Below, piece after piece: positions 1 to 64,000 of a stretch of 64,000 nt of DNA; the first letter of the stretch is position 1, and every line of letters starts with the position of its first letter. Below the pieces are notes generated by a model. It saw only the letters and a list, made by a program, of their open reading frames with translations. It was not told where the DNA came from and did not search any database. Position numbers and translations under genes: made by a program. Source of the DNA: Parasitella parasitica NRRL 2501 (lineage: Eukaryota > Fungi > Mucoromycota); assembly GCA_025201805.1 (NCBI GenBank), contig MU619389.1, forward strand, positions 1 through 64,000, written 5' to 3'.

Positions 1-172
1 ACTGCAATTTCAGATAGAATGGCTGTGGAAAGAAAAATATATGAAACAAAGTTATTCACATGAATCTCTGTGCATTTAACCTTGCACCAAAAATCTTTTA
101 ACTTTGCACACCTAAATGTTTTTGCTAGTGCATCAATAATTTCCGGAAATAGTGTATGACAATCTTAACGGA

Positions 173-1232
173 TCGGTGTCCTCACTCATTTTTTTGGTGT
201 CAATGTCGGTGTCGGTGTCGGTGTCGGTGTCGNNNNNNNNNNNNNNNNNNNNNNNNNNNNNNNNNNNNNNNNNNNNNNNNNNNNNNNNNNNNNNNNNNNN
301 NNNNNNNNNNNNNNNNNNNNNNNNNNNNNNNNNNNNNNNNNNNNNNNNNNNNNNNNNNNNNNNNNNNNNNNNNNNNNNNNNNNNNNNNNNNNNNNNNNNN
401 NNNNNNNNNNNNNNNNNNNNNNNNNNNNNNNNNNNNNNNNNNNNNNNNNNNNNNNNNNNNNNNNNNNNNNNNNNNNNNNNNNNNNNNNNNNNNNNNNNNN
501 NNNNNNNNNNNNNNNNNNNNNNNNNNNNNNNNNNNNNNNNNNNNNNNNNNNNNNNNNNNNNNNNNNNNNNNNNNNNNNNNNNNNNNNNNNNNNNNNNNNN
601 NNNNNNNNNNNNNNNNNNNNNNNNNNNNNNNNNNNNNNNNNNNNNNNNNNNNNNNNNNNNNNNNNNNNNNNNNNNNNNNNNNNNNNNNNNNNNNNNNNNN
701 NNNNNNNNNNNNNNNNNNNNNNNNNNNNNNNNNNNNNNNNNNNNNNNNNNNNNNNNNNNNNNNNNNNNNNNNNNNNNNNNNNNNNNNNNNNNNNNNNNNN
801 NNNNNNNNNNNNNNNNNNNNNNNNNNNNNNNNNNNNNNNNNNNNNNNNNNNNNNNNNNNNNNNNNNNNNNNNNNNNNNNNNNNNNNNNNNNNNNNNNNNN
901 NNNNNNNNNNNNNNNNNNNNNNNNNNNNNNNNNNNNNNNNNNNNNNNNNNNNNNNNNNNNNNNNNNNNNNNNNNNNNNNNNNNNNNNNNNNNNNNNNNNN
1001 NNNNNNNNNNNNNNNNNNNNNNNNNNNNNNNNNNNNNNNNNNNNNNNNNNNNNNNNNNNNNNNNNNNNNNNNNNNNNNNNNNNNNNNNNNNNNNNNNNNN
1101 NNNNNNNNNNNNNNNNNNNNNNNNNNNNNNNNNNNNNNNNNNNNNNNNNNNNNNNNNNNNNNNNNNNNNNNNNNNNNNNNNNNNNNNNNNNNTGTCGGTG
1201 TCGATGTCGGTGTCGATGTCGATGTTGGTGCC
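173..1232. repeat. (GTGTCG)n hexamer array flanking both sides of an assembly gap (233-1192)
   Basis: Pure GTGTCG units run into the gap at 204-232 and degenerate GTGTCG/ATGTCG units emerge at 1193-1232. The array probably caused the gap. Confidence 0.85.
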
Positions 1233-1256
1233 GTGTCTTATCTTTTTTCTTTAAAA

Positions 1257-2320
1257 ATGGAGGAAGATATAGATAACTGGTATTTGCCTTTTGAAATGAG
1301 GTGTGGGACTGATTTTACTGCTAAACTTACCCTAAACAACAAAACCATTATAAATATTATTGTTCATCAATTACTTGGTAAGTATGGTTTTTTTTTATTC
1401 ACGAAGCGGAATTTACACATTTATTTTTCATAGGATCAGATATTCCTAATAATGCATACATCTCTGGCTCAACAGAATGGGCAGATGGTAAAAGATCAGA
1501 TGCATTATATATACCAAGAAATGAAGTGACGCGTGATCTACCACCCATCTTGGTTGAAGTTCAAAATCATGTTGATCAACGATTTATGTTGAGGCTAATT
1601 AACTATTGCGCTAATGTGTATGATCGTTATGAGGTGTTGCCTGTTGTGCTTGTCTTTGTAGTAGAAAAATTTTCCAATACCATATTTGAGGAAAGTTTTG
1701 TTGAGAAAGCAAGTGCTCCATATATTCTAGAAACTCAGTGTGAACATTGGGCGAAGTCAGCTAACTTCGTTTCAGCCAAGTCAATTGAAAATTATATTCA
1801 AGACTCCATGGATCCATTTGTGGTACTTGCCTATTTCACCTCATCGCAAGCACAAAACTTGAAATCGCTAACGTTTGCTGCTGATTCGACAGTACGCTTT
1901 CTGTGGTCTATATGTCAAAAAAACATGATGAAGAAAAACCAGAATGAACTATATCAGGTTCTTGATCAAGCTACAAACAAAGTACAAGAAATAATCGAAA
2001 TACAAGATGAAGATCCTATTCTGATGCTGGAAAAAAGCCAAAACTTTGCCAAAGAGTTCCTAGGAATCATTGAGGGCCAGAAAAGAAAGTTAAATGAAGA
2101 ATATGAACTAGATCTACAAGCCTTAGAGGCACAAAAGAAAAAATATACAACAGAAGATTTTCTTTTTATCGAAAGCATGCCAGAGCCAAACAAGTCAAAA
2201 AACTGGAAAAAGATTTTTAATGCAGGAAAAATCAAAGGGTTATTTAACTCTTATACCTCAGCAAACTCTTTAAAAAGTTCTTACCACCATGCCGTTAAAC
2301 GTACCAAAAAACAAAAATAA
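1257..2320 (+). CDS. Rpn/YhgA-like PD-(D/E)xK nuclease-family protein (~335 aa) with C-terminal coiled coil and putative Myb/HTH-like domain; 2 exons (1257-1377, 1434-2320)
   Basis: ATG at 1257. A GT..AG intron at 1378-1433 joins MEEDIDNWYLPF..HQLL-G in frame to SDIPNNAY..TEWADGKRSDALY..PPILVEVQNHVDQRFMLRLINYC. The D...ExQ....RL..Y pattern is typical of Rpn/PDDEXK_2-type nucleases. The C-terminus (DFLFIE..NWKKIFNAG..GLFNSY..SLKSSY) is helical and basic. Confidence 0.75.
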
Positions 2321-2349
2321 CTTTTTATTTATTTCCAAATAAAGTATTT

Positions 2350-3009
2350 TCATTCTCTTTTTTTAATAATTGTCTCGCACAGCAAACTAATAGTTTGATT
2401 TTCTACGTTGGAAGAAAAGGATAATATCTTGTCTGGATGAGACAAAAACTGACATAACACAAGGAAAGCATTCATAGGTTGATCATTTAAAGGTGTGACA
2501 TCCAAATCGGAAAGAAACATCAGACATTTTTCTGCCCAAAAATCAGATTTGATCTTCACCAAATGGGAATTTGGTTCATCTACATTTGAGCCAAGACAGT
2601 CTTTGTGGGCAATAATTAATACAATTGGTAAATAATTGAATCTTTCGTAAACAAGTATACAGTATTGCATAATTTTCAGAATCAATACTTGATTAATTTC
2701 ACTTTGAATAGTTACGACTATTGGTTTGAAACGTTCGTCGCTTTCATTCTGAGATTTGTATACTTTAAAAAAACCTCCAGCCTCTGGCCATCCATTCTGA
2801 TGCACCACATAGTTGCTTTTTGGAACGTGTGTACCTATAAGTAAAGTCATGTGTTATATAAGAGCAGTGAGGTTTATAAGAAGGCTATGATGCATCATAC
2901 CGACCAAAACTCGAACGATCAGATTTATTATTTCTTGTTCATTCAGTAGAAGCTGAGCTATAAGATCTGCGTTTGACTTCCATTTAAATGGTAGATTAGG
3001 AGTATCCAT
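2350..3009 (-). CDS. Paralogue of the 1257-2320 nuclease lacking the catalytic residues (~197 aa); 2 exons (3009-2901, 2834-2350)
   Basis: ATG at 3009. The phase-1 intron (2900-2835) lies after the same Gly as in the neighbour. It aligns over its whole length (LPF..D..LLN..IINLIV..LVG; W; PIVVTIQ vs PILVEVQ; YC..VY.R..LP.VL; WA; M.AFLVL..F), but the catalytic D and E are replaced and the C-terminal domain is absent. Confidence 0.75.
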
Positions 3010-3142
3010 ACTCTCGTTTATTATCTATTAAGGAGTGAGTTTTTATGTACAATTTTTTTTTTTTTTTTTTGGTTACGAATTTTCCTAGCGGGTCCGGCTC
3101 GGTACCCCGAGCATGGTGAATTTTTATTTACCTTTTTATGTA

Positions 3143-3170
3143 CACCGACGCCGACACCGACAAAAAAAAT
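3143..3170. repeat. CGACAC/CGACGC units plus A-tract; inverted counterpart of the left (GTGTCG)n array
   Basis: CACCGACGCCGACACCGACAAAAAAAAT; its reverse complement ATTTTTTTTGTCGGTGTCGGCGTCGGTG resembles ATTTTTTTGGTGTCAATGTCGGTGTCGG at ~188-215. Confidence 0.6.
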
Positions 3171-3715
3171 ACGGGTCCTAATCCCTCAGAACGCTCGTAT
3201 AACTCTAACCCTAAATTCCTAGTCTCTATTATGGCTCGGATCCTTTTTCCACTTTCATCGAATTGTCCTCCTTTCAATCCCTTTTTTTCGACTTTCATCT
3301 TTCAGAGCTAAAACTTATCCAGAGATTCTTTCGCTCTATTGGCGATGCCGTATATTTAAAACGGCAATATTGAGTAAGAGTTGAAACGCTACACATTGTT
3401 GATTAAGGCATGTAATGCCATAACTGCTGAAATTCTATACAACTCCCCCCTCCCCCTCATGTTATAAAAAAAACACCATTCTAATCGTTTTTAAGTCAAA
3501 AAATACATATCATTTTTAACTCAATTTGATTTAGCTTATTGTGACATTTCTTTATTTCAAAAGGACAAAATTTCTAGACATACAGGGACAATCATTTTTG
3601 GCTTAATGCCATTAATTTTTTGGTTATGGACATTTGATTTTCTCAAAGTGACAAAATTTACCGTTCTCACTGTATTCCTTGACAAGAGGGTACTTTTTAC
3701 TTTTCCATTTTTTTT

Positions 3716-5935
3716 TAACAAGGGGTTATTGCAGCAAAATATTCATTAGTTATCTTCTTGTGCTCCCAATTTGATGGGTCACACCTGTTTTATCATATTA
3801 TTATGAATGAAGGTATACTTGCGGTACCAAAAATGCCTACTTTATAGAGCTGTGTCTTGTACTAGACTTGAAATTGACTTGATATCATCTCCAGATAGAT
3901 ATTTTTTACAGCTTAAAAGCAAAAACTTTAGCTTCGCGTGCCATTTTTTGATTGATTTTCATAATCAAAAGTGCCCTGGAAATGCCAGAAATAGTATCCA
4001 TTGGGAAAAAACTATATTATAAATGATTTTGGTGCAATTTAAGCATATTTTTTTTTCGATACAAAATGACGGATTTTTTCGATTTTTTCCTTGTATCCAC
4101 ACATCCAAAATCATCAATTATGCATTATTCTCAATTTTGACCCCAAAAATACAACTTTTTACTATGGCATATATTGGATGACTTCCAAAACTAAAAAATG
4201 AATAAATTTTATTCATTTGTCAACTCCGTTAGATTGAGATTCGTCCCGATATAAACCACGATTTATTTGCGTTTATTCACGTCAATAAAGGTTGTTAATA
4301 TCAGTATAAAACTTCGATTTTATTGAGACATTGTGGTTCGATGGCTTTTTACAGTTGATGTACAAGAAATCAAGATTACTATTTTATAATATTCATATAA
4401 TATTAAGTTAAAGGTGCTTTTGTTTACAAATAATACAAATGAACGAAAACACACGAAGTAAAGGTGCATCGTAAAGATAAAAATAAGGACGAAGACGGCG
4501 ACAACGAAGATTGGGGGGAAGAAAAAGATGTGAATAAGAAAATGTTAAGGACGTCAGAGGCAAAAGCCCTAAGCGTGATTAAATGCTATGGAGTGGTTTT
4601 TTTTTTTTTTTTTTGCATAAATTCTTTATTCATCGTTTAATTTGGCCTCTACCCCCCTCGTCAGATTTGGCTGTAAATCACAAAAAGTGAATAAATTTTA
4701 TTCACTCGTTATTCACGTCTTTTGAACATCCGAATATTTTCAATCCCAATTGAATAACAGATTTATTCACGATTTTATTTATTCAAGTTTTGGAAGTCGT
4801 CCATTGGAGGAAAATGATCGTAAAAGACCACTCCTTGATCTGAAAGACTGGAAATGCTTTCTGATTAAGCAGAATTTTGACTTTTCCCTCATAATCTGTT
4901 TTGAGGTTTTCTCGATATAATTTCTCCCATAAGAATACGAGAATTATGAAATAATACCATCCGTGTAGAGCGTCCAAAAATACAGCTATTATCATAGACT
5001 GAAAGCCGTGGTATGCATAGTATCAGGGGATGGTATCTTGCCTTAAAGAAGTAATTTTGTTTTCTAATTGTACAAATGGAGTTTTGAAAGAATTTTTGCT
5101 TCCTGATTTTGGTCGCGTTTAATCTCCGCTATCCAAGGAAGATGGTGCTTTTTTTTGAAGAAAGCATTAGCTTCAAGAAGCCAAAGCTTGCCCAATTCAA
5201 GAGAAAAATAGCTGCAAACTAGTTTATTTAAATTTTATGCTTCTTTGCTTTCTAATGGTGGAACTTGCATGTCTGTAACTAGCTTGACGATCTCACGCTT
5301 CGATTTTGAAGAATACTTTTCCGAAAAAAGTCAGAAAAGTCGTTACCTTCATCTGATTTCAACTCAAAGAGCACAAAAACTTGCTCAAAGTTATGCAAAT
5401 ATGTAATGAAAAAGTGTATTATAGTCTAATGTATTAATTTAAATTACTCGATTTTGTGTCTGAAATTGCCAAACATTGTTTCCTCACAGTTTTTGTCTTT
5501 CTTCTGACAATTACACACTGAAATTGGCGTAGACCCAAAAAAAAAAAAAAAGGAAAGCAGAAAAAAATCAGGCGCCTAAAATCTACGCAGGCATTGCAAA
5601 GACAAACACATTTGGACCATTCCAATATTATGGAAAATATAGCACAAGGTTGATTAGCTGCTCTATTGTGCAACTGGATATACAGAATTCAACTTGGTAC
5701 TTGTCTGACAAGAACTTCTACACTAGAAGACGCCAGATCAACTGAAGGTATAAGAAAGTGCTAAAGAAAAGAAAACAATCTACCACCAGGATAAAACACC
5801 CATTCACAAAGAATTATCTCTATAGAAATTTATAAAAATCCCAAGGGCACAAGCGTGTTTATCTTCAACCTTGCTCTCCGTTCCTGAATCAAAGGTTTTT
5901 TAATCCCAGAATCACAGATGGTTGCCAATAGATAA
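3716..5935. repeat. Dispersed repeat, copy 1 (unclassified, probably a decayed TE), interrupted by a MITE
   Basis: Near-identical, same-orientation match to ~47800-49400 (e.g. the ORF-track peptides at 5434-5673 and 48897-49136 are almost identical). Confidence 0.9.
4176..4802. mobile_element. 627-bp MITE with 17-bp TIRs and 3-bp ATT target-site duplication (PIF/Harbinger/Tourist-like)
   Basis: TIRs GGATGACTTCCAAAACT ... AGTTTTGGAAGTCGTCC (one mismatch); ATT at 4173-4175 and 4803-4805. The empty site (GGCATATATTGGAGGAAAATG) is present in repeat copy 2 at ~48256-48276. Confidence 0.92.
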
Positions 5936-7953
5936 CCGTATAATGATATTGAAAAGTTTAAGCTCAAGAAGTAAAGAGTTTTATGTATGTTGAAATTGTT
6001 GCGTCAGAAAAGCATAAGGTTAAGCAATAATTAGATTGGTGATTCTTTGCATACAACAAATACAAGGAATAAGCTATTGATGTGGGACAACATGTGTATT
6101 AACTTGGTATTGCGAACCAAGTTCAATATTAAAAAAGATGGCAATAAAGTCATTAATTTGTGTTTGATTTTATTTTTATATAGATGTATATATATTTTTA
6201 TTTATTTTTATTTTTAGCAGATTGTATTTTTCTATCCTCTGCGCAAAACAGGAATTAGTAAGTCAAAGCAGCAAACTTCAGACTATAAAAATAGAGTAAA
6301 ATTATCTTTAGAGATGTTAAGTGGTGTAAATTTCGAATCTATGCGCTTTAAAAACAAAAAACTAAGATTAGTACCTCTTCTAAACGGCAAGGCTGAGGAA
6401 TCTCTGCTCAATCCCAAAGTTGCTTCAAAGAGTGCTGCAGGCACTGGCAATGGAATAATTGACATGATCAAAACAGCTGGATTAAACAAAATCAATTTTC
6501 TCACTACCCTCAATTACATGTCTAGTATTTTTGAATCAAGGCAAGTTGACCATCGCTGATGAGTATGAGATATTGACTCTACAAAGGGCATAATTTTCAG
6601 ATGATTCTACTACAATTTCATCCCATGATGATTGTGATTTAGCCACTTTTCTTGCGATAGTAACAAGCAATTGACATGGACTATTCAGCAATTTGTTAAA
6701 GAGCATGGCTTCGACATTCTTAAAGTCTACAGTACAGGTACAAATTATTCCACCTCCTAAGACATTCTCGGAAACATCGAAGGTTGGTTGTATCTTTCTT
6801 GCGATACCATTACGGCGTCAAATACATGGAGTTGTAATCACAATACTAATTATTTCGTCTGCAACCTCTGCAACGCATCCTTCTCGAAAAGCTAGCAATA
6901 CTTCCGCTCTTACTTTTATCAATGCTGGTTCATACTACTTTCAAGAGGTTTCCAATGTTTAGTTTCGTGTGAAAAGCTTCTCTTTGAAGCAACAAACAGG
7001 GTTATTCTTGTATTCCATGTTCATTAACAGAAGAAAGTATTCGAATCTTAATGACCAATCTGCTGATAGTCAAGAGAGGCATCGAATGGAGTTTGACATC
7101 ACAAAATCAACTATCGCGGATGACTTGGACATGCGCCACTGAGAGTATAACAACTCAAAGTCGAACGCGATGAGAAGGATATTTGAGTTTTTTCGAGTGA
7201 AAACGTTATAACAGTTTGGAAGCACTTATAGCAAAAAATACCCATCATGCTCATTGGCGATAGCAACTCGTTTATTCGTGCTGATCTCAGATAAGGCAGC
7301 TTCTGGAGACAGGGCCATCATGCTCGATATATCTAACGCTTGCTACGCTATAATTACTATCAAACCTTCCTCATTCTCTAGGTGTCCATCAAGGCAAGCT
7401 CAAAACTTCTAAAGGCTTTTGTGTTTGTTTGTTTGCTCGAACCCCATTTCTTCTGACCGTTTTGTCATTCTTAACAGAGAGAGAAAGAGAGAGAGAGAGA
7501 AGCTCTGCTTTGGTTCTTCCAATGCTGCCTATTGCTTCTAGGTCAAAAGTCTCCCAAAAACTTTGATATACCGTAGCTACTGCCTATTTTTTTTTTTAAA
7601 AAAAAAGATGGCTCAAGCTCGCTGCCACACGATAGCATTAGTTTTCGGATGCTGTATGTGTTTATTTTTTTCATAAGCTTAATACTAAATCGCCCCAACT
7701 ATCTGCCAACATCTTTTTGTGAGTTAATACAGAAATATAATCAATGACAACATCATGATTTTAATGTTTTTTGTCGAGAATATTCCAAAACCTTTGCATA
7801 GTCGGCACATCACACACCACAAACCATGATTCAGTTAATTGCGATTACATCATTATGAAACTCTCATGTGGAGTATAAATAACCCTTACATTCATTTTTC
7901 AGCTTCCTCATCTTTTTCTCTCTTAATACTGATATATATATACGTAAAACAAA

Positions 7954-8227
7954 ATGTTTGATAATATGCTTCAATATAGCGGTGGCCTTGTCGGTCTCAT
8001 CATCTTGATCCTCGATTTAATAGTTATTTTTGAAGTAATAAACTCAAATCGCAGCATTAGTGGTAAACTTGGCTGGTCTCTGTTAGTCTTTTTCTTCCCT
8101 ATTGTTGGATTGATTCTCTACTTGTAAGTATATAATCAGAGGAGTTTTGTGTAGGATTAACGGTTGTATATATAGCTTGTTTAGTGGTCGTAATGAGCAT
8201 AATGCAAGATATGAAACAATAATTTAG
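7954..8227 (+). CDS. Small two-TM membrane protein, PLDc_N (phospholipase D N-terminal)-like, 73 aa; intron 8124-8175
   Basis: Spliced product MFDNMLQYSGGLVGLIILILDLIVIFEVINSNRSISGKLGWSLLVFFFPIVGLILYFLFSGRNEHNARYETII carries the K..W.L.V..FP..G..LY motif. A TATAAA box is at ~7874. Not in the ORF track. Confidence 0.8.
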
Positions 8228-8271
8228 CCGCAACATCCTTTTATTTCAAGCTAATAAACTGAAAAATCAGC

Positions 8272-9296
8272 TTACTCTAAGCGACATTTTGTGATGAAAA
8301 CTGCGTCTATGGGGCTAAACGAGGACAAGTACGGTTATTAGCTTTGAAATAACATGTCTTTCGTTTAAAAATAATCATTACCGGTTCTCGCTGGTTGTTC
8401 TAACCAGCCCCATTCTTTTTACTACGTTCATACCATCACTCACTCGACCAAAGATTGTGTGTTTGCCTATATTTTGAGTGTTAAAACGCATACCGATTTA
8501 TCTGATAGTAAAGGACAATACCATCTAGCCACGGCGTAGGAGCTAGTGTGATGAAAAACTAGATTTTGTTTTGGGGATTGCTAATATTCAGTAGATGCAT
8601 AATTAACTTGATCAAATAATTTTACTTGGGAACCGTTCGTGTTTGGGCCAGAATTGGCCATGCTGAGAATACCAGCACCAGTATGCTTGAGTTCACGATT
8701 GAATTCGTCCTCAAATTTCTCGCTAAATATGCACCTTTACTTTAATTTCGAGATCATATAGTCTTCAATTCTACATTTACCCGTAAATTGACATACCACC
8801 ACGACCAGTACCCGTTGGATCGCCACCTATTTCTGTAAATCAGCAAATACCATTATTAGTCCAGATTGATGTATGAATCACCTTGAATCATGAAATCCTA
8901 TGAAAGCCAAGTAAATTCGAATTAAAAATCTAACTGGTGTATTTTGTTTCAACCTACAGCAATGATACGATGGAACTATCATAATATAATGAATAAAAGG
9001 ATTTTGAAATAAAGATGGATGACTTACGCTGACGTTGTCATATTTTCCTTGCTTTGCCTACAAACAATCTGTTAATTTTTTCTTCAGGACTTGAAAATGT
9101 AGATTCAAACTCTTACAAGTTCATAAAAGTTTTTACAGGTTCTAATGAAGAGAGAGAAAAAAAAAAGGGTATTGGTTTTATGTCGAAACAAGGTCGCCTT
9201 CACAGATCAAACATACCTTGGTGCATGGTCCCAGTAAAGTTCAATATTAATTGATCCCATAGAGGTATCAAGGATGACAGATCTGGTATCAGACAT
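8272..9296 (-). CDS. PPIL1: Cyclophilin-type peptidyl-prolyl isomerase, PPIL1-like; 10 exons
   Basis: Manual splicing gives [27 protein letters not shown]|TCKNFYEL|[10 protein letters not shown]|FHRIIA|DFMIQG|[15 protein letters not shown]|[32 protein letters not shown]|[13 protein letters not shown]|KHTIFGRV..|..FITKCRLE*, with GT-AG introns. Confidence 0.92.
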
Positions 9297-9384
9297 TATT
9301 AGATTTCAAGAATTGAAGAACAAGATACGATTCAGTATTGACATTTTTTGTTTTATTTATACAATTTTTTTTTCGACATCAGCT

Positions 9385-10794
9385 CTAATCAAATGTAACC
9401 TTGGTTCCCTTAAACTCTTGCACTGTTGGCTTTTGTCGTTGAGCAGCATACAGTGCCTGGCCTGGCTTCACTTTTTCGTGGCTGACAGGCTTCTTGGGCC
9501 TTCTCTCTCTAAATTCTCTAGTTTCTTCACCCTGGTGATGACCCTCAGCGTCATCCTTTTTTTGTCTCTTAGGGTGGGGTTCTCCAGATGCTGCTGAATC
9601 GGGAGAAGTATTTGTTGGTGGAGATGAATTGTTAAGGCTCTCTGTCTTTTTCTTTTCGCGCATTAGCCAAGGTTTCGATCTCATATGAGCCTCTGCACTA
9701 CCAAATTCGACACGCACTTTGCGTCCATCCAAATTGTGCTTGTCAGGAGCACGAATTGCTTTAGTAGCAGATTCGATGTCGTGGTAATCGACATAACCAA
9801 AGCCTTTGCATTTGCCCGAATCTTCAAATGTAGCAACACGCACTTTGCGGATCTCACCTGCCCACTCAAAATTTTCTCGGATAGATTTTTCTGTGGTATC
9901 AAAGCTGAGATTGCCGAGGAAAAGTGTAGGACAAGGAGGATTCTTTTGCTTCTTAATCTCTCTCTTTTCTGCTTCGGTAGGGGCTTTTGACCCGTCAGCA
10001 CGTTCATAATTCTCGGCATCCTTGATTAACAGTGAGCGACCCTCTAGTTTTTTTTCTGACATGGAAGCGCCTTTGGCCGCTTCTTCAGGCGTGGAAAAGA
10101 AAATGTATGCAAAACTAGAATAGGTCATTGTTAGTTTCTCAATTTTACTGCTCCAGCAACAAAGATTGGGTACCCTTTGTTGTAATTCTTGGCTCCATTT
10201 CCTTTGGGGCATTTGATACGAGTAATTTCGCCACATTCAGTAAAGAATTGTTTGATTGCGGCTAAAGTAGTGCCGTAAGAAAGATTGCCAACCCAAATCC
10301 CGTATTCTTTTTCCTTTTCCTTCTTTTCGGCTTTGGCTTTGGTTTTCTTGACAGGCTCAATGACGTTGCCATCAGCATCCAACACTGGTTCTTTAGGTTC
10401 CTCGTCTTCCTCCTCGTCTTCATTATCGCTCAGCTCACCCCTCTTTTATAAATTAAATGTAAATGGTCTATTGGATGGCCGTCATTCAAGCGAGATGCTT
10501 TACCTTTCTCTTTTTGTTCAGATCCTTCTTTGACTTTTTCTTTTCTCTGTTCTTTCTGTTGATCTCACGCTGAGCTTGCCTTTCTTCTTTTGTCATCTCC
10601 TTCTTGAGTCTCCTCTTTTCAGCCTTCAGGGCAAGGCGAGTCTTCTCCTCCTCATCTACTTGCATATCTGTGATCTCTTCAAGCACATTGAAAGCGTCGT
10701 CTTGTTTTGCTTGTGATTTGATCTCTTTCATTGCAACTGAATCCTCAATACTACTAGGTTTTTCGCTTTGTTCTTTCTTGGTTTTTGAGCCCAT
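9385..10794 (-). CDS. NOP13: Nucleolar two-RRM RNA-binding protein (Nop13-like); 3 exons
   Basis: K/E-rich N-terminus; RRM1 YGIWVGNLSY..KGFAYIFF; RRM2 TLFLGNLSFD..KCKGFGYVDY; C-terminal FKGTKVTFD. Confidence 0.8.
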
Positions 10795-10978
10795 AATAAT
10801 GTCTATTAGTCGAGTAAAGAGGTTGATTCAACAAAAAATTTGACACTTGTGTTTGTTATTGGGATTAGGCATGATCCCAAGTCAAAATGGTCACATTGTA
10901 ATGGTAAATGTGTATTTGAACCTGTCCAGTAAGCCACTGTAAACGAATCAAGTATTCCTCTGCTTTCCGTCAGCACAT

Positions 10979-11896
10979 ATGCCACCTAAGCCGGATGTAC
11001 GCCGCTTACTGAAAAAGCAACAGCAAGAACGAAATAAGGTCGCTAAAGTAACACATCCGTTTGCTAAATATGATCCGACAGGACGTCTTGTATGCGTTGT
11101 ATGTAACTCGAACGTAAAGTCAGAGGCTCTTTGGCAAGCGCATTTAGGGTCTCAACTACACCGCGATAATATGCAAAAGTTAAAGGAACTCAAGCAACAG
11201 CAATTAAAACGTCGTGCAACTTCACCGCCGCCGCTGGCATCATCATCATCATCTTCTACGCAGCAATCTGAAAACAAACGGATACGACTCGAGGACGAAC
11301 AAGAGGGACAAGACATCGAAATAAGCGATGATGGCGATTCGAGTGACGAACAAGAGGATGAAGAAATGGACCTACCTGCAGACTTCTTTGACAAACAAGA
11401 AGAGGAAGAAGTATCCAAGGAGACAGAGGATACTCCCACTCAAGATGCGCTCCCGTCTGGATTTTTTGATGATCCTGAAGAGGAAGCACGCGTCCAAGGT
11501 ACGCTTCCACCTGAAGAACAGGCCAAAGCAGACTTGGCAAGAGATGTCGAAATGTTTAACAAGGCTATGATGGATGTTGCTGAAGAGTCTATGCAAGCGC
11601 AAGAGGAAGATGACGAGACGTTTTGGGAAGAGAGACATTTTGACATTACTAGAGAACAGGTCAAATTCGACTCAAGAGTCGAAAAATTAAAACAGTTGAG
11701 ACAGACTGGCCAGACTACCATGGTGGTTGACGAGGAAGAGGATGTGGATAAGGATGACATTAAAGCAGGTCTTAAAACAAGCATAAGACAAGTGCTTAAG
11801 AGCAAGCCTGCAAAACAAGTGGAAACCTTGTTTGACGATGAAGATGAATCTGACGAGGAAGAATCTGATGATGATTGGCGTGCCCAGCAACTTTAA
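10979..11896 (+). CDS. ZNF830/CCDC16-like zinc-finger splicing factor
   Basis: HPFAKY..G.L.C.VC...VKSEALWQAHLGS..H zinc finger, LPADFFD and LPSGFFDDP motifs, acidic C-terminal DWR. Confidence 0.85.
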   Translation: MPPKPDVRRLLKKQQQERNKVAKVTHPFAKYDPTGRLVCVVCNSNVKSEALWQAHLGSQLHRDNMQKLKELKQQQLKRRATSPPPLASSSSSSTQQSENKRIRLEDEQEGQDIEISDDGDSSDEQEDEEMDLPADFFDKQEEEEVSKETEDTPTQDALPSGFFDDPEEEARVQGTLPPEEQAKADLARDVEMFNKAMMDVAEESMQAQEEDDETFWEERHFDITREQVKFDSRVEKLKQLRQTGQTTMVVDEEEDVDKDDIKAGLKTSIRQVLKSKPAKQVETLFDDEDESDEEESDDDWRAQQL

Positions 11897-11972
11897 GCAC
11901 CTACCACACCTACAAAATACCAACTTCATTGTACAAATAAATACTAAATTATTCAACGTTTATTTTATTCAA

Positions 11973-14145
11973 TTAAGACATGTTTAGGGATGATGCACCA
12001 GGCGCTTGATTGAGTACCTCATCAAGACTGACATGACGAGATAACTCATTGAATACCTGTGGTTTTACAGTGTGTTAATAGATTGCTATCAAGGAATGCG
12101 GCAAGAAACTTACAGATTCATCCACTGGTATAATCGATTTACGTCTGAAAGATTGGTATTGAGTAGGTGGAACGTTAAATTGTTGCATATCTGGATGAAT
12201 GTCATCTTTATGTTCTCCTGCTTGTTCAGGAACAGCTGCGTCTGGCCCATCTGCAATATCCAGTCCTTCTAGTTCATTATAGCATTCATCTAAACATATA
12301 TTTTCAAGGTTAGCATATGAATTGCATCAAATTCTATGACATATACCGCTAGGACTTTCAGATATTGCAAAGTCTGAATTCGTATTGTATTCTTCTTCAT
12401 AACCACTGTCCATTTTATACGGAACCTCAGCCGCCTCTTGAGATACGCTCAGTCCTTCTACCTTTTGCTGTAGACGCCTCCAATTGTCCTCTCTTTCTTT
12501 TTGAATTTTGCGCTCCAACTGTCTTTGGTTCTTGTATTCGTTGGCACATTCGTCAAATAAGGCTGCATCAATATCGATGCAAAGCTTCAAAGCAGTATAC
12601 ACTAGACTAAGGATTGTTCTAATGATAGCGGTTAGTTGCCAGCCTTTCACGATCTTTGGAAAAACGACACTTACTTGTTCCAGTGGGTTTTGGATGTCTT
12701 GTACAAAGTGGGGAATATCAAGGGCATTATCACCCTGATATTTTCAGCCATCAAACTGACAATGTAGTCATTATTCCAATAGTACAATGCTCTTTCTGAC
12801 ACTTGAAAGTGGGAACTGGCAACACACTGGCTCAATTTAGTGAAGAGAGGGACCATGATCGTCTGGAATTCAGGCACGTCGACGATATCGAGGATCTCTT
12901 CGATTTCGTTCAAAAACATGACCTCCTTTGAACTATTCACTTTTGGCCAGTATCGGAAAAGCCCGGTAACGACCTGTGGCGAAACACACACGGACATTAG
13001 TCAATGGGATTCGGTACATGACACATTTGCGCGCACACCAACATACCTCAGAGGTTAGACTTCTGTCTTTTTCCAAAAACTGAACCACACAGTACGCCAA
13101 CTGAGGGTGATATAAGGCAAGTGATTTTGCCTTGTGCAGAGGAACTAAAACTCGAGACAAGAACAGCTTGTGCTCTTCCTTCAAGGGCAGAGCAAAGCCA
13201 TTAATGATGCTTCCGAGAATTTCCAGAAATTCAGCAACACCATTGTGTCTTTCAGTCTCATAGATGAATTGAAAAAATATATTGTTGATGGATCGTCGGA
13301 TGAAAGCGCGAAGGTTTAGAAACTTTCCGTATATTCGGTGCAACGTTGTCTTTAAGTAATCGCGTTCTCTAGGATCTTCCGAGTCAAAAAGGTCCAATAA
13401 CTATGAGGCCCCACCCGTTTAGTGAGTGCAAGCAACCACTTAACCAATGTATTGTAAAATGCCTACCTGGTGAATAAACTTGTGGTCGATATGCTTCTTT
13501 GCAAAACTGATGTTGAATTCAGGTGACTCTAGGAACCTCAAAAAGAATTCGTACACGGTTTGTAAATGAGGCCAAGCTAGTTCCAAAACAGGTTCATCCT
13601 CCTCGGGATCGAATGCGTCACCAACAGGGTTAACTTGAGGGGGGATAGGGCGAAACAAATTAATACCAAACTAAGGAGGGGAGGGAGGGAGAGGGGTAAG
13701 TTGTGAATTAATGTGCACATTGCGCATACGCATCATACCATATCGATGATCTCTGGGTAAACATTTTCGGCCAAAACGCCTCTATTCATGGAGATGTGAT
13801 CCAGGATTTCTTGTAAAGTTTGACGTTTAATCTCCTTCTCCCGCAGTTCAGCGGAGGCGTCGCTGAAATCAAACACTACTTTGCACTGTTTGATCTTTTT
13901 GATGAACAGATCAGGATGCATATGGCTGGGGACTTCGCGGAAAGCGGGTGTGGGCTCGAGTTGCACTTTTTCGGTGACATAGAATCTTGAAGACTTTTGC
14001 CTGCGGGGAGCTTTGCTGATTGGGATTTGATCTATGGGGGCGTTCTTTAAACGATGGTGCAAAGGACCTGTCTTGGGAACATCTCTATCTCCAGGTTTGA
14101 CATGAGGATTGTTATGCATGAAAGAAACGTTGTTGTTCAACCGAT

Positions 14146-14186
<41 letters not shown>

Positions 14187-14334
14187 TGTTGTGACTTTAA
14201 TACAATAAGATTAACTCCTTAATTTCGCTTTTGTCAATTACATTTAAACTTACTAGATCCATCAAACTTGAGGAATCCATTATGATATTGGGCTTTGGTG
14301 AGTCTGGAGGCATCGTTGCTGGGTTTTTAATCAT
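11973..14334 (-). CDS. RTS1: PP2A regulatory subunit B' (B56; Rts1/Par1 family), multi-exon
   Basis: Exons encode [62 protein letters not shown] and [14 protein letters not shown]. The start (14334) is inferred; there is a poly-Q tract near the N-terminus. Confidence 0.93.
14151..14191. repeat. (CTG/CAG)n microsatellite encoding poly-Q in B56
   Basis: tgctgctgc... run read as CAG on the minus strand. Confidence 0.85.
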
Positions 14335-14518
14335 GGCTTCACTAGTCTCTGCAGGCGGTGTATATTCTCAGTTTTAATTGTTCTAGTAAGCTACAATGCA
14401 GAAAAGAGTAAGGAAGGTGAACATTTTGGCGCAAAAAGTCAATAAAAAGGAATCGTCAGAAGGGATAGAGCTTGTTTCCATCTCTTGGTCATTTACTATA
14501 TTTTTTTTTGATGGCATA

Positions 14519-14569
14519 TGTGTGTGTATGTGTGTATGTGTGTGTGTATGTGTGTTTGTATGTGTATGT
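14519..14569. repeat. (TG)n-rich microsatellite
   Basis: Imperfect tgtgtgtgtatgtgtg... tract. Confidence 0.8.
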
Positions 14570-14948
14570 CAATTACAGTGATCGCGTTGTGGGCAAATGC
14601 GTGTGGAGTATAAAAAAAACAAGAATGAAAATGCAACTTACATGAGTGATAAATGTCCTGTTTTTTTTTCTCTAAATCATACAAAAAGAACAGATCCTAT
14701 ATAGCCAACAAGCTGCTTAATCGACAAGATAAGGAAAAGAAAAAGAAAGAAGACGAAGGAAAGAAGAAAGGAAAAAAAAACAAGGAGAACGCAAATGTGG
14801 TACCTCATTTTGTTATTTCAATTGATCCAATCACGTCTACAAAGCTTAAATTGACTGCTTGCTTTTGCTTCATTACTACTTTACTCCTCAGCAACAAGTG
14901 CTGTCTTGCAGGTTTCCTCTTTCGATATTGGTCGCGTCGAGCAGAATC

Positions 14949-16395
14949 ATGTCTAGTAAGCCAGTCAGTGTGTATGCAAATTGGTCTTTCGCATGCCTTG
15001 TGCGCTAATCCTCAGTTTTTAGTTGTTGGTTATTGGAGGTATAGCTCTCGATATTACTGCCACTGTCGGCAAGTCATTGACATCATCCATCTTGCATACA
15101 TCAACTCCTGGTCACGTCAAGCAAAGTTTGGGCGGTGTTGGTCGTAATGTAGCCGAGGCTGCTGGGAGAACAGGTGCCAATGTTAAATTGGTATCCGTTG
15201 TTGGCGATGATCTCGCTGGTGAATCCGTAAAACAAGGATTAAAATCACTCTCCATGGTAGTATAAATATGCATTAGTTGTCGCACATATAATTTGACTTT
15301 TATTGTAGAATACAGAATACATTCAGACGCTTTTGAATCAGCCGACAGCTGTATGTAATTACACGAGTAGAGGGAGAAATACCACAGCTCATGTGTTTTA
15401 GGTTTACAATGCGTTACATTCAGAAGACGGACAACTAGTGGCAGCGGTTGCTGATATGAACATTTTCGATCAAATGGACCCGTTGAAGGTAAACTACCTG
15501 ATCTTGAGTAGTGGATCTCTTTGATTTTTAGACATCGATGACTAGGTATCCTCGATAATCCAACATGAAACCCCCAATTTTGTCTGTTTTGATGGCAATA
15601 TCACATCTCAAATGATGAAAACAATTGCGGCCACATGCCAGGCACTTGCTATCCCTGGTAACGTAGACTCTGCTGTGCCATATATTGTAGGGTCTGACTA
15701 GACTGATAAAACATATATAGCCTTATTTGAACCAACATCTGTGCCGAAATCATTGAAACTCTTTGAATTTGCAGAGACAACGATTGCACAGGCTGTCAAG
15801 TACACTTCGCCGAATCAATTTGAGCTTGAAGCCATGTGTGATGCCATTACAGCCAGCCCCGTCTTGTCCAAAACGCTGCAAAAAGGGAGCAAAATAACTG
15901 ACCCTATCCAACTGAAAAGTAAAAGAGCCTTGGAAGCATTACAGTGCTGCAATTTTCTAATCAACATTTACTCGGCACATTTAGATGCGCCAAAGCTAGC
16001 ACATTTGGCCTTGCCAAACGCAATGCTCCTGTCTCAATTTATTCCAAATGTGATCACAAAGCTTGGAGAAGAAGGCTGTTTGTACGTCGCTAAGGACGCC
16101 AGAGTTGAATACTTTGCTCCAGAGTTTATCCAGCGTAATGAAATTGTGAATGTAACAGGTGCTGGCGACTGGTAACGTCGACTTTTATAGAAGCATGATT
16201 TGCTCAAATTACTCACCGCATATATGGCGTAGCTTTGTCGGTACCTTGATAGCCAATTTGCAGAAACATGCCCATGCAGACATGTCTAATGATGTACTGA
16301 AATCCATCATTCGCAACTCGCAGATGGCATCGATACGAACACTGAAATCAAGTAAAGCAGTTGGCGATAGCATTTCCTCCGACTTGCTGTTGTAA
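14949..16395 (+). CDS. PfkB/ribokinase-family kinase, pseudouridine kinase-like; multi-exon
   Basis: LVIGGIALDI, STPGHVKQSLGGVGRNVAEA, FEPTSVPKS, SPNQFEL, TKLGEEG and IVNVTGAGD (anion hole) motifs. The start exon is inferred. Confidence 0.85.
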
Positions 16396-16626
16396 ATAAA
16401 ATTACCCCGCCCCCCTGACAAGAATACCTATGAAGTTTCCCCATCCATTAAAAGCATTGATGGATTGCAGACGGATAAATGTTTATAACTGTGACTGAAT
16501 TAACCATTTCCCCGGGGTTCACTGTTCATCCTTTGGGGGGAAGGGGCTCTCACTATATAAAGAGGGGCAATGGCTGCCAGAACCCCGCGTTTTCTCTTCT
16601 GTTTATCATTTTTTCTTTCCATCAAC

Positions 16627-17716
16627 ATGCTTGCTACTTCTCGTCTCTTCACCTCTGTTGCCGCTAAGCGTGCTTTCTCTACCTCTGCTGCCAACCTCTC
16701 CAAGGTCGCTGTCCTCGGTGCTGCTGGTGGCATTGGCCAACCTTTGTCTTTGCTGCTGAAGGAAAACCCTCATGTCACCCACCTTGCTCTTTACGACATC
16801 GTCAACACTCCTGGCGTCGCCGCTGATATTGGTCACATCAACACCAACTCCAAGGTTACTGGCCATGTTCCCGAACAAGAAGGTTTGAAGGCTGCCCTTG
16901 AAGATGCTCATCTCGTTGTCATCCCTGCTGGTGTCCCCCGTAAGCCTGGAATGACCCGCGATGATTTGTTCAACACCAATGCCTCCATTGTTCGTGATCT
17001 CGCCACTGCTGCTGCCAAGTAAGTACATTCATATATGACAAATTGGGTTAAAGGTAAATGTAAAAGAGATATTGACTTTGTGTCTACATAGGCACTGTCC
17101 TAATGCTCATTTCCTCATCATCTCCAACCCTGTCAACTCCACTGTCCCCATCTTTGCTGAGACTTTAAAGAAGGCTGGCGTCTTCAACCCCAAGCGTCTC
17201 TATGGTGTTACCACCCTTGATGTCGTCCGTGCTTCTCGTTTCGTTGCTGAGGTCAAGAACCTTGACCCCAAGGATGTCAAGGTTACTGTTGTTGGTGGTC
17301 ACTCTGGTGTCACTATCGTCCCTCTCCTCTCTCAAACCGGTCTTAAGTTCACCAAGGAAGAGCTCGATTCTTTGACCCACCGTATCCAATTCGGTGGCGA
17401 TGAAGTTGTCCAAGCCAAGAACGGTACTGGTTCTGCCACCCTTTCCATGGCCTATGCTGGTGCTCGCATGGCCAACTCTGTTTTGGAGGCTACCGTTGCT
17501 GGTAAGAAGGGTATTGTTGAGCCCTCTTTCGTCAAGTCTGATGTCTTTGCCAAGGATGGTGTTGAGTATTTCTCTACCAACATTGAGCTCGGTCCTGAGG
17601 GTGTCGAGAAGATCAACGGTCTCGGTGAGATCTCTGATTACGAAAAGGAGCTTATCTCCAAGGCTGTTCCTGAATTGAAGAAGAACATTGTCAAGGGCAA
17701 CGACTTTGTCCAATAA
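16627..17716 (+). CDS. MDH1: Mitochondrial NAD-dependent malate dehydrogenase; intron ~17019-17091
   Basis: Mitochondrial presequence, [45 protein letters not shown] and VGGHSG motifs; strong codon bias. Confidence 0.97.
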
Positions 17717-19889
17717 ATTGTTTAGTATATATGTATTCATATAATTACCAGCACCATCTATTTCCCTTAACCCCACCCTCGCCCACTCTCAGTAGTGTAA
17801 TATATATAAAATCCAAAAATTATATTTGATTTTCACATCCTTGTATTAAATAAAATTCTCTAAAAATCATAAACCTTGTTGATTTGGGCTATTTGTGAAT
17901 AATATATACAGGTTATACGATATATATCTACTGCATTACACCATTATATTATACGGATGATTGCGGGGTAGATTCAATTAGGATAATCTAATCATATTTT
18001 ACCTTTTTACAACAAAAAACCTTATTCATCTTTTATCTATGGGGGGCACAAATGTGATACAATAGATTATTTTACGTCATATGAAAACTCGAAAGAAGAT
18101 TCTCGTTTAAACCTTGAAAATGCGTATTACTTTCATACAAACATATACTATCTTTATAATTGTTGATTTGCAGCGATCATTTCATGAATAGTAGTCCATA
18201 CTTCTTTATCTGTCTTACTTTCCTTTGGTCTTTATAAAAGAAACTAGATTAGATCGACACGTGTCAACAAGTATCTTGGAAACTTATGTGTCTTTCATCA
18301 TCTCGTTTTCAGATGATCCAAATACCAAAGCAAATCTTTGTTTCTAAAGTGTAAATAACTGATCTTGACCAACAAAGTTTGTTTTCAACAACAAAGTTGC
18401 TAAAACGCGGTTTTTTGGTAGAAGCAATGTAGTTTTCCAATTCTATTTATGTTGGTTTACTTTAAGTANNNNNNNNNNNNNNNNNNNNNNNNNNNNNNNN
18501 NNNNNNNNNNNNNNNNNNNNNNNNNNNNNNNNNNNNNNNNNNNNNNNNNNNNNNNNNNNNNNNNNNNNNNNNNNNNNNNNNNNNNNNNNNNNNNNNNNNN
18601 NNNNNNNNNNNNNNNNNNNNNNNNNNNNNNNNNNNNNNNNNNNNNNNNNNNNNNNNNNNNNNNNNNNNNNNNNNNNNNNNNNNNNNNNNNNNNNNNNNNN
18701 NNNNNNNNNNNNNNNNNNNNNNNNNNNNNNNNNNNNNNNNNNNNNNNNNNNNNNNNNNNNNNNNNNNNNNNNNNNNNNNNNNNNNNNNNNNNNNNNNNNN
18801 NNNNNNNNNNNNNNNNNNNNNNNNNNNNNNNNNNNNNNNNNNNNNNNNNNNNNNNNNNNNNNNNNNNNNNNNNNNNNNNNNNNNNNNNNNNNNNNNNNNN
18901 NNNNNNNNNNNNNNNNNNNNNNNNNNNNNNNNNNNNNNNNNNNNTATTTTATTATTTGAATTCCTAACTATACATGAAAAAAAAAAAAAAAAAAAAAAGT
19001 GTGTGAGAAGATATTAATCTTTTCTTTGCATAATCCTGATGAGCATTCGTGCGCCACACCTTCGCACACACACACCTATACAATCAACTTACCCTCCTCT
19101 GGATGGGAAGTAATGCTCTCCCATTTCCTCATCCAAATGTTGCGTTGGTATATTTAGCAAGGCAGTTAATTTATTGATTTGCTCTTTCGTTGGTTTGGCC
19201 TAGATTTCTTTTGTTTTAATATGTATGCGATATGAAAAATGTTCATTGGCCTTATGGTACCTGTCCATAAAATATACTTGCTGCATACACTTCATCAACG
19301 CCTAGTTCCTGTCCAATTTTCTCAAAGCTGTGCGTGTTGCATGAGTAACAAGGCACATCCCTGAGCCTGATTTGTATTTTACCTCAACTTTCTAGAAGCT
19401 TTCGCTTGAAACATACGAGACTGTACCGAAGAAAGTTTAGGTTCCTGCTGTGCTTGATTAGTATATAATCTATGCGTGGCATCAACGCGTCTGTCCTTAC
19501 ACTCATGATGAGATAAATAACTATAAGTGTAGGAAAGATTGGGAAAAATCAAGCGAATAATTCATGGCATGAACATACTTTATAAATGTGGAATTATTGG
19601 AAAGCCGCCAACCTTTACGTTTGAATAGATGACGTTATGTACAGGCGAAACTTTCAATTATAAATGTAGCAAGCACAAATAAGTATGTAACATAATATAT
19701 ACTGAATATGCGACTGTATAACAGACGATCCATAGTTTTATTTTATATACATGTTAAATAGTTTGATTAATTAGGCATGAGAAAGTAGAAAGGAAAAAGA
19801 TTGGAGGTTATGCATGTACAGATAACAACCAACTAACATTTATGACTAGTAGAGAGCAGGTCAATTAAGTCGAGTAATTGTGCATCCAG

Positions 19890-21740
19890 CTACTCTTTGT
19901 AAATGCCAGCTTCTTCATCACGCTTAATCTGCTCCTTGTCGACGACGTATTTATCCTTATAAGCCAACACCATACCCTTATTGAAAATCTCATCCATTTC
20001 TTCCAAGGAGCGGCCTCTTGTTTCAGGTAAAAATACAAATGCAAAAAGACCCATGACAACAGCCATGGAGCCAAAGAAGAAATAGGTGCCATAAGTAATC
20101 TTGGCAATCATGATTGGGGTGACTTTGGCGATTGTTGCGTTCATAGCCCAATTGAAGGCAGTGGTGAGTGAAAGAGCCATAGCGCGGATACGGGTAGGGT
20201 AAATTTCAGAACAGACAACCCAAACGATTGGGCCCCAAGAGAATTCATATCTACATTATCAGAACGTTATAAATCAATGATAGAGGACTCATTCCTTTGT
20301 TTCTTACCCGACAGCAAAGATATAGATACAAACCATGGCAACATAACCCTTGGCACCTACTTGGGTTCCTGCGGCAGCAGAGATCACGCCTTTATTTTCT
20401 CTTTCAATGCCTAAAATCATACCACCACAGATATAGAAAGCAACCATCATAATAACCGATCCAATCATCAATGTGCGTCTACGTCCCAACTTGGTATCAA
20501 CCATGAAGAAGGAAACAAAGACAAACGCGACTTTGACGACACCTAGATAGCGGAATAGGTAAGTAGTTCACAATATATGTAATTTGCATGTTCGCTTACC
20601 ATATACACCAGTTGCAAGAATCTCAGTTTCGTTACTATCAAGGCCAGTTGATTTGAAGATTTCAGGTGCGTAATAGTTCTACAGTATATAAAAGTTGAAT
20701 ATCTAATCGCATTGTGTCCCCTTGGTTTACACTTACAATTGCATTAGTGCCAGTCCATTGCTGGAAAATTTGAAGCATGATACCGATGAATAGTCTATGC
20801 AGATTGTTACGTTGGAACAATTCAGTCCATTTTCCTAACTTGGACTCTCTCTCAAATGCAGCAGCAGCATTGATTTCCTCAAGTTCTTCAATAATTTCGG
20901 GGTGATCTTCAGGAAGATCTCGAAGCTTGAGTAAATTTCTCTTAACATCTTCGTCGCGGCCTTTAAGAGCCAGCCATCTCAAAGACTCTGGCAAAAAGGC
21001 CATTCCAATGAAAAGGATCCCACCAGGAGCAAGCTGAATGCCAAGAGGAACACGCCATTGAGTATTACTTACTGGAAGGTTGCGCAAACAAGCATAATCG
21101 ATCCAGTAAGATATCATAATACCCAATACAATCAAGAATTGCCAGAGTGTACCTAATCGACCTCTCAACTTGCGAGGAGCAATTTCTGCAATGTACATTG
21201 GAACTAACATGGAACAAGCACCGATACCAACTGTCATTTATGAGTTAATATTTTTTGTTGACTCAAATATAGACAGCTTGGAATACATACAACCACCGAA
21301 GAAACGACCTGCCATCATCGTAGGAAGGTTTTGAGCAACAACTTGCAAGATTGAACCAATGATAAAGATGAATGAACTGAGGACAATAGACCATTTACGC
21401 CCATAAGGATCTATGATTACATAAGTTGAATGGTTAAAATTTTCAGGGACACGATAGGGATCCTACCAGCCACAAAATTGATTAACAAGGCGCCAGCACA
21501 ACAACCAGCTTGCAGTATAGAAACAACATCACCCTTCATAGTAGCAATAGTAGCTGCGTCTCCTTGTATGCCAAAATAAGCTGGAAAAGTCGGCATTGCA
21601 AGAACACCAGAAATGACACCTATTTTTGGATCAGTAACGTGAAACGACTATTGATCTCCGGTAATATTACCAATATCATAACCGAACAAGAAGCCACCGA
21701 TGCATGAAATGGTTGTAGCAATGAGTGAAAGATGCTTCAT
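19890..21740 (-). CDS. MFS sugar porter (hexose/monosaccharide transporter), multi-exon
   Basis: GGFLFGYDIG, GRK/GRR loops, VPMYIAEIAPRKLRG, LPESLRWL, LQIFQQWTGTNAI, SWGPIVWV.CSEI.PTRIR and LPETRGRSLEEMD motifs. Confidence 0.93.
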
Positions 21741-22939
21741 TAGAATTATTTATGCTTTTTATTGTTAGAATAGATCGAATGAAGAATTATTTGCACAAGT
21801 ACTGGAAAAAGGCACAAAAAAAAAGGGGGGGCGAAAGGGAGCCTTCTTTTTATACAATTTCATTTTCTTTTTTTTGGGCTATGCACAAGTAGCCCCGCAT
21901 GAATTGGTAAAAACTTAATATGGATAGCATCGTAGCGCTTATATTGTACAAACAAGTGTCATATGAAGTGCAAGTACAGGCGTATTTTATTATTTAAATA
22001 TTCTCCTAAGGCTGTGTGCTCCCTGAAGCCAAAATTCCGAAATGACAGTGCCTCCACACCTTTGACTGTACTTGGTACAGAATTAAAAATGTGCAAGAAC
22101 ATAAAATAATAATAAAAAAAGAGCATTGTTTAATATGATTACATGTATTTATAGCAAATCTGCATGCCCATATATGGCCAGTAAGTCTATTGGTACTTGT
22201 AACAAATCTCTCAAGTCTGCATCATATTATCCATAGAACAGCGCTGCTCGTTACTATAAGGCTTTCCAACCAAAGACTACTTAGTGATACAAGAACATAC
22301 AATCCAGTGTTTTTTATTCAATATCAAGTGTTCCACAAACAATCATTCTTTGGTTTTCCCACCAAATGTCTTGTGAGAAAACTTGAAATATTGGTAATTG
22401 CAGAAGTTGTCGCAAGTGTATACCAACTAACTGCAATGGGGTGAAAGACAATCATATATGTAAATCTCTTCGTTCTGGAAGAAAAAAAAAGGTCATATAA
22501 AAGCATATATGTATATCAAGTGTCAAGGTTTTTTTTTGTTATGTGTTACTCTGCAGATATTTCGATTTCACTATAAAAACAATAAAGTTTTCCTGATCCA
22601 AACTATCAGATGCCATACATCACGGTTCGTGTGTAAAAGGAAACAAACTGATCTCGTAAATGTGGCATGAGGGCATGTTAAGAACCAGAAAATTGTCCTT
22701 CGGCGAAATACAACCAAAAAAAAAAGGTCCTATAAGTAGACACGCACAAATCGACTGAAAAAGCAACTATTGTCTGTTACGGTGCCTCCAATGCCAATGA
22801 AAACATTTTGCGCTTTTGAACTTCTCAATTGGTGCTTTTGATAGAGCCCAATCTGCGCATTTGACTAGCTCAAGTTGCACTTTTGCGTTTTTTTGGCAAT
22901 CTCAAACTAGGGCTCTTTTCTATTTTCTGTCTCACATAG

Positions 22940-23285
22940 CAAATAATGATCTTTAGATTTTTCACCGAAGACAGGTTCGGTAGCGACACTATGAGTTGGG
23001 ATGAAAAAGACAACAGTCCATACAGAACAGAAAATCTTCACTGAAGCAATGGCGTGCACGTCAGTCGATGTTAGAACCAACTATTAATGGTCTGATGAAA
23101 GTAGATGTTGTTATGCCAGAATTGGAAACAGCATCTCACGATCAAAAGAAGGAGTTTGTAGAAAAGTGGTCTCAAACAGACATGGATTATATGAGAAACT
23201 GCATATTTGTCGATGAATCTGCATATGATATATCAATATGAAGCGAACAACAGCAAGATCTACGAAAAGGATTCCGGCCTATATG
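22940..23285 (+). mobile_element. Decayed Tc1/mariner (IS630-like DDE) transposase fragment
   Basis: EFVEKWSQTDMDYMRNCIFVDESAYDI..NMKRT.ARS contains the first catalytic-Asp motif; frameshifted and truncated. Confidence 0.65.
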
Positions 23286-23800
23286 ATCTGCAACCTTTTT
23301 CTCATAACGCTTCGACGACTGTAATAAAACCAACTTTGAGTTTTTTATCCTCGATCAGCTGCTGTGATCTTCTTTAAAAACTCATTTTCGGTAAATCTGC
23401 GAGTGTTACATGATATATGTGTATCTATAAGGCTGAGAGATACAGTTTCTTCACGATGACCCATGGAACTGCTGCCGTCATAAACGGAAGCTTGATATTT
23501 TGGACATTCATTGTTATATTGAGATTTACGCAAGATTGGGCAAGCTAGCAAGGTAATGCTCCTTGAAATTAGCATGGTTTTATCATAAAAATAAAAATAA
23601 AAAAAGGCTTCACAGGGAGGGAGAATAATAAAGAATGACTACAGGGTTTTGTGATGAACAAATGTAATTTACTATTACTAAAATCCAGTTTTCGACATGC
23701 TCGATAAACTCATAGATGATTTCGATTTAGTTGTGGCTTGCTTGATTTGTGAGTAATGCGTATAAGGTTATGGGATGACATGGTGTTATGGGGCAAATCT

Positions 23801-24850
23801 TCATTTATTGGGAACTGGGCGATTGATGATACAGGCGGCTTGATCAACAATGGAGCTCAATTTTTTCATTGCACAAATAGCTGGTAATAATGAGGACATT
23901 GCATACCGATCTCTGGGCACATTTACTTCTCTGAGAAGAACCATTCTATAAACAAAATCATATACATGATCTATTACGTATACGTTGCAGACAGAACCTT
24001 TCATGAGAAAGCCCACCACAGCTACATCTTTGTATCCTAATGTGCTTATCTGTTGTAACGAATCCTTGAGCAACTTGGCAAGCTTGATAAAATCACCGGA
24101 CACACTGCGACCACACCTCTATGGCCAGAAGAAGGTGTTTCTCTTGGTTCAAGATTACACTGAAATCGGGACGCTTGTGATGGTTCACGAGAGAGGGGTC
24201 CATAATGGTGAATCTGGTAAATGAGGAAGAGCTCATATTGTATGCACCTAGGCACTTTATAATGAGAGAGTTTTTGAACTAGGCATCAATCATAATATAT
24301 TAATAGTATCGTCTGCAAGTGTTGCCTCGCTAATTGGATGACTAGAGTAATCCATACAATAGATTCCCGCAAATTAAGATGGCATGTATTCAAGTTGTTC
24401 AAATTTTTTCTGCTGCTGCACATCGTCCAAGATACTATCAACATGATTATAAATCACCTTTCTCTGCTGCGTTTGATAAGCAAACTTCTGACATTAGAGC
24501 GACTCTGCATCATCGGATATGGCAACTTTATTAATGTATGAGTCAGTGGAGGCATCAGTGAAAGAATCTGTCTGGCTTTCATGCTTTTGACTTGAGGAAG
24601 CTGCTAAATCATCCAAAAGCTTTTGCAAACGCTTCCAAACTAAGATTTTTTGTATTGAAAAGACGCCTTGCAGTATCTGTAGGCCTGGGCTACGAGCCGA
24701 GCGACGATTAGTATATTCTTGTACGTAGTATGAAGTGTCTAAAAAGATATAAAAAGAGGGTGGCCCTTTACATTTTTCCATGTAGAAAGTTCAAAATCAC
24801 CTTCTATGGATTTAACAATGTTTTGTATCCTCTGTTGCCGATTTCATGAT
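23801..24850 (-). pseudogene. Disrupted PD-(D/E)xK restriction-endonuclease-fold gene (Crinkler-REase-like family)
   Basis: KRPDFSV..LLAIEVW, then a frameshift into DFIKLAKLLKDSL..VVGFLMKG..C.VYVIDH.YD..YRM..L.EV.VP. Several stops and frameshifts lie upstream. Confidence 0.55.
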
Positions 24851-24977
24851 ATATATTTGGAATGCCATAGCTGCCAAGTATACTATTACTAGAAGCAGAT
24901 CACCGTTTTAATATAAGCGTATATTTTTTTTTTTTCAAGATATGTACAAAATGAAATATTTAGAAAAGGGTAGATTA

Positions 24978-27429
24978 TTAAAGCCATGGCATCCAAGTGC
25001 ATTCCATTTGTGCCATTTTTTGGGGGTTACTTGCTTGAGAAATGAGATCAATGACATTCTGGCTTATAGGCTTTTCCGAATTGATTGTCTAGCAAAGATT
25101 GAAAATGATGAGCAAAAGCTAAATACACAAACATCACAAGCAAAACTGCTCTTACCTTGTCATTGTCCGTTTTACATGATAAAAATCGCGCTTTTGCAAC
25201 GACTTGATTTACATTGGCCTGCACTCTCTCACGGAACTGAGCATCGGTTACTGATCTATGGCTCGACAAGTGCCATGTAATTAGCTCATCTCTCACAAAA
25301 AGACTCAAATACTGATCCAATTCCAAGTCAGGGTCGGTTAAACTACGAGCAGTTGCCATCAAGCAGCTTGTAAAGAGTCCTTCAATACCGACAGGAGTGA
25401 TGTAGTCTTGGATATTGGGTGTGAATCTAAAGGGCACTGTCTCGCCGTTTCCAAGCAATGCATTGTTTTGGTTCCAAACTAATTCAAGAGCATGATAAAT
25501 AAAAGATAAAAAAAAACACACACACAAAGCTAAAGAGCCTTACCAGGAAGTAGTTCAGTCATCCATATTTTTCCAGTTTGCCGAGATATTGTGATTTTAT
25601 GAGGAGTTCGATGACCAATACTAAAGATATAAGACATAAATGTGGCTGTCGCGTACTGAGCAATGAATTGCTTTCGATGTGCCCAGTAATCAGTGTAAGA
25701 GCCGAGCGTGCGAAGCATGTACTAAAATATTTGCCAAAGGTCAACTCAAGCAACAAGTGGCATACTAGGATCATACAAACCTTGCTCAAGATATTGGCGG
25801 GAACCATACTCTTTGCAATTTCAGCATTGATCTCCATTCTCAAGTTTAATATTTCGGCCTTCATGCCTGACACCTAAAGCAAACATGGTCAGTCGTCTCG
25901 TATATACACACAACATAATGGAACCTTACATCTGTGGTCATGTTTGCATTATTCTTGAGTTTTTCAACAAAGTAGGCGAGTGGATCATCCTTGTGCATGT
26001 TTGAGCCATCGCAGTGATCTTCATAAATGTCGTACAGCGTGCAATAAGAGGGGTCATCTTGCACCATACGAACGTTGGGCGCCAAGGGCACAATAGCAGG
26101 CAAATGGAATTGCAAATTCCTCACTCGGCTTTCTTTTTTGCGCTCCAAGACCCCGTTCAATAGTCTAAACAGCTGCATCAATCTCTCCTCGCGACGGAAC
26201 TGGCGAGCAGCAGGGTTTTGTATGATAAACGGATGAAGACTACCATCATTACCACGAATAGTCAAACGACGGAAGCAGTTTCCATAGCTACGAACCACCT
26301 CCACCTGAGGCAAAAATCGGTCAATACGCAAAAAGTCATTCGCGTTGTCCTTGAGCAGCAGATATTGCCCTGGAATCTCGACATCGTCAAACTTTTGATG
26401 CTGGAATTCAACCAAGTAATGACTGCAGGCCTCTAGCTTTTGTTTACGAGGTCGAGCGTCCAACATGGCTTCAAATTTGTCACGCCATAATCTCAGTTTG
26501 GCAACGTACTCTTCCAAGTCCAACTTGGTTGTGGCAAAATCGTGTACAAATGCTGCCCTCATGTGTCCTGGGTACAGACTATCAGCAAAGCGTGCTATGT
26601 TTCCAATCGTCGCAGATGTCAACTGTAGCGTATCATTAGGATTTGTTAGGCGAGAGAGCAATTGCTGCAGAAATTAAGCTTGTGAATTAACATTTTTTTT
26701 CTTGGGAACCTTGTTTTTTTTTTTTTTTTTTGGTTACCTGAGCTCCTTCGTTATATAATGCTACGACAAGGCGGTACATATCTTCGTCGGCTTGAGGCTT
26801 GAATTTGAGCTGGATTTGATCTACCATGGTTTCCATAGATAGCGCTAGCAATGGATATCCAGTTTTAAGCATAGCCATAATTTCATCCAAGGGATGTGCT
26901 GGTGGTCCTGACGTGGTTGGTGTGCCTGGAACAGTTGGATTGCTAGTGGCAGCAGAATTTGGAGTAGAGGTCGCACCGGAAGTAGCACTACCAGTAACTG
27001 CAGCGCCGGTTTGAATAGGAGGCGGAAGCTTCGAAGTAGCAGCAGCGGGCGTAGACTCTGGTTTCTCATCAGAAACAGAAACTTCCTTCTTTTTATCAGC
27101 GTCTCCTTCCTTTTCTGATTTGATGGCAGTTTCCTGATCAGCTTTGTTGCCTGTAGCATCAGTAAGCGCATCACCTTCCAAAACCTTCCCCTTTTCATTA
27201 TCAATATCCATGGACTCGGTTTTGGATTCATCTCCTGCAGACTCTACGGTTTCATCCTTTGGCTTTTGATCAGCATCTTCTTCTGCCAGCTTTTCATCCT
27301 TCTTTTCCTTGTCCACAGAATCTTCCGATGCAGGGCATGCAACCGCTTCCTTTTGAGATGTTTCTGATTTATTGGTATCCGTAGAAGACGTTACTGCAGC
27401 GGCTGTCTGGGTAGAAGCTTTTGAACTAG

Positions 27430-27462
<33 letters not shown>

Positions 27463-30400
27463 TTGACTTCTTCATCATTTCTTCTTTAGCAGTACGAAGT
27501 TGAAAGTGCAGTGCCTACGATAATAAGGATCAATACAATGTAAAAAAAAAAAAAGTCCCAAATAACATATTGCTTGCCTGAGGAAATTGCTTTGCAATCC
27601 TAATCAAAATAGCACGGGCATGCTTAGCTTCTCTTTGCTGCAACCCCATCAAAAGTTGAGGGATGAATGTAACCCAGTACCAAACAGGCCATTCTCCTTT
27701 ATAGCCTTCAAAGGCACGAGAGATTGTGCCATTTGCATCATCCAGACTAAGCAACCAAAGAACACGCAAAAGATACTTTCTGGCCTTGGAGTTTTTATAG
27801 ATACCAGCCGCTTGCAAGTAGCAGCTGACTGCATTGTTTGCCCAACTCAAATCTGCTGGATTCTCCCTGAGTCTTCCGTCATTATACCTACCCCACTCTG
27901 CCCACGCTCTAGGCAGAGATAGGTCGATTTGAACAGCGTTAACAAACGCCTCGTTTGCTTCGTTACATTGATTCAGCTTGGCGAGGAACTGGCCCTTGAG
28001 AGTGTAGAACTCTGCCTTTTGTTGCAGAGAAAAGTAGTTGAGGTTGGTGTTTGTGATGACGTCCAAACCGGCAGCCAGCATGTTGGGATCATGATAATAG
28101 CATTTGGCTTGCTCACGCAGCTTCAAAAAGGCCTCTTGTATCTCAATGTTGGGCAAAGTGTAGATCTTTGTCAGCTGGCTGATGCAGACATCGTTTAGCT
28201 TGTGCTTTCTTGCAATATGAGCAAATCTGTTGGTGATCCAGGCTGTCTCGTGGTATCCTCGGTAGGCAAATGAGTTTCCGTTCTGTCCGTTGGCTTGATT
28301 TATCTGGTTAGGAAGCATGGGAATGATGGGCACATACGCACGGTTGATGGCGTTAAAGACGTGTCGACGCCAAGCAACTGTGTCGCTCCACATGTTGATA
28401 TCGTCCCAAGCATTTGGTAATCGTTCACGCCAAGTGCCCAAGATACTCTTGAGCTCGTTTGAACGCTGCTCCAGGTTCTGGACATTGGTGGTCACCAAGC
28501 TGGAAAACACTTGGCTCGCTTCATGCAGTTCGAGATACTGCTGGAACACTTGGAGTAGAGGCAGATGGCTCTGAGACACAATGCGAGGTAAAGCGTACCA
28601 CTTTTTCAAAGACAATTGAACGCCTTCCTCGCAAATACGTGTGAACTCGACCAACCTGTCATCTGTCGTTTGCGATTTGATCAAGGCCAAGAAGGCTTCC
28701 ATTGCCTTTTGACGTGGCGTGGGTGTTTCCGATATCTGAGCAACCGACTGTTCCAAATTTTCACGCTCTGCTGCCCAATCAGACAATCGCCAGGCACAAT
28801 CAAGCAGCAGCTTTGTGTTGCCGTCGTGCCTTGACAGGTCGGCAAGAATATCCCACTGCTGCAGCTTTTGCGAACAGGAAATCCAGTGATCTTCCCAAAG
28901 CATGTACTCGGATTCAGTAAAGGGAAGGACGCCACTGCGCGCTTTGATTTGGGCATTTTCATACATGGATTGCGCTTGAGACCAGTTGCTGATTTGCTCG
29001 TACGAAACAGCCACGTTGGTTTCCGCATAGGTGCTGCGACGTCTCCATAAGCCATAGAACATGTCGGTTTCGTCCAATTCAGCATACAGATCAGACAAGG
29101 CGTCCAGCGTACGCTCTTTGTTGTTGATGTCGTCCTTTGAAGATTCCGCAATACGGCCATGCAAAGCAGATTGCTGCAGAATTTCCATGGAGGTATGCCA
29201 GGCGTTATGCGTCTTACCAAGATACTTGACGAGATGAGGCGGAAGTTTGATGAGCGAGGTGGTGTTTGCTATGCCAGTCAATAAGGCCTGAACAACGTTG
29301 GGGCGCAGTTCGGCCTGCTTGTTGTGGTAATCTTTAGCCAACAGATTAATAACAACCTTGGTCATGTCATGTTGTTCAGTGCTGGTTAAGATGGACCAGC
29401 ACATGGGAAACAGATCCACCCAGAGCCTGAATGCCGTGTCAGCATCGAGGTACTGCAGGTAGCGAGTGCTGGTAATAGCGCTGTTGACATCAGAAGTCTG
29501 CAAACCTTTCAAAAAGTCTTGGTGTTGTTGGACAATGTCATTGAGTTCGGACGGAACATCCATCTCTGTAGGCTCAGCTTGGTTGCCGACGGATTTGATG
29601 GATTTGATTTTGAGCGTATGAGGCGCTACTATGTGTGGGTTAACTTTGATCGCACCAAACAGCATATCCAGGGCCTGGTGGATCCAGAAGGTGGTGGATA
29701 GAGATTCCCAATTTTGGACGCCCAGAATATAGTTCAAGCGTGTGTATGCTGTGCGGCTGATGCTGCGATCAAAGACACGCATGAACTGACAACGAATCTG
29801 GGGGGTTTCATTCCGAGTGCCCAGCAAGAAGGCCTGTTCCAGACGAACGGTTAATTCAGAGCGAGCAAACGAGGGATTGCTGTAAATCTTGATGACCAGA
29901 TCGAGATAATCGTCAGTCAAGCTTGAGTCGTTGCGGCTCTCCAAGCTCATCATCTTGACCAGCAAACCAGCTTTTTCCTTGACAGTAGGGAAGGTCTCTG
30001 TCTTGTTGAGAGTCCATTCTGTCAGCATGTCCAGAATGGCGTGCAGCAGCTGAACGTCTGGAGACTTTTCTATCAGCTGGATGAGACATGTCAAGAACCA
30101 GCGACGCTGATCGCCAAGATGTGAGATTCTCTTCTTCAAGAGGTTGAGGCCCAAGATCAGCAGATTCACCTGAGAATCATGAGCAGTCAATGCAGACGCA
30201 GTGGATGCAGACGTGATGTGGTCTTTTGTGAGCTTTTGAAGCATCTTGACAATGCCAGGAACAAAGGGGTCAAGTTGCTCGTTGCGCCCGGTGCTGGCAG
30301 CTTGGAGTAGCTTCAAGACGGCGTAAATATTGTTCATACTAGCCATTCCGTCTGTAATGGTAGAATCGACGAGTGAAACAAATGCAGCTACATCAGGATG

Positions 30401-33400
30401 CTGCGGCTCTTCTCTATTTTCAGCGCTCGTCGTTTGATTAATGGCACCGAATATGAGCGATAGCACCTGTTGAAGAGCGGTATGAATGCGAACGTTATCG
30501 GATTTGATGCTATTTTCCAGCAAGCGGAAGAGCTGGTTCATGTTCACAATGAACCATTCGTGCGGCTTATGAGCAATATCAATCGTCAATATCTCCAGCG
30601 CACTGCAGACACTGGATACCAAAATCTCGTTCATCTCTTTGACATTCAGCGTACGCTCCAAATGAGTAAACTTGATGTGAACATCAGACCAGACTCCAGG
30701 CTCCAGAAACTTTTTGATGAGATTCAGCACGCGCTGGACGAGTCTTTTTTGAATCATGTCAGAAGGATTGTAGACAGTGCATGCCAAACGCACAAGGTAG
30801 CCGATAGTATTCTCTCTCAAAGTAAGCGTAGGGATGTACTCTTTGCTAGCCGCAGCATCCGATGTAGTGCTGGTTGATAGAGCCGCAGCCTTAATTTCAC
30901 CGTCAGCACCTTCGGCCTTGCTCTTCTTTGTAGGCGTATCAGGCGCAGAATCAGCCGAGCGTTTGCCAGATGGAGACAAGGGTGCTTGCTCCTCTTCCTT
31001 CTTCTTTGGCATGCTCTTGATGCGAGTCTCTTCCCAGCTGAGCACCAATTCGGCCAATTCGACAGTGAGTAGCTTGTTTTCAGGCGTTGCATTTTGGAGT
31101 AGACCGAGTTTGGGAAGAGCATTGATGATTTGAGGCAGGAAATGCTCGCGATAGTCATAAAAGAGCGTCGGTTGACGTACCAGGAGCTGGTACACATTGA
31201 CCATCTGCGAAATGCTATGCGTGTCTTCCACTATGACCCTGCGAGTCAGACGGATCCACGTAGGCACTCTTTCGTTGGCGGCTAAAGGCACACGCTTGGG
31301 AAGCACAGGCGAAATGATATCCAGGCCCTGCTTCACCAGCGTACGAGCCTCAGACAAATGAGCGCGCAAAAGCGCAGCATATATTTGGATGACGATCTTG
31401 CTTGGAGTCTCGAAAGCAGTGATGAAGCGGGCAATGAGGACGTAGGCTGCTTGTTTGCAGGTAGCGTCCTCCAAGCGCAAATAATGCCAACCAAACTTGA
31501 TGACATCCTTACGCATGTCCGTCATAAGCTGGGGCGCGTATTGGATAATCATGGCTGTCAACTGAAGCAGCTCGATACGTAAAGAGTCCTCTGCATACTG
31601 ATCTTCATCGCCAAAATCAGAGGAAAAATTCCCCCAAATCTTGCCATGCAGTTGCTCCATCATCTTGGAGTCAAGTACCTGAGCACAGTTGCCGTCTTTT
31701 CTCGTAATGGTCACCAACAGGGAAGGGTTAATGACATGGCGCAGCATCATCATGCGCAAGTAAGGCGGCACAGAAATGTCAGTGTATTGCTGCAAAAACC
31801 GTTCGACGATGAGTCTCTTTTGCTCGGCAGAGTAGTTGAGGGCAACATCGTTTAAAAAGAACTCACGCAGATAAGAAAGATCCATGACAGATTCCTGTGC
31901 AAACAGAGCAGCCACTTCAAACGTAACTTCAATGTTGTCTGGATTAAGACGCAGATACACAATGAATATCTGAGACAGGTACATGGATTCATGGGTCATT
32001 TGAAGGCCATGCTCGTCGTCTTTTTTCATAATGTCAAAGCGAGCAGGCGAACGCCATAGCGCCAGTAAGCTCTCCAAAAGCTCATGCTGGCCCAGCAACC
32101 AGTTGGGGTTGTTGGCAACGATTTCGCGCACGATGAGGACACCTTGGTAATGCATAGTGGCATTATCGGCGACCTGAAATGTCTTTTCAATCAACATTTT
32201 GGGTGATTTTGCTACTTCATCACGAAGCTGCTCGGCATTTTCTGTGCTGAGCACATCAATGAATAGATGGCTATGGCCAGGCTGATCCAAGCGATCGTAG
32301 AAATAGGCTACTGTTTCAGCAGGATACCGGTTTAGATACTTGATTAGGTTGGGTCTGAAGGGGCTGGAGATGGACCGGCGAAGATGACCCTCCATTTCCA
32401 ATACAACCGTAACCAAGTCATCCAAAAAGATGTGAGCAGCAGCAGGCAACAGATGAAAAATATTCAAAATAGCAACGATAATCTTGACTTCATGGTTCTC
32501 GCTTAGGTTCTTGCTGGCAGCCTCCTGCAACACCTTGGGTTCAGCCCACTGTCTTAGATGGTCCAACAGCTTTTTGCCAATCTCCACCTTGAAGTAATTT
32601 GTCAGTAACTCAAGCAACCGAGCAAGGCCCTCGAGACCAGCAACGCTCAACGTCTTGTGGTTGGATAGAGTGGTCAAGATGGGACGAAGACCCTGCTGAA
32701 GCAGCTCTTTGGGCAGTTTGTGCTGTTGAGCAAGAACTTGCTTAAGTCCACGATGCGCCGCCTCCACTACCTCGGGCGCCTTGGAATAAAGAGACTTGAA
32801 GAACACTTGGATGATACGAGCGCGGGTATGTGTTTGACGCTGGTTTGAGAAATCAGAGCAGGCCATTGCTGCCGACAAGAGTTTGATGCACACAATGCGA
32901 AGGTTCATCAAAGAGGTTGCATTCTTGTACTGCGAACTTCTGCTGACCAGAGCCTGGTCTTCTGCATCGGCAAGCGCCAACGCCTCATGAAGCAGGCGAA
33001 TCAGCTCGTCGTTAAAGTCCAAGAAAGGCGGTCTCAGCGTGAGGCAGTAGGTGATGGCATCAATGTGGCCAATTTGCATGGCAAACGGAAGGGCGCGAAG
33101 TGGTTTCGCAAAGATAGGAGCTACCAGGCGCTCTCTAACAGGAGCCAGAAGCTCAGTTACTTCATTGCCGGTCAAATCAGCAAGCAGCTGGAACGAAGAC
33201 TGGATCGTTTCTCGCACGGCACTATTCGAGTTTGACAGTTCGCTCAACAGCAAGGCAATTAGGTTCTGGAATTTTTGCTGAGCCTCCTGTGATTCATCGT
33301 CTTCTGGGCGGTTACAGACCTTGAGGACGTGCGAGAGCGTTTGCGTCGCTTCTACCGTATTCACGTTGGCCATTTCAGGAGACGCGTCCTTGAGGACAAA

Positions 33401-36400
33401 CAACAGAGAGCGAATAAAGTCAAGCTCATGCTCGCGCATCCATTTGGTGCCCATATCAAGCTGTGAGCTGATGATGGAGATGCCCAGACATCCGCCACGT
33501 TTGCTGAACCACTCTTGTTTGTAGCAGCAAGAGCCAAACTGCGAAGCGAACACACGAAAGATGGGCAGCTGCCAAACATAGTCCTTGCTGCCCAGCACCC
33601 TGACGGCGGTATCAAAGCACAGTTGCACAGACTCCTCAGCACGAGCCTTCAGCTTGGCATCTTGAGACGAGATGACCTTGACGATAGCGTCCACCAAGAT
33701 TGTCGTATTCAAACTTTGCACTGAGAGCCTTTCGTCCAACATGTCTGACAAAGGCTTGGTTTCAGTCTCCTTGGCCTCGATAGCCTCACCAATGTGCAAT
33801 AACATGAAATGGCGACAAATGTTTTCAAACAATGGCCAAGCGTCGTCAGCAAGTTCGGCAAGCGTAGACGCCTTGATGATGGCAACCAGCATAGTTCGCA
33901 GTGAGTCTTCTTGAGCAACGCGTTTTGAGAGATATTTGATGTATCCGTTACCAGCCAACCTTTTAGGTTTCAAGCCAGACTCGGAAAGCGCATCACCAAC
34001 AACAGTGCTCTCGCCCTCAGGCAGCTTTTCAGAGGACGATGATGATGATGCATGCATGCCCACATCCTCATCCACGTTTACGTCCACGTCAACGTCAGCG
34101 TCAGCGTCAACGTCTACGTCGACATCTACATCTACATCCATATCTACATTGACATCCACATCCATATCAGTAGCTATTTTCTCGTCGTCCTGTTGCTTGG
34201 TCTCTTGCTTTTCACTAGTCGTAGAAGTGATCGCATCTGATTGCAAAAGATGCCCCTTGATGCGTTGATACAGTGATTGAGCCAGGTTATCCGGGCCTTC
34301 ATCTAATTCCAGTATCATCACAATGTTGGCCTTGAGGAATTCATAGGCCTGCTTCTTGTAGAATATATCTGCGTCTCGCTTTTCCAATGTATTACAAGCA
34401 ACATGCAAGCATTTATCCAGCGGAAGCGTATGCGGTGTACTATTGGCATCAAACACGATCTCTACTGAAACACCGCTTTCGATGCGCTTGTCATAATCAA
34501 GCTCTGGAGGCCTGTTGAGCATGCGTCTATTTCTACCTCCAAGCTTGCCTAGGATTCGCATGGCCACATGGGAATGCTGTTGGCTATACGGCAAAGGACG
34601 TAGATGGCTCCACAGAGCGCTCATCAGCTCCTCCATCACGGGCGCCATGATTTGGTCCAAAAACTCGGGGTTCAAGTTGTCATTACAGAGCTCCATGGTC
34701 CTTAGACCTTGACTGACCAGCTCTTGGTCTGCTTGCAGGGCAATAACCAGCGGTTTCATCAGATATGGCAGGTAGGGCAACAGAGTACTCAGCCGCACAG
34801 GCACAGCTAAACATAGCTCGACAAACAGGTTTCGCATCTCGGTGCGATGTGCCAGCGTCAATAGAGAGTTTAGATTTTCGAGCAACACCTGCAAAAGGGG
34901 AGACACCTCCTTGTAGAGCAATTCAAATCTTCCGCCGCCAATGCTTTTGAACAGCAGGCGCAATAGCAAAAAGTAATTTGCAGGCTCCTTGGCTTTGGCA
35001 GAGAGTTTGAAGCAGGATGTTACCAGGTTTCCGAGGTATGGCTGCAGAATGACTTCATTCATATCTGGAAAGAGGTTGATCGCCATGAAAGCCAAGCGAA
35101 ACAGATGGAGCATAACGGCCGAGTAATGCATCTCCTGGTTGCCCAGATGGTCGATACGGTCAATCAAGAAACGAAGCAGGATAGCAGCAAAGCCTTGAGA
35201 AGATATTTCGTTCACGAGAAAGTATTGGGCGATATTTACCAGCGAGGTATTCACAAGCATGCGATTAAAGAAAAAGCTCGTTTGGGACACAAAAATCTCC
35301 TGGAATACGGCCGGGTCGAGAAGTGTAAAGACGGTAGCAAACATGTCCAAAATCTCCTTTTCGGCAGCGATCTGGGTGCTGATTTTCAGTGATAGCTCGT
35401 TGCATCCAATGGCATCTTCCTCGACCTCTTGTTTCTTTGCAATTTCGTTGGGAGGGCATCCGTCAGGGCCGTAGTTATCGATATTGTAATACTCAAAACA
35501 CACGAGCCCTTCTTTAAAGAGTCGTACGAATATACACACGTCTTCCTCAGAAAACCCGCGCGCAAATTGGGCGTAAGATGGCGTGTTCGTATCAGCTGTT
35601 GGTGCAGGGTTGCAGTGTCGCAAACCAATAAATAAAGGCTTCAAGCCTATAGCAAGATTCTTGAATAAGAACCGTCCATCTTTGACGCCGTCTTGTTGGG
35701 GATCGAACGAAAAAGAAGCTGTGTGGATCGAGCGAAACTTGTCGAAATCAAAGTCGTCGTTAATGATATCCTCCATGTCCGCGTCTTTCTGCGGTGGTGG
35801 TGCATCTGCTTCCGCTTCTGCTTCCGCGCCTGCGCCCGCGTCTGCCTCTGCCTCTGCCTCTGCTTCTGCCTCTGCCTCTACCTCTGTCTCTGCTTCTGCT
35901 TCTGCCTCTGCTTCTGCTTCTGCTTCTGCTGTGTCTTGAGACGTTTTACTCTTTCTAATATGCTGTTTCAAGCAAGATTTAAACTGTATGTTTAATGCCG
36001 CAAACTTGCTCGCAAAGGCGTCCAAAATACGCATCAGCAAGTCTCGACCCTCTTTTTTATTGGGAATTTTAATTATACAATCGATCAGGTTGAGCAGCAG
36101 CTTTCCGCACATGGTCTGTATGCTGGGTGCTAATGTAGGGTCGTGAAGGTTGCGTGAGTAGATGTATACAGTTCGATAGAGCTGGCTAGGCGTGAGTTCG
36201 GATCGAATGTGGTGAACGAGATCTGCAAGCATGCTGTAGGCCAAAGGTCTAGCACAAAACGCAACTTGTCAACACCCTCTGCTGCATATAAATTCGCTCT
36301 TTTGATCTCTTACCGTAAAGTATCATGCGACGTAACGCCTGTACCAATCAGAACCTTTTCATTAAGCAATAATTCAATTTTTGGCACAAATGAAGACCTG

Positions 36401-37668
36401 AAATCAGTCGACAGAATGTGTCTTGTCGCCACTAAAAGCTCTTTTCTTGTACCCGAAGACTCGGGAGGGCATTCTCGCAAAAGCCGCAATACAAAATCCG
36501 GGATTTGGTTTTGAAATGGTCGTAAAAATTGAGTATAGCTTCTTAAAATGTAGGCTAGAAATGACATTGTCTTGACTTGTGCAACAATGAAATCGTTATA
36601 CACTGATCTGTTCCTGATCTCTGAACTGACACCAACAAAAACCTCGCCACGAGCCTGCGCAGCGTTGGCAGCTTCTGCTTGAGGTTTAGCTTGCAGACTT
36701 AGCATCTACCATTGAATACCGGTTAATATATATATGTATATACATATATAAAAGGGGATCTCGTCGTACCTGAAAAATAAGAGGCACAAATTTCATAATG
36801 TTTTCAGTGGCATAGCGTCGATGTGATTGAAACAGCAAAACAACGATAATCGGGCATTCTGTCAACACTTTGAAACTAAACATACTCTTTGGCAAGGGCT
36901 TTGATGGAGACTCTGGTAGCTCTGCGGCTGTTGGTGAGTTGGGCCGTGGTGAAGCTGCTAATAATGGGTTGGTTCCAGGCTATTGCACACACACAGAAAC
37001 TAATTAGTAACGTGCGCGGATAGAATACTAACAAAGCTACTTTACGGTTGCAGAGCCGATGGGTGTGTTGGGAGCGTCAAACACATCCTTCACTGTCTGC
37101 TCCATATTTTTGAAAATCTCTTGCACAATGTCTAGAAATGGCTGAACCTGATCCTCGAGAATTTGCCTGAAGGTGCGGTGCAGATCAATGATGATTTTGA
37201 CACAAACGACAGCATTGTCTTCGTTTTCGACCCGGAGCAGGTGCATCAGCATCTTACATAGATCAACGGCATATTCCTTTAATGCGTCTGTTTGCGGCAG
37301 TCGATAAATAATTTCCAAAATGATGTTGCGTAGTCTCTACAGAGATGATGAATATACTGCAGATGTGCAATGATGAGCTGTGTGCCTTACTTGTTCAGGA
37401 ACATTGCTTTGAAACACTGGATTTCCGTTCTGCAAAATGTCTACGAATACCGGGATTAATGTAGCTAGAAATCTAGGGTATTCCAAGGTTTGGAAAACCT
37501 CTACTTGATCTCTCAATTCATTTGCAATGGTTACTTTTAGCCCAGGAGCTATCATGGATGGTTAATGACGACATCTCATTTGCATCCTGTCTTTTCTTTT
37601 TTTCCTTTTCTTTTCTTACCCAAGTTTGGATCGCCTAGTCTATGCGCGTAGACTTGTAAGGTCGTCAT
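24978..37668 (-). CDS. TRA1: Tra1/TRRAP PIKK-family pseudokinase (SAGA/NuA4 subunit), multi-exon
   Basis: [44 protein letters not shown] domain, kinase-like domain with HRTPHKI (no catalytic Asp), [10 protein letters not shown] and C-terminal WMPWL*. One ~8.7-kb exon. Start 37668 is inferred. Confidence 0.96.
34070..34165. repeat. Imperfect hexamer repeat encoding (DV)n in Tra1
   Basis: [33 protein letters not shown] in the Tra1 translation. Confidence 0.8.
35802..35930. repeat. (TCTGCY)n hexamer repeat encoding (AE)n in Tra1
   Basis: [39 protein letters not shown]. Confidence 0.85.
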
Positions 37669-39148
37669 GTGTGCAAATTAATGGCTGTTGGAATGGCAGT
37701 TTGGGATGCGGAAATCAAGAGAATGTGCCGTATATGAAAGAAATGTCGAATGTTGGAAGTGCATCCAAAAGGTTCAAATACCTGGATATTTACTTATCAC
37801 GTGGAGTGACCTGCTATTAAAGATGTCCTCTGCGCAAAACTGTGTTCACGTTCAATGGATATGTGAACAGCGCACTGAAATATGCAATTGTTTTTTTTTT
37901 GTCAGACGTGCTTGATATTTATGGCCCATGTACTTGTTATTGGAGGGCTCAGGCATCTGCTAATTTGGCTCGTCATTGCTGGTGTTAGCAGCATTGGAGC
38001 CATATTCAGTGCTAAAACAATCAGAACGAGGTTTGTTGAACGGCAGAGCTTTAGCCGTGTTTTCAAATCAAAATTATTTGGCTCCTGTTGATCTTGATTA
38101 TTATGCATGTTCAGACAATATGGGCCCTTGAACAAGTTGTCTAATATTGTGCACTTTCCAATTAGAGATTTCCGTACATATATTCCGAAATGAGCATAAA
38201 CACTTTTGAGGGTACCTATTGACCCTCGTGATTCTGATCAGCATTAGAACCATGTGCGAACACCTGTTCCATACGAAAACTCCATTAGAGTATTTTTATT
38301 GCTTGTGTCAAGTCAAGCCAGCAACAACTGTTTTTCCAAAAGCTTTGAACTTTGGAGTCTACTCTTCTGACACTTTTTTCGAGTCAATACCCGTAATCTT
38401 GTTTGTCACTATTTTGCCAATTGTTTTTGATATTGGACCATCGATACTTCGTACCCCCCCCCCCCTCCCTTTGGTAATTTTCAATTGATTTAGTCTGTAG
38501 TTGTTAAAGTGCCCTCTGCCTCAACTGCTCTTTTTCAAAAGTACTATTATGCCATGGGTCCATTATTCTGATAACACCATTCAAACGCTATGGTTTATTG
38601 TACAATCTACTGGTGTATCTTAATGAGCTAGCAAGTCTCTTTCTGTTCCTTGTGTCCAAAAATAGCAGCAGTGGCATATCGAATCAACAATTCTTGGCTC
38701 GAATACATTTTGATTCCATTTTGAACACTGCCAGTCATTTTCAAACATGTTTCTCAAGGCCCCCCCCCCATATACTCAAGCACCTTTCTTTAGGAAGTAC
38801 CAGGATACTTCAATCACATCTATGGTTCTAAACAATGGTGATATGTCTCTAAGATAACACAAAATAAGCGTTTTAATAATGAGACCTGATTCATTATTTG
38901 TAACTGTTGGCTCTTTCTCTTCACTATATGTAAATCTGCTTCATTATGAGGCCTCTATTGTTCTGTATTCTGATTCAGTCTATTCGTGGTCCCATTACAA
39001 TGCATAACGTACATTTGAAGTTGAATGGCACAGCATACTGTTAAAAACCAAGCCCCACAGTAGAGACTTGATCTCATGAGTATAGACGAAATGGATATAA
39101 AAAGAAGGTGTCGTCTGGAGCTGATTAGGTATTTATCTATTACAACAA

Positions 39149-40293
39149 ATGTCTACAGAAAAAAATCAAACTAAGCTTCAAGCAGCCAAACGCATTATTT
39201 TTCTTGGTAAAAAAAAGATGCATTGAATAACACTGTCATATTACTGCTTGCTAATATCCTTTTGCTCTAAAGATATCGGGCAACTACAAGGACAAGTTTA
39301 CTGTTGGGACAAGAAATTCACTTATACGGGAATGCCTATCATGATAACGTAAATATTTAATTTCCTCGCGCAAGTATACCAGACCAGTTGTTGACCCTCT
39401 CTTCTTTTCTTTAGGAACAACGCCGTAATTGCATGGGAGAAAACACCAGGCGGGCCGGTATTTTCCAAAGGATTGATACGCCCTCCTCCAGCAACTTCTG
39501 GAAAGTTTATGACAGGCTACGAAATGCTCAACTCTCCTGGAACGGTTGATGCCGGAGCACGCCCAAAGAAGGATTTCATTGCAGCTGTCCTGAAATACTT
39601 TTACGATAAAGCGGCTAAACAGTGGACCAAGACATACGATAAAAACGAGGTTGTTATTGTGATCCCTGTGCCTCATTTTTACAAAGTTGACGACAAGAAA
39701 GCGATGACAGATGCCGCAAGCCTTGCTGGGTTGTGCGAGCATGGCACTGTGCTCCTTGAAGACTCGCTTTATCTTTTGGCTCAATCTGCTCAACTAGCCG
39801 GCTGTAAAGGGATGGGCTTCATACGATGGATCAATCTAAATGCGCCAAAGTTTGAAATCATCGACACTTCGTCTGAGGGTAAAGTGGTTGGAAATCCTTA
39901 TCAACATTTGAAAGGTCTGCCCGATATGATTAAGGAAATTGAGGGCCGTATTCAAGCTGACCGGAATGACACTAATTTGAACGAATTTGACCGTGCATGG
40001 AAATTAAAGGAAAAAGTGCAAAACATGTTTATGGTATGTTCTATTCTTTTGCTAGCTGTATATGCGAGATTCGCTAAACCATCTATCTCTAGCTTGGAGA
40101 GGACTGCATAGAAGAGCTTCAAAGCACCACTATTGCCGTAATGGAATATGGGATGGGTAACAAAACAAAGGGAACTTTGCGTGTCTATGGCTCTTTTGAA
40201 CACAACTATGGCGCTCGAAACTATACCGTGGAAAATTTATCCTTGGCCGAGATCTTTTTTCGACATCTAAAATTAAAATTCAATTGGATTTAA
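39149..40293 (+). CDS. Orphan protein with divergent Hsp70/actin-like ATPase-fold features; 4 predicted exons
   Basis: Three predicted GT-AG introns give a continuous frame: RIIFL-DIGQLQG (phosphate-1-like) and VVIVIPVPHFYKVDDKKAMTDAASLAGL (compare Hsp70 [21 protein letters not shown].IAGL). Confidence 0.55.
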
Positions 40294-42076
40294 TTGCTAA
40301 TAGCTCTATAATAAAAGCGTTTTATTTCAACACAAAAATGAAGAAGCCGCCTTAACTGTGGTATCCATTGATATCAGAGAATTTCTAACCTTTATGTTTC
40401 GCTTCCTAATTTAAAACAAGTGCACGCTAGCTAAGCACTCAAATGCAATGGTTGCCACATATAGATTGGATGGCATCTTTTAGTATGAAAATTGCTTTCA
40501 AGGCCATTCTCCACAGCATCTTGGCTATTGATTAAATACAGAAATACTTGCAAGCACTTGTGTTTCGTGATTGTAAAGTATAATAAATGACCTATATATC
40601 AAATATCTCCAGAGCCTTTCTATGTATTCTTTAGATATCTGTTGTTTAGATTTTTGTGCCAAGAGCTTGCCATCAAGAAATGAATTTTGCATCCAACCAT
40701 ATGAATATGAAGGCTATTTACCTACGTTTTAGCACCAATCTACTCATGTCACAACAATAACTACACATCGATATTTTGATGATAATGGTAACTGTAACAT
40801 TTCTGCTCAAAAATACTCTAATCTTGGAAATAGCAGCAAATAAACTTCAAGACAAAGGTCGCGCAATTGTCGAGACATTCCATCGCAAAAGCAAGTATTT
40901 AATCGGGGTCGACGCATTATGCCAAAGGATAGTCTACCAACAACCATTATCCATGCAGATCAAGTTAATAAATACGACTTTAGAGTATATATAAATATTC
41001 GAATTTGTATGATGCTATAATAAGCCTACTAATACTTTCATTGACTATATAGTCTAAAAAGATATACCCTCAAGGGTTGTTTTTTTTTATTAAAAGTACC
41101 AACGAGACAAACGGATACTTATCTCTTTATAAGTATACACAGTATGGTTTTGATTGCCTGTCAATAGTTTAACCTAGCTCTGCAATCTAGCATTTTTTTA
41201 ATCTGCTTTCAAAGGACAAAACTTATGATGGCATTTTTTAACACTAAAAGCTGTCTCTTTGTATGGCAAAATGCGATATACATTATTATGTATGCTAAAC
41301 GACCTTAAGAGAAGGTTTAAGCAAACAAAAACTCTGTATATTTGGAGTGCAATCTAACCTATCTTCAAGTGTGATGTAACACCTCTTGATTGAACAAGGA
41401 GGCAGAGCAATAAACCTGCATTAGAGTCAATCAAGTTCATATGATACCATCTCTAATTGGTGCATATGAAAGCTTTAGGATAGTTATTTCGGTTAACAAG
41501 TGTTAGATGCGATTCTGCTTCTAAACTTGACCTTAAATAGATGTGTTTATAGGCTTGTCCCGGGAATTTGAACATTGCATTTGCTTGGTAAGCTCGAATC
41601 ACCTTGACGTGTGATGGGGAAGCCCAGCTACAAGGAAACAAACTCAGAATCGAGATGGATACACAGAAATGGGTGATGGTGGCATCGAAATTTAGGATTT
41701 TGTAGCACGCTTCTTGATCTAAATTAAGCGAAGATCCAGCAAGTAATTGTGCTTTTACAATAGTCTTCAATTATTTGTTACTAAAATTTAATAAATGTAC
41801 AGTATTTGAATAATAAGGTCTATTGTGCCGAATTTTAGGAAAAAAAAAAAAAAAAAGTACAGATTAATGATACACACAATAGGAAAAGGGGAGAAAGAGA
41901 GAGTTTAAGGTTTAATTGAGCCAGAGAAAAATTTCTTTTCTCTCTTTTGCTATTTTTTTTTTTTTTTTTTTTGTTCTTCTTTTCTCATACCCTCTTGTCT
42001 TGTCTCTCATTCATATATTTCATTATACGTATATACCAGTTAAGCAAATCCATTGCAAATTCCTCGACTAGATAAC

Positions 42077-43900
42077 ATGGCAATGGTAATGGCTGATAAT
42101 CAACGCGAGCAGCAAGTTGAAGTCCCTTTTTTACAAATTAAAAATCAGGGACAAATGAATGAACCTGTAGTAGAAGATGTTGTAATTTTACTAGAGGATG
42201 AAGAGGACTTCCACCTTGACTCTAAAAACCATGCAAATAGTCAAGTGGCGTATTATTTACAAGATCAAGTCGAGGAAGAGGAGGGTGAGGGTGAGGGTGA
42301 GGATGAGGGTGAGGATGAGGATGTGGACAAGAAGGATGAAGAGAATCGATTTAATTTACCGCACACTGCAGAGCTTCTACATGAAGAAGAAATTAGTGGG
42401 AACGAAGTATTCTACCTAGCCAACCGAACATTCTATACGACATGCCACAAGATCTCGCGTCAGAATAGCCCATCCTATAGGAAGAGACCGCCTTATACGT
42501 TCCTTGAAAACTGGCTCATTCACAGTGTTTTCAGTAAATCACAGCAGATTCTTTTACGCTTTCCAGTGATCCATCCCAAAGTGATGATGACTGAAGGAGA
42601 TTTTATTTATACCCCACATCAAATGGCTACAGAAAGCAACGGCGAATCTGATAACCAGCAGCAATACTACCGCCATGATGAAAGCCAAGGGCAGCCGACA
42701 GATTATGAATACGGTGACGAGGAAGAATACGACTATTATGACGATCCATTCATTATCGGAGATGAAGGCGTCATGGTCATGAGTGCCTCAGCGCCTGACG
42801 CTTCACAATTTATGGCTGAGAATGATGATGAGCAAGATGAGCTGCGTGCCTCGTCCTTGGTCATGGATGAAAATATGTGGATGGGCCATAGTAGATATAA
42901 CTCAAACGGGCTGACTCTTCATGTTGTTAATCCGGACGACAAGCCTGAGGATGATGATGATCCAATGTATCGTAATGTAGTTGGTTCCAGCAATCCTTAC
43001 AAATCCATTGTTCATAACAACAGCCCTTATCATGGTCAGCTTCAAATGGTGCAAGAAGAAGATGAAGAGGAATACGAGGAAGAGGAAGAGGAAGAGGAAT
43101 TGATAGAAGAGGACAAGCATGAGCCTCGTAATCGATACAATGATTTACACGATTGCCAATCTACAGACGACTCATTCAGTACGCACACACACAGCATGAA
43201 CCTCTCCATGTCACCAGAAGTGCTCAATTGGTATCGCTCAGCAGATTTAAGACCTGTTGCATTAAGCGCGCCTATACTCGTAGACGATAGTAATGCATTA
43301 CTAACGCCATTGATCACATGCGATAATGAACAACAACAACCACAGCCACAACCGCGACAACATAATCGTCACCACCGTCAAGATCAGCAGCAGCACACTC
43401 ACTATGGATGTAGCAGCAGTAGTAGCAGTACCAGCAGCGAAAATAGCTCTTGCAGCATCATCAGCAGCAGTAGTCAGCGCACAGCACATTCCGACGACAA
43501 ATCTACTACCCAACATTCAACAAGCTCATACCAATCTCTCGCCGACATTCTGATGGAGGAAGAAGAAGACAGTACTTTTCGGATCAGTCAGCACAGTTCG
43601 TATGGTACTTTGCTACCAATTCATGGTCAAAGTCGATCCTTGACGGCCACCAATTTTACTGACGGCAATCAACATCCTTCAAACACAACTTCACCTTTAA
43701 TGCAGGTGTCGGTCTGTTTTGTCGATGCAGCCTGGGTAGCTCTGGACCTAGCACAAACATACGCGGAAGAAGCACCAAGCAACAAGGGGATCACTGGATT
43801 TATTACCTGCATGTTTAAAATATGGAAAGTTTTGTTCTTGGGCGCAGAAACGATGCTGAGCTGGGGAAATCACCCTCCAAGTCCACAAACAGTTGTTTAA
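42077..43900 (+). CDS. Hypothetical acidic, low-complexity protein
   Basis: Uninterrupted ~607-codon ORF from ATG 42077 with E/D/S/Q tracts and a short hydrophobic C-terminal segment; no recognisable domain. Confidence 0.7.
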   Translation: MAMVMADNQREQQVEVPFLQIKNQGQMNEPVVEDVVILLEDEEDFHLDSKNHANSQVAYYLQDQVEEEEGEGEGEDEGEDEDVDKKDEENRFNLPHTAELLHEEEISGNEVFYLANRTFYTTCHKISRQNSPSYRKRPPYTFLENWLIHSVFSKSQQILLRFPVIHPKVMMTEGDFIYTPHQMATESNGESDNQQQYYRHDESQGQPTDYEYGDEEEYDYYDDPFIIGDEGVMVMSASAPDASQFMAENDDEQDELRASSLVMDENMWMGHSRYNSNGLTLHVVNPDDKPEDDDDPMYRNVVGSSNPYKSIVHNNSPYHGQLQMVQEEDEEEYEEEEEEEELIEEDKHEPRNRYNDLHDCQSTDDSFSTHTHSMNLSMSPEVLNWYRSADLRPVALSAPILVDDSNALLTPLITCDNEQQQPQPQPRQHNRHHRQDQQQHTHYGCSSSSSSTSSENSSCSIISSSSQRTAHSDDKSTTQHSTSSYQSLADILMEEEEDSTFRISQHSSYGTLLPIHGQSRSLTATNFTDGNQHPSNTTSPLMQVSVCFVDAAWVALDLAQTYAEEAPSNKGITGFITCMFKIWKVLFLGAETMLSWGNHPPSPQTVV

Positions 43901-44402
43901 AATTATAGATGATTATACAATACTCACTTGTATATTAATTCATTCCTATTACCTATTCCATCTTCAAACCTACGTTTTACATATCTGATATATACCATAT
44001 ATATATATATATATTATAACCCCACATTATGAATAATATGCAAATAAAGATAAAGAAAAAAGCTATGCTGCTCCATACATACATATGCTGTAAAACTCAA
44101 CTTTCCATCGACAGGCCTATTTGCATAACGCAGAAACAGTGTGCTTGGACTCCAGTGAGTCAAGCTTTAGTGCATTTATTTCTTTCAGCAATTAGAAGGC
44201 ATGCATCGGAACGATCTTGTATAACATCAGGTACGACATGCCATAATGGAAAAAAATCATGCCACAATTTTTGCTATTCAACAAAGATCACTTTTAAACC
44301 TCAAAACTCCATGATTACACACAAGCTGTTTTAATATAAATGCAAAAGAAACTAAAGTCAGTGCCTGATCCCTCTTCTTTCTTCTAACTAATCACTAAAG
44401 TA

Positions 44403-46451
44403 ATGATGGTTACCCCTAGCGTCTCTACTCCCGCTCCCGCGCCCGCGCCCGCCTCCAAGATAGACTTCCTTGTTGTTGGTGGGGGCCCTGTAGGCCTGTT
44501 GGCAGCAAATCTCATCGTTCAGGCTGGTTTCAGCGTTCGTATTGTTGGTAGGTTTAAAAAGGGAAAAATGCAACCGCTGCGTCACTCATGCTCAAATAGA
44601 CATTGAATATGAACCTAATCATTGGGGCCGTGGCGATTGGATTCATGGACGTACTCTTGAGCTGCTGGAAAGGGCCGGTCTCGAAGATGAGCTTTTAAAG
44701 ACAGGCGTCAAAGTTGAGAAAATGTCATCTTATATGAATGGCGAACTGCAGAAAGAGATCCCTTTTGTGCCTGAAGAAACGGAATCCAAACACAAGTGAG
44801 TAGTCAAACCGATTTGTATATTTGGTGTAGATTAAATGCTAAAATAATGCTTCTCAATAGGTATTTGCTTTGTGTTGGGCAACACATTACAGAGTCAAGT
44901 CTTCAAAGTCAATTGTCAAATCATGATGTTCAGGTGGAGCGTCCTTCTACTGTAGTCAATATGAACCGTGACGACAACAGAGACGGTGAGTATCCCATTA
45001 CTGCTACAATCATGCACTTGCAAGAGGGAAACGGCACCGAGGATGTTCAATGCAAGTACGTATTAGGCTGTGATGGCTCTCACAGTGATATCCGTCAGCA
45101 ACTCGGCATTGTGAATGAGGGAGAAACCAGCGAAACACATGCTGGAGTACTCGATGCTTTGATCAGGACTAATTTTGCAAGCAGAAAAGAAGTTTGGTAA
45201 ATATATACACGCATTGACGACTTGATTTGCAATATACAATGCTAACATGTTCCCAACTAGTATTGTTCAGAGCGACCACGCCAAAACTATCAGCATGTTT
45301 CCTAGAGAAAACGGCCTCACGCGTTTGTTTGTTCATTTCAATGAGAATGAGCACGAGCAAAGAAAAGAACAGCATAACAGAAACAAGATTCAGCTGGAAG
45401 ATATTCAGAGAGAGGCGAAAAGAGCCCTTTTGCCTCATCGTATTGAATTTCTAGGTATTTTGTACTGGTCAGTCTATGTGGTAGGGCAGCGCTATGCTTC
45501 CAGACTCGACTCTGAAGACCAAAGAGTCTTTCTCTGTGGTGATGCTGCTCATTCCCAAAGTCCAACTCTAGGTCAAGGCGTAAATACTGGCTTTGGTGAT
45601 GTCTTTAATTTGGTAAATACTCCAACATACCTGCACAGCTGTTTTCTGTTATCTTTTATTCACCATATCCATTTCCAACGTAGATCTGGAAAATTGTCAT
45701 GGTAGAAAGGGGCCAACTTGACCGTAAATATCTCGCTACGTACCATTCAGAAAGATGGCCTGTTGCTCAAAATGTATTGAAAATTGACAAGATAGCAGCC
45801 AAAGCAGCTGCTGGGCACCAATCCTCGGATTACTGTCAAGTTGTGGAGAACCATCGACTCTTCACAGCGGGTTATGGCATAAGCTATGAAATCAATAGCA
45901 GCGATGATGTGTCACTGATGCGGGATTATGGGCAAGATGAAGCAATCGAATTCAACCTGGATTACTGCATGAAGCCTGGTATGCGTGCTCCTGACTTCAA
46001 GGTGTTTGGCTACAATTCTGGCAAGAAGACTCGTCTATTTGATGTCATTCCTAGCAGTGAGCAAGTGCCTAGATGGCTGTCATACACGCTTCTTGTGCTG
46101 GCTAATGATCTTCGGTCCACTCATGATGTCACGTCCAAATTCTTGAATGAAACCGGTAAAGCTGCAACCTTACTACCACCTACCAATATAATAGTCATCA
46201 CGACAAGCACGGCAGATCAAGTTTCGGCCTACAGAAAACTGCTAGATACCGACAGGGTTGTTATTGATAAGCTAAACCAAGCGCAGTGTCATAGAGCTTA
46301 TCACTGCAAAGCTAGTGGGCATTCGAACGATGAAGAAAAGATGCAAATCGTACTTGTAAGGCCAGATGGATACATTGGTACTATTATCAGAAGCGATGAT
46401 GCTATCTTGCTGAGCAATAGAGTCTGCCAATACTTTTCAAACATTGTCTAG
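44403..46451 (+). CDS. FAD-dependent aromatic-ring monooxygenase (phenol 2-monooxygenase/PheA-like), multi-exon
   Basis: VVGGGPVGL (GxGxxG), YVLGCDGSHSDIR (DG motif), VFLCGDAAH..GQG.NTG..D..NL.WKL (GD motif) and C-terminal VLVRPDGYIG. Confidence 0.9.
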
Positions 46452-46696
46452 TCGGCCTATTGTTATTTTGATGATATCCTTGCAAATAAATCCATTATGG
46501 CACGAAACAACTCAAAAAAACTACATGTTAGATGTTACACGTGAATGATATTCGCAAGCGTCCCAAAGTACATGAGATGATAAAACCATTTTATTTAAAT
46601 ATTTAGAGTATGTACAACAAGTAGACGTCAAGGCGTTATTTCTAAACCCATTTCATGTTCAAGGAGTTATGGATTGCATTGATAGGAAAGCAAGAT

Positions 46697-46945
46697 TTAC
46701 CATTCTTTACGAGTATATTTACCATCATATTTTTGATTGAAAGCAGCCAACTTGACTTGTTCGCCTTCCTTGACATGCTGCCACGGCTCAGCATTAGTTT
46801 TGTGATTCCAGACGACATCGGGAGCATGAGCTTGATGCGTGCTCATATAAACAGCGCCAGTAAGAGCACCACCGAGAATGACAAAAAGAGGGTAGATTTC
46901 TGGCTGTGATGCAGAGCGCTTGAGGAATTGAGATAATTGACCCAT
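46697..46945 (-). CDS. NDUFA4/MLRQ (B12D-family) small mitochondrial membrane protein
   Basis: PEIYPLFVILGGA, a TM helix, PDVVW....EPW and Q.K signature. Confidence 0.85.
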   Translation of the reverse strand: MGQLSQFLKRSASQPEIYPLFVILGGALTGAVYMSTHQAHAPDVVWNHKTNAEPWQHVKEGEQVKLAAFNQKYDGKYTRKEW

Positions 46946-47269
46946 ATTGAAGTGTTTGAAGAGATGAAAAGATAAAAAGTCGTTAAAGAAAAATTCTCTG
47001 CTTTTTTTTATTTAATGCAAATCGAAAAATCGAAGAATAAAATCATACGATTTAGAATTTATGGGAGAATCCATGGTATGCTTTTGGGCCATTGGCTCCA
47101 TCTGTAGCTATATATGACATTAATGTCTCACTTTTAGTGACCATAATTATATCATGAACAATGGCATGGGGTCAAAACCCAGCGAAAAGTAAACAATAGC
47201 AAACGTTTTCATGCAAAAGAGGCATGCTGGTTTCGGTTTCAAAAATACCAACTTCAATTGCAACATATA

Positions 47270-47308
47270 CAGTGCTTTGCGATTAGCAATTTTAATCGCA
47301 AAGCACTG
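47270..47308. mobile_element. 39-bp collapsed Tc1/mariner-type element (TIRs only) with TA duplication
   Basis: TA-CAGTGCTTTGCGATTA-GCAATTT-TAATCGCAAAGCACTG-TA: perfect 16-bp TIRs starting with CAGT. Confidence 0.6.
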
Positions 47309-47799
47309 TACTGTAATCATTTTTAAATTCTGTCGTAATTAAATTTTAGAAAGATGGAATATTCTCCCCATCTAAGGAGCTAAAGTAAATGGCGGCTCCC
47401 ATCTTTAGAGCGTGCAAAAGAATTTTTCTTCTTGTTATACAGCAGAAATTCCTTACAGTATTCAAATAACAGACAATGCTTTAAATCATAGTGTTCAGTT
47501 TGGTTACATTCTTTACTGTATATATACAGTATTTTCGGTTACATTTGAGAAGATTATAAACAAAAGATAACTTTTGGAGAATTATATTTTATTTTTGGAA
47601 AGCCTTCAGAAAATATGAAGCTAATTTTTGTTAGTAAATTTGCCGTCAACCTCAATCCTAACCTCTATTTGACTTTCTATTTCACATGTTTAGCATTAAA
47701 ATTACAAAAAAAGGAACTCTTGAACTGACATTAAGCATTCTTATAAGCAAAAGTCGTAATGGGGCTTCTCTGTCACTAGCAATTGGCAACTTGTACAAA

Positions 47800-49400
47800 T
47801 AACAAGGAATTATTACAGTAAAGCATTGTCTTCATTAATTATTCTCTTCTGCTTCCAACTCGATGAGCCGCACCTGCTTTACCGTATTACTATAAAGAAA
47901 GGTATACTTGTGCCATCAAACTCACTTACTTTATAGAGCTGTGTTATGTATTAGAATTGATATTGACGTGATATCATCTCCAGATAGATATTTTTTTACA
48001 GCTTAAAAGCAAGAACTTCAGCTTCATGTGCCTTTTTTTGATCGATTTCATAATCAAAAGTGCCCTGGAATCGCCAGAAATAGTATCCATTGGGAAAAAA
48101 CTATATTATATATGATTTTGGTGCAATTTGAGCGTGATTTTTTTTTCGATGCAAAATCATGGATTTTTTCGATTTTTTCCTTGTATCCACACATCCAAAA
48201 TCATCAATTATGCATTATTCTCAATTTTGACCCCAAAAATGCAACTTTTTACTATGGCATATATTGGAGGAAAATGATCGTTAAAGACCACTCCTTGATC
48301 TGAAAGACTGGAAATGCTCTCTGATTAAGCAGAATTTTGACTTTTCCCTCATAATCTGTTATGAGGTTTTCTCGATATAATTTCTTCCTTAAGCATACGA
48401 GAATTACGAAATAATACCATCGTGTAGAGCATCCAAAAACACAGCTATCATCATAGACTGACAGCCGGGGTATGCATAGTATCAGGGGATGATACCTTGC
48501 CTTAAAGAAGTAATTTTGTTTTCTAATTGTACAAATGGAGTTTCTGAAAGAATTTTTCCTTTCTGATTTTGGTCGCGTTTAATCTCCGCTATCCAAGAAA
48601 GATGGTGCTTTTTTTTTTTGAAGAAAGCATTAGCTTCAAGAAGCCAAAGCTTGCCCAATTCAAGAGAAAAACAGCTGCAAACTAGTTTATTTAAATTTTA
48701 TGCTTCTTTGCTTTCTAATGGTGGAGCTTGCATGTCTGTAACTAGCTTGACGATCTCACGCTCCGATTTTGAAGAATACTTTTCCGAAAAAAGTCAGAAA
48801 AGTCGTTACCTTCATCTGATTTCAACTCAAAGAGCACAAAAGCTTGCTCAAAGTTATGCAAATATGTAATGAAAAGGTGTATTATAGTCTAATGTATTAA
48901 TTTGAATTACTCGATTTTGTGTCTGAAATTGCCAAACATTGTTTTCTCACAGTTTTTGTCTTTTTTCTGACAATTACACACTGAAATTGGCGTAGACCCA
49001 AAAAAAAAAAAAAAAGAAAGCAGAAAAAAATCAGGCGCCTAAAATCTACGCAGGCATTGCAAATACAAACACATTTGGACCATTCCAATATTATGGAAAA
49101 GATGGCAAAGGGTTGATTAGCTGCTTTATTGTGCAACTGGATATACAGAATTCAACTTGGTACTTGTCTGACAAGAACTTCTACAATAGAAGACGCCAGA
49201 TCAACTGAAGGTATAAGAAAGTGCTAAAGAAAAGGAAACAATCTGCCACCAGGATAACACACCCATCTATAAAAAATTATCTGTATAGAAATTTATAAAA
49301 TCCGAAGGGCACAAACGAGTTTATCTTCAACCTTGCTCTCCGTTCCTGAATCCAGTTAGAGGTTTTTTAATCCCAGAATCACAGATGGTTGTCAATAGGC
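47800..49400. repeat. Dispersed repeat, copy 2 (no MITE)
   Basis: Direct repeat of ~3716-4175 plus 4806-5935. Confidence 0.9.
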
Positions 49401-49885
49401 AGCCTTAACCTTTTTTGAAGACTACCTTGAGCTTAAAGATATGAGGTAGATAGCTCATCTCACAACACATTCTTTATATTTTCACTAGAATAAAACAAAG
49501 CAGTTATTCTTTTTCTTTACATATAGAAATCGCCACTTAACATCTTTTTTAGGGAGACTATATCTCTTCTCTCAAAAACTACTTAGCTTTTATCAGAAAT
49601 AAAAGGTTTTTGTTGCCAGAAACCCTATTATATATTATCACAATCACCATGATTTTTATCATTTACTTGAACTTTTTTTTCATTTTTTTTTTCAGAAACT
49701 GCAAAATGACAAGTGTCGCGATAGTACTAAATCCGAAAAGTAAATACTACAGGTAAAGAAAATAGGTTGGGCCACTAAAAAAAAAAAATGGGCCAGCCAA
49801 AACAGCAATAAAGAGATAATAGGCGAGTTCGATACCAGGTATCGCTCTTTTTTCACTTTAGTTGGTATCATACTGAAATTTAAAA

Positions 49886-50174
49886 ATGTCAGACCCTCCC
49901 TCTCGGCTTTCAACTTTGCAATTACCTCATAGACTACGACCAGGCACAGATTTAATGTCGAAACAGATTTTGTTAGATCCTACTGTCACAAACATTATCA
50001 TTGACACTGTCCTTGATCCCCAAAGAAAACACCCAGTACTTACCTTGGCCAACAGAGTGGCCAAACTACACCATCTCTGATAAATTGTATTTCCCGAGCT
50101 CCCCAATTCTACTAAACTTTGTAATATCATCAATGAAGTATGAAGTCTCAAAGAAAACCACGCGCAACAAAAAG
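49886..50174 (+). pseudogene. Left arm: frameshifted, internally deleted Rpn-like nuclease fragment
   Basis: MSDPP..LPHRLRPGTDLMSKQILL..NIIIDTVL / frameshift / IPKENTQYLPWPTEWPNYTISDKLYFPSSP-ILLNFVISS; the ExQ segment is missing. Confidence 0.8.
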
Positions 50175-50179
50175 GGGTT

Positions 50180-50588
50180 CTTTTTGTTGCACATGGTTTT
50201 TCTTGAGACTTCATACTTCATGGAAGAAATCACGAAAGTTAATAAAATTGGTGGAGTTTTGTTGTGTTGGTGAAAAGCTGAAATAGCACAAGTCATAAGC
50301 CTTAACACAAAGTCATTATCAACCGTGTGTTGAACTTCAACTAGTATAGGAGGAAAATTGACATCATTTGGGGAGCTTGGTAAATACAACACATCAGAGA
50401 TGGTGCGGTTTGGCCACTCTGTTGGCCAAGGTAAGTACTGGGTGTTTTCTTTGGGGATCAAGGACAGTGTCAATGATAATGTTTGTGACAGTAGGATCTA
50501 ACAAAATCTGTTTCGACATTAAATCTGTGCCTGGTCGTAGTCTATGAGGTAATTGCAAAGTTGAAAGCCGAGAGGGAGGGTCTGACAT
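50180..50588 (-). pseudogene. Right arm: frameshifted, 3'-truncated Rpn-like nuclease fragment
   Basis: Same N-terminus and frameshift, then TEWPNRTISDVLYLP..FPPILVEVQHTVDNDFVLRLM, homologous to TEWADGKRSDALYIP..LPPILVEVQNHVDQRFMLRL at 1257-2320. Confidence 0.85.
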
Positions 50589-51424
50589 TTTTAAATTTCA
50601 GTATGATACCAACTAAAGTGAAAAGCATACCAGTATCAAGATACCACATTAGAGGGCACTACGGATTCAACTGAGATTGTCTTGGTATCATCTTTGGTGA
50701 TCTTTCCTTTTCCCAAAAAAAATAAGAGTTTTTTCAGCAGCTAGAAAGATATGAAGAAGAAAGGGAAAAGCATAGTGCTTTATTTTCATTACTTAAATAT
50801 TATGAAAATAAAGCGTGGCTCAGAGAGCATTTATCACATTGGAGGCCGGAACGGAGGCAATATCTTGCATGCAAAAAATCTTTCAATCACTATTTATGTA
50901 TCACTACTTATGCAAAACCTGAACTTATCAGGATGACTTGGAGCATGATTTCTGATTATTTCGACTAATTTTATCATTGTAGAAACCAATGTTTCTTGAA
51001 AGTTGCCAAGTTTTTGGCTGGCATCTTTGTATTGCTTGCAAAGACAACGCATAATCTACAAAGTGTCAGAAGTTGTTTGATGTCGTGCAGCGCTCTTGAA
51101 CTGCCAAGGGTGCTATGAAGCTAACAGCCATTGGAATCAGTTATAGCAAATGTAAACGCTTAGTATAAAGCAATCAAAGGAAAAATTGAGGTCTATAAAT
51201 ATGTTACTTGTGTTGGTTTACCAGATTATGTGCAACGAAATCCGAAGCAACCTTATATGTATGATAGCTTTACATGTCAAATTTTGCACTGATCATCGCT
51301 GCCATTCTCACGCGTAGTCGTGAGTAATGGACTTTTGATAATGGTGTGGTCTATTAGGTTATTTCTTTTTCCGATGTGAATAAATGTCTTGGATTTCGTT
51401 TTTCTTTCGCGAGACAAGAGAAAA

Positions 51425-52507
51425 ATGTCAAAGCAAGGTTTGATTTGGAGAAAAAAGACTCGATTGTCGTGGTGGTATATTGACGCTTTAGGCATGTAGA
51501 TTTGAAATTTGTATTTCATAAATTGGCAAACAATGAGAATCCAAGCACAAAGACAATACCTTCGAATGTAAGAAGAGCCTGTGTTGCGGCCATTATTCGC
51601 TGGAGACCCTACAATAAGCAAATGAATTCATCAGCAGCAGCAGCAGCAGCACAAACAGAATTAGCAACAACGCCTATGGAATTTTTGAATCAACCATGGG
51701 TCAATGATACCCAGGGTGAAGCCGAACTTTTATTCATCCAGCGTGCATTGCATCCGGGAGATTTGTAGGTGGTTTTGACATGTTTTTCACATGTAATATA
51801 CATGTATATATATGGTGCCGCCGCTAACGTATAGTTTTAGTTGGTCTGGACACGTAGCATTTCCAGGTGGCAAGAATGAAGCCGTCGATCAATCCAATCT
51901 AGATACAGTTGTTCGTGAATGCAAAGAGGAAATTGGTATTGACCTAAGCTCGCCAGAATTTATACCGTTGGGTACACTGGAACATCGAGAAATCAAAAAC
52001 ATAAGGAAGAACAAGCTGATGATGATTTTGATTCCTCATGGTAAGCTTGAATACTGGCTACAACAATTATGTCAGCTGACGGTGATAGCTTGATCGAAAA
52101 CAGTGTTTTTACAGGTATCGCCCATCACACCACCTCTGACTATCCAAGCTTCTGAAGTCGCTGAAATTCATTGTAAATGTCCATGACACACAATAACTCT
52201 CTGGACACTTTACTAAAAACGGCATTGCATAATGTATATATATATAGGGATACCTGTCAAATACCTATTAAAAGAACCCATCATGGCATATAATCCAATG
52301 GGAGATGTTGTGGTTGCCCCCGAAATGCATATTCCATGGCCAGGATCTGCCAGAGTCCCCGCTATACCATTTTTCGTTGCAAAAAGGAGCGAAATACCTT
52401 ACTTGTGGGGAATGACCTTGCGGATGACTCAAGAAATCCTAGGCATGACCCTTTCTCGCACCTTGATGAACGATGAAGATGATGAAACGTATGAATCCAA
52501 GCTTTGA
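51425..52507 (+). CDS. Nudix hydrolase, CoA-pyrophosphatase (NUDT7/8, Pcd1-like) type; multi-exon
   Basis: RRACVAAIIR, ELLFIQRA.HPGD.WSGHVAFPGGK..DTVVRECKEEIG (Nudix box) and LWGMTL. The start is inferred. Confidence 0.85.
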
Positions 52508-52717
52508 TATGAAAACTCTAAAAAAAAAAAAACCAGATACGTACAGCTAATTGTAATGATTTTGCGGTATACAACAAGAGAAAATTAATAAAGTTTGAGT
52601 GAATTTAATATAATGCACGAAAACAACCAAGACTATAAGATATTAGATAATACAAGTTTAATGCGGTTATTATTGGTGTAAATGAGGGGGGATTATAGAA
52701 GTAGGGACAAGGCGCAA

Positions 52718-53974
52718 TTAATGTTGTTTAATTTCTTGTTGTAAAAAGACACCAAAGCGAGGGGTGACAGGTGAAGGAGGGTCTGAACAAGTAGGCGATG
52801 TAGATGTAGATGGTAACGGTGAAGGTCCACTGCTGGTGGCATTCGTGATAATATACATGTGCTCATTGTTGACAGCACGCAGAGGAACATGATTATAACT
52901 ATTGGTCGAGTCTTCCTCTTCGTCAGTCAAAGCGAAAGCATCATTTTCGTCGTGCTCTACGTCTTTCATCAGCATCGCTTCTGTGTCGTCCGATTCAGCC
53001 ATGCTCAGAGTATCCATAAATCTTTCCATTTCGATCGAGCGAACAAAGTTGGCAAACGAATTCTTGACAGGCACTTTTGAACCAATGTAGTCTAGGCGAG
53101 TCAGACAACCAGGACGGATTGCAGGAAGATACTGACGGAAACAAAAGAATGCGACTGTGGCATAGATGGAACCACCGACTAAATCGATCAGATAATGATG
53201 AGTGAGGTACATGGTAGCAAACCACATCCACATGATATGGAATACACAATAAACCTTTGCTTTAGGACATAGCCAGGCCAGAAACAGCATTTCGATAGTA
53301 GCGCAGCCAGAGTGGAGTGACGGAAAGGCGCCAAACACAAGCGGAGAGTTACCAAATGTTGTGCTGTAAAGATTCAGTCCCAAGATATCATCGATTCTAG
53401 CTAGACCACCAGGCTGACCGTGCACAGAGTAATCAGCAGGAGCTGAGCCGTAGGATAGCTCATACCACGGAGGAGATGTTGGGAATATAAGTTGAGTCAA
53501 CACACCGGCCAAGTTCATGTAGCCAAATGCCTGGCCAAATACAGCCAATGTGCCTGGAGGGCCAAAGATAAACAGTGCCAAGGAGAAGGCGAATGGAAAG
53601 GCGAAATGGATGATGCCGTAGGGCAACCAAGCAAAGATGTCTAGTACTGGGCTTGTGTGCTGAGAGATAATTTCAGACAAGTTGGCACCATAAATGATGC
53701 GTTCAAGAGTAGGCAAAATGTTTACGAAAATATGTTGAGGTTTGATTGTAATGGGAATAAATTGGACAGCGTAAAATGTAATTAGCCAGGTGAAAACCAC
53801 CATGGCTGGCACTGTGAATCTTCTAATGTAAGGTATGAATGGCGATGACACTAACAGACACAGCAGTAAAAGTCGAGCCCAGAGAGGGGGGAACTGTATA
53901 TATACCATGTCGAAAATAAGTAGTGCTGCAAATACTGGATATTGTGCCCAACTCCATTGAAACGAACTACACAT
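52718..53974 (-). CDS. AUR1: Inositol phosphorylceramide synthase (aureobasidin A resistance protein)
   Basis: LPTLERIIYG, LDIFAWLPYG, PPWY, GGLARID, FGAFPSLHSG and WFATMYLTHHYLIDLVGG. The 5' end is uncertain because it abuts a gap and poly-A. Confidence 0.92.
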   Translation of the reverse strand: MCSSFQWSWAQYPVFAALLIFDMVYIQFPPLWARLLLLCLLVSSPFIPYIRRFTVPAMVVFTWLITFYAVQFIPITIKPQHIFVNILPTLERIIYGANLSEIISQHTSPVLDIFAWLPYGIIHFAFPFAFSLALFIFGPPGTLAVFGQAFGYMNLAGVLTQLIFPTSPPWYELSYGSAPADYSVHGQPGGLARIDDILGLNLYSTTFGNSPLVFGAFPSLHSGCATIEMLFLAWLCPKAKVYCVFHIMWMWFATMYLTHHYLIDLVGGSIYATVAFFCFRQYLPAIRPGCLTRLDYIGSKVPVKNSFANFVRSIEMERFMDTLSMAESDDTEAMLMKDVEHDENDAFALTDEEEDSTNSYNHVPLRAVNNEHMYIITNATSSGPSPLPSTSTSPTCSDPPSPVTPRFGVFLQQEIKQH

Positions 53975-53992
53975 TGAATTTANNNNNNNNNN

Positions 53993-54065
<73 letters not shown>

Positions 54066-54568
54066 TTTCCACGTTTTAAAAAAAAAGCAAAAAAAAAAAG
54101 AAAAAAGAATTAATACATATTTATAAATGTAGAATCTTCTTTTGGATTACATATAAAACATTAATATAAAACCACCTGTCAAGAAACCTAAAAAAAACTT
54201 GCAGAATCATTTGCCATGTTTTAATAGGGTCTTTGTTTTGCCGGGATATAATATTAACTCATCATCCATGGCAACAAAGGCCTGACATACCAGCTATATT
54301 TTGACTTGATTTGATCCAACGTCTCTGGTGTCCTCGATGCATGTTATCGATGATATCGTATGTTCGGCATCTACAAAAGGAGCATTGATCTGATTTAGTA
54401 AAGATATTGCTGTCAGTTTAGCCTTTCTTGTCTGGCCGTAGTGCCGAGAAAACCAAAAGCGAGTTTTACCGAGAAATGCTTGGTCATTAAAAAATTTAAA
54501 TGTGAGTCTCTTTTTTTTATTTATGACAAGGTGATTATATACAAATTCTAACAATATATTTATATAAA

Positions 54569-56445
54569 TCAAGGAATATGGGTCGCGCCTTTGGCTTGAC
54601 GCTTTTGTTGAAGAATCTTCTTTTGACGATTTTCTTCGTTTTTAAATGCTGATTTTGTGGATTTCTTTTCCTCTCGTCGATTCTATTTTTACATACATGA
54701 ATTTTCTATTTTCTACTAAAATCTTTCAAAGCCTTACCTTTTTGGCATCTTTAATTGCCTGTTTTCGTGCCTTCTTTTCTTCTTTTGTCTCGGATTTTAC
54801 TCTGGGTGTGCCCATATTCACGCCAGCCTCTTCCTCGTCATCTTCTTCGTCATCTTCCTCATCATCATCACTCTCTTCTTCTTGGTCTTTGACACTAGTT
54901 TGTTTTTTGCGTTCAACTTGTACCAAAACAGGCATACCGGTCTTGGGATCAATGCGAATTTTTTTTGCAGGGCCCTTGTCATTGATAAGAGAAGGATGGT
55001 TTTCTAGATTGGAATAGGTGGAAATGACACTTTGCACATCCCAGGTTTCTCTTTGCTTTTGCAGCGGTCGTTCCAGATTAGGCTGCAATGCAGGTTGAGC
55101 TAGTTTTAGTTTCGATAAACGTTCTTTCTCTTTGGCTTCTTGCGCCGCAACGTTAGGCTTGATTAAGCCCTGACGGATGCTGTCTAATTTAGCAGCTGAA
55201 GTCTCGCCTTCCATCTTGGGTTGCATCTTTTTACCAACAATTTCATACTTTTCCAGAAATTCATCGAGAATAGCATCGAAATCAGCGCGCTCTTCCGCTT
55301 CTTCATTGCTGTTGTACTCACTTTCATCGTCATCATCTGCGTATTCTTCCTCAATCTTTTCAAATCGATCGTCCAACAAACGAAGTTGTGTGTTACGGTG
55401 CATGGCTGAAGATGAAACCGAGAATCCAGTCTGCTTGGTTTGATGATCGTCAGAGTCATCATCAGAGCCTGCTGCTTTGCGATTTTGACCTAGCTTGAAC
55501 CTACATGGCAACGACAATAATCAGCCTATACCATTCATCAGTCAAAAGACAAGAGACAAGACGTACTTGTTAAATGCTGTCTGCCAATCATAGTTCTCTG
55601 CGTCAACCTCCTCTCCCTCCTCGACTTCATGTTCTTCAAACTCTTCATACTCTTCTTCAGAATCAAAATATTCGTCATCTTCAGCTGGATCATAGGCTTC
55701 GCCGTCAGCATTAAGAGCATCGAAAAAGTCGTCATCCAATCCATCTTCAATGTATTCTTCATCGGATAAGGCCTCAAGAACCTCACGCAATCGAGGATCC
55801 ATGTCAGGCTGAAGACCACTTTCGCGGCCTGTACCTTGGTTCATGACACCTACACTCATTTCAATGCTCGAGGGCAAAACGTTGGCAGGTAACTGGATTA
55901 AATTGGGGTTCTTTTGATCTCTATGCACATCAGCATCGTTGTCTTTGAACATGCTGTCGTTAAAGGTCTTGGGCTTTTCCTTCTTGCCAGGCGCTTCCAA
56001 AAACACGGCATCAGTTGCACCAATAGGTTTCAGATGCTGGGTGTAGTCGTATTCTCCATCATCGAAAAAGATGCCATACTGCGCTGCTTGGCCAATGTGT
56101 CTATCAAAGAAATCAGCTTGCTTTTTTTTTTTTTTTTTTTGCCCTAAAAGCCCCCACCCACTTGTTAACAAACTTACTGGTCAATCTCGTCCTGAGTCAT
56201 TTTTTGAGGCTTGCTATTCACTCTTTCGATCTCTGCTTGTGATTTATGCTAAATTGGTCTGGTTCAATGACAGACATTTTGAAAGACTCATTTTACAGCT
56301 ATACCTTTATTTGATTCATGGGCAAGACTTCCTGGAGCACACGGTCAGGAGCCTCTGAATCATTAATCAAAGGATCCTTCTGGGAACGATGAACTACATG
56401 GAAATGCTTTGCGGATTTCTTGTCGATGAAAGGTTTTTTACCCAT
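54569..56445 (-). CDS. LTV1: Low-temperature viability protein, 40S biogenesis factor; multi-exon
   Basis: MGKKPFIDKKSAKHFHVVHRSQKDPL, YGIFFDDGEYDYTQHLK, QPDMDPRLREVLEAL, WDVQSVISTYSNLENHP and ETKEEKKARKQAIK. Confidence 0.93.
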
Positions 56446-56688
56446 TTTTGTTGCAAATATAAAGAAAAAAAGAAGAGAAAAAAGAGAGGATATCCGGTAC
56501 TGCAGAAGAACACTCGTAGTGGCTTGTTGGATTATACCCAAACAAGCTTGATTGGATACTAAATGTGTTGATCATGAAGCCTTTTATTTGGTAAGCCGAA
56601 CAAATTAAAAAGGCCATCTCGTCCCCTTTCTGTGTGCACATTTATTTCTTACTTTTCTATACTCTTCCTCGTCTTTTGCAAGTAAAAA

Positions 56689-56862
56689 ATGTCTGCTGTG
56701 TCTGCCGCTCCCGTTCTACCTGACCATGTCAAGAAACCCAATGAAGAAGAGTTCAAGAACAAGCTGGCTGAGGTAAATGCCAATATCGAAAAGATCCAAA
56801 AGCAATTTGTAAGTTTCGTGCTGGATGTCCAAAAAAAAAATTGCGTGTGTGTGTTGGGGGGT

Positions 56863-56957
<95 letters not shown>

Positions 56958-58422
56958 GAGGGCAGTTCACGACTGACTCGCTGAAAATAGGATGTTATTA
57001 GAGACAAAATTGCCAAGTTGCCCCAAAAGAACGACAACACTCGTCGTGAGGAAATCAAGGCCGAGCTGAATGACATTCGAGATAAGCAAGCTTCTCTAAA
57101 AAAGACTCGCCGGGCTGTCTACGATCAGTTGGATGCGATCAATGACTCCATCAGCAAAAAGGTAAGTAATGTACAGTGAGGTCTGCAGAAAAAAGTGGTT
57201 GACGTGTTGTCTGCTGTTAGGTTGGCTCCATTAAGGGCTTCCAAACCAAGATCCCTTTCAGGACCACTGAGGAGGTGGATGCTCGCATCGCGTACGTTGT
57301 TTGTCGCTATCGATGCAGATCATGTTTGTACTAACACGCGTGTTTTTAGTGAACTCGAAAGCAAAATTGAAGCTGGCGTCAGAATTGTAGAGGAAAAAAA
57401 GGTACAGATTTTGCTGAACAGTTTCCATGGGAACATCTAAATAATAGCGTTGTACACAGATGTTGCAGGAGATTTCTCTATTGAAGCGCAACCGTCTTTC
57501 AGTCGAAGGTGTGGACGACCAGCAAGCAGCTATCAACAAGGAAAGAGAGATTTATAGCGAGCTTAAAAAAAACATTGACGATTCTGAGGCCAAGAAACTG
57601 AGCGATCGCTATGAGGAGCTTGACGCAGAGTTCAAGCTGCTTCATGGTGAACAATCCAAGCAGCGAGAAGCTCGCAACGAGCTCTACGACGAACGCACCC
57701 GTCTCAAGACATCATTGGATGAAGAGTACTCCAAGATGCGTACCATGCGTGATGAACACCGCAAGAACAACGACGAATACTACACTTTTGTTCGTAAATT
57801 GAGAGAGTATAAGAAAGAGCAAGAGCAGCTCCGTAAAGAGCAGGAAGAAAACGAGAAGCGTCAAGAAGCAGCCAAGCAAGAGCTGGAGCTGGCTGCTTTG
57901 CCCGCTTTCGAGAGCGAACTTGCTCTTTGCGATAACCTCGCCATCTTTTTGGAAAGCTTCCTTTCTGGTAGCTCTACCGATAAGAAGGGATCGGAGCAGC
58001 AATCTGCTGTCAATGCTGCTGCCGATGCCTTTGAGGGCATGGTAATCAAGAAGCGTGATGACGAGGATTTCTTTGTCGGTAAAAGCAAAAAGAAGCAACC
58101 AAAGCAAAGAGATCCCAAGGAAAAGAAGACGGACGCTCTCAAGTTACCTCTTGCGACCATGGAAGCGTTTTTTGAGATCAAAGTCACTGTACCCACCAAG
58201 GTTTCTGAAATCCCTGCTACTCTTACCAAGCTTAAAGAGCGCAAGGAATACTATATTGCTGAACAGCCCAAGGTTACTGAAATGAATAAGAAGAAAGCCG
58301 AGGAGAAGATTCGAGCCATGGAAAAGGAAGAGGAGGAGCAAAAGAAGGCTGAAGCCGAAGAAGCTTCCAAGGCTAAATCTGCTGAAGCTACTACTGCTGC
58401 TGCTGATGATGATAACGAATAA
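56689..58422 (+). CDS. BFR1: Bfr1-like coiled-coil nuclear segregation / mRNP protein; multi-exon
   Basis: VKKPNEEEFK..L..., a long coiled coil, IVEEKK.LQEIS.LKR.R and a C-terminal F.EIKVTVP..L.KLKERKEYY segment. Confidence 0.75.
56857..56955. repeat. ~100-nt poly-G tract in intron 1 of the Bfr1-like gene
   Basis: Almost pure G homopolymer; its length may be an assembly artefact. Confidence 0.8.
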
Positions 58423-58789
58423 GAGTACATAGTTGATATCAATCAAAGAAGAAGAAAAAAAAATAGATAATAGAAATCACCTTGTTTTAATTTGATATTT
58501 TGATGGTGGGGATTATTATTAGGGATTGTTGTCTTTGTGAAGTGTCTCTGCTGTCATGATTGATACTAGAAAATCGCAATAAAAACTAGCAGTATAAACT
58601 CGACAGTTCTATTCGATGAACAAAATGCAGTTGCGAAGCCTTCTTTTCAGCGGTTTTTCTTGTTTCTTTTGAAACAGGCGTAGAAATATGGATTGGGTCG
58701 CAACAAGCAACGCTAAGCGACGGTACTTTGCCGCCTGAAGCACATAAAGTTGCATTGATAATGATTGGGAGTTGGGATGGCTGGGTGGT

Positions 58790-59030
58790 TGAATAGTTCA
58801 TTGATGAAGTAATATTTCATATCGATTAGAAAAGAGCAATGGAATGAGGAGAGGTGCCACCATTGAGACATCTACAACAAAAGCACAAACAACGAAGATC
58901 CTAGGCGCCCTACCATAATTTGGTATCATTAATGTCAAAAGCAAGAAGACCGTACCAGGTTTCTCGGGAGAGAAAAAAGTTGCCAGGCACACGCCTAAAG
59001 CAATCAAAAGTATGGATACGGTAGAAGAAC
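58790..59030 (+). mobile_element. Decayed Tc1/IS630-like DDE transposase fragment
   Basis: FIDEVIFHID*KRAM..ATIETSTTKAQTTKILGALP*FGIINVK resembles the DE..FHI..R..AWS..G.PA....TT.A...TILGAIS..G.I pattern; contains stops. Confidence 0.55.
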
Positions 59031-61383
59031 GGGTCAGAAGGGTTAGTATTTGTCTTTATTATATGTAATTGGGGGTATATGTGAGTCTTTAGACAATCAA
59101 GATTATCTGGTTCATCTTTCTGATTTTGGGAGCAGTCGCTGTGTTGTACATATTGATTAAAGCAAGCTCCTCGATGTTACAGTCGTAGCTCTTTAGGAGC
59201 GTCTGGATTAGTAGAAGCTTGCCCGTTAATAATCTTCTTGTGATTTTCATCTTGTTGGACCTGATGTCCTTCAATCTTCGCAAAGTACATTTACTTCTCA
59301 AAGACTTTTTGAGACCAAGATTCTTATATTATTCAATACTGAGCAGCTTTTGCTCCAGCTTTTTCTTTTTTGACCTAGTACTGTAATTTCAAAAAATGCT
59401 TTACGGTGCCTGAAAAAACGTATTCATAAACTGTTCATCATTGCTGCCGTTCGTGTATCTATATCATAACACTGCACTGCCAAATAAGACTCACTTGGCA
59501 CATCAAATACGTGCATCATTGAATATTTTGATTATTTAAGAAAAGTGCTATCATTACACACAATTCAGTTGTTTCAAAGTATAGTAACGTCGAGCGGTAC
59601 TAAGCCTAGCAGTTTTACCTCTCAACGAAATGCGATCCTGGAAACACATCACTGTAAACTTTGAATATACAACAGCGGTGTCATTGTCTACTCTTTTAAT
59701 TTGTTAAAATTCTAACTCTCGACGAAATGCGAATCTGGAATACGCATTGACCTTTTAATTAGCATTGTTATTTGAAAGAACATTTGAACATTTGAAAAAG
59801 GTAACATTTTACTGAAGCAAAGGAGTCAACCACTCCTATAAGCTGCACAGATGAAATCCCCTTTTATATGGTCTACTTTAGACGAGAAAAAGAACAAGCC
59901 TTAACCACAAGTAGAGTCATGTTGTAAATTGTAGTTTATTATAGCCTTTCATTTTTATTGTAAATGTACTTTCTTGGGTTCTCGAAAAAAAATTATTCGA
60001 AACTGACAGGATTAACCAACGTGAAGTTGAAAGTACAGTTAGTCCCAAAAAAGAGTCTTGAATGCTCTCTCCATGACTTCCCTAACGGATAGTCAATCTT
60101 AGGAGCTCTGGAGAGTGCCGGTTGTTCATAAGCGCCAGCAAATTAGGGTGGGTTGAAGTCTTACATCCAGTATAACTCTCCCAAAAGTAACCCTCAGACC
60201 CAATATATTCAGGAAACGGAAAGAAAATGTCTTGAGAAGCTATTTAAGTTTAATAGTTAACGACAGTATATTGTCGATAGCACTGACCAATTATAGTATA
60301 TAGGTCATCGAGGTGGTGTTCTCAATCGCTAAATAAATTACTGTAGATTTGTATAGAAAACGATAAAAAACCGGATAATGTGCTGGTTTTAATATTATTG
60401 ATTAGAAGTATCACATTAAAATGCAATATGAGTCGAAGTGGGTTTGTACATTATTGATTCTACATTGAGTTGTTTGCTAAGAAATGCCTAAAATGGTAAC
60501 CGAATATCAAAATTGATCGATTTTGGATCCGGCTCAAAAGACTCGCTAAATAGACTTTGTCCCCTCAAGCCAAGCGAGATTAGGGACTAACTAGTCATTT
60601 TTACATCTTTGTAGACAATATCTCTGCATGAAAAAACTCATAGGATAGAAAAGTATACATGAGAAAAAAAACAGGGCAAGGTATGAATTCGAAGAATCCG
60701 TAGTGTAAATTCAAACAGCACTTGAACATTGTGAATATAAATCGCATCAGCAACATTCAGGAATCTCATGGATTTCAAAGCAAAAAGGAGAGGCAAGGCG
60801 CTAAAATAATACTAAGATACAGTAAATGCATGTATTTGGAATAACCACCTCAGTTACTTTTTACTCATGGTGCAAATAGCAATAACCCTTAAAAATGCTT
60901 CATGCTAAGGAGCTTTCCCCCAATCTTTCCATGGAATTCTCGCGTCTTTTCTATAAATGCCAAATCTTTATTTCTTTTTCCATGCATAGAATCCATTCGA
61001 TTACCGCATACATCAACTTACAGAAGTTTTAACATTCTCGTTTTTGAAGTATCTTGTACTAGAAAAATCCCTCCTATTATCTTCCTCGTCAATTTATAGC
61101 ATGCCTTTGTAGTTCAAAAGAAAATAGATAGCAAATATCGAATCTTTCCGAATTGTGCAATGTATAGAGAAAAAAAAAAGTAATGAGTGAGGAGAGAAGA
61201 GGAGCAGCAATAAACAATATACGTTAAAAGGGAACAATATGCATTATGCTGTAATTTCAATTAATCGATTTATTTGCTATTAACATTACTATATAATCCA
61301 GCTAGTTTTAACTCATTGTAATAGACACTAATTTTTCTTCTTTATTCAATGGAATCGAAACCCCCCTTTTACTAGAAAAAAAA

Positions 61384-62114
61384 ATGAAGAAAATCCCAAG
61401 AATATCTAGGGCCAAGTTTGAAAACATTGCATATTTAACATTAAATGCAGTCAACATGGTTACTTATTTGATGGTGTTTGCTGCATCGATCACTAAAGCC
61501 AAAGAAGGGGGACTAGTTGAAATCATCCAAGCCATATATTGCACGCAAGTAAAAAGGATAATGACATGTACTTTATTTTACTAGCAACATTAATACGTTT
61601 TTTCTATAGCATGATTAGTTTGTTGTTGATCCTGCATGAGTTTACATCACCTGTGTGGATACAGAATTATTTCGGATTTTTGTATGTGCATCGAGGTAAG
61701 GGAATCTTGATGATATTGTGAGTATACCTGTACACATTTCTCGTATGTCGAACACAGCGATTAACGATCTATAGTCTTGGCTGCTTGGTCATGTGCAACA
61801 TTGCATTCAACATTATAGTGACCATCATTGCATTTACGATTGGATTTGCATACTTTATTCTGTCGTTAATACCTACGTTGCCACCACCCAACAGCTTTTT
61901 GATACACTGGCAAAATCATCGAGATTTCTGGGCGGAAGGATTAGATTTAACTGTCCCGAAAATACACACAGCGCCCAACAATAGCAACGCTCTCCACTTT
62001 CCTCATCCTTCTGCTTGGCACCCTTCGTCATCTAAAATAGCATCAGCTAATTCATTTTTCCATTTTCCACTGCAGCAGCAGGAAAACCCTCAATTGCTAC
62101 GTGTATATTACTAA
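61384..62114 (+). CDS. COPI-associated / Tvp15-like Golgi membrane protein; 3 exons
   Basis: Four hydrophobic segments; SLLLILHEF....IQNYFGFLY..RGKG.LMI.LGC motif. Confidence 0.7.
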
Positions 62115-62423
62115 TGACAATAAAAGTCCATCGTGTGACACATGAAGCTTTGCTGTACCTTTTTCCAAATGGTGAGATTTAAATGGATTGAATTCCTTCT
62201 TCATCTATTTTTAACCCTTTTTTTCTCTTCTTTTTCTCTATTTTTCACTTTTTTTNNNNNNNNNNNNNNNNNNNNNNNNNNNNNNNNNNNNNNNNNNNNN
62301 NNNNNNNNNNNNNNNNNNNNNNNNNNNNNNNNNNNNNNNNNNNNNNNNNNNNNNNNNNNNNNNNNNNNNNNNNNNNNNNNNNNNNNNNNNNNNNNNNNNN
62401 AAAAAAAAAAAAAAAAAAAAAAA

Positions 62424-64000
62424 GGCTCTGTCATAGTGAAACCAAAAAGTTCAATCAAGGCAAACCCTATCATCCTTAAATTTTCAGGTGCAATTTTCAT
62501 ATCAGCCAAAGATAAAGAAGTTATCCCACTATTTCAGCTGAATAAACTACTGCCAATCAATGGTGGAAAATCAAAAGTTCTGGACGCAAAAACGTATAGT
62601 TTTCCGTTTGAATTTACTGTTCCTGATAATTTACCCAGTGCAATGGATGTAAGTGCCATTTTTTTGTGTGTGAAGAGTCGTATTAAATAGCATCGTTTTG
62701 GTTAGTTTGGGAAAAATAAGATTGCAAAGATTTATTACAAATTAACGGCGATATTGGATAGGCCGATGATGCCAGAGAGCTTATGTTCAAAGATTGAATA
62801 CCCAGTGCTTGTATTGGAATATGTGGATGTGACAAAAGACAACTTTACGAAACCGCTTGAAAAGCAAAAGCAAACAACAGCATCCCACATTAAATGCCAC
62901 GCCAAGTTGTCTGTACCAAGAACTGGATTTACCAGAGGAGAGACTGTGCCTGTGAATATCGTTGTCAACACATTTCAAAGCTTTGTTAAAAAGGAAGCGC
63001 TGGTGATTGATTTAGTGCGCAAAGTAAAGGTACAAACCTCAAAGTAAGTTTCTGGGATGGTTAAAGGCGTACGGGCCATTTCTCACAGACAGCTTCTTTT
63101 AGAAACACTCTGGACGAAGAGCACATTCTAAAATCAAACAAATTCGACTTGAACATTATTGGACCTTACAACTTTTCGCAATCCATCACTAGTCAAATGC
63201 TAATCAAAACAACACCTCCCACCATTCGATACAAGGATAAAGCTATGCACATTCATTACAAGATAAGGGCCCAAGTATTTTTGTCAGATACGAGAAAAAC
63301 ACCAACATGCGTGATAGAATTGCCACTGGTTATTGGCACATGGCCTCGTGCTGATGTCCCTATTGACGACGACGACGACGATGACATTATTCAAAACATG
63401 GGTGAAATGATGATAGGCGATGAAATCGACGACGATGATGAAGAAGAGGACGACGCCTGGATCAAACAACAAGAGGAGTTGGCGTTCAAAAGACAATCCT
63501 CATTCAACAATGCCGCTCAAGTGCGAAGATCAGGCTCAAACGGTTCTCTTGAGTCCATGTCATCTTGGATATCTCAGTCAACCATGGACCGTCGTATATC
63601 TGCAGGTACGAGCCCGACAACAACGACGACAAGCGGCGGAAGCAGCAGCCATTACATGATACCCATCGACAGCTACCAACGAAATACCCTCCCCCCAGTG
63701 AGCGGACTGAAGATATCTAATGGATATTTGAATAGATCAACATCTACGCCCGATCTCTTATCAAATCCTCCTCCACCACCACCGCCTCAGCAGAGCAGAG
63801 CCAGGGTAATTGATCCTTTAATGCGCGCCTCGTACTATGAACCAATACCATCGCCTACCTCAGAAAATAGCGTAGGCCATCGATCCAGTAAATCAATGCA
63901 CACAATTCAACCTTCGTATTCGACCTATACACTCCAACCAGCTCACCATCCGCAGCAACAGCAGCCTTCACCCACACGCCATCTTCGCTTGGGATCAGAC
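62424..64000 (+). CDS. Arrestin-domain (alpha-arrestin-like) protein, partial
   Basis: YSFPFEFTVPDNLPSAM, IYYKLTAILDRP, LSVPRTGFTRGETVPVNIVV, PPTI..IHYKI and ELPLVIGTWP, followed by a Pro-rich tail. The 5' end is in the gap and the 3' end runs off the window. Confidence 0.85.

Follow-up and report, generated by a model that had tools for sequence, protein, structure and literature searches.

A mobile two-gene module of Mucoromycota combines a predicted Rpn-like nuclease with a paralogue lacking its catalytic residues and may be a poison-antidote system

Background

Nuclease-fold killers carried by transposons are described in fungi (Spok) and in a beetle (Medea) (PMC6660238, PMC12693581, PMC11342252), and for the FuSpoks, addiction at the level of the nucleus is proposed to operate during vegetative growth (PMC12693581). 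Relatives of the Rpn nucleases are described as DNase toxins that are blocked by a protein encoded at the same locus (PMC10327210).

Here we analyse a window of 64,000 nucleotides from Parasitella parasitica NRRL 2501 (contig MU619389.1, positions 1 to 64,000), near the left end of which lies a real, conserved and mobile two-gene module (hereafter, the cassette) that comprises gene A, for a predicted Rpn-like nuclease, and gene B, for a paralogue of it. The titles and abstract openings returned by our literature searches contained neither an account of this cassette nor a killer or toxin-antidote element from Mucoromycota, nor any system in which the antidote is a dead paralogue of the element's own nuclease; the supplement of Zhang et al. 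2016 could list the A family. The main text of a survey of fungal cut-and-paste transposons (PMC5751038) contains zero occurrences of YhgA or PDDEXK.

Two convergent paralogous genes

Gene A lies on the forward strand and consists of exon 1 (1257..1377), which holds the conserved D19, a 56-nt GT-AG intron (1378..1433) and exon 2 (1434..2320), which encodes the predicted PD-(D/E)XK domain, a helical hairpin and a basic three-helix tail (net charge +10), with the codons of D63 and E82 at 1499-1501 and 1556-1558, respectively, as well as those of Q84 and R94. An AT-rich spacer of 29 bp (2321..2349) separates its stop codon from that of gene B, which is read from the reverse strand: exon 1 (2901..3009), a 66-nt GT-AG intron (2835..2900) and exon 2 (2350..2834), which encodes a nuclease-like domain from which the catalytic pair of Asp and Glu is missing, and no tail. 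Once spliced, both frames are open and yield proteins of 335 (A) and 197 (B) amino acids. The NCBI models for Parasitella parasitica, with consecutive accessions, agree with this structure: P0001 is A from the second Met, with the identical splice, and P0039 is exactly B. The B intron is spliced out in two contigs of run X7, presumed to be an RNA run, whereas X1, X8 and X24 have no such contig. We infer that A is spliced as well from one X7 contig, which matches A exon 2 exactly and carries 184 further letters upstream.

The proteins are paralogues over the nuclease domain: blastp aligns them with 26% identity over 205 columns (E 1e-25), their local alignment score is 221 compared with a maximum of 61 among 1000 shuffles, and the A-family and B-family alignments match with an hhalign probability of 99.2%. 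Residues 5-208 of A are the sole part matched by B, and the GKRSD..LVEVQ motif of A aligns with AGGFF..VVTIQ of B. The splicing script, blastp, the shuffles and hhalign thus bear out the preliminary description of two convergent paralogues with stop codons 29 bp apart. The shared phase-1 intron at the same Gly also stands, with one correction: because both introns are in phase 1 and split the codon of the same aligned Gly (G41 in A, G37 in B), they lie inside this codon and not, as had been stated, after it.

Protein A is a predicted Rpn-like nuclease

The structure of A was modelled from 110 sequences (pLDDT 90.8) as an alpha/beta domain followed by a helical hairpin and the basic three-helix tail; this model replaced a poor first fold from 19 sequences (pLDDT 49). 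The best structural matches of the N-terminal domain are to EndoMS/NucS (Z 7.8 and 7.6, rmsd 3.0, 105-110 residues) and then to McrC (Z 7.3), all middling Z values; Foldseek with the A model returned no match in the PDB at E 0.001 and two viral matches that reached this value. The model quality and the EndoMS/NucS match support the proposed PD-(D/E)XK fold, the lack of which would have spoken against the preliminary description; A is predicted to have a restriction-enzyme-like PD-(D/E)XK core and to be a DNA-cutting enzyme.

The putative active site is well conserved among the A-type rows with a letter at the respective column (D63 in 91 of 101, E82 in 102 of 108, Q84 in 103 of 109 and D19 in 58 of 64). 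In an hhalign comparison with Escherichia coli RpnA/B/C (81.5%, 60 columns, E 1.1e-5), D63, E82, Q84 and R94 of A align with the same-numbered residues of RpnA, so that the D..ExQ..R pattern is present; in RpnA, toxicity is reported to be lost in the D63A and E82A mutants (PMC5350276). A itself matches none of PF04754, PF11103 and TIGR01784, its relatives score 13-21 bits compared with curated cut-offs of 21, 24.1 and 52.1, respectively, and among 110 family members, seven match PF11103 and four match PF04754 at E<=0.01. With family scores under the curated cut-offs, A is Rpn-like but is not a filed Rpn; the designation of an Rpn-like PD-(D/E)XK nuclease therefore holds on the strength of the fold, the hhalign match and the active-site columns, whereas that of an Rpn proper is not established.

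A profile search with A retrieved 663 clusters at E<=0.001, the best 150 of which were listed; in the 14 A-type clusters that were looked up, all named members belong to Mucoromycotina. The tail of A may resemble a Myb/SANT-like DNA-binding domain; pieces of it had no match in Pfam, and it was barely covered in the fold searches. Sequence searches of the PDB with A gave helical or chance matches only, and a match to TnsC (E 0.004) was rejected as it was gone with a deeper profile.

Protein B is an old, constrained paralogue

Across the 34 B-type rows, no acidic residue occurs at the D63 column (0 of 30 rows with a letter there) or at the E82 column (0 of 31), and none of these rows has the tail of A. 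In a 58-row tree (a quick, unrooted one, with rows picked for coverage), the 13 B-types make up one side of a branch with an SH-aLRT support of 100 and fall into four deep subclades. Among the members of 12 linked pairs, divergence is smaller for B than for the nuclease domain of A in 53 of 63 comparisons, which are not independent of each other (mean 0.22 vs 0.32). Given the lack of acidic catalytic residues, the single clade and the smaller amount of change compared with the linked A, B is, by sequence, an old, constrained pseudo-nuclease. Together with the splicing, these observations uphold the proposal of a dead paralogue kept by selection; constraint, open frames and splicing in X7 were found rather than a neutrally evolving or silent B. 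Among the few, selected variants listed, A in X10 has 10 silent and 17 changed codons, including a stop, and B, from mixed copies, has four of each kind.

The divergences of A and B are correlated across 20 pairs, most of them matched only by equal lengths of the source contigs (Spearman 0.87, 0.82 and, for a reduced set, 0.63; 0 of 2000 shuffles each). Such parallel divergence is expected from linkage and is no evidence of binding, so we rejected it as such.

The pairing is conserved across Mucorales

A and B carry neighbouring accessions in several genomes (KAI8637001/2, KAI9485295/6, KAI9262864/6, BD560DRAFT_408576/8); such adjacent-accession pairs are found in Parasitella, Benjaminiella, Blakeslea and, from a distant subfamily, Helicostylum. 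In Mycotypha, Rhizopus microsporus and Gilbertella, A and B reside on the same contig, with adjacency not established. Part of the cassette stretch is present in 20 of the 24 listed sequencing runs, under 14 organism labels. Eight runs were examined in detail (X1, X7, X8, X10, X11, X12, X13 and X24), with the small-share runs X15-X20 left out. Among the seven of these that are not RNA, five (X1, X8, X10, X11, X13) have a single contig over both genes, X12 tiles the pair in overlapping pieces and X24 is without a spanning contig; in X7, each gene has separate contigs. The zero share of X24 was rejected as a sign of absence because its changes are almost only C>T/G>A, likely reflecting a bisulfite library. 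The adjacent accessions across Mucorales genera and the spanning contigs in five runs show that the pairing recurs elsewhere, as anticipated; homologues that are never paired would have been the contrary outcome.

Two observations count against a general pairing. No Rhizopus arrhizus B appeared among the B matches despite many A models from this species (P0009, P0077, P0092-P0094 and others); most of these A models are truncated C-terminally, and the annotation may have missed B there. Only two B-types are among the best 150 of the 663 distant matches, so that a B counterpart may be lacking for many of the 663 clusters, although a profile of A favours As. Scans of metagenome contigs, viral contigs and prokaryote genomes for the DNA locus, with narrow patterns that do not amount to proof of absence, returned nothing usable; two metagenome matches were rejected as chance.

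The cassette is likely a non-autonomous transposon

The two genes lie between inverted inner arms. The left arm (152..232, forward strand) consists of a conserved motif (152-171) and a tandem array of GGTGTC-type hexamers (196-232, period 6). It is followed by an assembly gap of 960 N (233..1192), likely an over-sized join inside the array, and by a further stretch of hexamer array directly upstream of gene A (1193..1230, forward strand), which is inverted relative to 3142-3162 at 86-95%. The right inner arm (3142..3243, reverse strand) comprises the hexamer array at 3142-3162 and arm sequence, with about 50 bp of its relatives absent here. Two contigs of X10 join 152 to 3162 on opposite strands, and in the same run the sequence of the loose ends ahead of 1217 is the exact reverse complement of that following 3162; one arm diverges past 3200. 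In X11, from another organism, only 27 letters separate 171 from 1209 in a contig that connects the two. Given this connection in X11, the gap likely holds array only, and a gene hidden inside it is unlikely. Gene models of relatives read through the left-arm motif, P0024 on the A side and P0054 on the B side. The right arm also includes a short stretch (3204-3214) that resembles telomeric repeats.

Beyond the right inner arm lies an outer terminal repeat (3539..3672, reverse strand), high in copy number and likely of the Tc1/mariner type, that starts with CAGTG and is bordered by a TA dinucleotide (3673..3674), likely a target-site duplication. Ends in which TA is followed by CAGTG are typical of Tc1/mariner elements. 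The outer repeat is joined to the inner arm through deletions of 3243-3539 or 3245-3610 in X10, X11 and X12; its depth forms a strong peak in X8, X11, X12 and X13 and a smaller rise in X10, and this terminus is far more abundant than the cassette. Loose ends with flanks that are unlike each other (agreement 0.44-0.64) pile up at 3674-3676 in the listed rows of five of the eight runs (X7, X8, X10, X12, X13). No left copy of the outer repeat was found within the window, where the left outer end is not seen; in X11, the depth of 676 for the arm compared with 490 for the cassettes hints at an outer repeat on both sides. Positions 1-151, which fall in a bin of high summed contig depth in X1, are unlike the expected arm and may belong to a different insertion that took the place of the left outer terminus.

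No DDE gene is present between the inner arms, A and B being the only two genes there, and the gene model P0021 fuses a DDE_3 domain (E 8e-18), A and the same arm. The cassette is likely a non-autonomous Tc1/mariner-type transposon. Contig depth, a rough guide, suggests that X1 has about two identical copies along with two diverged ones, X10 about four, and X11 one together with about six more. In X10, A is both interrupted by a nonsense codon and frameshifted in a cassette contig with about fourfold the depth seen in other contigs; multiplication of the element thus does not depend on an intact A in cis. This agrees with transposition in trans and likewise shows that spread does not require addiction, should there be any. 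The arms, the TA-flanked end and the multiple copies per genome substantiate the selfish, mobile context suggested in the preliminary description, to which the inverted hexamer arms, the TA-flanked high-copy end, the copy number and the near-identity between organisms are additions. A Fanzor-like homing role was considered and set aside because TA targets give no fixed site.

Two further observations concern transposon sequences nearby and in relatives. A very high-copy repeat occupies 3716-5931 and 47800-49398, with 87-95% identity between both, and adjoins both nuclease loci of the window; as the Tc1 DDE_3 motif of P0021 has a counterpart at 49250-49366 (E 8e-5), this repeat is likely a decayed Tc1 element. 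In Backusella circina, the model P0016 fuses part of A with a transposase of the DDE_1 (pogo) type, a second kind of transposase found adjacent to the A family.

Movement between organisms

At the DNA level, the cassette is about 98% identical to the window in X8 (36 differences over 1199-3162) and 96% identical in X10 and X11. The A proteins of Gilbertella and Mycotypha, which belong to other families, are 92% and 86% identical to A, respectively, compared with 58%, 71% and 35% for other Parasitella copies, a pattern that suggests horizontal transfer. Taken together, the inverted arms, the TA-flanked end, the multiple copies and the 96-98% DNA identity across organism labels make it most likely that the pair is transposon cargo moving between species. 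Parasitella is described as passing genes to its host (10.1101/2021.12.02.471044). In Umbelopsis nana, four A-types (P0126, P0267-P0269) that are 99% identical reside on four large contigs; by this measure, the A copies represent recent mobility outside Mucorales.

Function of the pair

Cargo that stays under constraint while moving between species most likely serves the element. The reading we prefer, to which we assign an even chance, is that B binds and restrains a DNA-damaging A, the two forming an addiction (poison-antidote) module. Under this scenario, an inverted duplication of an A-type gene would have given rise to B, which would account for the tail-to-tail arrangement as well as the common intron. 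Transcription of both genes would run inward from the arms, and B would occupy the self-association surface of A, yielding an inactive A-B complex. Where many nuclei share a hypha or spore, a nucleus that had lost the element or never carried it would suffer damage as soon as the supply of B was exhausted. DDE transposases would provide transposition in trans.

Two other loci show events of the inverted-duplication type. At 49850-50624 of the window lies a foldback relic of another A-type subfamily (71% to P0134), with 257-bp arms that are 97% identical; each arm contains the 5' part of the gene, the two are placed tail-to-tail with the same frameshift, and the forward copy is without a 39-residue stretch that includes the catalytic Glu. 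In Helicostylum pulchrum, the B-type and A-type proteins P0242 and P0195 (KAI9262864 and KAI9262866) start with the same 26 residues, which suggests that the arms reach into the coding region and are homogenised.

The strongest competing possibility, which we hold to be unlikely, is that B is a required non-catalytic subunit and A-B the working nuclease, for example, a nickase or a structure-specific cutter, that aids recombination or persistence of the element. B keeps the whole domain, and its greater conservation compared with A counts against the poison-antidote reading insofar as it fits a structural subunit and an antidote equally; no asymmetry of loss, with A lost before B, was established. 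XPF-ERCC1 and MUS81-EME1 are precedents for a non-catalytic subunit. Furthermore, in CifB, active and inactive REase domains alternate and the inactive ones are proposed to bind DNA (PMC11342252). However, B has no basic tail and all B-types checked are net acidic (-2 to -11), though the nuclease domain of A is mildly acidic too, and many A-types may lack B.

We regard as rather more doubtful the proposal that A, with or without B, is the transposase or end-processing enzyme of the element itself, acting through its basic tail on the hexamer arrays and representing a PD-(D/E)XK class of transposons. The lack of a DDE gene between the arms, the arrays at both ends, and the great diversity and dispersal of the family (663 clusters), with the four near-identical copies in Umbelopsis nana, would agree with such a role, whereas the CAGTG end flanked by TA is of the Tc1/mariner kind and far commoner than the cassette. 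Because of this end and the P0021 fusion of DDE_3, A and the same arm, the option of a two-subunit transposase raised in the preliminary description is weakened.

Improbable, in our judgement, is a benefit to the host, in which the nuclease would serve defence or interference at hyphal fusion, for example, between mycoparasite and host, with B conferring self-immunity and the transposon acting as the spreader. Bacterial Rpns are reported to be anti-phage toxins (PMC10327210), and Parasitella is itself a mycoparasite described as transferring genes to its host; against this, the several subfamilies and broken copies per genome and the near-identity across families, at no fixed locus, are parasite-like, and the cassette is also found in genera other than that of the parasite. 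That B is a neutral, decaying duplicate, a fate exemplified by the decayed foldback at 49850-50624, is largely refuted by the old clade, the open frames, the slower change compared with A and the splicing, and we consider it highly improbable.

Returning to the poison-antidote module, we tentatively propose, at somewhat less than even confidence, that the cassette is a cut-and-paste transposon that carries its own nuclease poison and, as the antidote, a dead, tail-less duplicate of that nuclease: a killer acting between nuclei of Mucoromycota and hopping between families, possibly via fusion parasites such as Parasitella. The cassette is small, with two short, conserved genes, and can be tested in yeast. 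Were it addictive, it would show how a transposon of small size may skew the competition between nuclei of multinucleate fungi and how a single inverted duplication may give rise to an antidote. Should A rather act on the ends of the element or require B as a subunit, a function would be gained for a large, unannotated nuclease family of 663 clusters and perhaps also a novel chemistry of transposition.

Comparison with known systems

Tc1-MP1 of Mucorales (PMC9977792) likewise has a terminal repeat flanked by TA, and the lengths are comparable (about 135-155 bp vs 141 bp), but its terminal sequence is unlike that of the cassette, the cargo of which is the A/B pair, with no transposase between the inner arms. 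CifB/CinB of Wolbachia resembles the cassette in that active and inactive REase-fold domains occur together in a selfish system; CifB, however, unites both domains in a single polypeptide, with a different type of protein, CifA, as the antidote (PMC11342252). Medea1 of Tribolium is a REase-fold gene on a composite Tc1 transposon that is linked to the killing of non-carriers; it differs in its NTPase-REase architecture and its animal host, and a dead paralogue is not mentioned in the relevant part of that report (PMC11342252). Spok of Podospora and Fusarium, like A, combines a PD-(D/E)XK domain with a coiled coil, is transposon-borne and moves between species (PMC6660238, PMC12693581), but it is one protein in which resistance comes from a kinase-like domain, whereas the A/B pair has no kinase. 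The Rpn/YhgA families (PF04754, PF11103, TIGR01784) share with A the PD-(D/E)XK core with the D..ExQ..R pattern, and RpnL/RpnS, like A/B, involve a sequence-related partner from the same locus (PMC10327210, PMC5350276); RpnS, however, is a C-terminal piece made from an internal start, whereas B is the product of a separate, spliced, convergent gene and matches the N-terminal nuclease domain.

Follow-up and report, generated by a model that had tools for sequence, protein, structure and literature searches.

Does the palindrome at 49850-50624 silence a family of selfish nuclease genes, is it what remains of a mobile element, or is it a scar left by DNA repair? A sequence-only reading of the window (the whole 64-kb stretch of DNA analysed here) had proposed the first of these possibilities, with the second as its alternative. 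Based on the observations described below, we suggest that the third is the best explanation: the locus is probably an old relic of repair or replication, a fold-back duplication whose arms were later partly re-homogenised by conversion and which is incidentally transcribed.

Anatomy of the palindrome

The 775 bases of 49850-50624 form an imperfect palindrome, an inverted duplication of the 5' half of a nuclease-like pseudogene (Table 1). A repeat finder paired the outer arms as 49850-50106 and 50368-50624 (257 nt, 97% complementary), and within them a script check identified 49850-50066 as the exact reverse complement of 50408-50624 (217 nt, 0 mismatches), with 7 mismatches across the next 40 nt inward. 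The inner arms (50103-50174 and 50180-50251) pair over 72 nt with 13 mismatches (82%) and close on a GGGTT loop at 50175-50179, which lies between the perfect 11-nt stem halves GCAACAAAAAG and CTTTTTGTTGC. The arms are unequal in length, 325 nt on the left versus 445 nt on the right, the difference being a 120-nt segment at approximately 50252-50371 that encodes NDVNFPPILVEVQ..., including the motif PPILVEVQ, and whose translation is NDVNFPPILVEVQHTVDNDF. Each arm has its own ATG, at 49886 on the forward strand and at 50588 on the reverse strand, with 36 nt of upstream flank. Repeat finder, alignment and script agree here with the sequence-only reading, which had described perfect 217-nt arms, imperfect inner arms, a 5-nt loop, a start codon and upstream flank in both arms, and a bulge of about 120 nt carrying PPILVEVQ; the last of these is present in the right arm only.

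Among inverted repeats of at least 60 nt within 5 kb, this is the sole case in the 64-kb window. Folded as RNA, the full palindrome reaches -567 kcal/mol (z = -59.7), a value at which a long duplex is possible. This z-score and the singularity of the repeat in the window together indicate that the palindrome is not the product of chance. Continuation of the inverted repeat beyond the arms into the flanks was not significant (extension score 24 versus 18.5 +/- 3 in shuffles).

Table 1. Features of the palindrome and of the RNA that crosses it.
Feature	Coordinates	Strand	Description and evidence
Diverged outer extension, left arm	49815..49849	+	5'-flank homology (GATACCAGGTATCG...) common to the C225 paralogue and, with indels, to 50625-50660; alignments
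Left outer arm, perfect 217 nt	49850..50066	+	36 nt of flank, ATG at 49886, codons 1-60, shared +1 frameshift
Left inner arm, short copy	50067..50174	+	About 80-82% identical to the right copy; lacks the 120 nt, junction at about 50102/50103
Loop GGGTT, centre of symmetry	50175..50179	.	Lies on the KKNPFL codons, where AAAAAG ... CTTTTT forms a short natural inverted repeat
Right inner arm, part of the long copy	50180..50251	- (sense strand)	Repeat finder, alignment, script
120-nt bulge, long copy only	50252..50371	-	Encodes ...NDVNFPPILVEVQHTVDNDFVLRLM..., predicted catalytic E-x-Q strand
Right outer arm, perfect 217 nt	50408..50624	-	ATG at 50588; script and contigs
Diverged outer extension, right arm (GATACTGGTATGC...)	50625..50660	-	Alignments
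Intron, 61 nt, GTAAGT...ACAG	50431..50491	+	Antisense to the pseudogene; identical to 49983-50043 on -; X7 joint 49982/50044
Intron, 53 nt, GTAATT...TTTCAG	50549..50601	+	Antisense to the pseudogene; identical to 49873-49925 on -; X7 joint 49928/50600, shiftable by 2 nt
Sharp RNA 5' end	50378	-	Illumina adapter joined directly to this base in X7
Last exon seen	50602..50740	+	From arm into right flank, toward the dispersed repeat 50744-50899; X7 contigs, depth

The palindrome in independent DNA data

A chimeric or mis-joined palindrome is one alternative, as the assembly is fragmented (450 contigs) and holds N gaps inside the window. Three DNA runs (X1, X3 and X4), which come from three studies under two organism labels and whose contigs were built independently, each gave four contigs that match the assembly without a single difference. 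These lead from the left flank into the arm (49529-49879), across the entire unique centre, inner arms and loop included (50037-50437), through the 217-nt arm (50408-50624) and from the arm into the right flank (50595-50843). The 217-nt arm contig has a depth of 43-55 versus 18-33 in its neighbours, about twofold, which indicates that it stands for two copies. This contig graph is that expected of a true inverted repeat and not of an assembly chimera. The arms are, moreover, imperfect and asymmetric, unlike those of palindromes that arise from read chimeras. Runs X8-X16, from strains under the same species label, contained no words of the 1.9-kb stretch that was searched for. The same contigs are compatible with either orientation of the centre relative to the flanks, and the RNA contigs discussed below fit the opposite orientation better than the assembled one. 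With the centre reproduced exactly and both flank junctions recovered in three independent data sets, we consider an artefactual origin of the palindrome very improbable, and the chimeric assembly that the sequence-only reading had named as a possible refutation is contradicted by the short-read contigs.

The gene copied in the arms

The two arms are truncated and frameshifted 5' halves of one member of a gene family, set tail to tail. Both end at about codon 190 of a family whose proteins have 330-420 aa, and within 4 kb on either side of the palindrome nothing of the gene's 3' half was found. Both also carry the same +1 frameshift relative to the nearest paralogue, which is present in identical form on contigs C225 and C182, has 74% DNA identity to the palindrome and is itself broken. 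An intron was considered as the source of the shared frameshift and rejected; the difference is one extra base in the run GAAAACACCC relative to the paralogue. As read from its sequence, the locus today is incapable of making a nuclease. The family as a whole has at least 41 matches in the 32.8-Mb genome, and many of its members are intact, with 316-420 aa.

Members share an N-terminal LP..PGTDLMSK helix followed by SDVLY ... PP(I/V)L(V/I)E(I/V)Q. In the family alignment E107 and Q109 are invariant, downstream of the conserved SDVLY, and within the palindrome this E-x-Q is kept by the long copy only. Five of 11 members match PF04754 (Transposase_31, YhgA-like) in Pfam, with a best E of 4.3e-6, and four match DUF2887, all of these matches being near or below threshold; the palindrome's own ORF scores 14.3 bits against PF04754, with a cut-off of 21. 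An AlphaFold model of a family protein (pLDDT 76) retrieved with Foldseek, as top matches, almost only enzymes of the PD-(D/E)XK or restriction-endonuclease fold, although the matches are weak (E > 0.001); NucS/EndoMS aligned to the model with Z 7.2-7.3 over 105-115 residues. A D...E-x-(K/Q) motif on a predicted restriction-endonuclease-like fold is thus present in the family. A family profile run against PDB sequences returned coiled-coil noise only, and in the ESM Atlas the closest clusters consist of unnamed proteins from Mucoromycota; the family appears to be restricted to Mucoromycota.

Based on the resemblances in Pfam, Foldseek and motif, we use "Rpn-like PD-(D/E)XK family" as a fair working name for what is a distant likeness in sequence and predicted fold, with membership unproven. 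The family resembles the Rpn/YhgA-like nucleases (PF04754; RpnA-D of E. coli, PMC5350276) in its D...E-x-Q motif, its weak Pfam matches and its predicted fold, and differs from bacterial Rpn in being a eukaryotic family with an added coiled coil and C-terminal domain; both copies in the palindrome are, in addition, dead. The earlier description of the arms as broken copies of a single nuclease-like family is consistent with the truncation near codon 190, the common frameshift and this Rpn/YhgA-like resemblance.

Origin of the palindrome and its later history

A three-way alignment with the C225 sequence places the symmetry centre inside the gene, since the paralogue continues straight past the position of the loop. 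In the palindrome the loop lies on the codons K-K-N-P-F-L (AAA AAG AAC CCC TTT TTG), in which the Lys codons are the reverse complement of the Phe-Leu codons; the same site in the paralogue holds a weaker repeat, AAAAAACACCCTTTTCTT. Both hallmarks of a fold-back duplication are therefore found here, namely a symmetry centre on a pre-existing short inverted repeat and the disappearance of the gene sequence distal to it. Snap-back priming leaves just such a signature: a loop set on a short inverted repeat with a 5-nt spacer, and a gene that has lost its distal half.

Fold-back inverted duplications at short inverted repeats are known from yeast, where they are palindromic, and from human, where they have a short spacer. 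The present locus is like them in centring on a short inverted repeat with a 5-nt spacer, in having lost the distal part of the gene and in its tail-to-tail arrangement. Unlike them, it is small (about 0.8 kb) and interstitial, with arms diverged to about 80%, and its mechanism is one that we infer.

The identity profile along the arms suggests a second phase. Mismatches number 0 of 217 in the outer tract and 20 in the 112 nt inward of it (about 18%), while outward of it the alignment is rich in indels and resembles the 5' flank of the paralogue. Under a uniform mismatch rate a perfect tract of 217 nt would have P of about 1e-7. Such a tract inside older DNA of about 80-82% identity points to later gene conversion from arm to arm. 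Conversion between arms is known from the palindromes of the primate Y chromosome, and organelle genomes have inverted repeats with flip-flop isomers. As in those systems, a perfect tract here lies inside an older inverted repeat and a flip of the centre is possible (as between C45 and C68, below); unlike in those systems, the converted tract is only 217 nt long, and conversion is read off the identity profile.

On either side of the 120-nt deletion, by which the left arm lost 40 codons and with them the E-x-Q, lie the direct repeats CTCCCCAA and CTCCACCAA (CTCC(A)CCAA), and these suggest slippage. When 15 substitutions were polarised with the C225 sequence as outgroup, the derived state fell on the short copy in 11 cases and on the long copy in 4, a suggestive imbalance that is not significant.

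These observations are consistent with the following course of events. A family member would have broken, or its replication stalled, just 3' of AAAAAG-N5-CTTTTT on the KKNPFL codons. The free 3' end could then have folded onto the repeat and copied its own strand outward, across the gene's 5' half and on into about 70 nt of flank upstream, and a second join would have restored the chromosome, with the 3' half lost and two 5' halves left tail to tail. The arms would afterwards have drifted to about 80-82% identity, and one of them may have dropped its 120 nt by slippage between the CTCC(A)CCAA repeats; the resulting asymmetry and the mismatches close to the centre would make the palindrome more stable. 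Much later, conversion between the arms would have restored full identity over 217 nt of the outer arms, as the identity profile suggests, and a crossover between them could also have inverted the centre. We infer this order from one present-day sequence.

The divergence of the inner arms has other conceivable sources. It could stem from a chimeric origin, with the two arms derived from two paralogues, but the symmetric 5-nt loop argues otherwise. Error-prone repair synthesis was rejected as a source, as the known mutation rates of break-induced replication fall short of 18% divergence by orders of magnitude.

The palindrome compared with a mobile cassette

Fold-back transposons and MITEs also consist of two long inverted arms with nearly no centre. 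The collapsed derivative of the cassette that the sequence-only reading offered as its alternative would be an element of this kind, non-autonomous and descended from a mobile unit in which terminal inverted repeats flanked the nuclease gene. The genome does offer settings for such a cassette. Other genes of the family lie between long inverted arms (594 nt on C268, at least 1016 nt on C45, and also on C113, C99 and C152), and convergent, tail-to-tail pairs recur in which the partner of a full-length gene is a short, diverged paralogue, in many cases without the catalytic E (C153:1526-2850, C60, C39, C68 and C10).

At the palindrome itself the features of an element were searched for and not found. 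The flanks at the arm ends, CCAGGTATCGCTCTT and GCATACCAGTATCAA, share no target-site duplication, nor was one found at any arm pair inspected, and no terminal-repeat sequence was detected at the palindrome. The long arms checked elsewhere (C45 and C268) hold Tc1-like transposase sequence, but Tc1 sequence is absent from the entire 64-kb window. The palindrome differs further from fold-back transposons and MITEs in being single-copy, the 74% paralogue being its only other match among the best candidates of the genome search, and in having arms of coding sequence with about 70 nt of flank in place of element termini. Its centre, finally, sits on a natural short repeat within the gene. The lack of a target-site duplication, of a second copy and of Tc1 sequence, together with the coding nature of the arms, makes a collapsed mobile element improbable.

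Palindromes and rearrangements across the family

The palindrome has an independent, similar counterpart elsewhere in the genome. Contig C62 contains a second tail-to-tail palindrome, made of two frameshifted 5' halves from another subfamily, with 487-nt arms that are 99% identical, a 97-nt spacer that is the continuation of one copy, and a frameshift common to both. On C161, arms of at least 1339 nt and 100% identity each include the gene's 3' end. Between the copies on C45 and C68 the centre is inverted between inverted arms, which indicates that such flips occur in this family.

Two further features of the surroundings may be mentioned. A flank motif, AAATAGGTTGGGCCA, was found only at the palindrome and at C62, with 76-78% similarity over about 50-64 nt, and a PAP2 gene neighbours the palindrome region.

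The recurrence of palindromes in one family hints at something more specific than random repair. Bacterial RpnA produces ends that can prime polymerase and template switching (PMC5350276), and by this analogy the family may promote rearrangements at its own loci: breaks made by its products, preferentially at family genes, would prime template switching and so provoke the palindromes. Inverted-repeat breakpoints fall within family genes in at least three rearrangements (at this locus, on C62 and on C161), and the 64-kb window holds no other inverted repeat of 60 nt or more. We regard such self-provocation as a long shot, however, since the kinship with Rpn is a distant resemblance of sequence and fold, the reading presupposes fungal proteins that are active nucleases and target their own genes, and some of the arms are simply Tc1 insertions.

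A probable spliced RNA across the centre

An RNA across the centre, as expected by the sequence-only reading, is present in the contigs of run X7. This is a single run, available as contigs only, and its RNA label is a guess; we treat it as RNA because of its two canonical GT-AG joints. The contigs are continuous over 49928-50378 and cover 50600-50740 as well, with the left flank and 50379-50407 uncovered. The 61-nt intron occurs in both spliced and unspliced forms, and is therefore partly retained, while the 53-nt intron is fully spliced. The adapter fused at 50378 implies that many fragments end at this base, and the strand given by the introns makes it the 5' end of the RNA.

The RNA seen in X7 thus contains both inner arms and one outer arm. 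To join its contigs into one transcript, the centre has to be turned round with respect to the assembly; the assembled orientation needs two transcripts with odd ends. A flipped centre, or a mixture of orientations, seems to us more likely than the assembled arrangement. With its start at 50378 in the long copy, the single transcript would run through the 120-nt segment and the inner arm to the loop and the other inner arm, from where it would continue antisense through the outer arm with its two introns and into the right flank.

We describe the exons of the spliced RNA by coordinates, without a joined model. For the first exon as observed, the fold reaches -130 kcal/mol (z = -11.5). No convincing ORF was found in the spliced RNA, and the region contains no tRNA genes and no Rfam families above threshold. 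The first-exon hairpin matches miRNA-precursor models at sub-threshold scores, of which mir-142 reaches 34.6 bits against a gathering score of 57. The RNA of the locus is apparently short, twice-spliced and non-coding.

The start at 50378 and the absence of one outer arm limit the pairing within this RNA to the imperfect inner hairpin of 72 bp, 82% paired, and no duplex of 217-257 bp would form. The long double-stranded RNA that had been expected from a transcript of the palindrome is in this respect at odds with what X7 shows.

The hairpin as a possible silencer

A functional hairpin-RNA or miRNA-like locus would have its stem cut by Dicer or R3B2, and the resulting small RNAs would repress the nuclease family. 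Precedents exist, as plant MIRNA genes can originate by inverted duplication and Drosophila has endogenous hairpin-RNA loci; such loci give rise to Dicer products in abundance and retain stretches of identity to their targets. The palindrome is like them in being a transcribed inverted duplication of a member of a protein-coding family, in which decay of the arms has left a stem resembling a miRNA precursor. It is unlike them in sharing no exact word of more than 16 nt with any family locus compared and in that its transcript is seen without one outer arm. Hairpin loci of Drosophila are mentioned in PMC5392987.

Several observations are compatible with silencing. The genome encodes at least two Piwi-domain proteins and three RdRPs, so that, of the RNAi machinery assumed by the sequence-only reading, Argonaute and RdRP genes are present, and hairpin transgenes silence efficiently in Mucor circinelloides (PMC4395119). 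An RNA with a stable imperfect hairpin crosses the centre, the hairpin gives sub-threshold matches to miRNA-precursor models, C62 has a second palindrome from the same family, and the palindrome is identical across three DNA data sets.

The search for something to silence gave a different picture. Intact targets of high identity had been anticipated, but a whole-genome search at E up to 10 returned, among the best candidates scored, the locus itself and the 74% paralogue on C225/C182 only, the latter a pseudogene; a short isolated match elsewhere could have escaped this scoring. The longest exact word common to the palindrome and any of about 30 fetched family loci has 16 nt, so among these loci there is no perfect 21-nt target in trans. 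In these searches the silencer has no well-matched sequence to act upon. Many family members are still intact elsewhere in the genome, the long duplex was not seen in RNA, and the Rfam matches, being below threshold, reflect hairpin shape only. On balance a functional silencer seems unlikely.

A broader version takes in the sibling palindrome on C62. Here, fold-back of a selfish Rpn-like nuclease gene would have given an early-diverging fungus an endogenous hairpin-RNA gene, now in decay toward a miRNA-like precursor, with small RNAs that pair imperfectly with the family or that once silenced a subfamily now dead. In its strongest form, the family would make its palindromes by break-primed template switching and so breed its own suppressors. 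We consider this version unlikely, and return to the fold-back relic as the preferred account of the locus.

Conclusions

The palindrome is of a kind already known, and what makes it of value is the clarity of the example and the pattern found across the family. If the locus is only a scar of repair, it is a natural fungal example of snap-back duplication at an inverted repeat formed by codons, of the stabilising effect of an asymmetric centre on a palindrome, and of conversion from arm to arm. Its importance would grow if small RNAs arise from it: RNAi in Mucoromycota drives drug-resistance epimutation and transposon control, and to our knowledge this group has no described case of an endogenous hairpin locus that stems from a selfish gene family. 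Perhaps the more valuable lead may be the Rpn-like family itself, which is found repeatedly in palindromes, in convergent pairs and between arms derived from Tc1.

Sequence surrounding the palindrome

Short dispersed repeats, with a read depth of about 20-100x the single-copy level, lie on either side of the palindrome, and an approximately 130-nt unit beside it recurs near loci of the nuclease-like family on four other contigs of the genome (C161, C136, C60 and C62) at 81-87% identity. Two nearby segments are 80-94% identical to the regions upstream of the family genes on contigs C10 and C136; no family coding sequence adjoins them here. The area has the look of a graveyard for DNA associated with the family.

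We also observed a long run of Ns (a scaffold gap), bordered by GT/CA-type dinucleotide repeats, a short distance upstream of the window's family gene at position 1526. The family loci on C68 and on C225, the contig of the palindrome's closest paralogue, likewise adjoin N gaps and microsatellites of the (GGTAGC)n or (GTGTTG)n type, and each has a Tc1-like element immediately upstream of the family gene.

Inverted arrangements within the family

A full-length family gene placed tail-to-tail with a short, diverged paralogue of approximately 170-210 aa is a recurring arrangement; the short member often lacks the catalytic glutamate, with T-x-Q, N-x-I or N-x-Q in place of the predicted E-x-Q. A second tail-to-tail palindrome, on C62, derives from the same family and from another subfamily than the one in the window, and a frameshift is common to both of its copies.

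Features of the window and of related loci
Feature	Location	Description
Dispersed repeats beside palindrome	window 49546-49683, 49300-49367, 50744-50899	
~130-nt unit	window 49546-49680	
Segments like C10 and C136 upstream regions	window 48500-49085, 49318-49481	
N run	window 152-1433	
Tail-to-tail pair in window	1526-2320 (+), 2350-2850 (-)	
Other tail-to-tail pairs (fetched stretches)	L047 7563-9225; L046 7169-8830; L041 (C68) 7818-9610; L049 7368-9172	
C62 palindrome	C62:148480-149550 (L032 1011-2081)	arms 487 nt, 99% identity; spacer 97 nt, continuing one copy; additional outer arms 73 nt, 90% identical
C161 inverted arms	C161:31499-34999 (L040 6500-10000)	arms at least 1339 nt, 100% identity; centre 823 nt
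Arms with Tc1-like sequence	C45 (L039 5859-10000); C268 (L052 1-2494)	

On C161, both inverted arms contain the family gene's 104 C-terminal codons. Their length is a lower bound, as they extend past the end of the fetched stretch; they may be longer than 1339 nt, or may reflect an assembly effect.

Tc1-like transposase sequence was found inside the long inverted arms that flank family genes on C45 and C268. The C45 gene is flanked by two nearly whole Tc1-like elements, one of which truncates its short partner gene. The copies of the family locus on C45 and C68 are 97-99% identical, and the gene-bearing centre is inverted between them relative to a flanking arm common to both, a difference that flip-flop recombination between inverted arms could explain.
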